Notes: generated by a model from the sequence alone, not told the origin. A stretch of 64,000 nucleotides of DNA from Gammaproteobacteria bacterium (GCA_025350055.1 JANXYK010000022.1:36988-100987); one strand, 5' to 3'; counted from the first letter of the stretch, positions 1-64,000 are shown. Translations and numbers: made by a program.

Positions 1-1
1 G

Positions 2-1534
2 GGCGCGCGGCCCGAGCAGGGTCTGTACACCGCGATCGTCGCTGGCCTGATCACCGCGCTGTTCGGCGGAACACGGTTGCAGATTTCGGGACCCACCGGC
101 GCGTTCGTCGCGGTGCTGGCCGTGATCACGGCGCAGCACGGCGTGGCCGGCCTGCAGGTGGCGACGCTGATGGCGGGTGTGATCCTGCTGGTGTTCGGCC
201 TGGCGCGCTTTGGCGCGGTGATCAAGTACATCCCCGAGCCTGTGATCGTCGGCTTCACGGCGGGCATCGCGGTGATCATCTTCGTCGGCCAGTGGCAGGG
301 CTTCTTCGGGCTGCAGCCGGCGCACAGCGGGCCGCACTTCCTGGAGAAGTTCGTGGCGATCATCCGCAGCATTCCGACGCTGCATTTGGCCACTACCGGC
401 CTCGGGCTGTTCACGCTCGCGATCCTGCTGATCGGGCCGCGCGTGTTGAAGTCGGTGCCGGCGCCGCTGATCGCCATGCTTGCGGCCACGGGGCTGCAGG
501 CCTGCTTTCATTTTCCGGGCGTGGCCACGATCGGCAGTGCCTTCGGTGGCATTCCGCGCGCGCTGCCACCCTTTGCGTTGCCGAGCCTCGATCTCGGCCA
601 GATGCTCACGCTGGTCGGGCCGGCATTCACGATCGCGCTGCTGGGCGCCATCGAATCGCTGCTCTCGGCGGTGGTGGCCGATGGCATGGCCGGCACGCGC
701 CATGACTCGAACCAGGAACTGATCGGCCAGGGCATCGCCAACATCGTCGCGCCGCTGTTCGGCGGTTTCGCCGCGACCGGCGCGATTGCGCGCACGGCCA
801 CCAATATCCGCAACGGCGCCACCAGCCCCGTGGCGGGCGTGGTGCACAGCCTGTTCCTGGTGCTGGTGATCGTGCTGCTGGCGCCGCTGGCCGCGACAAT
901 TCCGCTGTGCGCGCTTTCGGCGATCCTGTTCGTGGTGGCCTGGAACATGAGCGAGCTGCCGCATTTCCTACGGCTGGCACGTGGCGCGCCGCGACCGGAT
1001 GTGGCGATCCTGCTGCTGACCTTCGGTCTCACGGTGTTCGTCGATCTGGTGGTGGCGGTGAACGTCGGCGTGATGCTGGCAGCGCTGTTGTTCGTGCGCC
1101 GCATGGCCGAGTCGGTCAATGTCGAGGTCGATGAGGGTGCTGCAGCCGGCTCCACCGCGTCAGCAAGCACCGCGGCCACGGCGCCCGAGGAGCGCAGCGA
1201 TGTACTGGTCTACCTGATCGATGGCCCGTTCTTTTTCGGCGCGGCGGAGAAACTCGAAGGTACGCTGGCGCATATCCAGCGGCGCGCGCGGGTGCTGATC
1301 CTGCGCATGGGGCGTGTGCCCTTCGTCGATGCCACCGGCATCTTCGCGCTCGAGGAGATGGTGCACAGCTTTCAGCGCCACGGCGTCACGGTATTGTTGT
1401 GCGAGCTGCGCGCCAACGTGCGGCTCAAGCTCGAGCGGGCCGAAGTGATCAGCAGCGGCGTACAGGTGTACGACACGCTGGAGCAGGCCAGGGCGGCGGC
1501 CGCGGCGTTGCCGCAGGCGCCGCGACACCGCTAG
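2..1534 (+). CDS. SulP-family anion permease with C-terminal STAS domain (5' end outside the window)
   Basis: The frame of ORF 77..1534 stays open to the window edge. It has the SulP signature ..[14 protein letters not shown].., many TM segments and a STAS-like C-terminus ([16 protein letters not shown]). Confidence 0.85.
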
Positions 1535-2892
1535 CGCATTGTCACCAGTTCTTCCGCTGAACTCGGGTGGATCGCCACGGTGTCGTCGAAGTCGCGCTTG
1601 CGTGCACCCATGCGCACCGCGACGGCAAAGCCCTGCATCATCTCGTCCGCGCCCGCGCCGATCACATGGATGCCGACCACGCGCTCATCGCTCCCGGTGG
1701 TGATCAGTTTCATCGCAGTGCGCGGCTTGCGCGTAGTCATCGAGTGATACATCGGCACGAAACCCGTGCTGTACACCTTTAAATCCGCACCGTATCGTTC
1801 GCGTGCCTCGGTCTCGGTCAGGCCCACGGTGCCGATCGGCGGATGCGAGAACACCACGGTGGGAATGTTCTCGTAGTCGAGCAGGCGTTCCTTCATGCCG
1901 CCGAACAGGCGGTCGCTGAGCCGCCGGCCCGCGGCGATCGCGACCGGCGTGAGTTGCGCGCGGCCCGTGACATCGCCGATCGCGTAGATGCCGGTGACGT
2001 TGGTCTCCTGGTATTTGTCGGTGCGGATGTGGCCGTCGGCATCGCGCAGGATGCGCAGCGCATCGCAACCGAGCTGCGCGCTGTTGGCTCTGCGGCCCAC
2101 AGCCCAGATCACGGCATCGAAGGGGCCGAGCTTGCGGCCACCGGCCGTGGTAATTTCCAGCGGACCACTGCCCTGGCCCGCGGCCAGGCCCTGGCGCTGG
2201 ATGGATGCTGGTACGGCATTGATGGCGATCTCCACGCCTTCGTCACGGAGCGTGGTCATCAGGTTCTCGCCCAGCATTGGCTCGAAGCTGCGCAGCAGCC
2301 GGTCATGGCGCAACACCATCGTGGTGTGTGAGCCCAGCGCCGAGAAGATGCCCGCGAGCTCGACCGCGATATAGCCGCCACCGATGATGGCGACGCCCGC
2401 CGGCGGCGAGTTCAATTCGAAGAAGCCGTCGGAGCTGATGCCGAGTGCGGCACCCGGGATATCCGGAATGGTCGGCTGGCCGCCAGTCGCGATCACGATG
2501 TGCGTGGCGGTGTAGTTGCGCCCCTCGACCTGCACGGTCTGCGCGGCTACGAGCTTGCCGCGAGCGCGCAGCAGTTTGACGCCGCGCTTCTCGAGGTTGG
2601 CGGCGTAGATGTCATTGAGCCGCGCCACATAGGCATCGCGCTTGCGCTTGATCAGCGACCAGTCGTGGCGCGCCAGCGAGACATCGAAACCGTAGTCGGG
2701 CGCATCGTGCAATGCGGCAGCAACCTGCGCGGTATTCCACATAATCTTCTTCGGCACGCAGCCGACATTCACGCAGGTGCCGCCGAGCCGGGCCGATTCC
2801 ACCAGCAAGGTGCGCGCGCCGTATTCCGCCGCGCGTTGCGCGCAGGCCAGGCCACCGCTCCCTCCGCCGATGACGATCAGATCGTAGTCCAT
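1531..2892 (-). CDS. gor: glutathione-disulfide reductase
   Basis: [14 protein letters not shown] dinucleotide fold and redox-active [13 protein letters not shown] motif. Start trimmed to ATG 2892 (alternative 2907); the track ORF is over-extended to 3090. Confidence 0.9.
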
Positions 2893-2935
2893 GTCACGGG
2901 TTCCCATCTTGTGCCGCCTCTGGCAGTCTACCGTT

Positions 2936-4975
2936 ATGCCAACCAATAATCCGCTGCTGGGCGATTCAGCGCTGCCGCGCTTCGATGCCATTCTCCCTGA
3001 ACACGTGGAACCGGCGATCCGCGCCACGCTGGCGGAGCAGCGCGTCCGCGTGGCCGGGATCGCCGCACTGCCGGAACCCACTTTTGCCACCGTAGTGCTG
3101 CCGCTCGAGCAGATGCGTCATCGCCTGGCGCGCATCTGGTCGCCGGTCGGGCACCTCAACGGTGTGCTCAACTCCGAGGCGCTGCGCGCCGCCTACAACA
3201 GCTGCCTGCCGCTGCTGTCGGAATATTCCACTGATCTGGCGCAGAGCGAGCCGCTTTTCAAGGCTTATCTGGCGATCCGCGAGCGCGAATGGGCATCACT
3301 TGATAACGAACAGCGCGCCGTGCTGGAGCGCGCGCTGCGCGATTTCCGCCTGGCCGGCGTGGCCCTGGATCCGGCGCGCAAGGCGCGCTTCAAGGAAGTG
3401 ATGATCGAGCTGGCGAGGCTCCAGGCCAAGTTCGAGGAAAACGTACTTGATGCCACCAACGCCTTCTCGCACCGGGTCACCGAGGCGAGCGAGCTCGCGG
3501 GCGTCAACCAGGGCCTGATCGAGCGGGCGGCGCGCCGCGCCAGCGAGCAGGGGCTCAGCGGCTGGATCTTCGGGCTCGACCAGCCCACCTATGTGGCAAT
3601 CGTCACCGACGCGCACCATGCACCACTGCGGCGCATCTTCTACGAAGCCTGGACCACGCGCGCCTCGGATCGCGGGCCGAGCGCCGGCATGTTCGACAAC
3701 GGCACGCTGATCGAACAGATCGTGCAGTTGCGCCACGAGGCCGCGCGGCTGCTTGATTTTAATTCCTTCGCCGAGTACGCGCTGGCCGATCGCATGGCGC
3801 ATACCGTGCCGGAAGTCACGGACTTCCTGCGTCAGCTCGCGGCCGCGGCGCGCTCGCATGCCAGCGCGGAGCTGGCCGAGCTCGAGACCTTTGCCGGCCG
3901 CAAGCTCGATGCCTGGGATCTCACCTACTATTCCGAGCGCCTGCAGCACAGCCGCTTCCAGATCTCGCAGGAAGAGCTGCGCGAATTCCTGCCACTGCCG
4001 CGAGTGCTCGCGGGCCTGTTCGAAGTGGCCGAGAAACTCTACGGCGTCACGATCAGCGAACGCGACGGTGTGCCGCTGTGGCATCCGGACGTGCGCTACT
4101 ACGAAGTGCGCTCAGGGAGAGGCGAGCCGCTCGCGAGTTTTTACCTCGATGCCTACGCGCGTTCGCACAAGCGCAGTGGCGCCTGGATGGACGACTGCGT
4201 CGGGCGCAAGCAGCTGCAGGGTGCGCTCACGCTGCCGGTCGCGTATCTCGTATGCAATTCGCTGCCGCCGCAGGATGGCCGGCCAGCGCTGCTCACGCAC
4301 GATGATGTGGTCACGCTGTTCCATGAGTTCGGGCACGGCCTGCATCACATGCTTACGCGCATCGCCTACCCCAGCATCGCCGGCATCAACGGCGTGGCCT
4401 GGGATGCGGTCGAGCTGCCCAGCCAGTTCATGGAGAACTACGCCTGGCTGCCGCAAGTGCTCGAGCGCATCAGCGCCGAAGTGCGCAGCGGACAGCCGCT
4501 GCCCGCCTCCAAGCAGCAGCAGCTGATCGCGACGCGTAGCTACCAGGCGGGCCTGGCCACTTTGCGCCAGGTGGAGTTCGCGCTCTTCGACATGCGCCTG
4601 CACGCCGAGTACGACCCGGCGCGCGGCGCGCGCGCCTATGAGCTGCTGGCCGAAGTGCGCGGCGAAGTGAGCGTGGTGCCGGTGCCGGAATGGAACCGCT
4701 TCCCGCATAATTTCACGCACATCTTCGCCGGTGGTTACGCGGCCGGTTACTACAGCTACAAGTGGGCCGAGGTGCTGGCGGCCGATGCCTTCGCGGCCTT
4801 CGGTGCGCGCAATGCCTTCGATCGCGCGACCGCCGGGCGCTTCCTGGATAGCATCCTGGCGCGCGGCGGCAGCCGCGATCTGCTCGATGCCTTCGTGGAA
4901 TTCCGCGGCCGCAAGCCCGATATCGCGCCGCTCCTGCAGATGCATGGCATCGACACCGCCAGGACTGCGGCCTGA
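2936..4975 (+). CDS. prlC: oligopeptidase A (M3 zinc metallopeptidase)
   Basis: HEFGHGLHH zinc motif and about 680 aa M3 architecture. Start set at ATG 2936 (MPTNNPLL), divergent from gor. Confidence 0.9.
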
Positions 4976-4978
4976 GGC

Positions 4979-5749
4979 ATGACCCGCATCGCCACCTGGA
5001 ACGTGAACTCGCTGCGGGTGCGACTGCCGCAGGTGCTCGAGTGGCTGGCGCTGTACGTGCCCGATGTGCTGGCGCTGCAGGAAACCAAGGTCACGGACGA
5101 CCTGTTCCCGGCTGCGCAGCTGCAGGCAGTGGGCTATCACAGCGCCTTCAACGGCCAGAAGACCTACAACGGTGTGGCGCTGCTCACACGCGCGGAACCG
5201 CAGGCGGTACAGAAGGACATGCCCGGCAACGACGATCCGCAGCGGCGCGTGCTGGCGGCCACCTGCGGTGCATTGCGGGTGATCAACCTCTACGTGCCCA
5301 ACGGGCAGAGCCCGGAGTCCGATAAATTCCAGTACAAGCTCGGCTGGCTGCGCGCACTGCGCGCCTGGCTGCGCAGCGAGCTTGCCGCGCATCCGAACCT
5401 GGTGGTACTGGGCGATTTCAACATCGCACCGGAAGATCGCGACGTGCACGATCCCGCGGCCTGGATCGGCTCGGTGCATGTGAGCCCGCAGGAGCGCGAG
5501 GCCTTCCAGGACACGCTCAAGCTGGGCCTGGTCGATGTGTTCCGGCGCTTCGAGCAGCCGCCGCAATCCTTCAGCTGGTGGGATTACCGCACCGGCGCTT
5601 TCCGCCGCAATCACGGCCTGCGCATCGATCTGCTGCTGGCCTCCACGGGCCTGGCCGAGCGCTGCCGCAGCTGCACCATCGACCGCGAAGCCAGGCTTGC
5701 CGAACGCGCTTCCGATCACGCACCGGTGGTGGGCGAATTTGACATTTGA
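4979..5749 (+). CDS. xthA: exodeoxyribonuclease III
   Basis: [15 protein letters not shown]...LQETK...GDFNIAP...SDHAPV: classic ExoIII/AP endonuclease motifs. Confidence 0.9.
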
Positions 5750-5871
5750 TGGCAGCGGCAAGGCCGCCAAAGCGACCTTGAGAGCGACCACCAGGCAGGC
5801 CCCCGCTGCGGCCCGAACTGTGCGGCAGGTCGCTGGTACCGCGCCGGGCGCTGGCCTAGACTGACCCTTCC

Positions 5872-6924
5872 ATGGTTATTGCGGCAGATGATCGGGCTTC
5901 GCGGCCGCCTTCCCCGGTGGGCCTGGGCGGCGTTCGCCGCAGCGATTTCGACATCACCAATACGGTACGCGTCAGCTCGCACACGGCGGTGTTGCAGGCC
6001 GTCGAGCAGCTGTTCGCGCTCGCCTGGCCGGGCGCCTCGACCGCCGTGGTACGCCGCGCTTTTGCCCAATTCGATGACATGTTCTCGGGCCGTGTGCCCG
6101 GCTACGCCGGCGTCGATACGCTGTATCACGATCGTCAGCACACGCTCGATGTGACCCTCACCATGGCGCGCCTGTGCGCCGGCTACGAACAGCAAGTCGA
6201 ACCTCTGTGGAAACTGGGAGCGGAGAGGGGCTTGGTGGGAGTGGTGTTCGCACTGTTCCACGATGTGGGTTACCTGCGCCGCAGCGCCGACACCGCGCAG
6301 CGCAACGGCGCTGAATTCACGCGCACGCACATCAGTCGCGGCATCGAGTTCCTGCAGGAATTCCTGCCGGAATTGCAGCTCGGCCACTGGAACGGGATCG
6401 CCTCGCAAGTGCTGCATTTCACGGGCTACGAGAAGCCCTTCACCGACCTGGTGCTCGAGGATGCGCGCGACGTGCGCCTGGGCCACCTGCTCGGCACCGC
6501 TGACATGATCACGCAGATGGCCGATCGCTGTTACCTGGAAAAATGCCGCGACCGGCTGTATCCGGAATTCGTGCTGGGCGGCATGGCCCTGCCGCTGAGC
6601 AACGCCAGCGCACAGCAGGTGCGCTACGCCTCGGGCCTCGACCTGCTGCGCCAGACACCGCAATTCGTCGAGGAAACCAGGGCCAAGCGGCTCGATGGCG
6701 AATTCAACCGCGCCTACCGTTACCTCGAAATCCTGTTCGATGGCAGCAACCCGTACATCGAATCGATCGAGCGCAACATGGTCTATCTCGACCAGGTGCT
6801 GCGCAGCGAGAGCTGGCGGATGCTGCGGCGTAACCCGCCGCTTTACGCCGCCGACCCGAACGCACTGGCCGATGTGCGCGGGCTGATGCTGGGCTATTTC
6901 AAGCGGGCCTGGCTGCGCGACTAG
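5872..6924 (+). CDS. HD-domain protein of unknown function
   Basis: YHDRQHTLDV and ALFHDVGY resemble H..HD metal-binding motifs of HD phosphohydrolases. No further family assignment is possible by eye. Confidence 0.55.
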   Translation: MVIAADDRASRPPSPVGLGGVRRSDFDITNTVRVSSHTAVLQAVEQLFALAWPGASTAVVRRAFAQFDDMFSGRVPGYAGVDTLYHDRQHTLDVTLTMARLCAGYEQQVEPLWKLGAERGLVGVVFALFHDVGYLRRSADTAQRNGAEFTRTHISRGIEFLQEFLPELQLGHWNGIASQVLHFTGYEKPFTDLVLEDARDVRLGHLLGTADMITQMADRCYLEKCRDRLYPEFVLGGMALPLSNASAQQVRYASGLDLLRQTPQFVEETRAKRLDGEFNRAYRYLEILFDGSNPYIESIERNMVYLDQVLRSESWRMLRRNPPLYAADPNALADVRGLMLGYFKRAWLRD

Positions 6925-7627
6925 GGTACGCCGCTACCGTCACCACGTATCGCTCGTACAGCTCCGGCAGCTGTTCCGCCACGATTTCCCCGCCTTGCAG
7001 CGGTGCCTGTGCGAGCGCTGAGCGCAACAGATCAGCGCTCATCGCCGCCAGCGCGGGGCCGGCCACCGGGGCAAAGCTCAAGTGCCAGGGCTCGGGCAGT
7101 ACGCCGCCGCGATCCTGGTCATAGGGCCTGAAAAAACCGTAGTCCGTGGCACGTTCGCCCAGCCAGTCGTTGAGCGCGGCATAGCGTCCGTCGGGGGCAA
7201 AATCCACGTCCAGCAGATCGATCGGACCCTGCGCCGGCGCCGTGCGGCGATCGACGAGGTCGCAGTCCGAACCCCAATGGTGGCGGCTGGCGCCGGGGAG
7301 CGCTGACCAGACCAGGATGGCCGCGACCCGCTCGGCCGGGCTCAAGGCGGCGCTGTCGAGCACGCTGTTGTCGCGGCCGCGCAGGATGCGCTCGCCCTTG
7401 TATTTGGCATTCCAGATCCACAGCTGCTGCTCGAAGCTGCGGAACGAGGAAATCGGCACGATCTCGATGCCATCGGCCAGCGCCGCCCGGCTCATGGTCT
7501 GCAGTGCCAAAAGGGCATCGCAATGCAGCGTACAGCGAGGCTGCTCGCACTGCTGTACGTGGCTGCTGGCGCGGCCGGTAAGCTCCAGTTCGCTTAAAAC
7601 AGCCGAATTGGCGTACGGGGATTGCAT
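6899..7627 (-). CDS. M15-family metallopeptidase (VanY/D-Ala-D-Ala carboxypeptidase-like), no signal peptide
   Basis: SRHHWGSDCDL (SxHxxGxAxD-like) and EPWH motifs. The 3' end overlaps the HD gene by 26 nt (convergent). Confidence 0.65.
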   Translation of the reverse strand: MQSPYANSAVLSELELTGRASSHVQQCEQPRCTLHCDALLALQTMSRAALADGIEIVPISSFRSFEQQLWIWNAKYKGERILRGRDNSVLDSAALSPAERVAAILVWSALPGASRHHWGSDCDLVDRRTAPAQGPIDLLDVDFAPDGRYAALNDWLGERATDYGFFRPYDQDRGGVLPEPWHLSFAPVAGPALAAMSADLLRSALAQAPLQGGEIVAEQLPELYERYVVTVAAYPSRAARPA

Positions 7628-7663
7628 CGTGCATCATTCTAAGCGGGCATTGGCTCGTATGGG

Positions 7664-9733
7664 GTGCGCGTGCAGGGTTCGAGGCTCATCAGCCGGTATC
7701 TGGCCGCTTTGGTCCTGTGCCTGGGGATCATTGGCGGCACGACCCTGCTCGCCCTGAAATCATCGCTCCCGACTTCGACCGTGGTGCTGCTAGGCCTCTC
7801 GGCGCTGAGCGCCGCGGTGCTCGCGGCCTGGTGGTTCTGGCGCCAGAACCAGCGGCTGCGCGACAGCGTCGAGCAGCTGATCGATGGCGCCGAGTACATC
7901 AGCCGCGGCGAGTTTTCCCATCCACTGCCGCCAGCGGCGCGGGATGGGCGCCTCGGCCTGCTGGAGAGCGCCTTCGAGCGCATGCGCCTCGCGCTCAACG
8001 ACACCACCTACCGGCGCGACTACCTGCACAGCGTGCTCAACAGCATGAGCGACAGCGTGTTCGTGGCGGCGCCCGATGGGACGATCCGTATCGTCAACGA
8101 TGCCGCGCAACAGCTCACGGGCCTGACAGCGGCAGAGCTCACCGGCATGAATGTCGCGGCGCTGCTGGCGACCGTGCCCGAAAGCGGCGCCGATCCGCTG
8201 CAGGCGGCACGCGAGGCCGGTGAAACGGTACTGCGCGCGCGCGCCGGGCAGACGATTCCGGTGTCGTTCGTGGTCTCGACCGTAGCCACCAGCGATGCGC
8301 AGTTCGCCGGCGACATCTACGTGGCGCGTGACATCACCGAGCGCAAGCGCGCCGAGCGGCGCATCCGCTATCTGGCGCGTTACGACGCGCTCACCAAGAT
8401 TCCCAACCGCATGCAGTTCCAGCACCTGCTGCAGCAGGCGATCGCGCGTGCGCGCCGCGTCGGCCAGGGCGTGGCGCTGCTGTACGTCGACATGGACCGC
8501 TTCAAGGAAGTGAATGACACCTTTGGCCATGCCTCGGGCGACCGCGTGCTGGAAGTGCTCACCGAGCGGCTCACGCGTGTGCTCAGCAGCGATGCGGTGC
8601 TCGGGCGCCTCGCGGGCGACGAGTTCGCGCTGTTCGTCGATGGCGTCAGCGCCGATGCCGAGGAGGCCGGCGAGCAGGTGGCGCAGCTGGCGCGCACGGT
8701 ACTCGACACGGTCGGCGCGGCTTTCCATGTGAACCAGCAGGAGGTGTTCCTGACGGTGAGCATTGGCGTGGCCTTCTGCCCGCGCGATGCCGACAACGTG
8801 ATCGACCTGATCCGCAATGCCGATGCGGCGATGTACTACTCCAAGCAGAACGGCGGCAACACCTTTGCGTTCTACTCGCAGGAGATGAATGCGGCGGCGG
8901 TCGAGCGGCTGATGCTCAGGAGCAAGCTGCGCCGTGCGGTCGAGCGCGACGAGTTCGTGGTGCGCTACATGCCCAAGGTCGACCTGCGCGACGGGCGCAT
9001 CATCGGTGCCGAGGCGCTGCTGCGCTGGCGGCTGCCGGGTCATGGCGACATTCCGCCGGCGCAGTTCATCCCGCTGGCCGAAGAGAACAACCTCATCAAC
9101 GTGATCGGCGAGTGGGTGCTCGAGCGCGTGTGCCTGGACCTGAACCTGCTGCGCCGAGATGTGCGCGATCCGGGCCGCATTGCGCTCAACCTGTCACTCA
9201 AGCAGTTGCGCCAGGCGAGCTTCATCCTCAACTGCCGCGCGGTGTTCGAGCGCCACAACGTGCCGCCGCAGAGTCTGGAGCTCGAGATCACCGAGACTAC
9301 ACTGATGGCTGAACCGCGCCGCACGGTGCAGATGCTCAACCAGCTGGCCGACATGGGCCTGCATCTGTCGATCGACGATTTCGGCACCGGCTATTCCTCG
9401 CTCTCGGCGCTGCAGCAGTTCCCGATCGGCACCCTGAAGATCGATCAATCCTTCGTGCGCGACCTGGCCGACGATCCGGCCGATGCCACGCTGGTGCGCA
9501 CCATCATCGACATGGGCCACGGCCTCGGGCTCAAAGTGGTGGCCGAAGGCGTCGAGTTGCAGAAGCACGTGCAGCCGCTGCGCCAGTGGGGTTGCGATCA
9601 TGCGCAGGGCCGCCTGTTCGGCGAGGCGCTCGGCATCCAGGAATTCCTGATGCTGCTGCAACAGCAGCAGAATGGCGCACCGGCCTTTGCCCAGTTGATC
9701 GGCGCCAGCGCCGAGCAAGCACTGCGCGCCTGA
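7664..9733 (+). CDS. membrane sensor with PAS, GGDEF (AGDEF variant) and EAL domains
   Basis: Two N-terminal TM segments and a PAS-like region. RLAGDEFALF replaces GGDEF. EAL motifs present: GAEALLRW, ELEITE, DDFGTGYSSL, KIDQSFV, EGVE. GTG start. Confidence 0.85.
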   Translation: MRVQGSRLISRYLAALVLCLGIIGGTTLLALKSSLPTSTVVLLGLSALSAAVLAAWWFWRQNQRLRDSVEQLIDGAEYISRGEFSHPLPPAARDGRLGLLESAFERMRLALNDTTYRRDYLHSVLNSMSDSVFVAAPDGTIRIVNDAAQQLTGLTAAELTGMNVAALLATVPESGADPLQAAREAGETVLRARAGQTIPVSFVVSTVATSDAQFAGDIYVARDITERKRAERRIRYLARYDALTKIPNRMQFQHLLQQAIARARRVGQGVALLYVDMDRFKEVNDTFGHASGDRVLEVLTERLTRVLSSDAVLGRLAGDEFALFVDGVSADAEEAGEQVAQLARTVLDTVGAAFHVNQQEVFLTVSIGVAFCPRDADNVIDLIRNADAAMYYSKQNGGNTFAFYSQEMNAAAVERLMLRSKLRRAVERDEFVVRYMPKVDLRDGRIIGAEALLRWRLPGHGDIPPAQFIPLAEENNLINVIGEWVLERVCLDLNLLRRDVRDPGRIALNLSLKQLRQASFILNCRAVFERHNVPPQSLELEITETTLMAEPRRTVQMLNQLADMGLHLSIDDFGTGYSSLSALQQFPIGTLKIDQSFVRDLADDPADATLVRTIIDMGHGLGLKVVAEGVELQKHVQPLRQWGCDHAQGRLFGEALGIQEFLMLLQQQQNGAPAFAQLIGASAEQALRA

Positions 9734-9740
9734 TTTTCAG

Positions 9741-10718
9741 ATGCGTTATCGCGAAAACCGGGAACAGACGGCCGAACTGTTGCGCATGGTGTTGCCGTTG
9801 ATGTCACGGCACACGGCGGGCTTTCATCCGGTGAGCTATGCGGTCTGGTACGAATTTGCATCCGGCACCAACCAGGCGTTGAAGATCGCAGTCGACGGGC
9901 TGCTCACCGGCGGGCACAAGCTCGACGACGATGAAATCCAGGAACTGTTCGATCGGCACGTGGCGACGCGCGACATCGAATCCTCGATACGCCTGCGAGC
10001 GCGCATCCAGAAGGTGGTCGAGGAAGTCACCGAGGCCACGAACCAGGCGAGCGATGAAGTCGGCCGCTACAACGACGGGCTCGAGGTGTACCAGGACCGG
10101 TTGCAGCACGAGGACAATCGCGAGGTGATCGCCGAGCTGGTGCACGACCTGATGGGCGATACCACCAAGGTGCTGGGCAGCACCGCCGGCCTGAAGCAGA
10201 ACCTGGAGCACAGTGCCCAGGAAGCGCAGCGCTTGCGCGGCGAACTCGAGGCGGCGGTCGGTCAGGCGCAGCTTGATCCGCTCACCGGACTATTGAACCG
10301 GCGCGGCTTCGAGCAGCAGGTGGCGAGCGTGTATCCGCGCGGGTTGCCCGCGGGCGCGATGCTCGGCATCGAGATCGATCGCTTCAGCGGCATCGTCGAC
10401 AGTTACGGCAACGTGATGGGGGATCGGGTGCTGGCGACCGTGGCCGGACAGCTGCTGAGCTCGGCGCCCGGCGATGGTGCGCTGCCGGTGCGCGAGCGTT
10501 CGAATATGTTCCTGCTCTGGCTGCCGGGTGCCACCGCAGCCAGTGCTGAGGTCATTGTCGAGCGCATCCGGCGCGGCGTCGAGAATTGCCGCATCCGCCG
10601 CAATGATGCGGAATCCAGCGTCGAGGCGGTGAGCGTAAGCATCGGCTCCGCGAGCGTGGCCGAGGGTGAAACACTGGCGGCGGCACTGGCGCGTGCCGTT
10701 GAGGCTATACACGTCTAG
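9741..10718 (+). CDS. degenerate GGDEF-domain protein (active-site motif replaced)
   Basis: LTGLLNRRGF and GDRVLATVA GGDEF-domain landmarks are present. The GG(D/E)EF position reads RSNMF and the C-terminus ends early (..AIHV). Confidence 0.7.
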   Translation: MRYRENREQTAELLRMVLPLMSRHTAGFHPVSYAVWYEFASGTNQALKIAVDGLLTGGHKLDDDEIQELFDRHVATRDIESSIRLRARIQKVVEEVTEATNQASDEVGRYNDGLEVYQDRLQHEDNREVIAELVHDLMGDTTKVLGSTAGLKQNLEHSAQEAQRLRGELEAAVGQAQLDPLTGLLNRRGFEQQVASVYPRGLPAGAMLGIEIDRFSGIVDSYGNVMGDRVLATVAGQLLSSAPGDGALPVRERSNMFLLWLPGATAASAEVIVERIRRGVENCRIRRNDAESSVEAVSVSIGSASVAEGETLAAALARAVEAIHV

Positions 10719-10736
10719 TCGGCGCCTAGTCGGCGC
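10715..10736. repeat. perfect 11-bp tandem duplication CTAGTCGGCGC x2 at a convergent gene junction
   Basis: Copies at 10715-10725 and 10726-10736. The first copy supplies TAG for the + strand gene; the second supplies CTA (TAG on the - strand) for the photolyase. Confidence 0.9.
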
Positions 10737-12201
10737 CGCGCATGTCCTTGTAGGCCGCGAGCGCCGCGTTGCGCGAATCCTTCAGATCGACGATTGGCAG
10801 CGGATAGTTGCCGCCCAGCTCCACGCCGGCCGCGCGCAGTCGCGCCGCGGGTGCGAGCCAGGGTGCCTGCAGGTCCTCATCGCCCAGCCGCGCGAGTTCC
10901 GGCAGCCAGCGGCGCAGGTACAGTCCCTGCGGGTCGAACTTCTCACCCTGCGTCACCGGATTGAAGATTCGGAAGTAGGGCGCGGCATCCGCGCCGCACC
11001 CCGCGACCCATTGCCAACCGAGTGTGTTGTTGGCGAGATCGGCATCGACCAGGGTGTCCCAGAACCAGCGCGCGCCGGCCTGCCAGGGCAGGCGCAGGTT
11101 CTTCACCAGGAACGAGGCGGCGATCATGCGCACGCGATTGTGCATCCAGCCGCTGTGCCACAGCTCGCGCATGCCGGCATCGACGAGTGGAATGCCGGTG
11201 CGGCCGCGCTGCCAGGTGCGCAGCAGCGCGGGTGATTGCTGCCAGGGAAAGCGCGTGAACTCGCCGCGCAACGGTGCCTCGGTGGTGTGCGGAAAATGAT
11301 GCAGCAGATGCCAGGCGAACTCGCGCCACACCAGCTCATCGAGGAATTTCGCGCGTCCGCTGGCGTCGGCGGGCTGCTTTGATTGCAGCACCGCCTGCCA
11401 CACCTGGCGCATCGAGAGCTCGCCGTGATGCAGGTGCGGCGAGAGACGCGAGCTGCCGCGGATGCCGGGCTGATCGCGCGCTTGCGCATAGCGGCCCAGC
11501 GCGCTGTCGATGAAGGACTGCAGTTGCCGCGCGGCGCCGGCCTCGCCCGGTTGCCAGGCGCTTGCGAGCCCTGCATCCCAAGGGATTTGCGGCAGGTACT
11601 GCAGTGCTGCGAGCTCGAGTGAGTCGGGCCAGTGCGAGGGCGCCGGCAATTTCGCGGGCGCCATGCGCGCAGTGGCGAACTGCAGTTGCTCCAGCAGGCG
11701 ACGCCGGAATGGCGTGTATACCTGATAGGGCGCGTGATCTTGCGTGAGCACCGTGCCAGGTTCGACCAGCAGCGCGCCGCCGCGGCATTCCGCCAGCAGG
11801 CCTGCGTTGCGCAGCTCGCTCTCGATCGCGGTATCGCGCGCGCGCAGTGCCGGCTCGTAGCGCCGGTTCCAGTACACCGCATCGGCGCCGCACTCGCGGC
11901 ACAGGGTCCTGAGCGTCGCCAGCGCCGGGCCACGCCGCAGTATCAGCGCCGAACCCCTGGTCTGCAGTGCGGCGCCCAGGCTTGCGAGCGAGTGGTGCAA
12001 CCACCAGCGCGAGGCCGCGCCCGGCGCCCATGTGCCCTCATCTTCGCTGCTGTCGATATATACGGGAATCACCGGCCCACCGCGTTCGAGCGCAGCCAGC
12101 AGCGCCGGATTGTCGGCGAGCCGCAGGTCGTGGTGCAGCCAGAGGATGGAGGCCGGCGTGTCCAGGAGCTCAGCGCCTCGTGCGCGCTGGCCGCAGCGCA
12201 T
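10726..12201 (-). CDS. phrB: deoxyribodipyrimidine photolyase
   Basis: ILWLHHDLRLADNPAL N-terminus and C-terminal LGWQWVAGCGADAAPYFRIFNPVTQGEKFDP FAD-binding signature. Confidence 0.9.
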   Translation of the reverse strand: MRCGQRARGAELLDTPASILWLHHDLRLADNPALLAALERGGPVIPVYIDSSEDEGTWAPGAASRWWLHHSLASLGAALQTRGSALILRRGPALATLRTLCRECGADAVYWNRRYEPALRARDTAIESELRNAGLLAECRGGALLVEPGTVLTQDHAPYQVYTPFRRRLLEQLQFATARMAPAKLPAPSHWPDSLELAALQYLPQIPWDAGLASAWQPGEAGAARQLQSFIDSALGRYAQARDQPGIRGSSRLSPHLHHGELSMRQVWQAVLQSKQPADASGRAKFLDELVWREFAWHLLHHFPHTTEAPLRGEFTRFPWQQSPALLRTWQRGRTGIPLVDAGMRELWHSGWMHNRVRMIAASFLVKNLRLPWQAGARWFWDTLVDADLANNTLGWQWVAGCGADAAPYFRIFNPVTQGEKFDPQGLYLRRWLPELARLGDEDLQAPWLAPAARLRAAGVELGGNYPLPIVDLKDSRNAALAAYKDMRGAD

Positions 12202-13504
12202 ATTGCGGCGGCGCCTGGTTCAGGCGATTGAGGTATTCGCGTCGTTCGGGCGGCGTGCAGCGCGACCAGTCGATCTTGTCGTTCCAGTTGCTGCGCAGTT
12301 CGCGGTCGCTGACGGTGATTTCGCCAGCCTGGCGCCTGGGTGCAGCGTCGCTGGCGGTCACAGGCTGCAGGCTGCGCGTTTGCCCCGTGGCCAACAATTC
12401 GGCAATCGCGCGCGCCACGGTGGCGCTGCGCGGCAAAGCACTGTGCTCACAACGCAGCTGGTAGTTCGCGCGTCCGTCGAGCCGCGCTGAATCGAAGGCC
12501 ACTGTGCCATCGCCAGCGGAGCTGACCCGGTAGAGGAAATCCTCGCTGTTGCTGCGCACGCCGGTCACGGTGCGTTGCCCGAGTCCGACGATGGCGCAAT
12601 GCCGCTCATCGCTCGCCGGCAGCGTGCCGATGAAACTGCGCGCCGCCTGCAGCAACGCCGGGCTCGGACGCGGGCCGGCGAGCGGCCAGCTCGTCGCCTG
12701 ATGCAGGTCGGGCCCGCCATGGTCGGCAGGGGGCAGCAGCTCATACAGGCTGGGGAAGCTGCCAAACACCTCGTCGGCCAGCATTTCGGCATCATGGTGC
12801 CGGTCGAGCGCCGCGAGCCGCCGTACCACGGGATAGGTGCCGCGCAGTGCCTGCAGGGCGCCATACGACCCGAGCTGCGGCACGCCGAGCGAGATCATGC
12901 GCTGCACTTTTTCCAGGCCCGGCAGCGCGAGGCTGGAGCGTGCGAGCAGGCCACCCATGCTGTGTGCCACGATCATCACCTGCGCGGCGCTGTCGGCGCG
13001 CACGCGCGCGGCGAACTGCGCGGCCAGCACAGTGAGGCTGCGGCGCCAGTCATAGGGATGCACGAGCACGCGGTAACCCGCAGCCTGCAGGCGCAGCTGC
13101 AGTGCGAGGTAAGTGTAGGGAATGGCGCCGAGCGTGATGAGGCCGGCGGCGTCGCCGGGTGTCGCTGCGGTATGCAGGCGCATGAGCCTCAATTGCCCGG
13201 CGATGATGTCCTGCGGGTCGATCCACAACAGGTTGGCGACTTCGGGCGCGGCGCGCGCCAGTCCGAGTTGCGTGCCCATGATGCCGGGCAGCAGATAGAC
13301 CGTGGCGGGGTGGCGGGGTCGGGTGCGGGCGGCGCGTTGTGCCAGCAGTGCCAGGGTCTGGTAGTCGGGGCGGCCAAACACGGCCTGCAGCGCGCGGCGC
13401 GAGCGGCCGCTGGCCAGCAGGGCGCACAGCTGCGCATCGTCCAGGCGCATGCGGTCGTAAACCGACGGCGGCGATATGACACTGGCTTCCATATGTGAAA
13501 GCAT
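12170..13504 (-). CDS. alpha/beta-hydrolase (lipase/esterase-like) of unknown specificity
   Basis: Nucleophile elbow AHSMGG inside a 444-aa ORF with good GC3. The stop overlaps the photolyase start by 32 nt. Confidence 0.6.
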   Translation of the reverse strand: MLSHMEASVISPPSVYDRMRLDDAQLCALLASGRSRRALQAVFGRPDYQTLALLAQRAARTRPRHPATVYLLPGIMGTQLGLARAAPEVANLLWIDPQDIIAGQLRLMRLHTAATPGDAAGLITLGAIPYTYLALQLRLQAAGYRVLVHPYDWRRSLTVLAAQFAARVRADSAAQVMIVAHSMGGLLARSSLALPGLEKVQRMISLGVPQLGSYGALQALRGTYPVVRRLAALDRHHDAEMLADEVFGSFPSLYELLPPADHGGPDLHQATSWPLAGPRPSPALLQAARSFIGTLPASDERHCAIVGLGQRTVTGVRSNSEDFLYRVSSAGDGTVAFDSARLDGRANYQLRCEHSALPRSATVARAIAELLATGQTRSLQPVTASDAAPRRQAGEITVSDRELRSNWNDKIDWSRCTPPERREYLNRLNQAPPQYALRPARTRR

Positions 13505-13530
13505 ACCCGGCCAGGCCCACGGAGTGGTGC

Positions 13531-14235
13531 ATGCAGATCCTGCTGGTTGAAGATGACGTCGAGGCGGCGCGCCATGTGAGCCATGGCCTGCAGGAAGCCG
13601 GTTATGTCGTGCAGACCTGCGTGACCGGACCTAAGGGCCTGGCCGCGGCCAGCAGCACGCGCTTCGATCTGCTGATCGTCGATCGCATGCTGCCGCAGCT
13701 CGATGGCCTGGCGCTGATCGCCGCGCTCCGGCAGCACTCGGTGACGACGCCGGTGCTGGTGCTGAGTGCGCTCGGCACTGTCGATGATCGCGTCGAGGGT
13801 CTGCGCGCCGGCGGCGATGACTACCTCGTTAAACCCTTCGCGCTGGCAGAACTGTTGGCGCGGGTCGAGGCGCTGCTGCGTCGTGCGCTGGGCGATGTGC
13901 ATCACGTGGGTGTATTGAAACTTGCCGACCTCGAACTCAACGTGATCGCCCGGCGCGTGACACGCGGCGGCCGCGAGATCGCGCTGACCGCGCGCGAATT
14001 CCAGCTGCTTGAGTACCTGATGCGTCGCGTCGGCCAGGTGGTGACGCGCACCATGCTGCTCGAGGCCGTGTGGAACCTGCACTTCGACCCGCAGACCAAC
14101 CTGATCGATGTGCACATCTCGCGCCTGCGCCAGGCCATCGATCGTGGTCACGACGTGCCGCTGCTGCACACCATCCGCGGTGCCGGCTACGTGATCAAGG
14201 ATCCGGGCAGCGAGAGCACGAGTCGCGCGCCGTGA
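13531..14235 (+). CDS. OmpR-family response regulator
   Basis: MQILLVEDD receiver start and winged-helix C-terminus (IRGAGYVI). Start trimmed to ATG 13531. Confidence 0.9.
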   Translation: MQILLVEDDVEAARHVSHGLQEAGYVVQTCVTGPKGLAAASSTRFDLLIVDRMLPQLDGLALIAALRQHSVTTPVLVLSALGTVDDRVEGLRAGGDDYLVKPFALAELLARVEALLRRALGDVHHVGVLKLADLELNVIARRVTRGGREIALTAREFQLLEYLMRRVGQVVTRTMLLEAVWNLHFDPQTNLIDVHISRLRQAIDRGHDVPLLHTIRGAGYVIKDPGSESTSRAP

Positions 14236-15602
14236 GCACGCCGCGGCTGCGCTCCTCGACCGCGCGGCTGGCCTTGTTGTACCTGTGCGGCGTGGTGCTG
14301 GGCGTGAGCGTGCTGCTGTGGACGGTGTTCCTACTGACTCAGCGGGCGATGGATGGCCAGGTGGACCTGGTGATCCAGACCGAAATCGAATCGTTGAGCG
14401 AGGATTTTCGCGGCGGTGGCCTGCAGCGCCTGGTCGAGGTGCTCGACCATCGTGTCGATGACTGGGGGCGCCTGGGCGCGGTGTATCTGCTGCTCGATCC
14501 GCAGGGACAGCAGCTGGCCGGCAATCTCTCCTCGTGGCCGCTGAACCTGGCGCCGCAGGGTGAGTGGCGCGAGTTCGAGATCAGCGCCAACGAGCATGGC
14601 CGCGAAGTGAGTCATCCGGTGCGCGCGGCACTGGTGGCGCTCGATGGCAACCGGTTGCTGGTGGGCACCGATCTTTCCGAGCGCCGCCGCTTCACGCAGC
14701 GGCTGCGCGTCACGACGCTGTGGGCCATGGGACTCACGGCGCTGCTGATGGCGCTGACCGGCTGGTGGTTCAGTCGGCGCGTCGCCGCGCGTGTGCGCGC
14801 TGTGGCGCAGGCCTGCGCACGCATCATCTCCGGCGATCTCTCGCGGCGCCTGCCGCTCGATGGCAGCTTCGACGAATTCGATCAGCTCGCCGGCGCCGTC
14901 AATGTGATGCTCGATCGCATCGAGCAGCAGACCGCGGCGGTGCGCACCACCTTCAACAGTGCGGCACACGATCTGCGCGCGCCACTGCATCGCATCCGCT
15001 CACGCCTGGAGGCGCAGCTGCAGCACAGCGCGCTCGATGCCGAGGGCAGCAAGGCCATGCAGGCGACCATCGGTGATCTGGAGCGCGTGCAGCACACGCT
15101 GGCGATGCTGCTGCAGATCGCGCAGGCCGAAGCGGCCGGTGGCGCCGCGATCGAAGCGGTCGATCTCGCGGAGCTGGCGCAGCAGTTGTTCGAGCTGTAC
15201 GCGCCCGAGGCGCGCGAGCGCGGCGTCGAGCTGCTGCTGCACAGTGGCGGCGCGGCGGTGATCAAGGGCCACCGCCAACTGCTCGCGCAGTTGTGCACCA
15301 ACTTGCTCGAGAACGCGATCAAGTACGTGCCCGCGGGCGGGCGCGTCGAGTTTTCGGTGCACGGCGATGCCAGCCGAATCACGGTCAGCGTGGGCGACAA
15401 CGGCCCTGGCATCCCGGAAGCGGCCCGCGGCAGCATGCTGCTGCCGTTCCGGCGTCTTGAACGCGACGCTGCCGTGCCAGGAAGCGGCCTGGGGCTGAGC
15501 CTGGTGGCGGCTGTCGTACGATTGCATGGCGGTACGCTCGAGCTGTGCGAAAATGCCCCGGGATTGCTGGTGCGCTGTGCTTTTCCGGCGCGCCAGGCTT
15601 AA
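14232..15602 (+). CDS. sensor histidine kinase (2 TM, HAMP, HisKA, HATPase)
   Basis: H-box FNSAAHDLRAPL, N-box LLENAIKY and G-boxes DNGPGI / GSGLGLS. GTG 14232 overlaps the regulator stop (GTGA). Confidence 0.85.
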   Translation: MSTPRLRSSTARLALLYLCGVVLGVSVLLWTVFLLTQRAMDGQVDLVIQTEIESLSEDFRGGGLQRLVEVLDHRVDDWGRLGAVYLLLDPQGQQLAGNLSSWPLNLAPQGEWREFEISANEHGREVSHPVRAALVALDGNRLLVGTDLSERRRFTQRLRVTTLWAMGLTALLMALTGWWFSRRVAARVRAVAQACARIISGDLSRRLPLDGSFDEFDQLAGAVNVMLDRIEQQTAAVRTTFNSAAHDLRAPLHRIRSRLEAQLQHSALDAEGSKAMQATIGDLERVQHTLAMLLQIAQAEAAGGAAIEAVDLAELAQQLFELYAPEARERGVELLLHSGGAAVIKGHRQLLAQLCTNLLENAIKYVPAGGRVEFSVHGDASRITVSVGDNGPGIPEAARGSMLLPFRRLERDAAVPGSGLGLSLVAAVVRLHGGTLELCENAPGLLVRCAFPARQA

Positions 15603-15627
15603 CCATAATGCGGCCGCAGGAATTTCC

Positions 15628-16086
15628 ATGAACGAGCGCATCAACACCATCATTGCCCGCCTGGCGAATCAGCCGGGGCCATTGCTGCTGGTGTTGCATG
15701 CGATCCAGGAAGAGCTGGGCTACATTCCCGAGGAAGCCGTGCCGCAGGTGGCCGAGGGGCTGAACCTCTCGCGCGCTGAAGTGCATGGCGTCATGACTTT
15801 CTATCATTACTTCCGCCATTCGCCGCCGGGTCGGCATGTGCTGCGCATCTGCCGGGCGGAATCCTGCCAGGCCGTGAACGGCGCGGCGCTCGAGGCGCAG
15901 GCGCAGAAGAGTCTCGCCATCAAGTACCACGAGACCAGCGCCGATGGTGCGGTCACGCTCGAGCCGGTGTACTGCCTTGGTGCCTGCGCCTGCTCGCCGG
16001 CGCTGATGCTCGATGGCGAGCTGCATGGTCGCGTGACACCACAGCGCCTCGAGCAACTGCTCGCTGCTTGCAAGAAGCGCGCATGA
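15628..16086 (+). CDS. fdsG: NAD-dependent formate dehydrogenase gamma subunit (NuoE-like 2Fe-2S)
   Basis: NuoE-type pattern LLLVLHAIQEELGYIP..C..ESC....C.GAC. ATG 15628 lies 25 nt after the kinase stop. Confidence 0.8.
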   Translation: MNERINTIIARLANQPGPLLLVLHAIQEELGYIPEEAVPQVAEGLNLSRAEVHGVMTFYHYFRHSPPGRHVLRICRAESCQAVNGAALEAQAQKSLAIKYHETSADGAVTLEPVYCLGACACSPALMLDGELHGRVTPQRLEQLLAACKKRA

Positions 16087-17630
16087 GCACCGTGGTTTAT
16101 GTGCCGCGCGATGCCGGTGCACTGGCGCTCGGTGCCGAGCGTGTGGCACAGGCGATTGCGGCGCAGGCGCTCAGCAGCGGCGCCGCGGTCACGATCAAGC
16201 GCAATGGTTCGCGCGGCCTGTACTGGCTAGAGCCGCTGGTTGAAGTGGTCGCTGCGAAGGGCCGTGTGGCCTATGGTCCGGTGCAGGTTGAAGATGTGCC
16301 CGGTTTGTTCGCTGCCAATTTTCTCGCGGGCGGCGCGCATCCCTTGCTGCTCGGGCCGATCGAACAGCATCCCTATGTGGTGCGCCAGCAGCGCGTCACC
16401 TTTGCACGGGTCGGCATCACCGAGCCCACCAGCATCAGCGACTACGTCGCGCACGGTGGTTACCAGGGCCTGAAGCGCGCGCTCGGCATGCAGCCGGGCG
16501 ATATCGTGCAGGCTGTGACTGATTCGGGTCTGCGCGGCCGCGGCGGCGCGGCTTTCCCCACCGGCATCAAGTGGCGCACCGTGCTCGACAGCGTAGCGCC
16601 ACAGAAATACATCACCTGCAATGCCGATGAAGGCGACTCAGGCACTTTTGCCGATCGCATGCTGATGGAAGGCGATCCCTTGATGCTGATCGAGGGCATG
16701 ACGATCGCGGGGCTCGCGGTCGGTGCCACGCGGGGCTATATCTACCTGCGCGAGGAATATCCGCACGCGCATGCGGCGCTGAAAGAAGCCATCGCCAACG
16801 CCTATCGCGAACGGTATTTGGGCGCCGATGTGCAGGGCAGCGGCAAGTGCTTTGATCTCGAGGTGCGACTCGGCGCGGGTGCCTACATCTGCGGCGAAGA
16901 GACCTCGATGCTCGAGAGTCTCGAGGGCCGCCGCGGCGAAGTGCGCGTGCGCCCGCCACTGCCGGCGATCAAGGGCCTGTTCGGCATGCCGACCGTGGTC
17001 AACAACGTGATCTCGCTGGCGACCGTGCCCGCGATATTGAAGGACGGCGCCGCGGCCTATCGCGACCTGGGCGTCGGCAAGTCGCGCGGCACCTTGCCGC
17101 TGCAACTGGCGGGCAACCTCAAGCAGCCGGGGCTCGTCGAGCTCGCCTTCGGCACGAGCCTGCGCGAGATCCTGTACACCTATGGCGGCGGTTCGGCTTC
17201 GGGGCGCCCGCTACGCGCGGTGCAGATCGGCGGGCCGCTGGGCGCCTTCGTGCCCGAGCAGCACTTCGATACGCTGATCGACTACGAAGCGCTGAGTGCG
17301 GTGGGTGCGCTGCTGGGCCACGGCGGCATCGTCGCCTTCGACGACAGTGTCGACATGGCCCACATGGCGCGTTACGCGATGGAATTCTGCGCCGCCGAAT
17401 CCTGCGGCAAATGCACGCCCTGTCGCATCGGTTCGACGCGCGGCGTGGAGCTGATCGACCAGCTGCGCAAGGGCGGCGATCGCGAAGCCCAGCTGCAGCG
17501 GCTCGAGAGCCTGTGCGACACGATGGCCGAGGGGTCGCTGTGCGGCCTCGGCTCGATGACGCCGTTTCCGGTGCGCAGCGCCGTCAAGTATTTCCGCGCC
17601 GACTTTTTAAAATCACGATCGCCCGGTTGA
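16083..17630 (+). CDS. fdsB: NAD-dependent formate dehydrogenase beta subunit (NuoF-like, FMN/NAD/4Fe-4S)
   Basis: GLRGRGGAAFPTG.KW, ADEGDSGTF and ESCGKCTPCR NuoF motifs. ATGA overlap with fdsG. Confidence 0.85.
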   Translation: MSTVVYVPRDAGALALGAERVAQAIAAQALSSGAAVTIKRNGSRGLYWLEPLVEVVAAKGRVAYGPVQVEDVPGLFAANFLAGGAHPLLLGPIEQHPYVVRQQRVTFARVGITEPTSISDYVAHGGYQGLKRALGMQPGDIVQAVTDSGLRGRGGAAFPTGIKWRTVLDSVAPQKYITCNADEGDSGTFADRMLMEGDPLMLIEGMTIAGLAVGATRGYIYLREEYPHAHAALKEAIANAYRERYLGADVQGSGKCFDLEVRLGAGAYICGEETSMLESLEGRRGEVRVRPPLPAIKGLFGMPTVVNNVISLATVPAILKDGAAAYRDLGVGKSRGTLPLQLAGNLKQPGLVELAFGTSLREILYTYGGGSASGRPLRAVQIGGPLGAFVPEQHFDTLIDYEALSAVGALLGHGGIVAFDDSVDMAHMARYAMEFCAAESCGKCTPCRIGSTRGVELIDQLRKGGDREAQLQRLESLCDTMAEGSLCGLGSMTPFPVRSAVKYFRADFLKSRSPG

Positions 17631-17645
17631 ACAGAGGAACCTGTC

Positions 17646-20483
17646 ATGCACGCCCTTGATCATGTCGATGCCGGTACACCCGCGAGCATAGCCACGCGCA
17701 CCGTCACGCTGGAGATCGATGGGGTTGCGACCTCGGTGCCTGAGGGGACCTCGATCATGCGCGCGGCCGCGATGGTGGATACGCGCATTCCGAAACTGTG
17801 CGCCACTGATAATCTCAAGGCCTTCGGCTCCTGCCGCCTGTGCCTGGTGGAGATCGAGGGTCGCAAGGGGTATCCGGCGTCCTGCACTACGCTGGTGAGC
17901 GAGGGCATGAAAGTGCATACGCAGTCGGAGCGACTCACCGAGTTGCGTCGCGGCGTGATGGATCTCTATCTCTCCGATCATCCGGCTGCGCTGATTGCGG
18001 CCGATGCGCCCGCGCGCACCGAGATCCGCGAGATGGCGCAGGCGCTGGGCATGACCAAGAGTGGCTACGCCAGCGATGGCGTGCGCCATGCGGGTCTGCC
18101 GAAGGACGAGAGCAATCCCTATTTCACTTTCGACCCGAACGCCTGCATCGTCTGCTCGCGCTGCGTGCGGGCCTGCGATGAAGTGCAGGGCACCCTGGCG
18201 CTGACCATCGAAGGGCGCGGCTTCGGCTCGCGCGTCGCGGCCAGCCAGGGCGAGAGTTTCCTGGATTCCGAGTGCGTGTCCTGCGGTGCCTGTGTGGAAG
18301 CCTGCCCGACCACGGCGCTGCAGGAAAAAACGCTGATCGCGGCAGCGACGCCGAAGCAGGCCACGACCACGACCTGCGCCTATTGCGGCGTGGGCTGTTC
18401 GCTGGTGGCCGAGGTCAGCAATGGCGAAGTGACTCGCATGGTGCCCGATCGCGATGGCCATGCGAACCAGGGCCACGCCTGTGTGAAGGGCCGCTTCGCC
18501 TACGGCTATGCGACGCACAAGGATCGCATCCGCAAGCCGATGATCCGCGCCAAGATCACCGACCCGTGGCAGGAAGTCTCGTGGGAAACCGCGCTCAATC
18601 ATGCGGCCAGCGAGTTCAAGCGCATCCAGGCCAGGTATGGGCGCGATTCGGTCGGCGGCATCACCTCTTCACGCTGCACTAACGAAGAAGCCTACCTGGT
18701 GCAGAAGCTGGTGCGTGCGGCATTCGGCAACAACAATGTCGATACCTGCGCGCGCGTCTGCCATTCGCCCACCGGTTACGGTTTGAAGCAGACGCTGGGT
18801 GAGTCGGCGGGCACGCAGGCTTTCAACTCCGTGATGAAGTCCGACGTGGTCATGCTGGTCGGTGCGAACCCGACCGAAGGCCATCCGGTATTCGCTTCGC
18901 AGTTGAAGCGCGCCCTGCGCGCCGGCGCGAAGCTGATCGTCGTCGATCCGCGCGCCATCGCGCTGGTGCGCACGCCGCATATCGAAGCGCAGCATCACCT
19001 GCAGCTGCTGCCGGGCACCAACGTCGCGCTGCTGACGGCGCTCGCACATGTGATCGTCACCGAGAAGCTGGCGAAAGAGAATTACGTCGCCGAGCGCTGC
19101 GAGAGCGAATCCTGGCAGCGCTGGGTCGCGGCGGTGTCGCGGCCAGAGAATTCGCCCGAGGCGAGTGCAGCGATCACCGGTGTGCCAGCCGCCGAAGTGC
19201 GCGCCGCGGCGCGCCTGTATGCCAATGCCGGCAATGGCGCGATCTATTACGGCCTCGGTGTCACCGAGCACAGCCAGGGCACGACCGCGGTGATGTGCAT
19301 CGCCAACCTCGCGATGGCCACCGGGAACCTGGGCCGCGAGGGCGTGGGCGTCAATCCGCTGCGCGGCCAGAACAATGTGCAGGGCTCCTGCGACGTGGGT
19401 TCGTTCCCGCACGAGCTCGCGGGTTACCGGCACATCTCCGACCCCAACACGCGCGCGCTGTTCGATGGCGCCTGGGGCGTGAAGCTGCTGGATGAACCGG
19501 GCCTGCGCATCCCGAACATGTTTGAGGCGGCGCTCGATGGCAGCTTCAAGGGCATCTACATCCAGGGCGAGGACATGGCGCAGTCCGACCCGAACACGCA
19601 GCATGTGGCTGCGGCCTTTTCGGCGATGGAATGCGTGGTGGTGCAGGACCTGTTCCTGAACGAGACCGCGCTCTATGCCCACGTGCTGCTGCCGGGCTCC
19701 TCGTTCCTCGAGAAGGATGGCACCTTCACCAACGCCGAGCGGCGCATCTCGCGCGTGCGCAAGGTGATGGAGCCGCTGGCCGGCCTCGCCGACTGGGAAG
19801 TCACGGTGGCCTTGTCGAACAAGCTCGGCTATCCGATGACTTACCAGCATCCGTCCGAGGTGATGGACGAGATCGCGCGGCTCACGCCGACCTTCCACGG
19901 GGTGACGTACGAGAAGATCGATCGGCTCGGCAGCGTGCAGTGGCCCTGCAACGAGGCGGCGCCCGAGGGCACGCCGACTATGCACATCGATCGCTTCGTG
20001 CGCGGCAAGGGTCGCTTCTTCGTCACGGACTACGTCGCCACCAGCGAACGGGTATCGGCACGCTTCCCGCTGCTGCTCACCACGGGTCGCATCCTCAGCC
20101 AGTACAACGTGGGCGCGCAGACGCGCCGCACGCACAATGTGGTCTGGCACGATGAAGACGTGCTGGAGATCAACCCGCACGATGCCGAGACGCGCGGCAT
20201 TGTCGATGGCGACTGGGTCGGCATCACGAGTCGTGCCGGTGAAACGGTGCTGCGTGCCGACGTGACCGAGCGCGTGCCGCCGAGCGTGGTGTATACGACT
20301 TTCCATTTCCCGGAATCCGGCGCGAATGTCGTTACCACCGAGCTTTCCGACTGGGCGACCAATTGCCCCGAGTACAAGGTGACCGCGGTGCAGGTGGTGA
20401 AGGTCGCGAAGCCTTCGGCCTGGCAGCAGCGCCATCGCGAACTGGTGGCGCGGCAGAAGATCAAGGGCCATGTGGTGTCGTAG
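17646..20483 (+). CDS. fdsA: formate dehydrogenase alpha subunit (molybdopterin, multiple Fe-S clusters)
   Basis: N-terminal 2Fe-2S and 4Fe-4S Cys clusters, CAYCGVGC MopB cluster, and a 945-aa Mo-bisPGD fold with Cys (not Sec) chemistry. Confidence 0.9.
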   Translation: MHALDHVDAGTPASIATRTVTLEIDGVATSVPEGTSIMRAAAMVDTRIPKLCATDNLKAFGSCRLCLVEIEGRKGYPASCTTLVSEGMKVHTQSERLTELRRGVMDLYLSDHPAALIAADAPARTEIREMAQALGMTKSGYASDGVRHAGLPKDESNPYFTFDPNACIVCSRCVRACDEVQGTLALTIEGRGFGSRVAASQGESFLDSECVSCGACVEACPTTALQEKTLIAAATPKQATTTTCAYCGVGCSLVAEVSNGEVTRMVPDRDGHANQGHACVKGRFAYGYATHKDRIRKPMIRAKITDPWQEVSWETALNHAASEFKRIQARYGRDSVGGITSSRCTNEEAYLVQKLVRAAFGNNNVDTCARVCHSPTGYGLKQTLGESAGTQAFNSVMKSDVVMLVGANPTEGHPVFASQLKRALRAGAKLIVVDPRAIALVRTPHIEAQHHLQLLPGTNVALLTALAHVIVTEKLAKENYVAERCESESWQRWVAAVSRPENSPEASAAITGVPAAEVRAAARLYANAGNGAIYYGLGVTEHSQGTTAVMCIANLAMATGNLGREGVGVNPLRGQNNVQGSCDVGSFPHELAGYRHISDPNTRALFDGAWGVKLLDEPGLRIPNMFEAALDGSFKGIYIQGEDMAQSDPNTQHVAAAFSAMECVVVQDLFLNETALYAHVLLPGSSFLEKDGTFTNAERRISRVRKVMEPLAGLADWEVTVALSNKLGYPMTYQHPSEVMDEIARLTPTFHGVTYEKIDRLGSVQWPCNEAAPEGTPTMHIDRFVRGKGRFFVTDYVATSERVSARFPLLLTTGRILSQYNVGAQTRRTHNVVWHDEDVLEINPHDAETRGIVDGDWVGITSRAGETVLRADVTERVPPSVVYTTFHFPESGANVVTTELSDWATNCPEYKVTAVQVVKVAKPSAWQQRHRELVARQKIKGHVVS

Positions 20484-20507
20484 CGCTCGCCGCGTGACCC
20501 GCAAGCC

Positions 20508-21362
20508 ATGAACAGCGCCGCCGCTGCGGCCTCAGGCGCGGACGCGCGCGCAGCTACGCGTGCGGCCTCGCGTGTAGTCCGTCGCACGCAATACCGGCAT
20601 GGTGCGCCCACGATGGGCGAACGCGTGATCGCTGAAGAGACGGCAATCGCCTTTACCTACAATCGCGTCACCCATGCGGTGATGATGGCGACGCCGGCCG
20701 ATCTCGAGGATTTCGCGGTCGGCTTCAGCCTGGCCGAGGGCATCATCCACGCGCCCGCGGATATCGCGGCGCTGCAGATCGTGGCGGTGGATCTCGGCGT
20801 TGAGCTGCGCATGGATATCAGCGCCACGCTCGCCTCGCAGCTGGAGGCGCGCCGGCGCCACATCGCCGGCGTCAGCGGTTGCGGCATGTGCGGCCTGGAA
20901 AGCCTGGAACAGGCGATGCGCAGGCCACCGACCGTGACATCGCGGCTGACGGTGACGCCCGCGATGATCGCCGCGGCGATCGCGCAATTGCCGGCGCTGC
21001 AAGCGATCAACCAACTCACGCGCGCGGTGCACGCGGCGGCGTTCTGGCAGCCAGCCATTGGGCTGGTCGCGTTACGCGAAGATGTCGGTCGCCACAATGC
21101 GCTCGACAAACTGGCGGGTGCACTGACCAGAACCGGCATCGCAGCGGTCGAGGGCGTGGTGCTGCTCACCAGCCGCGTGTCGATCGAGCTGGTGCAGAAG
21201 GTGGCACTGATGGGCATGCCGATCATCGTGGCCGTGTCGGCGCCGACGGCACTGGCGGTACGGGTCGCCGAGGCCGCGGGCATCACGCTCATCGGCGTGG
21301 CGCGCGAGGATGGATTCGAGATTTTCACGCATGCGCAGCGCATTGCTGCATCGGGAGACTGA
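20508..21362 (+). CDS. fdhD: formate dehydrogenase accessory sulfurtransferase FdhD
   Basis: TPADLEDFAVGFSLAEGII, GCGMCG and GRHNALDK FdhD signatures. Confidence 0.85.
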   Translation: MNSAAAAASGADARAATRAASRVVRRTQYRHGAPTMGERVIAEETAIAFTYNRVTHAVMMATPADLEDFAVGFSLAEGIIHAPADIAALQIVAVDLGVELRMDISATLASQLEARRRHIAGVSGCGMCGLESLEQAMRRPPTVTSRLTVTPAMIAAAIAQLPALQAINQLTRAVHAAAFWQPAIGLVALREDVGRHNALDKLAGALTRTGIAAVEGVVLLTSRVSIELVQKVALMGMPIIVAVSAPTALAVRVAEAAGITLIGVAREDGFEIFTHAQRIAASGD

Positions 21363-21363
21363 G

Positions 21364-21576
21364 ATGGAAGCGGAACGACTGGTCAGCATGGCCAATCAGA
21401 TCGCCGTGTTCTTCGAACACGAGGAACCCGCCAAGGCGGTGGAGCGCACCGCCGATCACCTGCGCAAGTACTGGGATCCGCGCATGCGCAAGGCGATCAT
21501 CGCGCACCTCAAGAGCGGCGGCGCTGGTCTGGCGCCGCTGGTGAAAAGCGCGGTGGGTCTGCTGCCGCAGACGTGA
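21364..21576 (+). CDS. fdsD: formate dehydrogenase delta subunit
   Basis: 70-aa protein LVSMANQIAVFFE....HL.KYWDPRMR typical of FdsD. ATG 21364 is 1 nt after the fdhD stop. Confidence 0.75.
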   Translation: MEAERLVSMANQIAVFFEHEEPAKAVERTADHLRKYWDPRMRKAIIAHLKSGGAGLAPLVKSAVGLLPQT

Positions 21577-22322
21577 GCACCCGCCCGGCCAGCATTTTCC
21601 TGGTCGATGACGAACCCGCCATCGCCGAGGCGGTCAGCTTCGCGCTGCAGGCCGAGGGTTTCCGCTGCCGCCATTTCGCCACTGGCGGCGACTGTCTGGC
21701 CGCACTGGCCGGCGAGCAACCCGACCTGGTGCTGCTGGACATCGGCCTGCCCGATGGCAATGGCTTCGACTTCTTCAGGCGCATCCGCGAGCAGGGCGAT
21801 GTGCCGGTGGTATTCCTGACGGCGCGCAAGGAAGAGATCGATCGCGTGGTCGGGCTCGAGATGGGCGCCGACGACTACGTGGTCAAGCCCTTCAGCCTGC
21901 GCGAGCTGATGGCGCGGGTGCGCATGGTGATCCGTCGCAGTGCGGCGGCGCCAGCGAGCAATGCGGTGTCCGCGACTGCAGCCACGCCGGGTGGTGGTTC
22001 GAGCTCGGCGGGTGCTGCGCCGACTGTGGTTGGTCGATTCCAGCAGGATTCGCTGCGACGTCAGATCCGCTACGCGGGCAGTGCACTCGACCTGACGCTG
22101 CACGAATACCGCCTGCTCGAAGTACTGCTGCGCCACGTGGGTCGCGTGTTCACGCGCGCGCAACTGCTCGATCAGGCCTGGGAAGCGCCCGATCATCGCC
22201 TCGATCGCACCATCGACAGCCACATCAAGAGCCTGCGCGCGAAACTGCGTGCCATCGACGCGACTGCCGATCCGATCCACACGCACCGCGGCATGGGCTA
22301 TTCGCTGGAAATCGGCGCTTGA
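21573..22322 (+). CDS. creB: OmpR-family response regulator, CreB-like, with a low-complexity Ala/Ser/Gly linker insert
   Basis: IFLVDDEP receiver and HRGMGYSL winged helix, paired with a CreC-like kinase. GTG 21573 overlaps the fdsD stop (GTGA). Confidence 0.65.
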   Translation: MSTRPASIFLVDDEPAIAEAVSFALQAEGFRCRHFATGGDCLAALAGEQPDLVLLDIGLPDGNGFDFFRRIREQGDVPVVFLTARKEEIDRVVGLEMGADDYVVKPFSLRELMARVRMVIRRSAAAPASNAVSATAATPGGGSSSAGAAPTVVGRFQQDSLRRQIRYAGSALDLTLHEYRLLEVLLRHVGRVFTRAQLLDQAWEAPDHRLDRTIDSHIKSLRAKLRAIDATADPIHTHRGMGYSLEIGA

Positions 22323-23764
22323 GCATCCGCGCCAAGATCTTCCTGGTATTCGTTGCCGCGGTGGTGGCCGGCTTCGGCCTGCTGGCTTACTGGGTCGCCG
22401 GCGACTTGCGCTCGCGCTACAGCGAATCCTTCGAAGAGGTCATGGTCGATGGTGCGCATCTGCTGGCCGCGCAGCTCGCACAGAGCTGGGAGCAGCCGGC
22501 CACCGATCGATTTGCGGCGTTGCAGGGCGCGATGCAGACGCTGCGCGAGCAGACTTTCTCGGCGCGCATTTACTCCGTCGACAAGACCAGTGCCGATATC
22601 CGCGTCTACGTGACCGATGACCTCGGCGATCTGCTCTACGACTCGCGGCCGGGTTCCACACCGGGCGAAGACTATTCGCGCTGGATCGATGTGGCGCGCA
22701 CGATCGCGGGCGGCTACGGCGCGCGCACCACGGAAGAACCCGCGGCCGCGACGACCACGGTCTCGGTAGCCTACGTGGGCGCGCCCATCCTCGTGAACGG
22801 CAAGCTCGTGGGTGTGGTGAGTCTCGGCAAACCCAAGACCAACATCCAGCGCTTCGTCGACAACGCGCGCCGCAAGCTGATCTATGCGGTGCTGGCCGCC
22901 TCCGGTGTCGCCATCATCCTGGCGCTGCTGCTGTACCTGTGGGTCTCGCGCCCGCTGCAGTCGCTGGTCGAATATGCGCATGCGGTAGGTGAGGGCCGCA
23001 GCGAACATCTGCCGCTGCTGGGTGACAACGAGATCGGCCGCGTCGGCGAGGCGATCGAGACGATGCGCAAGGCGCTCGAGGACAAGGCCTATGTCGAAAC
23101 CTACGTGCAGTCGCTAACGCACGAGGTGAAGAGCCCGCTGACCGCAATCCGTGCCAGCGCCGAGCTGCTCGCAGGCGAGGTGCCCGCTGAACGGCGCGTT
23201 GCATTCGTGCAGACCATCGAGAGCGAAGTCGATCGTCTGAGCGATATTTCTGATCGGCTGCTGGAGCTCGCGGCACTCGAGCGCAGTGGGCGCTTGCGCC
23301 ACGCCGAGCCGGTGGCACTGCATGCGCTGGCAGCTCGGGTTGCGGCTGCAACGCGGGCCAGCGCCGCGGCGCGCGGCGTGAGCGTCACCGAGAGCTACAG
23401 TGGGAGCGACGCGGTGCGCGGTGACCCGCTGCTACTGCAGCAGGCGATCGACAACCTGCTGCGCAACGCGCTGGATTTCTCAGGTGCAGGGCAGACCGTG
23501 GCACTCAGTGCCAGCGCCGACAACCTGGGCGTCACGATCAGCGTGCAGGACGAGGGCCCCGGCATTCCCGAGTACGCGCGCGAGCGAATCTTCGACCGCT
23601 TCTATTCACTGCCGCGGCCGGCGAGCGGCCGCAAGTCCACGGGCCTCGGCCTCAACTTCGTGCGCGAAGTGGCCCAGCTGCACGGGGGCAGCATCACGAT
23701 CGAGAATCCGCCGCGTGGCACGCTGGCGCTGCTGTTCATTCCCTGGCGGCCGCCCTACGCCTGA
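22319..23764 (+). CDS. creC: sensor histidine kinase, CreC-like
   Basis: Periplasmic-domain motifs DYSRWIDV, YGARTT and VVSLGKP. H-box LTHEVKSPLTAIR. C-terminal RIFDRFYSLPR..GLGLNFV matches my recollection of E. coli CreC. TTGA overlap with creB. Confidence 0.65.
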   Translation: MSIRAKIFLVFVAAVVAGFGLLAYWVAGDLRSRYSESFEEVMVDGAHLLAAQLAQSWEQPATDRFAALQGAMQTLREQTFSARIYSVDKTSADIRVYVTDDLGDLLYDSRPGSTPGEDYSRWIDVARTIAGGYGARTTEEPAAATTTVSVAYVGAPILVNGKLVGVVSLGKPKTNIQRFVDNARRKLIYAVLAASGVAIILALLLYLWVSRPLQSLVEYAHAVGEGRSEHLPLLGDNEIGRVGEAIETMRKALEDKAYVETYVQSLTHEVKSPLTAIRASAELLAGEVPAERRVAFVQTIESEVDRLSDISDRLLELAALERSGRLRHAEPVALHALAARVAAATRASAAARGVSVTESYSGSDAVRGDPLLLQQAIDNLLRNALDFSGAGQTVALSASADNLGVTISVQDEGPGIPEYARERIFDRFYSLPRPASGRKSTGLGLNFVREVAQLHGGSITIENPPRGTLALLFIPWRPPYA

Positions 23765-23801
23765 GGACACGCCGCACCGCTGACCCCGGCGGCCGCGCGA
23801 T

Positions 23802-23828
23802 TCCACACGTTCTCCACGTCAATTCCAC
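23802..23828 (+). promoter_or_regulatory. three direct TCCAC repeats with exact 11-bp phasing (cre-tag-like candidate response-regulator site)
   Basis: TCCAC at 23802-06, 23813-17 and 23824-28 (TTCCAC / TCTCCAC / TTCCAC), 60-86 bp upstream of ATG 23888. A GGAG SD sits at 23877-80. Confidence 0.5.
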
Positions 23829-23887
23829 GCCCGCACCACAGTGCGGCTGGAAACTGGCAGCGTCGAAGCCACCCATGGAGAACCCTC

Positions 23888-25888
23888 ATGATCGCCATCA
23901 AGACCCGCCTGCGCCGGCTGTGCACGGTGCTTGCGCTGGTCAGTGTTTTCATCCTGTCCTTCAGCATGAGTCGCGCCGCCGGCGAGCCCGAAACCCCGCA
24001 GTCGCCGTACTTCGCAGTCCAGAACGACTCGGGTCTCGACCAGTTCCCGATGAAGGACAGCAAGATCACGGTGCGCCTGAACGGCGTGATCGCGAGCGTC
24101 CATGTGCGCCAGCACTATCGCAACGAGGGCAAGGCGCCGATCAACGCCCGCTACATCTTTCCGGGCTCCACTCGCGCTGCCGTCAATGCGATGACGATGA
24201 CGATCGGCGATCGCCGGCTGGTGGCGCAGATCAAGGAGAAGCAGCAGGCGCGGCAGATCTTCGCGGCCGCGAAAGCCGCGGGCCAGACAGCCTCGCTCCT
24301 CAGCCAGCAGCGCCCGAATGTGTTTTCGATGGATGTCGCCAACATCGTCGCGGGTGACGATGTCGTGGTCGACATGGAGTACACCGAATTCCTCAGCGCC
24401 AACGAGGGCGTGTACGAATTCATGTACCCGGGCGTGGTCGGTCCGCGCTATGGCGGTGATGCCGATCGCGCGGGACCTGGCCAGGCAGTCGCGTGGATCT
24501 CGAACCCGTACCTGCGCAAGGGCAAGGACAGTGCCACCACGCAGGACATCGAAGTGCAGCTGGCTTCGCCGATCGTGATCCATGACCTGCAGTCGCCCAC
24601 GCACCAGATCATCACGCGCTGGAGCGGCCCCGGCAACGCCGTGGTGCGCCTCAACGAGCCGCGCGAGAGCGCCGGCAATCGCGACTACGTGCTGCGCTAC
24701 CGATTGCAGGACAACGCCATCGTCTCGGGCATCACGCGCTTCACGGCCGGCAATGAAAACTACTTCATGCTGCAGGCCGAGCCGCCCAAGCGCGTGGCGC
24801 GCGCCGACCTGCCGGCGCGCGACTACGTGTTCATCCTCGACATCTCGGGTTCGATGGAGGGCTTTCCGCTCACGACCGCCAAATCGCTGATCGACAAGTT
24901 GCTCGCCGGCCTCAACAGCAACGACCGCTTCAACATCCTGTTTTTTTCCGGCGGCTCGCAGACCCTGAGCCCGGCCTCGCTCCCCGTGACGCCGGAGAAC
25001 CTGGCGCTGGCGCGCGAGATGCTGAGCCACATGTCGGGTGGCGGTGGCACCGAACTGTTGCCGGCGTTGCAACAGGCGCTCGCGATGCCGGTGGCGGAAG
25101 GCACCTCGCGCAGTCTCGTGGTGATCACCGATGGCTACATCACCGCCGAGGGCAGCGCCTTCCGGCTGGTGGACGAAAACCTCGGCCACAACAACCTGTT
25201 CGCCTTCGGCATCGGCAGCGCCGTGAACCGCTTCCTGATCGAGGGACTGGCGAAGGTGGGTCGCGCCGAAGCCTTCGTGGTCAGCAACGAGAACGACGCG
25301 GCGCGCGAAGCCGAGCGCTTCCGCAACTACATCTCGGCGCCGGTTCTGACCGACATCAAGGTGTCGGGCAATGGCGTGGAGCTGTATGACACCGAGCCCG
25401 CGGCGCAGCCCGACCTGCTGGCCGAGCGTCCGATCCTGGTGCTGGGCAAATACCGTGGCGCCAGCGGCACTGCCAGCATCGAGCTCTCGGGCATTGCCGG
25501 CAGTGGTCCGAAGAGCTGGAAGTTCGCACTCAGCGATGCCGACAAGGATCGCAACCTCCCGCTGTTGTGGGCGCGCAAGCGGCTCGAGCGCCTGTATGTG
25601 TTTCCCAATGCGGCCGACACGGCGCGCGAGGAAATCCTAAGCCTCGGCATGAAGTATTCGCTGCTCACCAGCGCGACTTCATTCATCGCGGTTGACGAGA
25701 AGATCTCGAACAGTGGTGCGCCGGCGGCTGATGTCAAGCAGCCCCAGCCACTCCCGGCGGGTGTGGAGAACACTGCCGTCGGCGCACCGCTCCAGCCGGC
25801 GCCCGAGCCCGAGGCACCGCTGCTGGTCTGGTTTGCTGCCCTGTTGCTGGCGCTGCGCGCATTGTTGCGCAGGTCGAGTGGTGTTTAA
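23888..25888 (+). CDS. secreted VIT + von Willebrand factor A domain protein with C-terminal PEP-CTERM-like sorting tail
   Basis: Signal peptide; VIT-like N-terminus (..YIFPGSTRAAVNAMTMTIGDRRLVAQIKEK..RPNVFSMDVANI); MIDAS FILDISGSMEG. The tail is APEPE, then the hydrophobic stretch APLLVWFAALLLALRALL, then RR. Confidence 0.85.
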   Translation: MIAIKTRLRRLCTVLALVSVFILSFSMSRAAGEPETPQSPYFAVQNDSGLDQFPMKDSKITVRLNGVIASVHVRQHYRNEGKAPINARYIFPGSTRAAVNAMTMTIGDRRLVAQIKEKQQARQIFAAAKAAGQTASLLSQQRPNVFSMDVANIVAGDDVVVDMEYTEFLSANEGVYEFMYPGVVGPRYGGDADRAGPGQAVAWISNPYLRKGKDSATTQDIEVQLASPIVIHDLQSPTHQIITRWSGPGNAVVRLNEPRESAGNRDYVLRYRLQDNAIVSGITRFTAGNENYFMLQAEPPKRVARADLPARDYVFILDISGSMEGFPLTTAKSLIDKLLAGLNSNDRFNILFFSGGSQTLSPASLPVTPENLALAREMLSHMSGGGGTELLPALQQALAMPVAEGTSRSLVVITDGYITAEGSAFRLVDENLGHNNLFAFGIGSAVNRFLIEGLAKVGRAEAFVVSNENDAAREAERFRNYISAPVLTDIKVSGNGVELYDTEPAAQPDLLAERPILVLGKYRGASGTASIELSGIAGSGPKSWKFALSDADKDRNLPLLWARKRLERLYVFPNAADTAREEILSLGMKYSLLTSATSFIAVDEKISNSGAPAADVKQPQPLPAGVENTAVGAPLQPAPEPEAPLLVWFAALLLALRALLRRSSGV

Positions 25889-26675
25889 TCCACTGACACA
25901 AGCCCGGCAGTCACTGCTTTGGTGGCTGCCGGCCGCTGGCATCGCTGCAGCGCTGAAGTGGCACTTCAGCGCTGCAGACTCCTGGGCGCTGAATTGGATG
26001 CTGCAGCCGCTGTCGCTTGCACTGCACGGGTTCACCGGTTGGAATTTCCTGCGCACCGCGGATGGCGACTGGACAAGCCGCGATGCCGGCATCGCGCTGG
26101 TGAAAGCCTGCGCAGGCATCAACTTCATGACCATGTCGTTCATCGCCTGGTGCCTGACGTTGCAGCCGAAGTGGGCCGACGCACCGGTGCTGTCGCCAGT
26201 CGCGTTGTGGCCGAAGCGAACGCCGTGGCAGCCGTTGCCGCCCACGCCGGTGTCGGCGTCGGTGCCGGCGCAGCCGCGTCCCGAGCTACTCGAGTGCGCA
26301 CGGCGGCTGGCAGCGGCGCTGCTGCTCGCCTGGCTCAGCGCACTCGCCGTCAATACGCTGCGCGTGATCGCCGTGGTGCACTGGCAACCGTCATTGCAAC
26401 AGTGGATGGCACCTGAAACCGCGCATCGGCTGATCGGCATAGTGATCTACCTGAGCGCACTCACGCTGCAGCTGCTGCCGGGCGAGGGGCGGCGCTGGAA
26501 CAAGGCCGCGCTTCACGGCGCGCTGATCTATGGCGCCGTGATGCTGATCCTGCCCATGTTGAGTGGCAACGCCGTGGCGAGCCCGGCGCAATACGTCGAG
26601 CATGCACTCGCGGTGCTGATCGTCATGGTGCCGCTGCTCGCGGCGGCGCTGCTCAGCCGATATGGAACACGTTGA
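25878..26675 (+). CDS. compact exosortase/archaeosortase-family intramembrane protein (about 265 aa, about 7 TM)
   Basis: Motifs in the expected order inside TM helices: ACAGI (Cys 26109-11), NTLRV (Arg 26361-63) and AHRLIG (His 26424-26). GTG 25878/25881 overlaps the TAA of the VIT gene (25886-88). Track ORF start 25692 rejected. Confidence 0.7.
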   Translation: MVFNPLTQARQSLLWWLPAAGIAAALKWHFSAADSWALNWMLQPLSLALHGFTGWNFLRTADGDWTSRDAGIALVKACAGINFMTMSFIAWCLTLQPKWADAPVLSPVALWPKRTPWQPLPPTPVSASVPAQPRPELLECARRLAAALLLAWLSALAVNTLRVIAVVHWQPSLQQWMAPETAHRLIGIVIYLSALTLQLLPGEGRRWNKAALHGALIYGAVMLILPMLSGNAVASPAQYVEHALAVLIVMVPLLAAALLSRYGTR

Positions 26676-27021
26676 GCTTGTTGCCGTCGAGGTCGCGGAA
26701 GTAGCCGGCGTAGAAGCCATCGCCGCGCGGGCCGGGCGCGCCTTCGTCCTTGCCGCCCAGTGCCATGGCCTTGCCATGCAGCGCATCGACCTTGGCCTTG
26801 CTGTCGACCACCAGCGACACCATTGAACCGTTGCCTATGGTCGCGGGTTTCTTGTCATAGGGCAGGATTACGCCGAGCCCGGGCAGCTGCGGGTTCACGC
26901 TCCAGGCCACCAGCCGCTCGGATTCCATCATGCGCTTGGCGCCCAGTTCGCCCAGCAGTGCATCGTAGAAGCCCGCAGCGCGTTGCAGATTGTTGGTGCC
27001 CAGTGTGACGTAGCCGATCAT
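26653..27021 (-). CDS. VOC/glyoxalase-family protein
   Basis: 122 aa, MIGYVTLGTNNL...FYAGYFRDLDGNKL typical of the glyoxalase/bleomycin-resistance fold. Confidence 0.8.
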   Translation of the reverse strand: MIGYVTLGTNNLQRAAGFYDALLGELGAKRMMESERLVAWSVNPQLPGLGVILPYDKKPATIGNGSMVSLVVDSKAKVDALHGKAMALGGKDEGAPGPRGDGFYAGYFRDLDGNKLNVFHIG

Positions 27022-27151
27022 GGTGCGCTCCTTGAGTGGGGATTCCTGAGATCGGCGTGCATGCTGCGCCCGCCACCATCGATCGTCAATTCCTGGTCGC
27101 CCGCGTACACTAGCGCCGCCACAGTCAGCCAGAAACCCGGGAGTCGCTGTC

Positions 27152-27544
27152 GTGAAAATTTACCTGCTCTGTTCCGCGTTGCTGGTGATCCTGTATTTCC
27201 TGCTGGCCTTCAATGTGTCGATGGTGCGTGGCAAGACCCGCATTGGCGTGGGCAGCAACACCGACCCCTCCGGCCCGCTCAACAAGGCAATACGCGCGCA
27301 TGGCAACGCCGCCGAGTACCTGCCGCTGTTCGTGACGATCTTCCTGTATTTCAGCCTGGTGGGCGCCAGTCGCTGGGTGGCCTGGGTGACGGTCGCGGTC
27401 ACGATATGCCGGTTTTCGCACGCGCTGGGCATGTACCTGTCGGCGGATCTGAACAAGGCGCAGCCGTTCCGCTTCATCGGCGCACTGGGCACCTATGCTG
27501 GCGGCATTGCGCTGGGCGTGGCACTGCTGCTGCGGTGCTGTTAG
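27152..27544 (+). CDS. MAPEG-family membrane protein (YecN-like)
   Basis: 130 aa, 3-4 TM, with IRAHGNAAEYLP matching the MAPEG/YecN motif. GTG start with GGGAG SD. Confidence 0.75.
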   Translation: MKIYLLCSALLVILYFLLAFNVSMVRGKTRIGVGSNTDPSGPLNKAIRAHGNAAEYLPLFVTIFLYFSLVGASRWVAWVTVAVTICRFSHALGMYLSADLNKAQPFRFIGALGTYAGGIALGVALLLRCC

Positions 27545-28809
27545 TGGATTCGGCCGCTACGCCCGAGCAAGTCGCGCAGTCAACGATCAAGCCCGGCGTG
27601 CCTGCGCCGCGCGGCGTGATCACCTTCATCATGCTGATGATGCTCATCGACGCGATGGGCATCGGCATCTCGGCGCCCGTGGCGCCGCGACTAATCATGG
27701 AGTTGACGGGCAATCCCGTGAACGATGCCGCCGGCATGGGCGGATGGCTGATGGCCGCCTACGCCGCGATGCAGTTCCTGTTTGCGCCGATACTGGGAAA
27801 CCTCAGCGATCATTTCGGTCGCCGCCCGGTGCTGCTGGTCTCGCTGGCCTCGCTCGTGATCGACTACCTGATCATGGGCTTCGCGCCCAGCTTGGGCTGG
27901 TTGTTCGTCGGCAGGATCCTCGCCGGATCAGCGGCCGCGACTTATCCGACCGCGAACGCCGTGATTGCCGATGTGATCCCGGCGCAAGAGCGCGCACGTT
28001 ACTTCGGCATGCTGGGCGCTGGTTGGGGTGTGGGCTTCATACTGGGCCCGGTGGTGGGCGGCCTGCTGGGCGGCTTTGGTTCGCGCGTGCCGTTTTTTGC
28101 AGCTGCGGCGCTGGTGGCGGTCAACCTGCTGCTGGGCCTCGCGGTATTCAGGGAAACCCTGGCGCTTGAAAACCGCCGGCCCTTCGCGCTCAAGCGCTCG
28201 CACATGCTGGCGGCGCTGCGCGAACTGCGCGCCTATCCGGTGGCGTTGTTGCTGCTGGTCGTGGTGGTCCTGTACCAGATCGCGCACGATGTGCTGCCCG
28301 CGACCTGGACCTTCTACATGATCGAGCGTTTCCACTGGAGTCCGCGCGAGATCGGCTTGTCGCTGGCGGTGGTGGGCATCTGCACCGCAATCGTGCAAGG
28401 CGGGCTGGTGGGCCCGGTCACCGGGCGCCTGGGCGAGAAGCGCAGCGTCTACGTGGGCCTGTCGATCGGTGCGATCTCGATGCTGGGCTACGCCTTCGCG
28501 CCTTCGCCGCCATGGCTGATGCTGGCGATTGCGGTCGGCGCCTTCATCGGGCTGACGATGCCCGCACTGCAGAGCGTGATGACGCGCAATGTTGCCGCCA
28601 ATGCGCAGGGCGAACTGCAGGGCGCGATCGCCGGCATCGGGAGCCTGGTTGCCATTTTCGCGCCGCTGGCGATGACGCAGCTGTTCCGCAACTTTGCGTC
28701 CGCCAGTCCGCCGTTCGGACTGCACCTGCCGGGCGCGGCATTTGTCGCCGGTGCCCTGGTACTGCTCTTGGCAGTGGTATTCTTCAGGCGAGCCATACAT
28801 CAATCGTGA
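27544..28809 (+). CDS. MFS transporter, Tet/TCR drug:H+ antiporter-like
   Basis: 12-TM profile and GNLSDHFGRRPVLL MFS motif A. GTG 27544 overlaps the MAPEG stop by 1 nt. The 608-aa track ORF is over-extended. Confidence 0.8.
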   Translation: MDSAATPEQVAQSTIKPGVPAPRGVITFIMLMMLIDAMGIGISAPVAPRLIMELTGNPVNDAAGMGGWLMAAYAAMQFLFAPILGNLSDHFGRRPVLLVSLASLVIDYLIMGFAPSLGWLFVGRILAGSAAATYPTANAVIADVIPAQERARYFGMLGAGWGVGFILGPVVGGLLGGFGSRVPFFAAAALVAVNLLLGLAVFRETLALENRRPFALKRSHMLAALRELRAYPVALLLLVVVVLYQIAHDVLPATWTFYMIERFHWSPREIGLSLAVVGICTAIVQGGLVGPVTGRLGEKRSVYVGLSIGAISMLGYAFAPSPPWLMLAIAVGAFIGLTMPALQSVMTRNVAANAQGELQGAIAGIGSLVAIFAPLAMTQLFRNFASASPPFGLHLPGAAFVAGALVLLLAVVFFRRAIHQS

Positions 28810-28823
28810 CGGAGGAGATCGCC

Positions 28824-29270
28824 ATGTCGGAAGCGAAAGCACCTACCCACTGGATCCAGGAACACCTGCAGCGCTATCTCGCCACTGATGGTGCCGACGG
28901 CTACTGGTGGGATTCCACCATCGGCGGTGGCAAGGGCATGGTACCGACGCTGCTGCTGACCACCGTGGGCAACAAGAGCGGCCGCGTGCTGACGATGCCG
29001 TTGATCTTCGGCGAATCTGGCAAGGACTACGTGGTGGTCGCCTCCAAGGCCGGCGCACCAACGCATCCGGCCTGGTACCTGAACCTGCAGGCACAACCCA
29101 AGGTGGAAGTGCAGGTGAAGGGCGATAAGTTCGCGGCGCGCGCGCGCACCGCCACGGGCGAAGAACGCAGCAAGCTGTGGGCGAAGATGGTCGACATCTA
29201 CGGCCCCTATGCGGACTACCAGACCAAGACCGACCGGCAGATTCCGATCGTGGTGCTCGCGCGCGCCTGA
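28824..29270 (+). CDS. deazaflavin-dependent nitroreductase-family (Ddn/DUF385-like) oxidoreductase
   Basis: LLLTTVGNKSGRVLTMPL....VVASKAGAPTHPAWYLNL.A.P.V.V split-barrel motif. GGAGGAG SD before ATG 28824. Confidence 0.7.
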   Translation: MSEAKAPTHWIQEHLQRYLATDGADGYWWDSTIGGGKGMVPTLLLTTVGNKSGRVLTMPLIFGESGKDYVVVASKAGAPTHPAWYLNLQAQPKVEVQVKGDKFAARARTATGEERSKLWAKMVDIYGPYADYQTKTDRQIPIVVLARA

Positions 29271-29280
29271 GGCGCGCGCG
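29258..29280. terminator. perfect 10-bp GC hairpin between convergent genes (no U-tract)
   Basis: CGCGCGCGCC-tga-GGCGCGCGCG. The loop is the stop codon of the upstream gene. An alternating CG run allows several registers. Confidence 0.35.
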
Positions 29281-29303
29281 GCGCGCGCATTGATGTAGCG
29301 GCG

Positions 29304-30167
29304 TCAGGCCCTCGCCAGGGCCAGACAAACGACCCCGCCCACGATGCACAGTGCGCCGACGATGCGACTCCAGCTCAGCCTTTCCTTCAGCAGCAGGATT
29401 CCGAGGTAGGTGCCGATCAGGGTCGCGAGTTCCCGGGTCGGCGCCACGTGGCTGATGGGCGCCTTGGTCATCGCCCATAACACCAGCACGTACCCCACGG
29501 TGCCGAACACCGCCACGATCAGCGCTGCGCCGCCAAACTGGCGTATTTCCTGGCGGATCGTCGACGCACGCGCCAGCGAAGCCGGCGCCAGCACCACGGC
29601 GCGAAACAGGTTGCCGGTGTAGTCCACCAGGAGCGGTGAGATCGCGAGGTACTTCACCGCCCAGCCGTCGTTCAGCGTGTAGCCGGCGATGCAAGTGCCC
29701 GTGAGCAGACCCCAGCTGATGCCGGCACGCACCGGATGCACGCGTGGGCGCATGAGTTCAGCCACCAGGCCGATGCCGACAACGACCAGCAGCACACCGA
29801 TGAGCGATACCAGGCCCGGACGCTCACCCAACAGCCAGGCCGCGCCGGCAAAGGACAACAGTGGCCCCGTGCCGCGCGCGATCGGATACACCAGCGAGAG
29901 ATCAGCGGCGCGATAGCCGGCCTGGAGCGAGAGTGCGTAGGCCAGGTGCAGCATGCAGGTGGCGCCCAGCGCCAGGAACGGGCGCAGGCCCGGCTGCCAT
30001 TGCGCGTGCGCGAGTATCACCGCGGCGGGGATGCCCCACACCACGACCGCGGCTACGGAGTACAGCCATACGAAGTGCGTGGAGCCGGCAGCGCGCTTGG
30101 CCACCAGGTTCCAGCTTGCGTGCAAGCACGCGGCCAGCAATACGGCCAGCAGGGCGGTCAGCGGCAT
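29304..30167 (-). CDS. EamA/DMT-family transporter
   Basis: 287 aa, 10 TM, duplicated EamA-like halves. Confidence 0.75.
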   Translation of the reverse strand: MPLTALLAVLLAACLHASWNLVAKRAAGSTHFVWLYSVAAVVVWGIPAAVILAHAQWQPGLRPFLALGATCMLHLAYALSLQAGYRAADLSLVYPIARGTGPLLSFAGAAWLLGERPGLVSLIGVLLVVVGIGLVAELMRPRVHPVRAGISWGLLTGTCIAGYTLNDGWAVKYLAISPLLVDYTGNLFRAVVLAPASLARASTIRQEIRQFGGAALIVAVFGTVGYVLVLWAMTKAPISHVAPTRELATLIGTYLGILLLKERLSWSRIVGALCIVGGVVCLALARA

Positions 30168-30241
30168 CGGCTAATCCGGAATTCAGCGCGCATCAGGCGT
30201 GGAGTCTCGCATGCCCGTGGTGCGTGCGCTGATTGTCGCGC

Positions 30242-30535
30242 TCAGGGCAGGAAACCCAGCTCACGTTGATGTCGTAGGGCGAGGATGCGCACCTCGTCGC
30301 TTGGAACCACGAAGCGATATAAGGCGATATACCCGGTCTGGCCGTAGGAAATGACCAGCTCGCGAATCTCATCGGCGATGCGTCTACCGATGAGCGGGTG
30401 CCTCGCGAGGTTGTCGACCGCAGTCTGAATGGCGACGACAGCAGCAAGCGCTGCCGACGGATTTTCCTGCTTCAGGAATTCAAACACGCGCTCGAGGTCT
30501 ACCAGCGAGCGTCGTGAATAAACTACCGTTGCCAC
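30242..30535 (-). CDS. parE: type II toxin, RelE/ParE family
   Basis: 97 aa. The pattern ..DLERVFEFL......A......I......L...P.IGR.....RELV......Y.ALYR is typical of ParE-type toxins. It overlaps the antitoxin stop. Confidence 0.8.
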   Translation of the reverse strand: MATVVYSRRSLVDLERVFEFLKQENPSAALAAVVAIQTAVDNLARHPLIGRRIADEIRELVISYGQTGYIALYRFVVPSDEVRILALRHQRELGFLP

Positions 30536-30804
30536 GCTTTCGGTCGCGGTGCCGCTACGCCATTGGCAAGTCGAGTCATCCAGGCGTGCACGTCCTCGGC
30601 ACGATAGACCTCGCCAGTGCGTTCAATCTCCTCGTCAGCTGCCATTGCGTCCTTGACTAAGCGCCGCATCTGTTCCTCGTAGGCCGCATGCCGTTCAACG
30701 GCCTCAACGATCAGACTGTGAGCAGAACGGCCAGATTGCCTGGCCAGCGTCTGCACGCGCGAGCGCAGCTTTGGTGGCAGACGGATTGTGGTAGTGGCGA
30801 CCAT
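30523..30804 (-). CDS. ribbon-helix-helix (CopG-like) antitoxin
   Basis: TTIRLPPKLRSRVQTLARQSGRSAHSLIVEAVERH RHH motif. Start trimmed to ATG 30804. Confidence 0.75.
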   Translation of the reverse strand: MVATTTIRLPPKLRSRVQTLARQSGRSAHSLIVEAVERHAAYEEQMRRLVKDAMAADEEIERTGEVYRAEDVHAWMTRLANGVAAPRPKAWQR

Positions 30805-30820
30805 GGGTACCTCAAATTTA

Positions 30821-30838
30821 GTGTTACAAAAGTAGCAC
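30821..30838 (-). promoter_or_regulatory. imperfect palindrome overlapping the predicted -10 of the TA promoter (candidate antitoxin operator)
   Basis: GTGTTAC-aaaa-GTAGCAC (1 mismatch). On the minus strand: -35 TTGTCC (30852-57), 17-nt spacer, -10 TACTTT (30829-34). Confidence 0.4.
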
Positions 30839-30860
30839 AATGTGGACGCTGGGACAAGTC

Positions 30861-30890
30861 ACGGCACGTGAAGTTACGGCACGTGAAGTT
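30861..30890. repeat. perfect 15-bp tandem direct repeat ACGGCACGTGAAGTT x2, each with a CACGTG palindrome
   Basis: Copies at 30861-75 and 30876-90, directly upstream of the TA -35 box, in the divergent region shared with the CocE/NonD gene. Confidence 0.9.
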
Positions 30891-30967
30891 GCGTTTGCAG
30901 CTGGTTGCTGGGAGCATCCAGCTGGAATCGGTGTAACCAGAAGAACACAACCGAGCGGGAGTATCCT

Positions 30968-32980
30968 TTGAAAACACGCCTTCGAGATTCAGATGTGCTG
31001 AGGACGCTATTTTTGGCCGGCGCAATGGGCTTGCTGGTAGCCACAGGCGGTGCATTGGCCGGGGAGTCGCCGGCGCCGCTGTATCCACAGTATCCGAGCG
31101 AAACCCCGGACAACCTCCAGCCGGTCACCGACAGCTACGACTACACCCCGCACGATGTGATGATCCCGATGCGCGATGGCGTGAAGCTGCATACCGTGAT
31201 CCTGGTGCCCAGGGGCGCGAAGCATGCGGGCATGCTGCTGACGCGCACGCCCTACGATGCGAAAGACCTGACCTCCCACACGCACAGCGGCCACCTCGGG
31301 TCGATGCTCGAGGGCTACGACAACGCCACCGATGTGATCCTCGAGGATGGCTACATCCGCGTGGTGCAGGACGTGCGCGGCAAGTACGGTTCCGAGGGCG
31401 ACTACATCATGAATCGCCCGCTGCGCGGCCCGCAGAACCCGACGCCGGTCGATGATGCTACCGACACCTACGACACCATCGACTGGCTGGTGAAGAACGT
31501 GCCCGAAAGCAACGGCAAGGTGGGGACGCTGGGCATCTCCTACGACGGCTTCGAACCGCTGATGGCGCTGGTGAATCCGCATCCGGCGCTGAAGGTCTCG
31601 GTGCCGATGAATCCGATGGTCGATGGTTGGATGGGCGACGACTGGTTCCACAACGGCGCCTTCCGGCAGCAGAACCTGCCCTACATCTACGAGCAGGTGG
31701 GCTCTCGCGACAACAGCATCAAATGGTGGTCGAACCATCACGACGACTACGACCAGTACCTGAACGCGGGCTCGGCCGGCGAGCTGGGTCGTCGCTATGG
31801 CATGCCGCAGATCGGCTTCTGGAACAAGGTGATCGCGCATCCGGATTACGATGCTTTCTGGAGCGATCAGGCGGTCGACAAGATACTGGGCGCGTTGCCG
31901 CTGAAGGTGCCGGTGATGTTGGTGCACAGTCTCTGGGATGCCGAGGACAGTTACGGTGCGATGGCCGTCTATGCGGCGATCAAGCCCAAGGATACGCGCG
32001 GCGACATGGTGAAGCTGGTGCTCGGTCCCTGGTATCACGGCCAGGAAATCGAGGATGCGAGTGCGCTGGGGAGCCTGAAGTTCGGCAGCGACACTGGTCG
32101 CTACTTTCGCGAGTACGTGTTGCGGCCGTTCCTGGCGCAGTACCTGAAAGATGGCGCGCCGGCGGCAGATGTTGCGCCAGTCACTGCGTTCGAGAGCGGT
32201 AGCAACGAGTGGCGGCGCCTCGATCGCTGGCCGCAGAGCTGCGAGCAGGGATGTGCACGCGCGAGTCGCGCGCTCTATCTGCAGGCCGATGCCAAGCTGG
32301 GTTTCGCGGCGCCGGCAGCGGGCGCCACCGACAAGGCTGGCACTGCCGGCGCTGCCGGCGTGGCCTACACTGAATACGTCTCGGATCCCGCGCATCCGGT
32401 GCCGTTTCGCGCGCGCCCGATCCAGCAGGTCGGCTACGCGGTGGGCCAGACCTGGCAACAATGGCTGACCGACGATCAGCGCGAAGCCTCGGGCCGCACC
32501 GATGTGCTCAGCTTCACTTCCGAAGTACTGGAGCAGCCGCTGAAGATCAGCGGTCAACCCGTCGTGCACCTGCAGGCTTCCACCAGCGGCACCGACAGCG
32601 ACTGGGTGGTCAAGCTCATCGATGTCTATCCCGATGAAGTGCATGCGCAGCCTGAGATGGGTGGCTACCAGCTCGGCGTAGGCATGGAGATATTCCGCGG
32701 GCGCTATCGCGAGAGCTTCGTGACGCCGAAGGCGCTGGAGGCCAACAAGCCAGTGGCTTACGAGTTCAAACTGCCGCCTGCGAACCACGTATTCCTGCCG
32801 GGTCACCGCATCATGGTGCAGGTGCAGTCGAGCTGGTTCCCGCTGTACGACCGCAATCCACAGAGCTTCGTGCCCAATATTTTCTGGGCCAAGCCCGGCG
32901 ATTTCCGCAAGGCGACGCAGCGCGTCTATCACTCGGCCAAGCTGCCTTCGTTCATCGCGCTGCCGGTGGTCGGGAGCTGA
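30968..32980 (+). CDS. CocE/NonD-family serine hydrolase (S15 X-Pro dipeptidyl-peptidase-like), secreted
   Basis: LLTRTPYD, GISYDGF (GxSxG) and WFPLYDRNPQ C-terminal beta-sandwich motif. Signal peptide. Start uncertain (TTG 30968 after GGGAG, or upstream). Confidence 0.8.
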   Translation: MKTRLRDSDVLRTLFLAGAMGLLVATGGALAGESPAPLYPQYPSETPDNLQPVTDSYDYTPHDVMIPMRDGVKLHTVILVPRGAKHAGMLLTRTPYDAKDLTSHTHSGHLGSMLEGYDNATDVILEDGYIRVVQDVRGKYGSEGDYIMNRPLRGPQNPTPVDDATDTYDTIDWLVKNVPESNGKVGTLGISYDGFEPLMALVNPHPALKVSVPMNPMVDGWMGDDWFHNGAFRQQNLPYIYEQVGSRDNSIKWWSNHHDDYDQYLNAGSAGELGRRYGMPQIGFWNKVIAHPDYDAFWSDQAVDKILGALPLKVPVMLVHSLWDAEDSYGAMAVYAAIKPKDTRGDMVKLVLGPWYHGQEIEDASALGSLKFGSDTGRYFREYVLRPFLAQYLKDGAPAADVAPVTAFESGSNEWRRLDRWPQSCEQGCARASRALYLQADAKLGFAAPAAGATDKAGTAGAAGVAYTEYVSDPAHPVPFRARPIQQVGYAVGQTWQQWLTDDQREASGRTDVLSFTSEVLEQPLKISGQPVVHLQASTSGTDSDWVVKLIDVYPDEVHAQPEMGGYQLGVGMEIFRGRYRESFVTPKALEANKPVAYEFKLPPANHVFLPGHRIMVQVQSSWFPLYDRNPQSFVPNIFWAKPGDFRKATQRVYHSAKLPSFIALPVVGS

Positions 32981-32993
32981 ACCGCGGCGCGCC

Positions 32994-35900
32994 TCAGGCC
33001 TCGCTCACGCGCGGCGGCATCAGCAGGTACATCACCGGCGTCACGAGTCTTGCGAGCAGCGTCGAGGTGATCAGCCCGCCGATGATCACCCAAGCCATGG
33101 GCGAGTAGATGCCCACATTCTGCAAAGCCAGCGGCAGCAGGCCACCGATGGCCGTGAGTGAGGTCAGCAGTATCGGCAGGAAGCGCGTTTCGCCGGCGCG
33201 CTCAATGGCCTCAGTCAGCGGCACGCCCTGCGCGCGCAGCTGGTTGGTAAGATCGACCAGCAGGATCGAATTCTTGATCTCGATGCCGATCAGGGCCACG
33301 AAGCCGATGCTGGCGACGAAGGAGATGTTGTTGCCGGTCAGCAGTAGCATGGCCAGGCCGCCCATCACGCCCAGCGGCACCACCGTGAGCACGATCAGCG
33401 TGGCCTTGAAGCTGCCGAACTCGAGCACCAGGATCGCGAAGATGCCGAACAACGCAACGATGATCGCCGTGCCGATGCCGGCGAAGGACTCCGAGCTCGA
33501 TTCGGCCTCGCCCCCCAGCACGAAGGAATAGCCGCGCGGCCAGTCCATGGCCTTGAGACGTTGCACCACGGCCTGCGTGACGCGACCGATGTTTTCGCCG
33601 GGCAGCACGTCGGCATCGATGGTGATCGCGCGCGAGCGGTTGAAGCGCTGGATGATGGTCGGCGCGGGCTCGAACACCGGGGTCGCGAGCTGCGTGAGCG
33701 GCAGCAGCGCACCGTTGCGATTGGCGACGCGCATCTGGTCGAGCGCCCCAAGATCGGCGCGCGCTGCCACTGGCGTGCGCACCACCATCGCATACTGCTC
33801 GCCATCGGCGGCCTTGAAGTTGCCGGCGGGCAGGCCGCCCACCGCGAGGCGCGCAGCGCGATCGATCTCCGCGGTGGCGACGCCCAGCAGCCCGGCCTTC
33901 TGCGAATCGATCTGCAGCCGCAGGTTGGTGCGCGGCACGCGCAGCGGATTGCTGACATCGCGCGTGCCGGGCGTGTCCTTGATCAGCTGCTGGATGCGGT
34001 GCGCCAGGCTGTCGAGCGTGCCCAGGTCCTCACCCAGGATGCGCACCGCGATAGGCGCGGTGATCGGCTGGCCCTGCACGAATTCCTTCACATAGATGTG
34101 CGCGGCCGGATACTTCGCGAAGTCGGCGCGCAGGCTCTCATAGAGGCGCGGCGTGGCGCGCGTGTCATAGCGTTCGAGCTGCACGAACAGTTCCGCATAG
34201 TTGGCCGAATCGTTGCGCACGATGTGGTTGTAGTAGATCTGCGGATTGCCGTGGCCGAGATTGGCGAAGTAGCCGCGCACGCCGGGCGTACGCGCCAGGC
34301 GCGCCTCGACGAATTTAAGCGCGCGATCGGTGGCCGCGAAACTGCTGCCATTCGGCAACTCGACGCTGATCAGGAATTGTGGCGTGTCCGCCTTGGGAAA
34401 CAGGCTGCTGCCCAGTACCTGCGTCAGGCCCAGCGACAGCAGCAGTGAGCCGCCGATCGCCACGATCGCGGTGGCGCGCGGCCGCTGCAGGCAGTAGTGC
34501 AGCGCCGGGCGATAGTAGCGGTGGATCATGCCCATCACGCGCTCGAGCAGCCGGTTGTGCTGCGGCTCGGTCTCCGGCGGCAGCAGGCGGCTCGCCAGAA
34601 AGGGGATGATGAACAGCGCGATCAGGAGCGACCCCACGATTGTCGCCACTACGGCGGTAGGCAGCACGCGAATGAACTTGCCCGCGTTGCCGGGCAGCGC
34701 CAGCAGCGGCAGGAAGGCGAAGATCAGCGTTGCGGTGCAGCCGAGGATTGCGGCGAAGATCTGCTGCGTGCCGCTGAGTGCTGCCTGCAGCCGCGTGGCG
34801 CCCTCGCGCAGGTGCCGGGCGATGTTCTCGACCACCACGATCGAATCATCGACCAGCAGGCCGAGCGCCACCACGAAGCCGGCGATGGAGATCTGGTTGA
34901 GTGAATAGCCGATGAAATACAGCACCGCGATGCCGAAGGCCAGCGACAGCGGCAGTGAGATCATCACGATGCCGGCAGCGCGCAGGCCCAGCGGCAGCAG
35001 TGTCAGCGCCACCAGCGCCACGGCGATCGAGAAATCGATGTACAGCCGATTGAGGCGATGGGTGACATTGCGCGCCTGCTCGAAGCCGCGCTCCAGGCGT
35101 ATGTCCTTCGGTAGCGTGGGCTGGTAGCGGTCCAGCGCACCATCGACATCCTGTTGTACGCGCGGGTTGTTGTAGCCGTCCTTCTGGTTGGCGGTGACGA
35201 ACAGCGCACGCTTGCCGTTGTAGCGACCGACGTAGCTGAGCGTGGCACTGTCCCAGCTCACCTCGGCGATGTCGCGTACGCGCACGACGCGCCCCGCGGC
35301 GCCGCCGACCACGGTGTCGCGCACCTGATCGAGCGTGGTGTAACCGGTCGAGGTCTTGAGGCTGAAGCTGCGATTGCCCACATCCACGTAGCCTGCGGGC
35401 ATGTTGGAGTTTTCGCTCTGCAGGGCCTGCAGCAACTGACCCGGCGTGATGTGCATCTGGCCCATGCGCGCCAGATCCACCGCGATGCGCAACTCGCGCC
35501 GCGGGTAGGCCCAGCTCTCGGCGGTGCGGATACCGGGCACGGCCTTGAGCGTGTCCTTGAGCGTGCGCGCGGCATCCTCGAGCTGCGCGTAGGAAGCCGT
35601 CTCGGAGACCAGTGCGAGCTGCAGGACATTCACCTGCGCCGGACTGATTTTCTTGATCTCGAGTGAGGCCAGTTCCGCGGGCAGCGTGGGGCGCAGCGCA
35701 TTCACTTCGCGCTGCATCTCGTCGTATTTCTTGTCCGGATCGGTCGAGGCCTCGAACTCCACCGCGACGAAGGCGACGCCATCGACCAGCGTGGTCTCGA
35801 GCTTGTGCACGCCATCGAGTTCGGCGATGCGATCCTCGATCGGCTTCGCCACCAGGCGCTCCAGGTCCTGCGGATCAGCGCCCGGCCAGATCGCGGTGAC

Positions 35901-36038
35901 GAAGTAGGCCGCGAACTTGATGTGCGGGTCTTCCTCGCGCGGAATCTGCTGGAAGGTGTAGAGGCCAAGCACCGCCAGGCACAGGAACGCGACCAGCGTG
36001 AACTGGTGGCGACGGATCGGCATTTCGAGCAGTTTCAT
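32994..36038 (-). CDS. RND efflux permease (AcrB/HAE family)
   Basis: 1014 aa, 12 TM, two large periplasmic loops. Confidence 0.9.
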   Translation of the reverse strand: MKLLEMPIRRHQFTLVAFLCLAVLGLYTFQQIPREEDPHIKFAAYFVTAIWPGADPQDLERLVAKPIEDRIAELDGVHKLETTLVDGVAFVAVEFEASTDPDKKYDEMQREVNALRPTLPAELASLEIKKISPAQVNVLQLALVSETASYAQLEDAARTLKDTLKAVPGIRTAESWAYPRRELRIAVDLARMGQMHITPGQLLQALQSENSNMPAGYVDVGNRSFSLKTSTGYTTLDQVRDTVVGGAAGRVVRVRDIAEVSWDSATLSYVGRYNGKRALFVTANQKDGYNNPRVQQDVDGALDRYQPTLPKDIRLERGFEQARNVTHRLNRLYIDFSIAVALVALTLLPLGLRAAGIVMISLPLSLAFGIAVLYFIGYSLNQISIAGFVVALGLLVDDSIVVVENIARHLREGATRLQAALSGTQQIFAAILGCTATLIFAFLPLLALPGNAGKFIRVLPTAVVATIVGSLLIALFIIPFLASRLLPPETEPQHNRLLERVMGMIHRYYRPALHYCLQRPRATAIVAIGGSLLLSLGLTQVLGSSLFPKADTPQFLISVELPNGSSFAATDRALKFVEARLARTPGVRGYFANLGHGNPQIYYNHIVRNDSANYAELFVQLERYDTRATPRLYESLRADFAKYPAAHIYVKEFVQGQPITAPIAVRILGEDLGTLDSLAHRIQQLIKDTPGTRDVSNPLRVPRTNLRLQIDSQKAGLLGVATAEIDRAARLAVGGLPAGNFKAADGEQYAMVVRTPVAARADLGALDQMRVANRNGALLPLTQLATPVFEPAPTIIQRFNRSRAITIDADVLPGENIGRVTQAVVQRLKAMDWPRGYSFVLGGEAESSSESFAGIGTAIIVALFGIFAILVLEFGSFKATLIVLTVVPLGVMGGLAMLLLTGNNISFVASIGFVALIGIEIKNSILLVDLTNQLRAQGVPLTEAIERAGETRFLPILLTSLTAIGGLLPLALQNVGIYSPMAWVIIGGLITSTLLARLVTPVMYLLMPPRVSEA

Positions 36039-36044
36039 CGGTGC

Positions 36045-37097
36045 TCAACGGGTCGCGACGGCGACGCGCTCGTTGTCATCCAGGAACGGCGCGCCATCGG
36101 TGATCACGGTTTCGCCGCGGCTCAGGCCGCTGCGCACCGCGATCTGCGTGCCCTCAACGAAGGCGATGGCGATCTCGCGCCGCCGGGCATGCTCGCCCTG
36201 CAGCACGAATATCGAGCCGCGCGCGCCTGAGGCCGTCACCAGCGCACCGGCAGGAATGCGCGCCAGGCTGGCGCCGCTCCCGGGCTGCAGTCGCGCGGTG
36301 GCCACCATGCCACTGGCGACGCGCAGCGCAGCGGGCTGCACGGTGATTTCCACCGGAAACAGGCCCGTGGCCGGATCCGCAGCGCGGCTCAGCAGACTCA
36401 CCTGGCCCTGCAGTGGCTGATCGGGCGCGGCATCGAGCACCACACTGGCCGCGAGGCCCATGCGCAGCGCGAGCAGTTCGCGATCCGAGACCGAGGTGCG
36501 CAGGATGTAGCCGCGCGAGCCCGAGCTCACGGTCAGCACTGGCTGGCCCGCGGCCACCAGTTCGCGCACCTCTGCCAGGCGATACAGCACCACACCGTCG
36601 CTCGCGGCGACGATGCGCGCGTGGCCGCGATTGAACTGCACGGCCTGCAGCTGCGCGCCGGCGACATCGTGCTGCGTGCGCAGGTTCTGCAGCTGCTCGA
36701 GACTGATCACTTCATCGCGATACAACTGTTCGCCGCGCTGCTGGTCGCGCGCTGCCTTGGCCTCGAGCTCGCGGGCGGAGTTCAACTGCGCGTCGATCTC
36801 AGCGGGCTCGATCTCGGCCAGCACCTGCCCGGCATGCACGTTGTCGCCGGCATCGACCGCGATGCGCGCGATCACGCCGGCAACCTTGAAGGAAAGCTTC
36901 GCTTGATCGCGACTGGCGATCACGCCGTGCAGTGCGATGGCCGGCAGGTCGGCACCGACGCTCACCGTCGCCGTGCCCACGGGTGTGGGCGCGTGCGCAT
37001 CAGTGGGCGCGCCCTTGCCGCCGCAGGCTGCCAGCAGCAGTCCGGGCAACAGCCACAACAACAACCAGGGTATCGGCCGGGGCAGGGGCGCGGTCAT
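36045..37097 (-). CDS. RND periplasmic adaptor (MFP), lipoprotein
   Basis: Lipobox LLAAC plus coiled-coil and beta-barrel MFP layout. ATGA-type overlap with the upstream OMP gene. Confidence 0.85.
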   Translation of the reverse strand: MTAPLPRPIPWLLLWLLPGLLLAACGGKGAPTDAHAPTPVGTATVSVGADLPAIALHGVIASRDQAKLSFKVAGVIARIAVDAGDNVHAGQVLAEIEPAEIDAQLNSARELEAKAARDQQRGEQLYRDEVISLEQLQNLRTQHDVAGAQLQAVQFNRGHARIVAASDGVVLYRLAEVRELVAAGQPVLTVSSGSRGYILRTSVSDRELLALRMGLAASVVLDAAPDQPLQGQVSLLSRAADPATGLFPVEITVQPAALRVASGMVATARLQPGSGASLARIPAGALVTASGARGSIFVLQGEHARRREIAIAFVEGTQIAVRSGLSRGETVITDGAPFLDDNERVAVATR

Positions 37098-38554
37098 GGC
37101 GTATCTCCACGGGCAAAGTCGTATTCGAACTGGCGTTGCAGCAGCGTGCAGCGGGTCTGGTCTTCGTTGAGCTCGGCGCCGGTCAGCGCACTGCGGGCGT
37201 CGAGGAATTCCAGCGCGCTGGCCATGCCGGCATCGCGTCTGCGGCTGGCGATGTCGAAGGCCGCGCGCGCCACGGCGCTGCGCACATGTGCTGTGACCAG
37301 CGATCCCAGCGCGGTGCGCAGGTTGTCGTAGGCCTGGCGCATCTCCAGTTCGACGCGGGTGGCCGCCAGCTGCTGCTGATTGCGTAGCTGCGCCGCCGAG
37401 AGCCGCGCCTGCGAGACGGCGGCAGCCCGTGCGCCGCCGTCGAACAGTGTCCAGGTGGCCACCAGCGAGGCCGTGCTGAAGTTGTAGTTGCGCCCCAGCC
37501 CGTAGTCAGCGCCCTGTGTGCCGGTGTCGACGCCCAGGGAAATGTTGGGTTTGCGCGCCGCGTGTGCCGCGCGCAGCTGCGCATCAGCGGCAGCACTGGC
37601 GGCTTCAAGCTGACGCAGTTCGGGGCGAGCGAGCAATGCGGTGTGGGTGGCGGCCTCGAGATCCGGCGGCGTCGTCACCGGCGTTGGCGGCGCGGTCTCG
37701 GTTTCGCCTGCTGTGTCCATGGCACTGAACGCACCGTTCTGCAGCGGCGTATCCAGCGGTCGATTGAGCAGGAAGTTCACGTAGCTGCGCGCCTGGGTGG
37801 CGCCGTTGGCGCTCTCGGATTGCTGCTGTTGTACGGCCAGCAACTCGGCCTGCGCGCGCAGCACGATGTCGTGCGTGCCTTTGCCGCTCGCATACAGCGC
37901 CTGGTTTACGCGCAGGTTTTCGCTGAGCAGTGCGGCGCTGGCAGCGATGATCTCGGTGCCGTGGCGGGCGCGCAGCCAGTCGAGATAGGACACGGCGATA
38001 TCGCGGCGCAGTTGCCGCGTGAAAGCCTGCTGCCCGAAATTCGCAGCGCTCGCGTTGGCGCGCGCCGCGGCGACGGCCGCCGGAATCGCCGGCGCATACA
38101 GCGGCTGGCGCAGCGTGAGGCGCGTGTCCTGCTCGCGCGGCAGTTGCAGCGGAAAGGATTCATCGCCCAGCATTGGAAAGCGCGGCGTGCCGCCGTTGGC
38201 GACCAGCAGCTCATTGAGGGTCTGGTAGGCCGGATTCAGCAATTGCCCGGTGGGCACGGTGAACTGCCGGCCACCGTCGGCGCGTGTGTAGCGCGCGTTG
38301 AGGCCCAGCTCGGGAAAGTAATGGGCGCGCGCGGCGTCCAGGGCCGCGAGGCCTTTCTGCGCTTCCAGTGACTGGTTGGCCAGTACCAGGTTGGAAGCCA
38401 GCCCGCGCTGTACGTAGTCCTCGATCACGACGCCGACCGGGCGATTGGCGTCCAAGGCAGTCGCGACAGCGTCGTTCGCGCCGGCCGCTGCTGTACCGGC
38501 GAGAGCCATCGTGGCCGCCAGGGAGGCAAGCAGCTGTTTAATGATTATACGCAT
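37094..38554 (-). CDS. TolC-family outer-membrane efflux protein
   Basis: Signal peptide and duplicated OEP repeats. Confidence 0.85.
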   Translation of the reverse strand: MRIIIKQLLASLAATMALAGTAAAGANDAVATALDANRPVGVVIEDYVQRGLASNLVLANQSLEAQKGLAALDAARAHYFPELGLNARYTRADGGRQFTVPTGQLLNPAYQTLNELLVANGGTPRFPMLGDESFPLQLPREQDTRLTLRQPLYAPAIPAAVAAARANASAANFGQQAFTRQLRRDIAVSYLDWLRARHGTEIIAASAALLSENLRVNQALYASGKGTHDIVLRAQAELLAVQQQQSESANGATQARSYVNFLLNRPLDTPLQNGAFSAMDTAGETETAPPTPVTTPPDLEAATHTALLARPELRQLEAASAAADAQLRAAHAARKPNISLGVDTGTQGADYGLGRNYNFSTASLVATWTLFDGGARAAAVSQARLSAAQLRNQQQLAATRVELEMRQAYDNLRTALGSLVTAHVRSAVARAAFDIASRRRDAGMASALEFLDARSALTGAELNEDQTRCTLLQRQFEYDFARGDTP

Positions 38555-38576
38555 GTCAAATTCAAGCCAAAAAAAC

Positions 38577-39224
38577 TCAGTGGCGCGTCGGGCTCAAGCC
38601 GTCGGCGGCAATCTTCAGCGCCTGGTCGACCAGCGCCTTCGCGTTCAGGCCATATTCGCCCAGCAATCCGCCCTTGGTGCTGATCAACTGGATCGTGCCG
38701 TGTATGAATGCCCACAGCGTCATGGCGATCGCGACCGGGGAGCCCGCGCTGGTGGCAATGCTGCCATCGCGCTGGCCGGCCTCGATCACCGCGAACATGG
38801 TCTGGTGCACTTTTTCGCCAGCTGCAAAGCAGGCGGCGACGTTGCCGGTGCCCGGTTCGCTCCCGGCCTCATGCGCCTGGAAGCTGGCGAGCGCCGCAAA
38901 ATGCACGGGAAATTCTGCGGCAAAAGCCACATAGGCGCGGCCGATCGCCACGATTTTCTGCAGCCCGGTGCCGCGCCTGGTCGCGGCTGCCTCGAAGCGG
39001 CTCTGCAGCAGCGCCAGTGCGCGCTCGCACAGCCCGAAGTGCAGATCGTCGCGGTCCTGGAAATAAACGTACAACAATGCGCGCGAGATGCGCGCACGGC
39101 GCGCCACCTGGTCCATGGTGAGCGCATCGAAACCCTCGCTGGCCGCCACGGCTTCGGCGGCATCGAGGATCTCGGTGCGCCGGCGATCCTTCTCTTCCTG
39201 GCGACGTTCAGCGATATAGTTCAT
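38577..39224 (-). CDS. TetR-family transcriptional regulator
   Basis: N-terminal HTH (..ALTMDQVARRARISRALLYVYF). First gene of the efflux operon. Confidence 0.85.
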   Translation of the reverse strand: MNYIAERRQEEKDRRRTEILDAAEAVAASEGFDALTMDQVARRARISRALLYVYFQDRDDLHFGLCERALALLQSRFEAAATRRGTGLQKIVAIGRAYVAFAAEFPVHFAALASFQAHEAGSEPGTGNVAACFAAGEKVHQTMFAVIEAGQRDGSIATSAGSPVAIAMTLWAFIHGTIQLISTKGGLLGEYGLNAKALVDQALKIAADGLSPTRH

Positions 39225-39244
39225 GCCATGATCCTAGCGAGGCG

Positions 39245-39259
39245 TTGACACAGTGTCAA
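39245..39259. promoter_or_regulatory. perfect palindrome TTGACAC-A-GTGTCAA (candidate TetR operator overlapping the -35 box)
   Basis: Minus strand: -35 TTGACA (39254-59), 17-nt spacer, -10 TAGGAT (39231-36). The tetR ATG at 39224 is about 7 nt downstream. Confidence 0.5.
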
Positions 39260-39270
39260 TAACTGTACGA

Positions 39271-40188
39271 ATGATCATTGCCCTGGGCCTGGCGTGCGTG
39301 GCCGCCGCGCCAGTGGGCGCGGCGCCAGCTACGGCAGCACCAGCGAAGGTCGCGCCGAGCACTGCGGCACCGGCTTGGCAGGTCGTCGATGACGAGGGCC
39401 ACAGCATCACGATGACGCATCCGGCGCTTCGCATCGTCGCGTTGTCGCCGGGTGCGACGGCAATGCTGTTCGCTGCCGGCGGCGGCGATCGCATCGTGGG
39501 CACTGCGCATTTCTCGGTCGAGCCGGCCGCGGCGCAGAAGATTCCGCGCATCGGTGATGCGCATGGTTTCGATCTGGAGCGCATCGTGGCGCTGCATCCC
39601 GACGTGGTGGTGGCCTGGAGCGGCGGCGCTTCGGCTGCGCAGCTCGCGCCGCTGGAGCGCGCCGGACTCGTGGTCTACCGCCATCGGGTGGTACGGCTCG
39701 GCGATGTCGCACCTTCCATTGAAAGGCTGGGCACCCTGCTGGGCACGCAGCAGATCGCGCACACGGCCGCTGCCGCACTGCAGGCGCGCATCGAGACGCT
39801 GCGATCGCAACATCGCAGCACTGCACCGCCGCGGGTACTGGTACAGGTGTGGGACCGACCGGTCTACACGGTCGGCGGCGCGCAGCTGATCTCCGACGCG
39901 GTGGAAGTGTGCGGCTATCGCAACCTGTTCGGTGACCTCACCGATCCCGCGCCGGCGGTGGCGCTCGAGGCGATCGCGGCGCGCGACCCCGATGCGATCC
40001 TGGCACTGGCCGCAGACAAGCATATGGCGCGCGACTGGTTGCAACGCTGGCATGCCTTGCCTTCATTGCGCGCGGTGCGGCGTGGCGCGCTGCTGTCATT
40101 CGTGGATGCGCGGCTCAGCCGACTGGGTCCGGAGGTGGTCGATGCCACCGAGGATCTGTGCCGGGTGCTGGCGGGCGCGAACAAGTAG
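39271..40188 (+). CDS. periplasmic binding protein, BtuF/cobalamin-siderophore class (orphan, no adjacent permease or ATPase)
   Basis: Signal peptide MIIALGLACVAAAPVGA. IVALSPGATAMLFAAGGGDRIVG....DLERIVALHPDVVV is typical of PF01497-type SBPs. Start trimmed to ATG 39271. Confidence 0.7.
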   Translation: MIIALGLACVAAAPVGAAPATAAPAKVAPSTAAPAWQVVDDEGHSITMTHPALRIVALSPGATAMLFAAGGGDRIVGTAHFSVEPAAAQKIPRIGDAHGFDLERIVALHPDVVVAWSGGASAAQLAPLERAGLVVYRHRVVRLGDVAPSIERLGTLLGTQQIAHTAAAALQARIETLRSQHRSTAPPRVLVQVWDRPVYTVGGAQLISDAVEVCGYRNLFGDLTDPAPAVALEAIAARDPDAILALAADKHMARDWLQRWHALPSLRAVRRGALLSFVDARLSRLGPEVVDATEDLCRVLAGANK

Positions 40189-40523
40189 AGCCGCGCGGTC
40201 GCGGTGCTGCGCGGGCTTGGCGCTACGCGTGCCCGGCGCAGCCGCTGGATGCGATCGGGTGTCTGGTCCCATTCCGCGAGCCCTTGCTTCCAGGTCTCCG
40301 CGGTCTGCGCCGCCCACTCATCGACGCTGAGATTGCGGCGCGCGGCTTCACTCGCATCCGCCCAGCGGGCGAAATCGGCCGGCGCCAGGTTCGGGAAGGT
40401 CGGCAGCAGATCGGCGATATCGCCCTTGGGTTCGATGCAGATCGCCGGGCCTGCCGGGCAAGCTAAGGGCTGCGTTGCGGCTGCGCAAGAGTCGCCATGG
40501 TGACTATTGACGCCCCCGGCCAC
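39915..40523 (-). CDS. hypothetical protein; only the first ~100 codons look coding
   Basis: The 5' part (40200-40523) has high GC3 and a protein-like sequence (DIADLLPTFPNLAPADFARWADASEAARRNLSVDEWAAQTAETWKQGL). With no in-frame stop, the ORF runs 274 nt antisense into the btuF-like gene as Ser/Arg/Thr-rich sequence. Confidence 0.3.
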   Translation of the reverse strand: MAGGVNSHHGDSCAAATQPLACPAGPAICIEPKGDIADLLPTFPNLAPADFARWADASEAARRNLSVDEWAAQTAETWKQGLAEWDQTPDRIQRLRRARVAPSPRSTATARLYLFAPASTRHRSSVASTTSGPSRLSRASTNDSSAPRRTARNEGKACQRCNQSRAICLSAASARIASGSRAAIASSATAGAGSVRSPNRLR

Positions 40524-40544
40524 GCATGGCCATACTCGCCGGGT

Positions 40545-40598
40545 ATGTCATTCCATGCCCAAACCGCCTCGATCCGCTGGTGGTGGACCCTCTCCTGA
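40545..40598 (+). CDS. trpL: trp operon leader peptide with three consecutive Trp codons
   Basis: MSFHAQTASIRWWWTLS*, with TGG TGG TGG at 40578-86. An in-frame upstream ATG at 40497 (AAGAG SD) would give a 33-aa version. Confidence 0.7.
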   Translation: MSFHAQTASIRWWWTLS

Positions 40599-40684
40599 AC
40601 CGGAGTGGGCCCTGGGCGCTGTTTCTTACTAAACCCGATTTCAACGCTGACCAGTCCCCCGCTCCGGAATGAAATCCGGATCGG
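40588..40684 (+). promoter_or_regulatory. trp attenuator: mutually exclusive 1:2, 2:3 and 3:4 helices
   Basis: Segments: seg1 40588-95, seg2 40600-09, seg3 40658-67, seg4 40675-84. The 2:3 helix is 10 bp (one G-U). The 3:4 helix is 9 of 10 bp and ends directly before ATG 40685. Confidence 0.6.
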
Positions 40685-42100
40685 ATGCATTTGCCTATGA
40701 AAGCACCATTCGACATCGCAGGTGACCTCGATACGCCCGTTTCGGCGTACGCCCGGCTGCGCGAGTTCAAGCCGCGCTTCCTGCTGGAGAGCGTCGAGGG
40801 CGGCGAGCGGCTGGGGCGCTATTCCTTCATCGGCTTCGGCGAAGCCTACGAAGTGCGGCTCGATGAGCAGGCCTTCCAGATCGGGCCGCAGCGGCTGCCG
40901 GTGCCGCGCAATGCGGGCGAGCTGCTGGAGGGGTTGCGCATGGGTCTGCGCCAGGCACCCCGGCCGCTGCCCGAGATCAGCTCGGTGCCGCTGGCCGGCG
41001 GACTCGTGGGTTACACATCCTACGATGTGGTGCGCTATTTCGAGCGCCTGCCCGTGCAGGCGGCGCGCTTGCCCAATGCGCCACCGCTCCTGCACTACAT
41101 GGCGCCGCGCTCGATGCTGGTGTTCGACCACCTGACGCGCGCGATCGCGCTGCTGCACGATGGGAGCGAGGCCGATCGCGCCGCATTGCGTCGCGCGGTG
41201 ATCGCGGCGCTTCGTGGACCGATGCCCGCAACACTGCCGGCGCACGCGCCCGGCAAGGCCAGCTACGCGCCACCCGTCGCGGCGCTCGCGCGCGCGCAAT
41301 ACCTCGAGGGCGTGCGGCGTGCGCAGGAATACATCGCCGCCGGCGATGTCTACCAGCTGGTGCTCTCGAGCCGTTTTTCCGGACGCCATCAGCTCGATCC
41401 CTTCCAGGCCTATCGCGCCTTGCGATTGATGAACCCCTCGCCGTACATGTTCTATTGCGAGCTCGGTGAACTCACCGTCGTGGGCTCCTCGCCCGAGGCA
41501 CTGGTGAAACTGAAGGCAGGTGCGGCTGAGCTGCGGCCTATCGCCGGCACGCGGCCGCGCGCGGCCGACAGCGCGCGCGATGAGCGCAATGCCGCCGAGC
41601 TGCTGGTCGACCCGAAGGAGAATGCCGAGCACGTGATGCTGGTCGACCTGGCACGCAATGACCTCGGGCGTGTAGCCGCCGCGGGCAGCGTGCATGTCAA
41701 TCCCTATCGCGTCATTGAGCGTTATAGTCATGTGATGCATATCGTCAGTGGCGTGCACGGGCAACTCGCTGCGGGGCGCGATGCATTCGATCTGTTCGCC
41801 GCGGCCTTTCCCGCTGGCACATTGGTGGGCGCGCCGAAGGTGCGCGCCATGGAAATCATCGAGGAGCTCGAACCTGTGCGACGTGGTCTGTATGGCGGCA
41901 CCGTGGGATATTTCGGTGCACGGGGTGACATGGACCAGGCGATCACGATCCGCTCGCTGGTGTTCCATGGCGATGAATACAGTTACCAGGCCGGCGCCGG
42001 CATCGTGGCCGACAGCGTGCCCGAGGCCGAACACGACGAGGTGCTCGCCAAGAGCGGCTCGGCCGTGCAGGCGCTGCAACTGGCGGAGAGTGGCCTGTGA
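40685..42100 (+). CDS. trpE: anthranilate synthase component I
   Basis: [25 protein letters not shown] and other TrpE motifs. Start is 40685 or 40697. Confidence 0.9.
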
Positions 42101-42675
42101 GCCCGCGCCTGCTGTTGATCGACAACTACGATTCCTTCACCTACAACCTGGTGCAGGCCTTCATGATCCTGGGCGCCGAGGTATTGGTGTATCGCAACGA
42201 CGCGCTCGAGCCGGAGCTTGCCGAAGCGCTGGCACCCACGCACCTGTGCATTTCGCCAGGGCCGGGCACGCCGCAGCAGGCTGGCGTGTCGATCGCGATG
42301 ATCAAGCACTTTGCCGGCCGCGTTCCGGTGTTCGGCGTGTGCCTGGGTCACCAGGCGATCACCGAGGCCTTCGGTGGCCACGTGGTGCGTGCACCGCGGC
42401 TGATGCACGGCAAGACATCGCCAGTGGAGCATGACGGGCAGGGCGTGTTCAAGGGCATCGTCAACCCTTGCGAGGTCGGTCGTTACCATTCGTTGATCGC
42501 CGCCGGCGATACACTGCCGCCCGAGCTCACGGTGACGGCGCGCACGCGTGAGGGCGAGATCATGGGTCTGCGCCACACGAAGCTGCGCATCGAAGGTGTG
42601 CAGTTCCATCCGGAGAGCGTGCTGACGCCCGATGGCCCGGCGATGATGAAGAATTTCCTGGAGTTCAAGCCGTGA
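42097..42675 (+). CDS. trpG: anthranilate synthase component II (glutamine amidotransferase)
   Basis: [20 protein letters not shown] and GVQFHPES triad motifs. 4-nt overlap with trpE. Confidence 0.9.
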
Positions 42676-43736
42676 GCGACACGCTGCCAGGCACGCTCGA
42701 TCGCCTGCTCGACGGCCAGAACCTGGCAGAGCGCGAAGCGGGTGAGTTGCTGGTAGCGTTGACGACGCCCGAGTTGCCGCCGGCACTCGGCGGTGCACTG
42801 CTGGCAGCACTGCGCGCCAAGGGTGTGACGGCCGCGGAGCTGCGCGGCTTCGCGCTCGCCATGCGCAGTCTCGCGCGTCGCCCCAACTTGCCCGCGCACC
42901 TGCCGGCGGTGGACATCGTCGGCACCGGTGGCGATAAATCCGGCAGCTACAATCTTTCCACGGGTGCGGCGTTGCTGGCGGCAGCTTGTGGTGTGCCGGT
43001 GGTCAAACACGGCAACCGCTCGGTTTCCAGTCGCGCCGGCAGTGCCGATGTGCTCCAGGCGCTGGGCCTCGCATTGCCGCTCGATGAACAACGCGCCGCC
43101 GATTGTCTGGCGCTGTGCAATTTCACTTTCCTGTTCGCACCGCACTACCACCCGGCGATGAAGAGCATTGCGCCCGTGCGCGCGGCACTCGGCGTGCGCA
43201 CCGTCTTCAACATCCTGGGGCCGCTGTGCAATCCGGCGCAGCCGCCGTTCCATGTGATCGGGGCCTACAATCTCGCCACAGCCGAACTCATGGCGCAGGC
43301 GCTGGCTGGCATGAACAGTGGTCGGGCACTGGTGATCCACGGCGCCGAGGGCTGGGATGAACCCACGCCCATCGGGCCCTTCGAGATCTTCGATGTGCGC
43401 GGCGACGAGGTGCGGCGCGAGCAGCGTTCGCCGGCCGACTACGGCCTGGCGGCCTGCACGGGCGAGCAGCTTGCAGGTGGCGATGCTAGCTACAACGCCG
43501 CCAGCCTCAGCCGCGTGTTGCGCGGCGAGGAGCACGGCGCGCATCGTGACGCGCTGCTGCTCGGTGCCGCGCTCGCGCTCGAAGTCACTGGCGTCGAGGC
43601 GGCGCCGCGACTCGCAGTGGCGCGCGCGGCGCAGACCATTGATGACGGCACGGCAGCAACCTTGTTGACGAAGCTGCTGCAGTTCGGTGCGCCACGCGCA
43701 GCGACTGCGCGCAGCGGCGCGGAGGTATCCACATGA
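42672..43736 (+). CDS. trpD: anthranilate phosphoribosyltransferase
   Basis: [24 protein letters not shown], and contiguity with the trp genes. Confidence 0.9.
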
Positions 43737-44572
43737 GCGACACCGATTTTCTCGCCGACATGGCCGCTGCCAGCCGCGCACGCGTGCAGGCGGCGCAAGG
43801 GCAGTTGTCCGCCGTGGAACTGCGCTCCCGTGCCGAGGCCAGCGCAGTGCCGCCACGCCTGCAGCTCTCCCCACGCCGCTTCGACCTGATCGCCGAAGTG
43901 AAATTCCGCTCGCCCGCGGCCGGCGCGCTGCGCGAGGGCAGCCCCGACAGCGTGCGTGTACGGGTCGCGGGTTACGCCGATGCCGGCGCGGTCGCAGTCT
44001 CGGTGCTGACCGAGCCAACGCGCTTCGATGGTTCGCTGCAACACCTGGAAGCAGCCGTGCGCGCGCTGGACGGGCGAATTCCGGCGATGCGCAAGGATTT
44101 CCTGGTCGATCCCTACCAGGTCTTCGAGGCGCGGCTGGCCGGCGCCGGCGGCGTGCTGGTGATCATGCGAATGCTGAACGACGCCGAGGTCGCAGCGCTC
44201 GTCGAGTGTGCCGCGCGGCTGCGGCTGTTCGTATTGCTGGAAGTCTTCGACGCGGCTGACATCGAGCGCGCGACCAAGGTCGCAAAGCAGTACGCGCGCA
44301 GTACCGAGTTGCTGATAGGCGTGAATTCGCGCGATCTCGTGACGCTGCAAGTCGTGCCGGGCCGCCTCGAAGAGCTGGTTCGGTTGCTGCCCGACGATGT
44401 GCCGCGTGTCGCCGAGAGCGGAGTAGCCACGGCGGCGGATGCCGGGCGTGTTGCGGTAGCGGGGTACGACGTGGCGCTGGTGGGCAGTGCGCTCATGAGC
44501 GCACTCGAGCCCTTGCAACTGGCGCGCGCGATGATTTTATCGGGGCGCAATGAGCGTGCGCGGCGATCATGA
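43733..44572 (+). CDS. trpC: indole-3-glycerol-phosphate synthase
   Basis: IAEVKFRSP, MRKDFLVDPYQ and GVNSRDL motifs. Confidence 0.9.
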   Translation: MSDTDFLADMAAASRARVQAAQGQLSAVELRSRAEASAVPPRLQLSPRRFDLIAEVKFRSPAAGALREGSPDSVRVRVAGYADAGAVAVSVLTEPTRFDGSLQHLEAAVRALDGRIPAMRKDFLVDPYQVFEARLAGAGGVLVIMRMLNDAEVAALVECAARLRLFVLLEVFDAADIERATKVAKQYARSTELLIGVNSRDLVTLQVVPGRLEELVRLLPDDVPRVAESGVATAADAGRVAVAGYDVALVGSALMSALEPLQLARAMILSGRNERARRS

Positions 44573-45171
44573 GCGGCTGGATAAAAATCTGCGGCATGAC
44601 AAGCGCCGACGCCATAACCGCTGCCATCGATGCGGGCGTGGATGCGATCGGCTTCGTGTTCGCGGATTCCGTGCGCAAGCTGACGCCCGAGCGCGCGGCT
44701 GAATTGGCGCGCGGCACGCGCCAGAAAGCCATCTGCGTCGCAGTCACTCAACACCCGTCACAGGCGGCGATCGATGAGATCGAGCGCACCTTTCATCCCG
44801 ATCTGCTGCAGACTGACATCGAAGACTATGCGCAGCTGAAGATACCGCGGCGGATGATGCGCCTGCCGGTGCTGCGCTCTTCGCATGTGCCGCCGGCAGA
44901 GCTGCCGCAGCGCCTGCTGTATGAAGGGCCACGCAGTGGCAGCGGTGCAACCAGCGATTGGCAGCAGGCCGCCGCGCTCGCGCGGCGCACGAAATTGATT
45001 CTGGCGGGTGGCCTGACCGCGGCAAACGTTGGGGACGCCATCCGCAGCGTGCGCCCCTACGGTGTCGATATTTCCAGTGGCGTGGAATCGCGACCGGGCG
45101 TAAAGAGCGCGGCGCGCATCATTGAATTTGTCCAGGCCGCACGTGCGGCCTTCAGCGAGATCGCAGCATGA
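44569..45171 (+). CDS. trpF: phosphoribosylanthranilate isomerase
   Basis: IKICGMT....A...GVDAIGFVF and DISSGVE motifs. Confidence 0.88.
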   Translation: MSGWIKICGMTSADAITAAIDAGVDAIGFVFADSVRKLTPERAAELARGTRQKAICVAVTQHPSQAAIDEIERTFHPDLLQTDIEDYAQLKIPRRMMRLPVLRSSHVPPAELPQRLLYEGPRSGSGATSDWQQAAALARRTKLILAGGLTAANVGDAIRSVRPYGVDISSGVESRPGVKSAARIIEFVQAARAAFSEIAA

Positions 45172-46466
45172 ATGCATCAATGGATCCGACCCCGGCACTG
45201 GGTGCCGCGAGCCTCACCGGCATCTCTGCGCAGCAGCGGCAGGCGCTGTACGCGGCGCACATTGCCGGCAAGTTCCCCGACGAGCTCGGGCGCTACGGGC
45301 CCTTCGGTGGCCGCTATGTGCCTGAGACCTTGATTCCGGCGCACGAGCGCCTCGAGGCGGGCGTGAAGCGCTGGCTGCGCGATCCGGAATTCCAGGCGGA
45401 GTTGCAGCGCGAGCTGCTGCAGTGGGCGGGCCGACCCACGGCGCTGAGCCATGCGCCGAAACTCTCGCAACGCTGGGGCGCGGAGGTCTGGCTCAAGCGC
45501 GAGGATCTCGCGCACACCGGCGCGCACAAGATCAACAACGCGATCGGCCAGGCCCTGCTGGCGCGACGCCTGGGCGCGAAACGCATCGTCGCCGAGACTG
45601 GCGCCGGTCAGCATGGCGTCGCCAGTGCGGCGGCCTGTGCGCGCGTGGGCCTGCCGTGCACGGTGTACATGGGGGCGATCGACATGGAGCGCCAGGCGCC
45701 CAATGTCGGACGCATGCGCCTGCTCGGCGCCAAGGTGGTGAGTGTTACCAGTGGCGATCAGACCTTGCGCGCGGCAATCGATGAGGCCATGCGCGATTGG
45801 GTCGCCAATCCGGATGGCACTTACTATCTGCTCGGTTCGGCGGTCGGTGCGCACCCTTATCCTTATCTGGTGCGTGAGCTGCAGTTGGTGATCGGCCGCG
45901 AGGCGCGCACGCAGTTCCAGCAGCAGGCCGGTGCACTGCCCGACGTGATCGTAGCCTGCGTGGGTGGCGGCTCGAATGCGATCGGCTTGTTCCATCCTTT
46001 CATCGGCGACCCGAGCGTGGCGATCCTCGGTATCGAGGCCGGTGGTATCGGCATGGGCCTGGGCGAAAACGCGGCGCCGCTGAGCAGCGGCCGACCCGGT
46101 GTGCTGCACGGCAGTTACTCGATGCTGCTGCACGACAACGACGGTCAGATCCAGGAGACGCAGTCGATCTCCGCGGGTCTCGATTATCCGGGCGTCGGGC
46201 CCGAGCATTCGCTGCTGCTCGCCACGGGTCGCGTGACCTACGAGGCGGCCAACGATGATGAAGCGCTCGATGCCGTGCGCGAGTGCTGTTCCTGCGAGGG
46301 CATCCTGCCGGCACTGGAGAGCGCGCATGCGCTCGCGGGCGCGCGGCGCTGGGCCGCCACGCATCCCGGCAAGAAGATCCTGATCGGACTCTCGGGGCGG
46401 GGCGACAAGGACATGCCGACACTACAGCGCACGCTGATCGCGCAGCTCGCCGCGGAGCAGAGCTGA
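45168..46466 (+). CDS. trpB: tryptophan synthase beta chain
   Basis: LKREDL.HTGAHKINN (PLP lysine) and GGGSNAIG. Confidence 0.92.
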   Translation: MNASMDPTPALGAASLTGISAQQRQALYAAHIAGKFPDELGRYGPFGGRYVPETLIPAHERLEAGVKRWLRDPEFQAELQRELLQWAGRPTALSHAPKLSQRWGAEVWLKREDLAHTGAHKINNAIGQALLARRLGAKRIVAETGAGQHGVASAAACARVGLPCTVYMGAIDMERQAPNVGRMRLLGAKVVSVTSGDQTLRAAIDEAMRDWVANPDGTYYLLGSAVGAHPYPYLVRELQLVIGREARTQFQQQAGALPDVIVACVGGGSNAIGLFHPFIGDPSVAILGIEAGGIGMGLGENAAPLSSGRPGVLHGSYSMLLHDNDGQIQETQSISAGLDYPGVGPEHSLLLATGRVTYEAANDDEALDAVRECCSCEGILPALESAHALAGARRWAATHPGKKILIGLSGRGDKDMPTLQRTLIAQLAAEQS

Positions 46467-47242
46467 TGCTGCCACGCGAACGCATTGCCGCGGCGCTGCG
46501 TGGCGCCACGCCGCAGGGCGAACCAGGGCTCGTGGCCTTCATCACCGCGGGCTATCCGCAGCGCAAAAAATTCCGCGAACACCTGAGCGCCGTGAGCGCC
46601 GCCGCCGATGTGGTCGAGATCGGCGTGCCCTTCACCGATCCGATGGCCGATGGCATGACGATCCAGCGCTCGAGCCGCGAGGCGCTGCGCCAGGGCGTCA
46701 ACCTGCAGTGGATCCTCGATGAGCTGGGCGCCATCAAGGATCGCAACACGCCTTTGCTGCTGATGAGCTATCTCAATCCACTGCTGACCTACGGCTATGA
46801 ACGGCTGGCCGCCGCCGCGCTGGCAGCCGGGGTGTGTGGCTTCATCGTCCCCGACCTGCCGCTCGATGAGAGTGCCGCATTGAGCGCGGCGCTCGATGTG
46901 CATGGGCTGGCACTGGTGCAGATGGTGACGCCGGTCACGCCGCTCGAGCGACTGGCGCGCCTGTGCGCTGCGAGCCAGGGCTTCGTGTATGCGGTGACGA
47001 TGACCGGTACCACCGGCAAGAGTGTCGCCGTGCCAGACGAGGTGATCACCTATCTCGAGCGCGTGCGCAGCAAGGCGAGCGTGCCGGTGTGCGCGGGCTT
47101 CGGCATCCGCAGCCGCGAGCAGGTGCTGCGCCTGCGCGGCCACGTGGATGGCGTGATCGTGGGCTCGGCGCTGGTCGAGCTGCTCGAGCGCAACGAGTCG
47201 CCGCAGGCCTGGCTGCGCGCGCTGCGACACGACACCGTGTGA
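46466..47242 (+). CDS. trpA: tryptophan synthase alpha chain
   Basis: FITAGYP, IEIGVPFTDPMADG and GFGI motifs. ATG 46466 overlaps the trpB stop by 1 nt. The track ORF start (46283) is over-extended. Confidence 0.9.
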   Translation: MLPRERIAAALRGATPQGEPGLVAFITAGYPQRKKFREHLSAVSAAADVVEIGVPFTDPMADGMTIQRSSREALRQGVNLQWILDELGAIKDRNTPLLLMSYLNPLLTYGYERLAAAALAAGVCGFIVPDLPLDESAALSAALDVHGLALVQMVTPVTPLERLARLCAASQGFVYAVTMTGTTGKSVAVPDEVITYLERVRSKASVPVCAGFGIRSREQVLRLRGHVDGVIVGSALVELLERNESPQAWLRALRHDTV

Positions 47243-48462
47243 AATCGCCGGCCGAGCCCGCCGCCCACTCACCGCGACTGACCATCGTGCTGGCCCTGCT
47301 CTCGACGCTGGGCCCGTTCACGATCGACACCTTCTTTCCGTCGATGCGCGCGATGGCGGCGGAGTTCGGCATCAGCTACTGGCAGGTGCAGCAGACGCTG
47401 ACCGCCTACCTCGTGCCCTACGCGCTGATGTCGCTGGTGCACGGTTCGCTCTCCGATGCGCTCGGTCGCCGGCGCGTGGTGATCGCGGGCCTGCTGCTGT
47501 ATGTGCTGGCCTCCACCGGCTGCGCACTGGCGCCAGGATTCACTTCGCTCCTGGTGTGTCGCGCGCTGCAGGGCATGGTGGGCGGTGTCGGCCACATCAT
47601 CAGCCGCGCGGTCGTGCGCGATTGCTACAGCGGCACTCAGGCGCAGAAGGTGATGAGCGCGATCACGATGGTGTTCAGCCTCGGTCCCGCGCTGGCGCCG
47701 GTGATCGGCGGCTGGGTGCACGTGTGGTTCGGCTGGCGCGCCGTGTTCGCGTTCATGGCGCTCTACGGCCTGCTGTTGTGTGCGCTGGTGATCAGGAAGC
47801 TCCACGAGACCTTGCCGATCTCGCAACGCACGCCGCTGCACGTGGGCGCAATCGTCGGCAACACGTTCTCGGTCTTGCGCCACCCCGAGTTCCTGCGGCT
47901 CACGGGCGCCAGCGGACTGTGCTTCATCGCGCTGCACACCTACATCGGCGCGGCGCCGGCGATCATCCTCGACCACTGGCACCTGAAGGAGACCAGCTTC
48001 GCGGCGCTGACCCTGCCGGTGATCGGCGGCTATGCCTTCGGTGCCTTCTGGTCCGGCAGGCTCGCCGGGCGTCTGCCGCCCGACCGTCAGGCCAATATTG
48101 GCTACGCGACGCTGACGGCGACCAGTGCGGCCATGCTGCTGCTGCAGTTCCTGGTGCGCGATCCGCCGCTGCTGCCGCAACAACTGCTGCTGGCCGCCAC
48201 CGCGGTCGGCCTGCAGCTGATGTTTCCGATCGTGACGCTGCGCATCCTCGACATCTTCAGTGACACGCGCGGCACGGCCGCCTCAGCGCATTCCTTCGTC
48301 AGCCTGCTGCTGGCCGCGGCGATGATGGGGGCGCTTGCACCCTGGTTCGCGGTCTCGATGCGGCGCCTGGCCCTCAACGCCTTCCTGGTCAACCTCGCGG
48401 GCGTGCTGGTATGGCGCTCCGCGCTGCGCTATCGTCGCCGGGCCACTATGGACGGTGCCTGA
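47239..48462 (+). CDS. MFS transporter, Bcr/CflA drug-resistance subfamily
   Basis: LSTLGPFTIDTFFPSM..MA..F and GSLSDALGRRRV motifs, 12 TM. GTG 47239 overlaps the trpA stop (GTGA). Confidence 0.8.
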   Translation: MKSPAEPAAHSPRLTIVLALLSTLGPFTIDTFFPSMRAMAAEFGISYWQVQQTLTAYLVPYALMSLVHGSLSDALGRRRVVIAGLLLYVLASTGCALAPGFTSLLVCRALQGMVGGVGHIISRAVVRDCYSGTQAQKVMSAITMVFSLGPALAPVIGGWVHVWFGWRAVFAFMALYGLLLCALVIRKLHETLPISQRTPLHVGAIVGNTFSVLRHPEFLRLTGASGLCFIALHTYIGAAPAIILDHWHLKETSFAALTLPVIGGYAFGAFWSGRLAGRLPPDRQANIGYATLTATSAAMLLLQFLVRDPPLLPQQLLLAATAVGLQLMFPIVTLRILDIFSDTRGTAASAHSFVSLLLAAAMMGALAPWFAVSMRRLALNAFLVNLAGVLVWRSALRYRRRATMDGA

Positions 48463-48464
48463 CC

Positions 48465-49172
48465 ATGCAACTGCTGACCGTTGCTCCCCGATTCTGCGGT
48501 CCGCCCGGCGCGGCCAACGGCGGCTATGTGGCCGGCCTGTTTGCGCAGCACGCCCCCACCACGGTGCGCGTGCGGCTCGAGCGTCCCGTGCCGCTGGCTG
48601 TGGCGCTGAAAGTGGTCGAGAGCGAAGCAGGGCGGCTCGAACTGCTGCACGACAGCGAGCGCGTCGCGCGCGCCGAGCCCGACCAGCTGCAGCTCGAAGT
48701 GCCGCGTGCACCTGATTATCTCGGGGCGATGGAAGCCTCGCGCCGCTACAGCGGTTTCAACGACCACAGTTTTCCTGGTTGCTTCGTGTGTGGACCAGGA
48801 CGCGCGCGCGGCGACGGGCTGCGCATTTTCGCCGGTGCCTGCAGTGGCGATGCCGCCATGGTGGCGGCGCCGTGGGTGCCAGATGCGGCGCTGGGCCAGA
48901 GCGATGGCAAGGTGCGCCCCGAGTTCATGTGGGCCGCGCTCGACTGCCCGGGCTATTTCGCCGCGCGCAATGACAACGTGATGATGTTCCTGGGCGAGTT
49001 CACCGCGCATGTCGACCGGCGCGTGCATGTCGATGAGCCCTGCGTGATCATCGGCTGGTCCGTTGGCAGCAGCGGGCGCAAGCACCAGGTCGGTACTGCG
49101 CTGTTCGACGAGGATGGCGAGCTGTGCGCACGGGCGCTGGCGACCTGGGTAGAGCCGCGGCCAGCGACCTGA
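48465..49172 (+). CDS. hotdog-fold (PaaI/thioesterase-like) protein
   Basis: FPGCFVCGP.....GL.I.F and LDCPGYF resemble PaaI-type thioesterase motifs. ATG 48465 is 2 nt after the MFS stop. Confidence 0.5.
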   Translation: MQLLTVAPRFCGPPGAANGGYVAGLFAQHAPTTVRVRLERPVPLAVALKVVESEAGRLELLHDSERVARAEPDQLQLEVPRAPDYLGAMEASRRYSGFNDHSFPGCFVCGPGRARGDGLRIFAGACSGDAAMVAAPWVPDAALGQSDGKVRPEFMWAALDCPGYFAARNDNVMMFLGEFTAHVDRRVHVDEPCVIIGWSVGSSGRKHQVGTALFDEDGELCARALATWVEPRPAT

Positions 49173-49186
49173 ATGCCGCCAGCGCC

Positions 49187-49282
49187 TCAGGCGTAGGCGC
49201 GCACCACCAGGCTCAGGCCTGCGACCAGGACCAGCGCGATGATTACCGTGATGCGGAGGAATCGGTCTTTGGTTTCCATCAT
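49187..49282 (-). CDS. candidate 31-aa single-TM small protein (below the ORF-track threshold)
   Basis: AGGAG SD 4 nt before ATG ATG. Sequence MMETKDRFLRITVIIALVLVAGLSLVVRAYA*. Confidence 0.35.
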   Translation of the reverse strand: MMETKDRFLRITVIIALVLVAGLSLVVRAYA

Positions 49283-49395
49283 TGCGCTCCTGATTATGGG
49301 AGATCATTGACGCAAAGATGGATTGTCCCGGCAACTGTCGCTGTTCCCTTACACCAGGGTCGACCCGGCAAATCCCGCGCTGGTACTGGCCCGGC

Positions 49396-49803
49396 TCAGG
49401 CAGGCTTGGCCGCCTTTGCAACAGCCGCTTTCGCAATCGCCGCGCGCGCCTGCACCATGGCTGACTGCATGGCCTGCTGCCGGCACTCTTCGTCCGTGGT
49501 GTAATCTTTTGGAAACAATTCGCCCAGCTGCGCGCACACGGCGTTCGCCGATGCCGTTACCCGCTGCTCCAGCACGGCCATGCCGGCCGACGTAGAAAGA
49601 TCCAGGTCGTTGAATCGCACGCGTCGCTCCAGCGTATGGATTTCGATCCCTGAATTCTCGTAGGGTTGCGAGAGGGTCGGCTTGGTCTGGTGTGCCACCA
49701 CCATGGTGGCATCCGTGGCGCTCGCCAGTCCGGCAGCCAGCGTCAGACCAACGCTCGCGCGCGCGATGCGCAGGCGCTTCGAATTTTCCGTTCCGATTTG
49801 CAT
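49396..49803 (-). CDS. UrcA-family small secreted protein
   Basis: Signal peptide, then VRFNDLDLSTSAGMAVLEQRV..AANAVC, as I recall for the UrcA family. Start trimmed to ATG 49803. Confidence 0.6.
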   Translation of the reverse strand: MQIGTENSKRLRIARASVGLTLAAGLASATDATMVVAHQTKPTLSQPYENSGIEIHTLERRVRFNDLDLSTSAGMAVLEQRVTASANAVCAQLGELFPKDYTTDEECRQQAMQSAMVQARAAIAKAAVAKAAKPA

Positions 49804-49890
49804 GACAGGGTTCCTCACTGAAGTGAATCTTCAGCAGTTGAACCCCTCGAACACACCGAAAGTTTCAGTGCGCCGGTCCCGCTCGTACCC

Positions 49891-51552
49891 TCAGGCGCTC
49901 CGCTGGTGCCGCCACGCGGAAATGAAGGCCACGAGTGAGGTTGCGCCCAGCAGCCACGCGGGCCACACGGGCCAGGCAGGAATGGCCAGCAACCCTTCCC
50001 AGAGGATCGCGCCGATCAGCAGTACGCTGCCGAGCAGCAGCCGGTCGCGGCGGCGATTCGCGCTATCCATGTGCGCGCGCAGCGCGATCAGCTCGGTGCT
50101 GTCGATCGGCAGTGCGAGCTTGCCATCCTGCGCGCGTTCGACGAAATTCTTGGCGAGCGCGGGCACCGACTTCATCACTTCGAGCATGTCGGGCAGCCCG
50201 CGGCGCAGTTCACGCAGCACCGTGCGCACGCGCATGCGATCGCGCATCCAGGAGCGCAGCACCGGCGCCGCGGTCTGCCAGATGTCGAGCTGCGGATAGA
50301 GCTGGCGCCCCAGACCCTCGACGTTGAGCAGCGTCTTCTGCAGCAGGATCAGTTGCGGCTGGATCTGCCCGTCGAAGCGTTGCAGCGCTGCGAACAGCCG
50401 CAGCAATACCGTACCAAACGAGATCTCGCTCAGTGGCCGGTCGAAGATCGGCTCGCAGATGGTGCGCACCGCCGATTCCATTTCATCGACGCGCGTGCCG
50501 GCTGGCACCCAGCCCGATTCGATATGCAGCTCGGCCACGCGCCGGTAGTCGCGATCGAATACCGCCAGGAAATTCTCGGCCAGATAGCGCTGATCGCGCA
50601 ATGAGAGCGTGCCGACGATACCGAAATCCACCGCCGCATAGCGCGGACGGGCCGGGTCATCGAGCAGCACGAAGATGTTGCCCGGGTGCATGTCGGCATG
50701 GAAGAAATTGTGGCGGAACACTTGCGTGAAGAAAATCTCGACGCCGTTCTCGGCCAGGCGCCGGAAATCGGTGCCGCGCGCGCGCAGCGTGGCCAGATCG
50801 CCGATCGGGACGCCGCGGATGCGCTCCATCACCATCACATCGTTGCGGCACAGGTCCCAGTGCACTTCGGGCACATACAGCAGCGGCGAGCCGGCGAAGT
50901 TGCGCTTGAGCTGCGAGGCGTTGGCGGCCTCGCGCATCAGGTCCAGTTCATCGAGGATGGTCTTGTGGTACTCATCGACCACGGCGATCGGTTTCAGGCG
51001 GCGTGCTTCTGGCCACCAGCGTTCGGCCAACGTGGCCAGCGTGTGCATCACCTCGAGGTCGCGGTTGATCACGGCCCGCATCTGCGGCCGCAGCACCTTG
51101 ACGACCACCTCGCGTCCATCGCTGCGCAGGGCCACGTGCACCTGCGCGATCGAAGCCGCGGCTAGTGGTGTCTCCTCGAACTGCTTGAACAGTGCGCTGA
51201 GCGGCTGGCGATAGCTGCGCTCCAGGCTGGCGCGCGCCTCACTGCCCGGGAATGGTGGAACACGATCCTGGAGCTTCGCGAGTTCGTCCGCGATGTCGGC
51301 CGGCAGCAGATCGCGCCGCGTCGAGAGCGCCTGGCCGAATTTCACGAAGATTGGGCCCAGCTCCTCGAGCGCCAGGCGCAGGCGTTCGGCGCGCGTCGCG
51401 CCGCGACGGCGCTGGAACCAGGTCCAGGGTGACAGGAAGAACAGGAAGCGCAGCGGCCGGTACAGATGCGTGGCACGCACGAAGTCATCGAGCCCGTGGC
51501 GCACCAGCACGCGCTGGATCTCGAGCATGCGGCTGAGCACGCGCAGCTTCAT
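49891..51552 (-). CDS. ubiB: ubiquinone biosynthesis regulatory kinase UbiB
   Basis: ABC1/UbiB kinase motifs (LGPIFVKFGQ.LSTRRDLLP, AASIAQVH, HADMHPGN) and C-terminal TM helices. Start trimmed to ATG 51552. Confidence 0.9.
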   Translation of the reverse strand: MKLRVLSRMLEIQRVLVRHGLDDFVRATHLYRPLRFLFFLSPWTWFQRRRGATRAERLRLALEELGPIFVKFGQALSTRRDLLPADIADELAKLQDRVPPFPGSEARASLERSYRQPLSALFKQFEETPLAAASIAQVHVALRSDGREVVVKVLRPQMRAVINRDLEVMHTLATLAERWWPEARRLKPIAVVDEYHKTILDELDLMREAANASQLKRNFAGSPLLYVPEVHWDLCRNDVMVMERIRGVPIGDLATLRARGTDFRRLAENGVEIFFTQVFRHNFFHADMHPGNIFVLLDDPARPRYAAVDFGIVGTLSLRDQRYLAENFLAVFDRDYRRVAELHIESGWVPAGTRVDEMESAVRTICEPIFDRPLSEISFGTVLLRLFAALQRFDGQIQPQLILLQKTLLNVEGLGRQLYPQLDIWQTAAPVLRSWMRDRMRVRTVLRELRRGLPDMLEVMKSVPALAKNFVERAQDGKLALPIDSTELIALRAHMDSANRRRDRLLLGSVLLIGAILWEGLLAIPAWPVWPAWLLGATSLVAFISAWRHQRSA

Positions 51553-52190
51553 GGGCGCGCCAGGCGCTGATCGACCTGTGTGACGCGCGCTTCGGCGCGC
51601 GCCACGCTCTGGCGCAGCGACTCGACGCCGCTGAGGAATTGCTCGGCCTCGGCGCGTGGCACCAGGTCGCGGCTCTCGTGCGCCAGATAGTCGGCGCTGT
51701 TGTCGAACAGCGAGCGGCCGGCGGCGCGTCCCCACTGCTGTAACGCGCTTAAGGCCCGCGTCGCCAGGTGCGCGGGTACGCGGCCGATGACTTTCGCGAG
51801 CCCGGCCTCGAGGCCGGGCCGCAGCAGGCGCGCCAGTTCCTGAAATTGCGTCGCGAGCTGTTCATCGCCGCTCATGAGCAGCCGTCGCTCGGCAACCAGC
51901 TGTTCGACATTGCTGCCGAGGGCGGCCAGGAAGGCCAGCGGCGTGCCGCGGAGCGTGACATCAGGGGCGGCCGCATCGGCAGCGCCCGTGATGACGCGAC
52001 GCAGTTGCAGTTGCTGCTCGCCGACGCTGACCTGCAACAGCAGATCGACAACGCTGATCTCGATGCGCAGGGTTCTTCCGCTCAGTTCGCGGCACAACGC
52101 GCGCGCACGTGGCGAATCCGCCAGTGCACCCTCCACATGGGAGGCGAAGGCGCGCTCGAACTGCCCGAAGGCCGCATCCGTGCTCAGCAA
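51549..52190 (-). CDS. ubiJ: ubiquinone biosynthesis accessory factor UbiJ (SCP2 domain)
   Basis: Position between ubiE and ubiB, about 210 aa, SCP2-like region (LRGTPLAFLAL....L...GD..LA..F..L). Start uncertain (TTG 52190). Confidence 0.6.
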   Translation of the reverse strand: MLSTDAAFGQFERAFASHVEGALADSPRARALCRELSGRTLRIEISVVDLLLQVSVGEQQLQLRRVITGAADAAAPDVTLRGTPLAFLAALGSNVEQLVAERRLLMSGDEQLATQFQELARLLRPGLEAGLAKVIGRVPAHLATRALSALQQWGRAAGRSLFDNSADYLAHESRDLVPRAEAEQFLSGVESLRQSVARAEARVTQVDQRLARP

Positions 52191-52936
52191 CGGAATCCCC
52201 GATGCACCGCGACGATGCCGCCGAACAGATTGTGGTAGCGACATTCTTCCAGGCCCGCAGCGCGCAGCATCGCCAGCAGCGTTTCCTGGTCCGGGTGGCG
52301 ACGGATCGATTCGGCCAGATAGCGGTAGCTGTCGGCATCGCCTGCGACCACGCGCCCCAACAATGGCAGCAACTTGAAGGAGTAGCTGTCGTACAGCGAG
52401 CCCAGTGTGGTGTTCACGGGCTTGGAAAATTCCAGTACCAGCAGCTGCCCGCCCACCTTGAGCACGCGGCGCATCGAGGCCAGCGCGCGCGCCTTGTCGG
52501 TCACATTGCGCAGGCCGAAACCAATCGTCACGCAATCGAAGCTTTCATCGGCGAAGGGCAGGCACTCGGCATCGGCCTGCGCGTAACACACGTTGCCCAC
52601 CAGGCCAGCGTCGATCAGCCGATCGCGTCCGGCATCGAGCATCGCGGCGTTGATGTCGGTGAGCACGACCAGGCCCGATTGCCCCACCTGCTGCGCCATG
52701 CCGACCGACAGGTCGCCCGTGCCGCCGGCCACATCGAGCGCGCGGCCGCCGGTCTTGAGGCTGGTGAGCGAGAGCGCAAAGTGTTTCCAGATGCGGTGCG
52801 CGCCGCCCGACATCAGATCGTTCATCAGGTCGTAACGCGTCGCGACCGAATCGAAGACCTCGCGCACGCGCCGCGCCTTGTCGCCGCGCGGCACCTGTTG
52901 GTATCCGAAATCGACCGTGTCGTGTTCGCCGGGCAT
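52184..52936 (-). CDS. ubiE: ubiquinone/menaquinone C-methyltransferase UbiE
   Basis: VFDSVA.RYDLMNDLMS.G.HR.WK and LDVAGGTGD SAM motif. Confidence 0.92.
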   Translation of the reverse strand: MPGEHDTVDFGYQQVPRGDKARRVREVFDSVATRYDLMNDLMSGGAHRIWKHFALSLTSLKTGGRALDVAGGTGDLSVGMAQQVGQSGLVVLTDINAAMLDAGRDRLIDAGLVGNVCYAQADAECLPFADESFDCVTIGFGLRNVTDKARALASMRRVLKVGGQLLVLEFSKPVNTTLGSLYDSYSFKLLPLLGRVVAGDADSYRYLAESIRRHPDQETLLAMLRAAGLEECRYHNLFGGIVAVHRGFRC

Positions 52937-53044
52937 CCGATGCGCGCTCCGCTGAAGTCAGCCGCAGATTCTATGTAATACGTACTGCTGGTGCGCCCTC
53001 GCGAGAGGTTTTGTATGCGCCGCAGCAGATCTTATTATTGAATA

Positions 53045-53161
53045 CCTGTAGCTATTTTGCGCCAGTTGTTTAGAATCGCGCCCCGGCCAGCAGCCGAAAA
53101 GGCGCTGGCTAGTGGGGGTCTTGTTAAGATTTGGCCGGGCTTTTGCCCGGCCTTTCTTTTT
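53045..53161 (+). ncRNA. candidate ~115-nt small RNA, antisense to the 3' end of the DUF971 gene
   Basis: Plus-strand TTGTAT (53011-16), 16-nt spacer, TATTAT (53033-38). Internal hairpin at 53086-53109. It would end at the canonical terminator 53133-53161. No plus-strand CDS is present here. Confidence 0.2.
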
Positions 53162-53498
53162 CTACCCGGCGCAGGTATTCGGCCCAGCGTGAGTGTTGCG
53201 ATTGCCCCAACTCGTACAGGTATTTCCAGGTGTAGAGGCCTGTATTGTGGCCGTCGTCGAAGTTCAGGCGCACCGCGTAATGGCCCACGGGTTCCACTGA
53301 ACTGATGCCGACCTTCTCCTTGCCCGTGATCAGCACCGGCGGCTCGACGCCGTGGCCCTGCACCTCGGCCGAAGGCGAGTGCACGCGCAGGTACTCGGCC
53401 GGCAGCGCGAAGCGCTCGCCGCTCTCGAAAGCGACTTCCAGCAGCCGTGAGCGCGTGCGCAGACGGATTTCCAGCAGGGCGGGTAAACTAGTCTGCAA
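53124..53498 (-). CDS. DUF971 (gamma-butyrobetaine hydroxylase-like N-terminal domain) protein
   Basis: ..LPAEYLRVHSPSAEVQGHG.......GKEKVGI..VEPVGHYAVRLNFDDGHNTGLYTW.YL is typical of DUF971. TTG start. Confidence 0.7.
   Translation of the reverse strand: MQTSLPALLEIRLRTRSRLLEVAFESGERFALPAEYLRVHSPSAEVQGHGVEPPVLITGKEKVGISSVEPVGHYAVRLNFDDGHNTGLYTWKYLYELGQSQHSRWAEYLRRVEKERPGKSPAKS
53133..53161 (+). terminator. canonical intrinsic terminator on the plus strand
   Basis: GGCCGGGC-tttt-GCCCGGCC followed by TTTCTTTTT. It lies inside the last codons of the minus-strand DUF971 gene. On the minus strand it is followed only by AAATCTT. Confidence 0.6.
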
Positions 53499-53549
53499 AG
53501 TGACACTACTCGCTACATTTGGGCCGTTTTGCTATACAAGGCGGCCGCC

Positions 53550-55358
53550 ATGAATCCTACAGATACTGCGAATCCCGATCATTACCATCGGGTCGTCGAT
53601 TGCCAGTGGGCCTGCCCTACGCATACCGATGTTCCAGAATACATCCGGCTGATCGCCCAGGGGCGTTTTACCGACGCCTACCTGCTCAATCGCCAGTCCA
53701 ACGTGTTCCCGGGCATCCTGGGTCGCGTCTGCGACCGGCCCTGCGAGCCGGCCTGCCGGCGCGGACGCGTCGAGGAAAAGCCGGTCGCGATCTGCCGGCT
53801 CAAGCGCGTCGCCGCCGATCTCAAGGGCGAGCTGACCGGCCGCGTGCCGCGCGGGCCCTTCGAGCGCAATGGCAGGCGCATCGCCTGCGTGGGCGCGGGT
53901 CCGGCCTCGCTCACCGTTGCCAACGATCTGGCGCCGCTCGGCTATGAAGTGGTGATCTTCGAGCGGCAGCAGGTGCCCGGCGGCCTGATGCGCAGCAATA
54001 TTCCTTCGTTCCGGCTGCCGCAGAGCGTGTTGGATGAAGAGATCGGCCTGATCCTCGACATGGGTGTCGAGCTGAAGCTCAATGCGCCGATCGGCAGCAT
54101 GCGCGACCTGCTGGAAAAGCAGGAGTTTAACGCGGTGTTCGTTGGTTCCGGCGCGCCCAAGGGCAAGGAGCTGGAACTCCCCGGCCGCCACGACACCGAT
54201 CGCATCCACATCGGCATCGACTGGCTCGAGTCGGTGGCATTCGAGCACATCAAGAGCGTTGGCGAACGCGTACTGATCATCGGCGTCGGCAATACCGCGA
54301 TGGACTGCTGCCGCAGCTCGCTGCGCATGGGCGCGAAGAGCGTCAAGGTGATGGCGCGCAAGCCGCGCGGTTTCTTCAAGGCTTCCGAATGGGAGCTCGA
54401 GGATGCCGAGGCCGAGAGCGTCGAGATCATCGTCAACCGTTCACCAAAAAAGTTCGTGATTGAAAACGGCAAGCTCGCGGGCATGCTCTTCGACCAGATG
54501 GAATACGAGCTCAAGGATGGCCGCATCACTGCCGAGCGCGTGGTCGGCGAAGAGCTGATTCCCTGCGACGATGTAATCCTGGCGATCGGCCAGGAGAACG
54601 CCTTTCCGTGGATCGAGCGCGACTTGGGCATTGAATTCGACCAGTGGCGCGTGCCTAAAGTCGATGCGCAGACTTTCCAGTCGACGAACGCGAAAGTGTT
54701 CTTCGGCGGTGACGCGGCCTTCGGGCCCAAGAACATCATCTGGGCAGTGGAGCACGGCCACCAGGCCGCGATCTCGCTGCACAGCTTCCTGCAGGGCCAG
54801 CCGGTCGCCGAGCGACCGAAGCCGGGCGTGAAACTGCAGAGCGTGAAGATGGGCGTGCACGAGTGGGCGTACTCGAACGACTACGCGCCGCTCGAGCGGC
54901 GGCTGGTGCCGCACGTCTCGCTCAAGGAACGCTTCAAGAAACTCAACATCGAAGTGGAGCTCGGCTACAACGCCGACGTGGCGGCGCAGGAAGTGCAGCG
55001 CTGCCTCAACTGCGATGTGCAAACCGTGTTCGAGGCGAAGCTGTGCATCGAATGCGATGCCTGCATCGATGTCTGCCCGACCGATTGCCTGACCATCACC
55101 CATGGTGGCGAAGAGGCCGACCTGCGCACACGCCTGCGGGCGCCGGCGCGCGTCACCGCGCAGCCGCTGGTGGTCTCGGGCGCGCTGCCGCAGACCGGCC
55201 GCGTGATGGTCAAGGATGAAAACCTCTGCGTGCACTGTGGACTGTGCGCCGAGCGTTGCCCGACGGCGGCCTGGGATATGCAGAAGTCCACGATTCATTG
55301 GCCCCACGCCGGAGATGGTGAAACCGCATGCCGCCCAAAGCAGCGCCAGAGCGCGTAA
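53550..55358 (+). CDS. GltD/NfnB-like FAD-NAD(P)H oxidoreductase fused to a C-terminal 2x[4Fe-4S] ferredoxin domain (KorC-like)
   Basis: N-terminal Fe-S Cys motifs (C..ACPTHTD..; CDRPCEPAC), two GxGxxG/A folds (VGAGPASL, IIGVGNTAMDC), and C-terminal CLNCD..C..CDACIDVCP / CVHCGLCAERCP. Confidence 0.75.
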   Translation: MNPTDTANPDHYHRVVDCQWACPTHTDVPEYIRLIAQGRFTDAYLLNRQSNVFPGILGRVCDRPCEPACRRGRVEEKPVAICRLKRVAADLKGELTGRVPRGPFERNGRRIACVGAGPASLTVANDLAPLGYEVVIFERQQVPGGLMRSNIPSFRLPQSVLDEEIGLILDMGVELKLNAPIGSMRDLLEKQEFNAVFVGSGAPKGKELELPGRHDTDRIHIGIDWLESVAFEHIKSVGERVLIIGVGNTAMDCCRSSLRMGAKSVKVMARKPRGFFKASEWELEDAEAESVEIIVNRSPKKFVIENGKLAGMLFDQMEYELKDGRITAERVVGEELIPCDDVILAIGQENAFPWIERDLGIEFDQWRVPKVDAQTFQSTNAKVFFGGDAAFGPKNIIWAVEHGHQAAISLHSFLQGQPVAERPKPGVKLQSVKMGVHEWAYSNDYAPLERRLVPHVSLKERFKKLNIEVELGYNADVAAQEVQRCLNCDVQTVFEAKLCIECDACIDVCPTDCLTITHGGEEADLRTRLRAPARVTAQPLVVSGALPQTGRVMVKDENLCVHCGLCAERCPTAAWDMQKSTIHWPHAGDGETACRPKQRQSA

Positions 55359-57187
55359 ACGATTTCGTCATCAAGATCGGTACCGTCAACGGTACCGGTT
55401 CCGCGAGCGCCAACGGCCTGCTGATGAAGGCCGTGTTCCGCAGCGGCGTGCCGGTGGTCGGCAAGAATTATTTTCCCTCGAACATCCAGGGCGCGCCTAC
55501 CTGGTACGAGATCCGCGTGACGCGCGCCGGTTATCGCGCGCGCGCCGGCCAGGTCGACATCATGGTGGCGCTCAACCCCGAGAGCTACGCGCGCGACCTG
55601 CAGGAAGTGGTCTCGGGCGGCTATTTCGTCTACGACTGCACCTGGCCGCGACCCGCGCTGCTGCGGCGCGATGATGTCACCGTGCTGGGCGTGCCGCTGG
55701 CGCGCCTGTGCAACGAGAACTTCCAGGGCGTGCGCACCCGCATCCTGATGAAGAACATCTGCTACGCCGGCGTGCTGGCGGCGCTGTGCGATCTCGATCT
55801 GGATGTGATCCGCGGTCTGCTGGCCGAGACCTACGCGAAGAAGCCGCAGCTGGTCGAGAGCAACATGAAGGCGATCCAGCTCGGCTACGACTACGCGCGC
55901 AAGGCGTTCGACTGCCCGCTGCCGCTGCGCGTCGCCAAGCTCGACGCCACCAAGGGCCACATCATCATCGATGGCAACACCGCTGCCGGCCTGGGCTGTG
56001 TGTATGCCGGCGCCACGGTGGGCGCCTGGTATCCGATCACGCCTTCCACCTCGCTGATGGATGCCTACAAGAGTTTCGCCGAGCGGTTGCGTGCCACGCC
56101 CGACGGGCGCAAGAACTACGTGATGATCCAGGCCGAGGACGAGCTCGCCTCGATCGGCATGGTGATCGGCGCCAACTGGAACGGCGCGCGCGCGTTCACC
56201 GCCACATCGGGCCCTGGCATTTCGTTGATGCAGGAATTCCTCGGCCTCGGCTACTACACCGAAACGCCCGCGGTGGTATTCGACGTGCAGCGTGTCGGCC
56301 CCTCGACCGGCATGCCGACGCGCACGCAACAGAGTGACCTGCGCTCGGCGGCTTATGCCTCGCACGGCGATACGCGGCACGTGTGCCTGTATCCGGCCAA
56401 TCCGGAGGAGTGCTTCTATTTCGCGGCCACGGCCTTCGACTTGGCCGATCGCCTGCAGACACCGGTGCTGGTGCTCTCCGACCTCGACATCGGCATGAAC
56501 GACTGGATGTGTCCCGATCTCAAATGGGACGAGAACTACCAGCCCGATCGCGGCAAGCTGCTCGACGCCGAGCAGCTCTCGAAGATCGACAAGTTCTGGC
56601 GTTACTACGACCACGACGACGATGGCATTCCGCAGCGCACGCTTCCGGGCGTCAGCGCCAAGGGCGCCTGGTTTGCGCGCGGCTCGGGGCACACGCAGTA
56701 CGGCGCCTACACTGAGGATTCGCGCGACTACCAGATTGTGCTCGACCGCCTGCGTAAGAAGTGGATCACCGCCTCAAGGCTGGTGCCCAAGGCGATCATC
56801 GAGAACAGCGCACCGATCGAAGGCGAGGGAAATGGTACCAATGAGCTCGCGATCGTCACGGTCGGCAGCGGCGATGCGCCGGTGCGCGAAGCGATCGATC
56901 GCCTGCGTGCGCAGGGTGTGGCCGTGGACTACATGCGGGTGCGCGGCTTTCCCTTCGGCGAGGAAGTCGAGACTTTCCTGAACGCGCACAAGACCAGTTT
57001 CATTGTTGAGCAGAACCGTGATGCGCAGTTGCGCGCGCTGCTGCTGCTCGAGACCGGCGTCGAGAAAGGCCGCATGCGCTCGATCCTGCATTACAACGGC
57101 ATGCCGCTGGCCGCCGCTTACGTGGTCGATGGCGTGATGGCGGCGGTGCAGGATCGCGCGCGCCCCGCGGCACAACTGGTGCGCTGA
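55328..57187 (+). CDS. korA: 2-oxoacid:acceptor oxidoreductase alpha subunit
   Basis: IKIGTVNGTGSASANGLL gamma-like domain followed by an alpha domain (GAWYPITPST), 619 aa. 31-nt overlap with the upstream gene. Confidence 0.8.
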   Translation: MPPKAAPERVNDFVIKIGTVNGTGSASANGLLMKAVFRSGVPVVGKNYFPSNIQGAPTWYEIRVTRAGYRARAGQVDIMVALNPESYARDLQEVVSGGYFVYDCTWPRPALLRRDDVTVLGVPLARLCNENFQGVRTRILMKNICYAGVLAALCDLDLDVIRGLLAETYAKKPQLVESNMKAIQLGYDYARKAFDCPLPLRVAKLDATKGHIIIDGNTAAGLGCVYAGATVGAWYPITPSTSLMDAYKSFAERLRATPDGRKNYVMIQAEDELASIGMVIGANWNGARAFTATSGPGISLMQEFLGLGYYTETPAVVFDVQRVGPSTGMPTRTQQSDLRSAAYASHGDTRHVCLYPANPEECFYFAATAFDLADRLQTPVLVLSDLDIGMNDWMCPDLKWDENYQPDRGKLLDAEQLSKIDKFWRYYDHDDDGIPQRTLPGVSAKGAWFARGSGHTQYGAYTEDSRDYQIVLDRLRKKWITASRLVPKAIIENSAPIEGEGNGTNELAIVTVGSGDAPVREAIDRLRAQGVAVDYMRVRGFPFGEEVETFLNAHKTSFIVEQNRDAQLRALLLLETGVEKGRMRSILHYNGMPLAAAYVVDGVMAAVQDRARPAAQLVR

Positions 57188-57197
57188 GGAGCCTGCA

Positions 57198-58253
57198 ATG
57201 ACCTTCATGGCAAAACCCAAGGTTGCCCATCCGGAACTGCCGCGCAACGCGCTCGGCCTCACGCGCCGCGACTACGAGGGCTCTAACTCGACGCTGTGCG
57301 CCGGCTGCGGGCACGACTCGATCACCGCCTCGATCGTCGAGGCCTGCTGGGCCAACGCGCTCCAGCCGCAGAACCTGGTGAAGCTCTCGGGCATCGGCTG
57401 TTCGTCCAAGACCACGGCGTATTTCGTCAGCGGCGCGCATGGCTTCAATTCGGTGCACGGCCGCATGCCCTCGGTGGCCACGGGCGCCAACGCGGCCAAC
57501 CGCAAGCTGCACTACATCGGCGTCTCGGGCGATGGCGACACGTTGTCGATCGGCCTCGGGCAGTTCATCCATGCGATCCGTCGCAACCTGAACATGGTGT
57601 ACATCATCGAGAACAACGGCGTGTACGGCCTGACCAAAGGGCAGTTCTCCGCCTCGGCCGATGTGGGTACCAAGGCGAAGAAGGGCGAAGTCAACAGCCA
57701 GCCGCCGATCGATCCGGTGCAGCTCGCACTCACGCTCGGCGCTTCGTTCGTGGCGCGCAGCTTCTCGGGTGACAAGGCGCAACTGGTGCCGTTGATCCAG
57801 GCAGCGATGCACCACCAGGGTTTTGCGCTGATCGATGTGCTCTCGCCCTGCGTCACCTTCAACGACCACGAAGGCTCGACGCGCAGCTATGCCTACTCGC
57901 GCGAGCACTACCATGAGGCTGTGCACACGGATTTCGTGGCGCCTGCTGGCCAGATCAGCGTCAGCTATGCGGCCGGTGAAGCGCTGCCGGTCACGCTGCA
58001 CGATGGCAGCTGCGTCATGCTGCGCAAGGTCGATGCCAGTTTCGATGCCACCAATCGTGGCACCGCGCTGGCGCGCATCCGCGAGCGCCTGCGCGACAAC
58101 GAATACCTGACCGGACTGCTGCATGTCAGCGACAGCCAGGCCGAGTTCCATGATCTCAACCGCACGCCTGACGAGGCGCTGAACCAGATTCCCTACGCGC
58201 AGCTCAATCCCGGTTCTGCTGCGCTCGCCAAGGTGCTCGCGCGATTTCGCTGA
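57198..58253 (+). CDS. korB: 2-oxoacid:ferredoxin oxidoreductase beta subunit (TPP-binding)
   Basis: CAGCGHDSI and GDGD..SIG...IHAIRRN.N...II.NN.VYGLTKGQ TPP motif. Confidence 0.85.
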   Translation: MTFMAKPKVAHPELPRNALGLTRRDYEGSNSTLCAGCGHDSITASIVEACWANALQPQNLVKLSGIGCSSKTTAYFVSGAHGFNSVHGRMPSVATGANAANRKLHYIGVSGDGDTLSIGLGQFIHAIRRNLNMVYIIENNGVYGLTKGQFSASADVGTKAKKGEVNSQPPIDPVQLALTLGASFVARSFSGDKAQLVPLIQAAMHHQGFALIDVLSPCVTFNDHEGSTRSYAYSREHYHEAVHTDFVAPAGQISVSYAAGEALPVTLHDGSCVMLRKVDASFDATNRGTALARIRERLRDNEYLTGLLHVSDSQAEFHDLNRTPDEALNQIPYAQLNPGSAALAKVLARFR

Positions 58254-58254
58254 A

Positions 58255-59061
58255 GTGCGCCCGGCATTGCAAGCCGCCCGACTGACGTGCTGGCTCATCG
58301 TCGCTGCCGCCAGCGTCGCGCCGGCCCTGGCGCAAGAACCTGGCAAGCAGGCGCTGCTGAAATCCATCGCCGACGATCTGCAGGAGATTCCCGCGGGCAG
58401 CTACCTGATGGGCAACGCCGAGCCGAACTTCGGCGATGCCGATGAGAAGCCCACCCGCCAGGTATCCGTGCGTCGCTTCCACCTCGCTGGCCACACCGTC
58501 ACTTTCGAGCAATACGATGCCTACAGCGACGCAAACGGCCGCGCGCGCGTCAATGACGAGGGCTGGGGACGCGGCTCGCGGCCCGTGATCCACGTGAGCT
58601 GGAATGACGCGCAGGATTTCCTGCGGTGGCTCAACGAGCACGGCGGCACGCACTATCGCCTGCCCACTGAAGCCGAATGGGAATACGCGGCGCGCGCCGG
58701 CAGCAAGGCGCATTACCCCTGGGGCGATCACTACCAGGAGGGCCTCGCGAACAGCGCGGGTACTTCGGGTGCTGATCGCTTTGAGCACAGCGCGCCCGTG
58801 GGCAGTTTCCCGGCCAATGCTTGGGGATTGTTCGACACGCTGGGCAACGTCGAGCAGTGGGTGGCCGATTGCTATCGCGAACCCTACGCGGCCACGCCCG
58901 TGGATGGCTCGGCTGTGGAAGACCCGACTTGCACACAGCGCGTGCGCCGCGGCGGCTCCTGGGGTCTCGCGCCCTGGTTCCTGCGCGTCGACTATCGCAA
59001 CAGCGCGCCCCCGACGCTGCAATCCGATGCAATTGGCTTCAGGCTGGCGCGCGATGACTGA
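58255..59061 (+). CDS. secreted FGE-sulfatase (SUMF1/PvdO) domain protein lacking the catalytic Cys pair
   Basis: Signal peptide. RLPTEAEWEYAARAG, GN..EWV, RGGSW and IGFRLARD motifs. Where FGE has C..S.C, this protein reads GLAPWFL. GTG starts 1 nt after the korB stop. Confidence 0.75.
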   Translation: MRPALQAARLTCWLIVAAASVAPALAQEPGKQALLKSIADDLQEIPAGSYLMGNAEPNFGDADEKPTRQVSVRRFHLAGHTVTFEQYDAYSDANGRARVNDEGWGRGSRPVIHVSWNDAQDFLRWLNEHGGTHYRLPTEAEWEYAARAGSKAHYPWGDHYQEGLANSAGTSGADRFEHSAPVGSFPANAWGLFDTLGNVEQWVADCYREPYAATPVDGSAVEDPTCTQRVRRGGSWGLAPWFLRVDYRNSAPPTLQSDAIGFRLARDD

Positions 59062-61123
59062 ACGTCTGATCGTGCGTTTGCGCGCCGTGTTGTGGTGCGG
59101 CCTGCTGCTGTGTGGCGCCGTTACTCCACGAGCCCACGCCGATGACTGGCTGATGCCGGTGAGCACCGTGAACGAGCCGCTGATCGCGGGACGCGAAGTG
59201 CAACTCGACGCCAAGGGTGTACTGCTGCCCTGGCCGTTTGCTGACAATGCCGGCCGCTCCTACGATGAACACCTGCGCTCGCAATGGACGTTGTTGCAGC
59301 AGATGCTGCAGCAATCGCGCATGCCCTATTTTCATTGCTGCTTCCAGATCGATCCCACGAGCCTGGAGCCGAAGGCCGACTTCAACTGGGTGAACTCCAC
59401 CGCCTACCTGCGCGGTATGTTGATCGGCTTCGTCGAACGGCTCTATCCCTACACCGGCGACGCGCGGATGCTCGATGACGTCCGGGCCTTCGTCGACTAC
59501 GAGCTCGAGCACGGGCTCACGCCAACAGACTACAAGTGGGCCGGCGTGCCCTATCCATCGGCCGATCCGGGTGCCGCCGAGTATCGGGGCTGGAAGCCGC
59601 GCGGCACGGACTACATCGAGCCGCATCTCGTGGGTGAAGACGGCTACGCCTACGTGCGGCTCTACGAGATGACGGGCCAGCAGAAATACCTCGAGGCCGC
59701 CATCCATTTCGCCGACCAGCTGGTGAAGAACTACGAGCCTGGCGATGCCGGCCATTCGCCCTGGCCCGTGCGCTGCCAGGCGCGCGATGGTCGCATCGAA
59801 GGTTCGGGCATGGGGCCGTACTCGGCCAATGTGCTAGGTCCGATCTCGCTATTCGACGAGCTGCTGCGCATCAAGCGCGGCGATCTTGCCGCTTACCGCC
59901 GCACGCGCGCCGCCGCCTGGAACTGGCTGCAGCAATACCCGCTGCAGAATAACGTCTGGGTCGGCTATTTCGAAGATGTGGCGCCGAGCTTCGGCAACAT
60001 GAATAGTGTGATTCCGCTGGAGCTGGCGCGCTATGTGCTCTGGCATCCCGAACTCGACAGCGAGTGGCGCACCCATGCGCATGCCCTGATCGACTGGGTG
60101 CGCACCACGCCGCGCTGGCCAAAGTATCGCGTGCACGGCGCTTTCGTTACCACCGAGCAGGGCAATGGCAGCAACTTCTGCTGCAACAAGCCGAACCAGT
60201 GCTGTGACAGCCACACCGCGCGGCTCGCGGCGATCGAGGCGCTCTACTACCGGCGCACCGGCGATCAGGACATGCTGGAGGAGGCGAGACGCTCACTGAA
60301 CTGGGTCACCTACTTCCAGGGCTTGCCGGGCGATGCACATGCGCCCTTCGGCAACCAATGGTGGTTCAACGATGAGTTCACCGATGGCCCGCGCAGGATG
60401 ATGGAGGCGCTGTGGGCGGTGCCCGAGTGGGCGCCCGCGGATGCTTCACATCTGCTGGGTTCGACCTCCGCCGTCACGCGAATCGAGTACGGTCGCGGTC
60501 GCGTGCACTACACGACGTTCGATGCCGACGCAGAGGATGTGCTGCGTCTTGATTTCCGTCCAACCACCGTGCGTGTCGGCGCGCAGGCTATGCGCGCCAG
60601 CTGCGCGCCCAAAAAGCCGGGCTGGTGCTACGAGCCGGCCAGCGGTGTACTACGGATCACGCGCCGCGGTGCGCGCGAGGTCGAGGTGCGGGGCGAGGGC
60701 GGTACAGCCCCGAGCCAGGTACTGACATTCGACAATCCGCATCTGGCGGCAGGCACGCCGATGCAAGGCGAATATCCCAAGGCGCTGATCGACTGGACCG
60801 CGGGCCCGTGGCGGATCGGCGCACCCGGTGGCCCTTTCGGCACCTTCCATTTGACGCTAGTCGGCGCCGCGCAATCCGGCTCATTCCAGTTCATGCATCC
60901 GAGCGTATTGGTGGGCGTCGATGCCTATAACCCTGGGTTGCAAGTTGCCACGCTGAGCCTGCGCTGTGCCGGCGAAGCGGATTTCAAGGCCACACTTGCT
61001 GTCCATCGCGTGCAGCGGCTGCAGACACACTGGCAGCGGCCCTGCGACGTAGTGAGCGCCGTTTTCGATGGCCCGGGGACCGTGCAGCTGGACAATCTGG
61101 CCTACATTCCCGCGCCCCGGTGA
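59054..61123 (+). CDS. secreted 689-aa hypothetical protein (helix-rich N-terminal two-thirds, beta-rich C-terminal third)
   Basis: ATG 59054 overlaps the upstream stop (ATGACTGA). Signal peptide ..LLLCGAVTPRAHA. No family recognised by eye. Track ORF start 58604 rejected. Confidence 0.7.
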   Translation: MTERLIVRLRAVLWCGLLLCGAVTPRAHADDWLMPVSTVNEPLIAGREVQLDAKGVLLPWPFADNAGRSYDEHLRSQWTLLQQMLQQSRMPYFHCCFQIDPTSLEPKADFNWVNSTAYLRGMLIGFVERLYPYTGDARMLDDVRAFVDYELEHGLTPTDYKWAGVPYPSADPGAAEYRGWKPRGTDYIEPHLVGEDGYAYVRLYEMTGQQKYLEAAIHFADQLVKNYEPGDAGHSPWPVRCQARDGRIEGSGMGPYSANVLGPISLFDELLRIKRGDLAAYRRTRAAAWNWLQQYPLQNNVWVGYFEDVAPSFGNMNSVIPLELARYVLWHPELDSEWRTHAHALIDWVRTTPRWPKYRVHGAFVTTEQGNGSNFCCNKPNQCCDSHTARLAAIEALYYRRTGDQDMLEEARRSLNWVTYFQGLPGDAHAPFGNQWWFNDEFTDGPRRMMEALWAVPEWAPADASHLLGSTSAVTRIEYGRGRVHYTTFDADAEDVLRLDFRPTTVRVGAQAMRASCAPKKPGWCYEPASGVLRITRRGAREVEVRGEGGTAPSQVLTFDNPHLAAGTPMQGEYPKALIDWTAGPWRIGAPGGPFGTFHLTLVGAAQSGSFQFMHPSVLVGVDAYNPGLQVATLSLRCAGEADFKATLAVHRVQRLQTHWQRPCDVVSAVFDGPGTVQLDNLAYIPAPR

Positions 61124-61164
61124 GATAGACTCCGCCGCGCAATCCACACTTGAGGAGATGATCC

Positions 61165-61287
61165 GTGGGCAAAGGTGATCGCAAGACGCGTCGGGGCAAG
61201 ATCTACGCCGGTTCCTTCGGCAAATCGCGTCCCAAGGATCCGGCCAAGAAGAAGCGCGAGGCTGCCAAGAAGGGCACACGCAAGTAG
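61165..61287 (+). CDS. 30S ribosomal protein THX
   Basis: GAGGAG SD 7 nt before GTG. Sequence VGKGDRKTRRGKIYAGSFGKSRPKDPAKKKREAAKKGTRK*, a THX-type basic peptide. Not in the ORF track (<60 aa). Confidence 0.75.
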   Translation: MGKGDRKTRRGKIYAGSFGKSRPKDPAKKKREAAKKGTRK

Positions 61288-61402
61288 ATTCAATCACAGC
61301 TGTGCGCGCCACGGGCGCGCCACGCTAAGGCCGGCTGCGCGGCGTCTGGGTTGATATACAACGATTCTCGATCCATAAAAACTTCCAACGGGGGGCGGGG
61401 AC

Positions 61403-62086
61403 ATGAAGCAGTTCATTGCTGAACTCATCGGCACATTCATCCTGGTGTTCTTCGCCTGCGGCACGGCGGTGTTCGCTGGCGCACAGGTGGGCGTGCTGGG
61501 CATCGCACTGGCCTTCGGACTGGCGCTGATCGCGGCAGCCTATGGCATCGGCGCCATTTCGGGCGCGCACATCAATCCGGCGGTCAGCCTCGGCGCCTGC
61601 GTCGCGGGCCGGCTGTCGGTGCAGCAGCTGGTGGTCTACGTGATCGCGCAGTGCCTGGGCGCAATCATTGCCGCCTGGTGTCTGGCCTCGATCGCCAAGG
61701 GCGTATCGGGAGGCTATGACATTGCCACGGCAGGCCTGGCGCAGAACGGCTTCGGCGAAGGTTACCAGGGCGGTTACAACGAGCATGCCGCCATGCACTT
61801 CGAGCTGATTGCCACCTTCATCTTTGTGCTGGTGATCCTCGGTGCCACCGGGCGCCGCGCGCATCCGGCGATCGCGGGCCTCGCCATCGGCCTGACGCTG
61901 GTGGTGATCCACCTGGTCGGCATCCGCATCACCGGCACTTCGGTGAATCCGGCGCGTTCGCTTGGCCCCGCAATCATGGTCGGTGGCAAGGCGCTCTCGC
62001 AATTGTGGTTGTTCATCGTTGCTCCGCTGGTGGGCGGCGCACTGGCGGGCCTGGTGGCCAGGTTCGGCATCGTCAACACTGATTGA
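61403..62086 (+). CDS. aqpZ: aquaporin Z
   Basis: Two NPA boxes (HINPAVS, SVNPARS), 6 TM, 227 aa. Confidence 0.92.
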   Translation: MKQFIAELIGTFILVFFACGTAVFAGAQVGVLGIALAFGLALIAAAYGIGAISGAHINPAVSLGACVAGRLSVQQLVVYVIAQCLGAIIAAWCLASIAKGVSGGYDIATAGLAQNGFGEGYQGGYNEHAAMHFELIATFIFVLVILGATGRRAHPAIAGLAIGLTLVVIHLVGIRITGTSVNPARSLGPAIMVGGKALSQLWLFIVAPLVGGALAGLVARFGIVNTD

Positions 62087-62213
62087 AGCTCGCGCGCTGT
62101 GGGTGCGATTGCACCTACGGCGCGCATGCAGCCAGTTGTAGATTGGAAAACGCTCTGGTGATTTTGTGCGTGAGATCTTCTAGCTTACGTGGCCTCAGAG
62201 CGCAGCTACTCAG

Positions 62214-62697
62214 GTGACAGGGTTCAATGGTCCGCTCGTTGTTGGCATTGCCCAGGCAGCCTGCTGGGCAGCTGGCCTTTTGATGGTATTGACATCGTGC
62301 GCGCGCACATCGCGTCCGCCACCTCCCCACGCGCTTCTAGAATCCCAGGACGCAGCTGTCGCTACCTCGGCGGGTGTCAAGGCTAGCGTTGCTCAGCCGA
62401 CCGCCGCGTCAGCGACACCCAAAAACCCCTGTGAAATGGGATAACACTACTGGGGTGATCACTATCACGATTCCATCAGGTAACGGGATCGAAAGCGGCA
62501 CCACTGGCGCCGCCAGCCTGTCTTACCATACCAAGTTCAACCTCTCGCGACGGCTGGAATTGTTCTTCAACAACGAATACTTCACCTTGCCTCCAGGGGC
62601 CCCGCATGGCGAGCAACCCAAACTGGGCATCCTTCGTCCCTCGCTGATGCGTAGAGCCGCCGCCTTCAGCGCGAGCTCGACCCCTGAGAAAACCTGA
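62214..62697 (+). pseudogene. possible frameshifted lipoprotein gene (two overlapping ORFs in frames 0 and +1)
   Basis: ORF 62214-62444 begins with a lipoprotein-like signal (..GLLMVLTSC). ORF 62374-62697 continues in another frame. Both frames are open across the A5C4 run at 62420-62428. Codon usage is atypical. Confidence 0.3.
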
Positions 62698-62883
62698 GGG
62701 TCTGTCCAGGGCGCGACTATGACGAAGCCATCATGCCGCCTCGGGATGAACCCAGATGCGGGATGGGATGTCCGCTCTGTGTCGTGTGCTATCGTCACTC
62801 GGGCAAAGGCCGTCGTTGTGCGAGTAGACATTCGTGTTAGTGCGTTTCTCGCACGATCGAGACCCCTACCATACGGTGCGCGC

Positions 62884-63540
62884 TTGAAACTCAAATCCTG
62901 CCTGACCTGGTCGCTGCTGATTACGCTGGCTGGTTGCGCCGCTGCGCCGCCTGGGGCGCCTGTACCAATCAGTACGGCCGCGCCCGTGACGCCGCCGCGC
63001 CCCGTGGGCACACGCCCGACAGATACGGATTCCGCCGCCGCGATGGCCACAGAGCCCGCTGCTGAGAGTACGCTAACGGCGGTGGCGTCGATGCCAGGCC
63101 CTGCTGTCGCACCGGCGCCTGCCGCCAAACCGGCGCCGGCCGCAAGCATCGCCAAGGCCAAGCCGCCGGCGCCGGTCAAGGCAGTCGTGCCGCCAGCCGC
63201 GGCCGTTGCGCCCAAACCCGGCCCGGAGCAACGCCCAGCCACGCCTGCGCTTGATCTGGCAGCCCTTGAACAGCGCTTGCGCGACACGCACGCCATCGGT
63301 CTTTTCACCAAGCTGTCCATCAAGAACCAGGTCGACGACCTGCTGGACCTATTCCGTGCGCACTTCCGCAGCCAGGCCAACCCGCCGCTGGCTGTATTGC
63401 GACAGCGCTATGATCTGCTGTTGATGAAGGTGCTCACTTTGTTGCAGGACGGCGATGTGCCGCTGGCCAGCGCCATCAATTCATCGCGTGAAGCGATCTG
63501 GCAAATGCTCAATGATCCGGCCAAGCTCGCCTCGACCTGA
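62884..63540 (+). CDS. lipoprotein with Pro/Ala-rich linker and ~85-aa conserved-looking C-terminal domain
   Basis: TTG 62884, lipobox LITLAGC. About 110 aa of P/A-rich low complexity, then a helical C-terminus. The upstream part of track ORF 62719 looks non-coding. Confidence 0.55.
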   Translation: MKLKSCLTWSLLITLAGCAAAPPGAPVPISTAAPVTPPRPVGTRPTDTDSAAAMATEPAAESTLTAVASMPGPAVAPAPAAKPAPAASIAKAKPPAPVKAVVPPAAAVAPKPGPEQRPATPALDLAALEQRLRDTHAIGLFTKLSIKNQVDDLLDLFRAHFRSQANPPLAVLRQRYDLLLMKVLTLLQDGDVPLASAINSSREAIWQMLNDPAKLAST

Positions 63541-63585
63541 CATCCCTCTGCCCTTAACCCTCTACCGACAAAACGGACACCCCCT

Positions 63586-63834
63586 ATGAACGCGCGCGCC
63601 ACAGCTTTCGCATTCACGGCATTCGCTGCCACGCTGGCTACTTTCCCGGCATCTGCGGATGACTCTTTCGGCAAGGACCTGATGGCCACCATCGCGCTGC
63701 AGGGGAAACCCTGCGACCAGGTCGTCGCTGCCAAGCGCAATGGCGATAGTGACTATGTGGCCACTTGCAAGGATGGCCACCGCTACCACGTCTACGTCAA
63801 CGCCCAGGGCCGCGTGGTCGTCGACAAACTATGA
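63586..63834 (+). CDS. small secreted protein (82 aa)
   Basis: Signal peptide ..ATFPASA, two Cys, beta-rich mature part (PepSY-like size). The stop overlaps the next start (ATGA). Confidence 0.55.
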   Translation: MNARATAFAFTAFAATLATFPASADDSFGKDLMATIALQGKPCDQVVAAKRNGDSDYVATCKDGHRYHVYVNAQGRVVVDKL

Positions 63835-64000
63835 GGAGATGCCTGCTGGCTCTGGTTGCCGGCTGCGTCTATGCCGCCTCCGCGCTGTCCGCCACCATCG
63901 ATGTCGATGCTCCCGTGCACCCCTTTCCACATTTCTGGGAGCATGTGTTTGGTTCCGGGCGTGCGATCCTGACGCTGCGCGCGGGGTATCGCAGCGACCT
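63831..64000 (+). CDS. secreted glycoside hydrolase, GH39-like N-terminus (3' end outside the window)
   Basis: Signal peptide, then FWEHVFGSGRAILTLRAGYRSD, resembling the W..(C/V)(V/F)G(T/S)GR..L.LR..Y start of GH39 enzymes. Only 56 codons are visible. Confidence 0.45.
   Translation, partial: MRRCLLALVAGCVYAASALSATIDVDAPVHPFPHFWEHVFGSGRAILTLRAGYRSD

Follow-up and report, generated by a model that had tools for sequence, protein, structure and literature searches.

The window analysed here, a 64,000-nt stretch of gammaproteobacterial DNA (GCA_025350055.1 JANXYK010000022.1:36988-100987), carries on one strand a CreB/CreC-type two-component pair, a gene for a VIT and VWA domain protein (below called the cargo) and xrtK, which encodes an exosortase K family protein. 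The features on which the argument depends are as follows.

21573–22322, plus strand: CreB-type OmpR-family response regulator, 249 aa (NF008296, 292.4 bits, cutoff 273)
22319–23764, plus strand: CreC-type sensor histidine kinase, 481 aa (NF008312, 509.8 bits, cutoff 356)
23802–23828, plus strand: three TCCAC pentamers in 11-bp phase (TCCACacgttcTCCACgtcaatTCCAC), a cre-tag-like candidate CreB binding site
23888–25888, plus strand: cargo, a secreted VIT + VWA protein of 666 aa whose N-terminal segment resembles a signal peptide (Pfam VIT and VWA_3)
25796–25885, plus strand: tripartite sorting signal at the C-terminus of the cargo, consisting of P-A-P-E-P-E, a hydrophobic helix and the basic tail RRSSGV (conserved motif)
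25881–26675, plus strand: xrtK, exosortase K family protein, 264 aa (TIGR04287 and public gene calls)
26109–26111, plus strand: TGC codon of the putative catalytic Cys77, in the motif KACAGINF (invariant in alignments)
26163–26291, plus strand: Pro-rich variable loop from the Cys helix to the Arg helix, including a strain-specific insertion of about 81 nt (composition, pLDDT and spacing)
26352–26363, plus strand: N-T-L-R motif with Asn158 and the putative catalytic Arg161 (conservation)
26424–26438, plus strand: H-R-L-I-G motif with the putative catalytic His182 and Gly186 (conservation)

The open frame containing xrtK extends from 25692 to 26675 on the plus strand, with GTG codons at 25878 and 25881 just ahead of the cargo TAA at 25886–25888. 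The original prediction, which read a GTG start at 25878 or 25881 overlapping that TAA, was right on this point: public gene calls on identical DNA use the start equivalent to 25881, which gives a 264-aa protein and an 8-nt overlap with the cargo stop, the N-terminus MFNPLT is common to close XrtK homologues too, and the overlap of start codon and cargo stop is kept in 22 of 23 loci. Its further expectation, that automated callers might mis-start the gene or label it hypothetical, holds only insofar as Pfam alone misses the protein; the callers chose the right start, and public homologues already carry the name "exosortase K" from JGI and NCBI. Residue numbers given here (C77, N158, R161, H182) count from 25881, whereas the prediction counted from 25878.

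Profile comparison supports placing the product of the gene at 25881–26675 in exosortase K, a known family of which it is an ordinary representative, not a new kind of enzyme. XrtK scores 63.2 bits against the curated exosortase K model TIGR04287 (E = 1.9e-17, cutoff 55), in two stretches with the loop insertion between them, and the same model is matched by all 25 close and all 72 distant relatives. The general exosortase/archaeosortase signature TIGR04178 is matched by 23 of the 25 close relatives (E <= 0.01) and by 61 of the 72 distant ones (E <= 0.001); the window protein itself falls just short of it (22.5 bits, cutoff 23) and scores 19.0 bits against PF09721 (cutoff 25.7). Across the Pfam and NCBIfam profiles no family other than exosortase was matched, and the assignment to the exosortases made from the motifs is supported. 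The label "miniature" suits the protein when set against exosortases in general, but its 264 aa place it at the median of exosortase K (265 aa). A search of the accessible literature returned no experimental study of any exosortase K member and no papers on exosortase K or MSEP-CTERM.

The three landmark motifs, C-[SA]-G, N-x-x-R and H-x-x-x-G, lie in the predicted order and at the predicted codons, with Asn encoded by AAT (26352–26354), Arg by CGC (26361–26363) and His by CAT (26424–26426). Conservation among homologues, on which the catalytic reading hinged, is borne out in 150 XrtK representatives clustered at 50% identity: the Cys is present in 148 of the 148 that have a residue at that column, Asn158 in 149 of 150, and Arg161, His182 and Gly186 in all 150. 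An AF2 model (pLDDT 87.7, pTM 0.82) is an all-helical membrane bundle with the motifs at the ends of predicted helices (76–94, 135–173 and 179–199), in agreement with the hydropathy peaks. Applying the positive-inside rule by hand to the hydropathy profile and the model would put Cys77, Arg161 and His182 on adjacent helices, each at the periplasmic end. By analogy with the archaeosortase ArtA, from which the superfamily mechanism derives (PMC6098224), these three residues would carry out catalysis, and XrtK would act in the inner membrane as a small polytopic cysteine protease or transpeptidase.

The original prediction overlooked three features of the neighbourhood: the [A/M]-P-E-P tail of the cargo, the constant pairing of xrtK with a VIT+VWA gene, and the CreB/CreC neighbours. 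In all informative loci (about 30, from several phyla), including six of six distant loci from other phyla, the gene immediately before xrtK encodes a VIT+VWA protein; in genome loci with enough upstream sequence this protein has 650–740 aa and its gene ends at the xrtK start. The window's cargo scores 107.7 bits for VIT and 63.4 bits for VWA_3, has the MIDAS motif DISGS at aa 318, and lacks an LPXTG. It aligns over nearly its full length with TIGR03788, the marine proteobacterial sortase target model (402.7 bits, cutoff 551.65); nine other cargos score 404–427 bits.

The cargo tail has the tripartite architecture of a sorting signal, with the PEP codons at 25802–25810, and in a loose tail-motif scan the cargo is the sole ORF with such a tail within the 64-kb window. 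Of 120 cargo homologues, 116 have the [A/M]PEP motif 29–37 residues from the C-terminus, and it recurs in the genome loci; cargos from distant phyla carry VPEPEL or GSEPEL. Against TIGR04286 (MSEP-CTERM) the window's cargo reaches 10.8 bits (E = 0.082, cutoff 150), confined to profile positions 822–907 of 920, and such tail-only matches are weak but recurrent, with E between 0.004 and 0.08 across cargos. The 666-aa VIT+VWA protein is probably what XrtK processes.

The CreC start overlaps the CreB stop, and 18 related loci keep both genes immediately upstream and in this order. More broadly, CreB and CreC adjoin the cargo and xrtK in most gammaproteobacterial loci and in some distant ones; they are above the curated cutoffs beside xrtK in a Deltaproteobacteria MAG (L033) and in a Thermoanaerobaculia metagenome contig (L035), and distant phyla that have them show the order cargo-xrtK-creB-creC. 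The Vicinamibacterales loci lack them, as do some of the other xrtK loci examined. The phyla in which CreBC, XrtK and cargo occur linked are represented by Gammaproteobacteria, a Deltaproteobacteria MAG, a Desulfobacteraceae contig and Thermoanaerobaculia.

The three phased repeats lie between the kinase and the cargo, at −86 to −60 relative to the cargo ATG. The cre/blr tag described for creD has the sequence TTCACN6TTCAC and lies upstream of that gene (PMC4689548); TCCAC-N6-TCCAC-N6-TCCAC differs from it by one mismatch per pentamer. In 15 of 16 loci the spacer between kinase and cargo contains the relaxed phased motif T[TC]CA[CT]N6T[TC]CA[CT], whose density is 6.25 per kb in spacers versus 0.008 per kb elsewhere (about 800-fold). 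A two-mismatch search for the E. coli tag in the window alone yielded 21 matches where 27 are expected, with no enrichment; the repeat signal emerges only through position, phasing and cross-locus conservation. Scans for promoters and terminators returned nothing useful in this 66% GC DNA. The phased TCCAC repeats are a candidate site to which CreB may bind.

Taken as a whole, we consider it probable that XrtK is the dedicated enzyme of the cargo encoded immediately upstream, that the two form a CreBC-switched operon and that the loop expansion in XrtK is neutral. The cargo would be exported via its N-terminal signal peptide and held for a time in the inner membrane by its C-terminal helix, with the P-E-P motif just outside the helix being recognised by XrtK. 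Cys77, assisted by Arg161 and His182, would then attack the P-E-P motif and remove the anchor, whereupon the adhesin-like cargo would be released or handed to an acceptor for surface display. Cargo and xrtK would be translationally coupled through the 8-nt start/stop overlap and probably constitute one operon, which CreB/CreC may switch on via the TCCAC repeats at −86 to −60.

The outcome of the cleavage step admits a variant in which XrtK is a release protease only, clipping the anchor and shedding the cargo to the periplasm or medium instead of passing it to a lipid or polymer acceptor. Acyl-enzyme intermediates are by default resolved by hydrolysis, and in the loci examined the pair has no conserved neighbour of an acceptor-related kind (glycosyltransferase, EPS locus or PssA/PssD-like); both points are consistent with simple release. 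In the best-studied relative, ArtA, cleavage is however coupled to lipid anchoring (PMC6098224), and the sequence of XrtK discriminates neither way between release and transfer; we regard the release-only variant as rather unlikely.

The other part of the proposal that has to be weighed is the neutrality of the Pro-rich loop. Residues ~95–137 contain 27% Pro, compared with 8% overall, and have a pLDDT of 55–67. The Cys-to-Arg spacing is 84 residues in the window protein against a family mode of 49 (+35 residues), and the surplus over the closest genome (L001) is 81 nt, in frame. An imperfect 14-nt direct repeat in the loop, at 26158 and 26203 (LQPK and LWPK), hints at an origin of the insert by duplication. 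The Pro-rich insertion noted in the original prediction is real, being in frame and identical in three independent assemblies, but it is not a distinct module: the comparison of relatives indicates that a loop which is variable throughout the family has undergone a strain-level or lineage-specific expansion. On the model, the loop is predicted to be disordered and is probably cytoplasmic.

In favour of the loop being instead a functional module, for instance a cytoplasmic docking site for a partner or a regulator of activity, the insert is kept in frame with a coding-like GC3 (0.88 in the xrtK frame), and an unrelated member of the family (P0262) independently carries a long, Pro-rich, internally repeated insertion in the same loop. 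Against this, the insert is absent from the closest relatives (78–86% identical), the minimal spacing of 49 residues is seen in 112 of 148 representatives, and the loop sequence is unconserved even among neighbours and modelled with low pLDDT. One of the insert-free relatives (P0004) is on a contig of 84,616 nt; a contig of equal length bears a cargo that shares at least 90% identity with that of the window. A functional role thus appears improbable, and the expansion is most likely tolerated rather than functional; as a site tolerant of large insertions, the loop could serve for tagging XrtK.

That the protein belongs to an unrelated membrane family or is a catalytically dead relic, with a coincidental resemblance of the motifs, is very improbable. 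The sub-threshold match to Pfam Exosortase_EpsH and the lack of a significant PDB match by Foldseek (E > 1, with GPCRs and P-type ATPases on top, which we read as noise) could be taken in its favour, but the empty PDB result carries little weight because there is no solved exosortase in the PDB, a profile search of PDB sequences having found no exosortase structure. It is opposed by the score above the curated subfamily cutoff with no other family matched, by the invariance of the triad residues in the 150 representatives and by the obligate pairing with a protein that bears a tripartite C-terminal signal. The notion that the xrtK frame is a GC-rich artefact opposite a true antisense gene (a 253-aa ORF at 25679–26440, of a sort common at 66% GC) or that the insert is an assembly error can be dismissed, since xrtK is conserved at 28 genome loci and has homologues in more than 1500 representative clusters, its motifs are conserved and GC3 is 0.79–0.88 in the same frame, and its DNA is identical in three assemblies (one NCBI MAG and two Logan assemblies).

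The XrtK enzyme itself adds little, because curated models and public pipelines already name it. The recurrent CreBC link and the conserved repeats, by contrast, provide a testable regulatory hypothesis for an uncharacterised sorting system and for CreBC output. We tentatively propose, while stopping short of favouring it, that in several phyla CreBC is wired to the XrtK/VIT+VWA pair by cre-tag-like repeats, with the pair in the place that creD has in enterobacteria. If true, regulated surface display of one adhesin would be a main output of CreBC in environmental bacteria, and a single VIT+VWA cargo family would have been swapped between sortase, exosortase and rhombosortase handling.

The nearest known system is the canonical XrtK, which we take from the TIGRFAMs description to be a Bacteroidetes system paired with MSEP-CTERM (TIGR04286). 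The window protein passes the curated model of that enzyme, matches it in size, helix layout and invariant Cys/Arg/His, and likewise has a single adjacent cargo, encoded immediately upstream. The cargo tails are also alike in plan, with x-[S/P]-E-P, a TM helix and a basic cluster, as reflected in the weak match to the last ~90 profile positions. Beyond the tail the cargos part company: the window's fails MSEP-CTERM family membership (10.8 versus 150 bits) and is a VIT+VWA protein resembling TIGR03788 from end to end, and the motif is MSEP in the canonical cargo but [A/M]PEP in window-type cargos. The window's host, moreover, belongs to the Gammaproteobacteria, probably to the Steroidobacteraceae group, and its XrtK has 35 more residues in the Cys-to-Arg loop than the mode of the exosortase K family.

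XrtK resembles XrtA/EpsH (TIGR03109, TIGR02602, PF09721) and archaeosortase A in its Cys/Arg/His signature and in the fold of its C-terminal half, seen as weak but specific HMM matches at residues ~142–203. Some XrtK relatives match XrtA directly, whereas the window protein is far under the XrtA and EpsH cutoffs. XrtA-type enzymes are much longer, XrtA serves many PEP-CTERM proteins where XrtK serves one cargo, and there is no EPS locus near the window's xrtK. The canonical PEP-CTERM/XrtA system was rejected as a description of the locus, since TIGR02595 does not figure in the NCBIfam matches of the cargo (E <= 1) and EPS genes are lacking.

On the regulatory side, the window pair passes the same CreB and CreC models as the creBC-creD cluster of E. 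coli, Aeromonas, Pseudomonas and Stenotrophomonas. There the regulated gene directly downstream of creC is creD, a place held in the window by the cargo, followed by xrtK. The creD tag consists of direct pentamers with 11-bp spacing, and the window repeats are alike in type, spacing and position (~60–86 nt upstream) (PMC4689548). They differ in sequence and number, the cre tag being TTCAC, whereas window-type loci mostly have TCCAC or TCCAT in three or four copies.

The Pds system (TIGR03784, TIGR03788, TIGR03785, TIGR03787) resembles the window in overall composition, combining a two-component system, a VIT+VWA protein and a dedicated enzyme, and its target is homologous to the cargo over nearly the full length (402.7 bits). 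The Pds enzyme, however, is a sortase and that of the window an exosortase; the Pds target ends in LPXTG, whereas the cargo has none and remains below the 551.65 cutoff. The regulator and kinase differ as well, the window's scoring 145.5 against a cutoff of 335.7 for TIGR03787 and 115 against 612.2 for TIGR03785, and the pair is of the CreBC type. An assignment of the locus to the Pds sortase system was rejected on these failed cutoffs, the missing LPXTG and the adjacent enzyme being XrtK. The VIT/vWA family has been described as swapping between LPXTG, PEP-CTERM and GlyGly-CTERM signals (PMC3237569), and the consistent pairing of exosortase K with a VIT+VWA sister of the sortase-handled Pds target shows in a natural setting how unrelated sorting enzymes serve a single cargo family.

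The xrtK gene lies in an open reading frame at 25692..26675 (+) with two in-frame GTG codons, at 25878 and 25881; the cargo gene directly upstream, a 666-aa ORF (23888..25888), ends with the stop codon TAA at 25886-25888. An NCBI MAG (GCA_043724525.1, contig JAYSMQ010000020.1) contains identical DNA, as do the Logan assemblies from three separate runs; two of these assemblies cover the whole or nearly the whole gene, and xrtK DNA and protein are 100% identical to the window in those assemblies, including the Pro-rich stretch. The gene called on this DNA encodes 264 aa and starts 8 nt before the cargo end, at 25881, and close homologues share the MFNPLT N-terminus. We therefore number residues from 25881 (C77, N158, R161 and H182), one lower than in the original prediction, whose codon positions agree with those read from the sequence:

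26109-26111, +, Cys codon TGC
26352-26354, +, Asn codon AAT
26361-26363, +, Arg codon CGC
26424-26426, +, His codon CAT

XrtK scores 63.2 bits against the NCBIfam exosortase K model TIGR04287 (curated cutoff 55), in two stretches because the loop breaks the alignment. The general signature TIGR04178 (22.5 bits, cutoff 23) and Pfam PF09721 (19.0 bits, cutoff 25.7) match the Arg-His half. Among close relatives, 25/25 match TIGR04287 and 23/25 match TIGR04178. Searching 1.84 billion representative proteins by profile gave 1544 relatives at E <= 0.001, of which 247 reach E <= 1e-30; all 72 sampled relatives match TIGR04287, 61 of them also TIGR04178. Across 150 aligned family sequences, Arg161, His182 and Gly186 are each invariant (150/150), Asn158 occurs in 149/150, and Cys77 in all 148 having a residue there. 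Judged by sequence, the xrtK product is an exosortase: given the TIGR04287 matches and the conserved Cys/Arg/His, it belongs to no unrelated family, and the predicted assignment stands. The description "miniature" is relative, since within exosortase K 264 aa corresponds to the family median (265 aa). Homologues in Steroidobacteraceae, Desulfobacterales, Acidobacteriota and Thermoanaerobaculia already carry the JGI and NCBI label "exosortase K", and the enzyme adds one more protein to a family that is known and that automatic annotation already recognises.

The PDB contains no exosortase structure, and a sequence-profile search of it gave no match. An AlphaFold2 model built on a 25-sequence alignment is confident (mean pLDDT 87.7, pTM 0.82) and shows a helical bundle, with predicted helices at residues 5-32, 39-53, 76-94, 135-173, 179-199, 207-229 and 236-263, a layout consistent with the hydropathy peaks, and a short beta-hairpin at residues 65-74; a Foldseek search of the model against the PDB returned only noise. 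Orienting the helices manually by the positive-inside rule, we infer that the basic loops at residues 95-142 (six Lys/Arg) and 200-208 (three) and the C-terminal tail (two) would be cytoplasmic. In this topology three successive helices would carry Cys77, Asn158/Arg161 and His182 at their periplasmic ends, and a substrate anchored by its C-terminus would present its P-E-P motif on that side of the membrane too.

The Pro-rich insertion predicted between the Cys and Arg helices is real, being in frame and the same in each assembly compared. Residues about 95-137 are 27% Pro, with pLDDT 55-67, and the window carries an in-frame 81-nt surplus over the closest genome (82% identical) that is absent from relatives 78-86% identical, homologue P0004 among them. 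Cys and Arg lie 49 residues apart in 112/148 family sequences; the distance of 84 in the window is second only to that in P0262 (91), where a Pro-rich insertion with internal repeats occupies the matching site. This loop is an insertion hot spot. In P0262, an unrelated exosortase K representative, the insertion spans residues about 105-160, with the internal repeat RGVSPKAPLPTREIEDS / RGVPPWAPLATHAIQDK. The GC3 of the window insert in the xrtK frame is 0.88, and a 14-nt stretch recurs imperfectly as a direct repeat (26158, LQPK; 26203, LWPK), a hint that the insert arose by local duplication. We read the insertion as a recent, strain-level event in an insertion-tolerant loop, probably disordered and on the cytoplasmic side; any specific function would be speculative, and the insertion is best regarded as a strain-level curiosity.

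Scanning one genome per species yielded 28 xrtK loci, all in MAGs, mostly of Steroidobacteraceae and other Gammaproteobacteria, with some Vicinamibacterales and one Polyangiaceae. Wherever upstream sequence exists in these genome loci, a VIT+VWA gene of 650-740 aa ends at the xrtK start, and such a gene lies directly upstream in all six further loci (a Deltaproteobacteria MAG, a Desulfobacteraceae contig, Pyrinomonadaceae, Thermoanaerobaculia and two other assemblies). The predicted overlap of the GTG start with the cargo TAA, 8 nt here, recurs as a start-stop overlap in 22/23 loci (8 nt in 12, 17 nt in 6, 14 nt in 1 and 4 nt in 3), which supports translational coupling of the two genes as a conserved design.

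The 3' end of a convergent 122-aa glyoxalase/VOC-family gene at 26653-27021 (-) lies inside xrtK, covering its final 23 nt; the cassette thus ends there, leaving no terminator room between the two. Genes for a formate dehydrogenase alpha subunit (945 aa, TIGR01591 910 bits) and FdhD at 17646-21362, upstream of creB, fall outside the cassette, as they are common to the two closest genomes only. About 3.5 kb downstream of xrtK, a ParE-family toxin gene and a small upstream partner (about 30242-30804 (-); L029 6991-7553) are probably a toxin-antitoxin pair. At some Steroidobacteraceae loci the xrtK frame runs hundreds of residues past the usual C-terminus (L014 5881-7893, 670 aa; L013 3112-4479, 455 aa; protein P0028, 380 aa), which could reflect stop-codon loss, fusion or frameshift.

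The cargo has a signal-peptide-like N-terminus, Pfam VIT and VWA domains and an intact DxSxS MIDAS motif at residue 318; LPXTG was not found in its sequence. Nearly the whole cargo aligns with TIGR03788, the target model of the proteobacterial dedicated sortase (Pds) system, at 402.7 bits, below the cutoff of 551.65, and nine cargos of other lineages score alike (404-427 bits), so that these cargos form a sister clade of the TIGR03788 family. Its tail reads ...PAPEPE-APLLVWFAALLLALRALL-RRSSGV. In 116/120 cargo homologues the tail includes an [A/M]PEP motif, 29-37 residues before the C-terminus; the genome loci show a matching pattern, and cargos of distant phyla have VPEPEL or GSEPEL. Several cargos match the MSEP-CTERM model TIGR04286 weakly and in the tail only (E 0.004-0.08), indicating a related signal type on a different protein family. 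No second ORF with a PEP-type tail occurs among the other ORFs of the 64-kb window. One Steroidobacteraceae MAG (JAXMGO01) holds two cassette copies (L022 3960-6348 and L013 1218-4479); in L022 the PEP motif of the cargo tail is read out of frame (…AVWRFAHARARARMDG…) and xrtK has a short frame of 196 aa, for which either a paralogue in decay or an assembly error may account.

Most of what is known about the superfamily mechanism comes from archaeosortase ArtA (PMC6098224). By homology, the cargo would be exported and stay anchored in the inner membrane through its C-terminal helix; XrtK would recognise the P-E-P motif, and Cys77, aided by Arg161 and His182, would cleave it via an acyl-enzyme intermediate, to be resolved by acceptor transfer or by water. 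Because no acceptor-related gene is conserved near the cargo-xrtK pair in the loci examined, simple release of the cargo by XrtK, with no transfer to an acceptor, is a serious alternative.

The creB and creC products (21573-23764) score 292.4 bits (cutoff 273) and 509.8 bits (cutoff 356) against the curated CreB and CreC models; the pair upstream of the cargo is not the Pds-type regulator and kinase. The original prediction did not mention CreB/CreC regulation. The pair is found, order kept, in 18 related loci, and is absent next to xrtK in some others examined. An OmpR-type regulator and kinase lie directly downstream of xrtK in L033 (Deltaproteobacteria MAG), L037 (Desulfobacteraceae contig) and L035 (Thermoanaerobaculia contig); L033 and L035, the two tested of these three, exceed both the CreB and CreC cutoffs. 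No creD was seen in its usual position near the window creB/creC. The creC-cargo spacer contains one feature of note:

23802-23828, three TCCAC pentamers in 11-bp phase (TCCACacgttcTCCACgtcaatTCCAC), in the 124-nt creC-cargo spacer, -86 to -60 from the cargo ATG

These repeats resemble in form the cre/blr tag, TTCACN6TTCAC, which lies upstream of creD, at -80 to -65 in Stenotrophomonas (PMC4689548). In the window alone, the match to the E. coli tag with two mismatches is not significant. A relaxed phased motif is present in the creC-cargo spacer of 15/16 loci, at 6.25 per kb versus 0.008 per kb in the rest of those loci, and L033 and L035 carry phased TTCAC repeats of a similar kind upstream of the cargo. 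We infer from this pattern that CreB would activate a cargo-xrtK operon, in the place that creD holds in enterobacteria. In L009 (1582-3975), the CreC gene is separated from the cargo gene by ~2.4 kb, versus about 120 nt elsewhere; this spacer has received an insertion. The literature searched yielded no paper treating an exosortase together with CreB or CreC.

The wider interest lies in exosortase K being paired with a VIT+VWA sister of the sortase-handled Pds target at every locus with upstream sequence, and in a recurrent cross-phylum CreBC link with conserved cre-tag-like repeats. Both points are drawn from comparison, do not amount to a new kind of system, and merit a short note and a simple experiment. 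Members of the VIT/vWA family bear LPXTG, PEP-CTERM or GlyGly-CTERM signals, depending on lineage (PMC3237569); in Pds the TIGR03788 target is handled by a sortase, whereas its sister here has an exosortase alongside.
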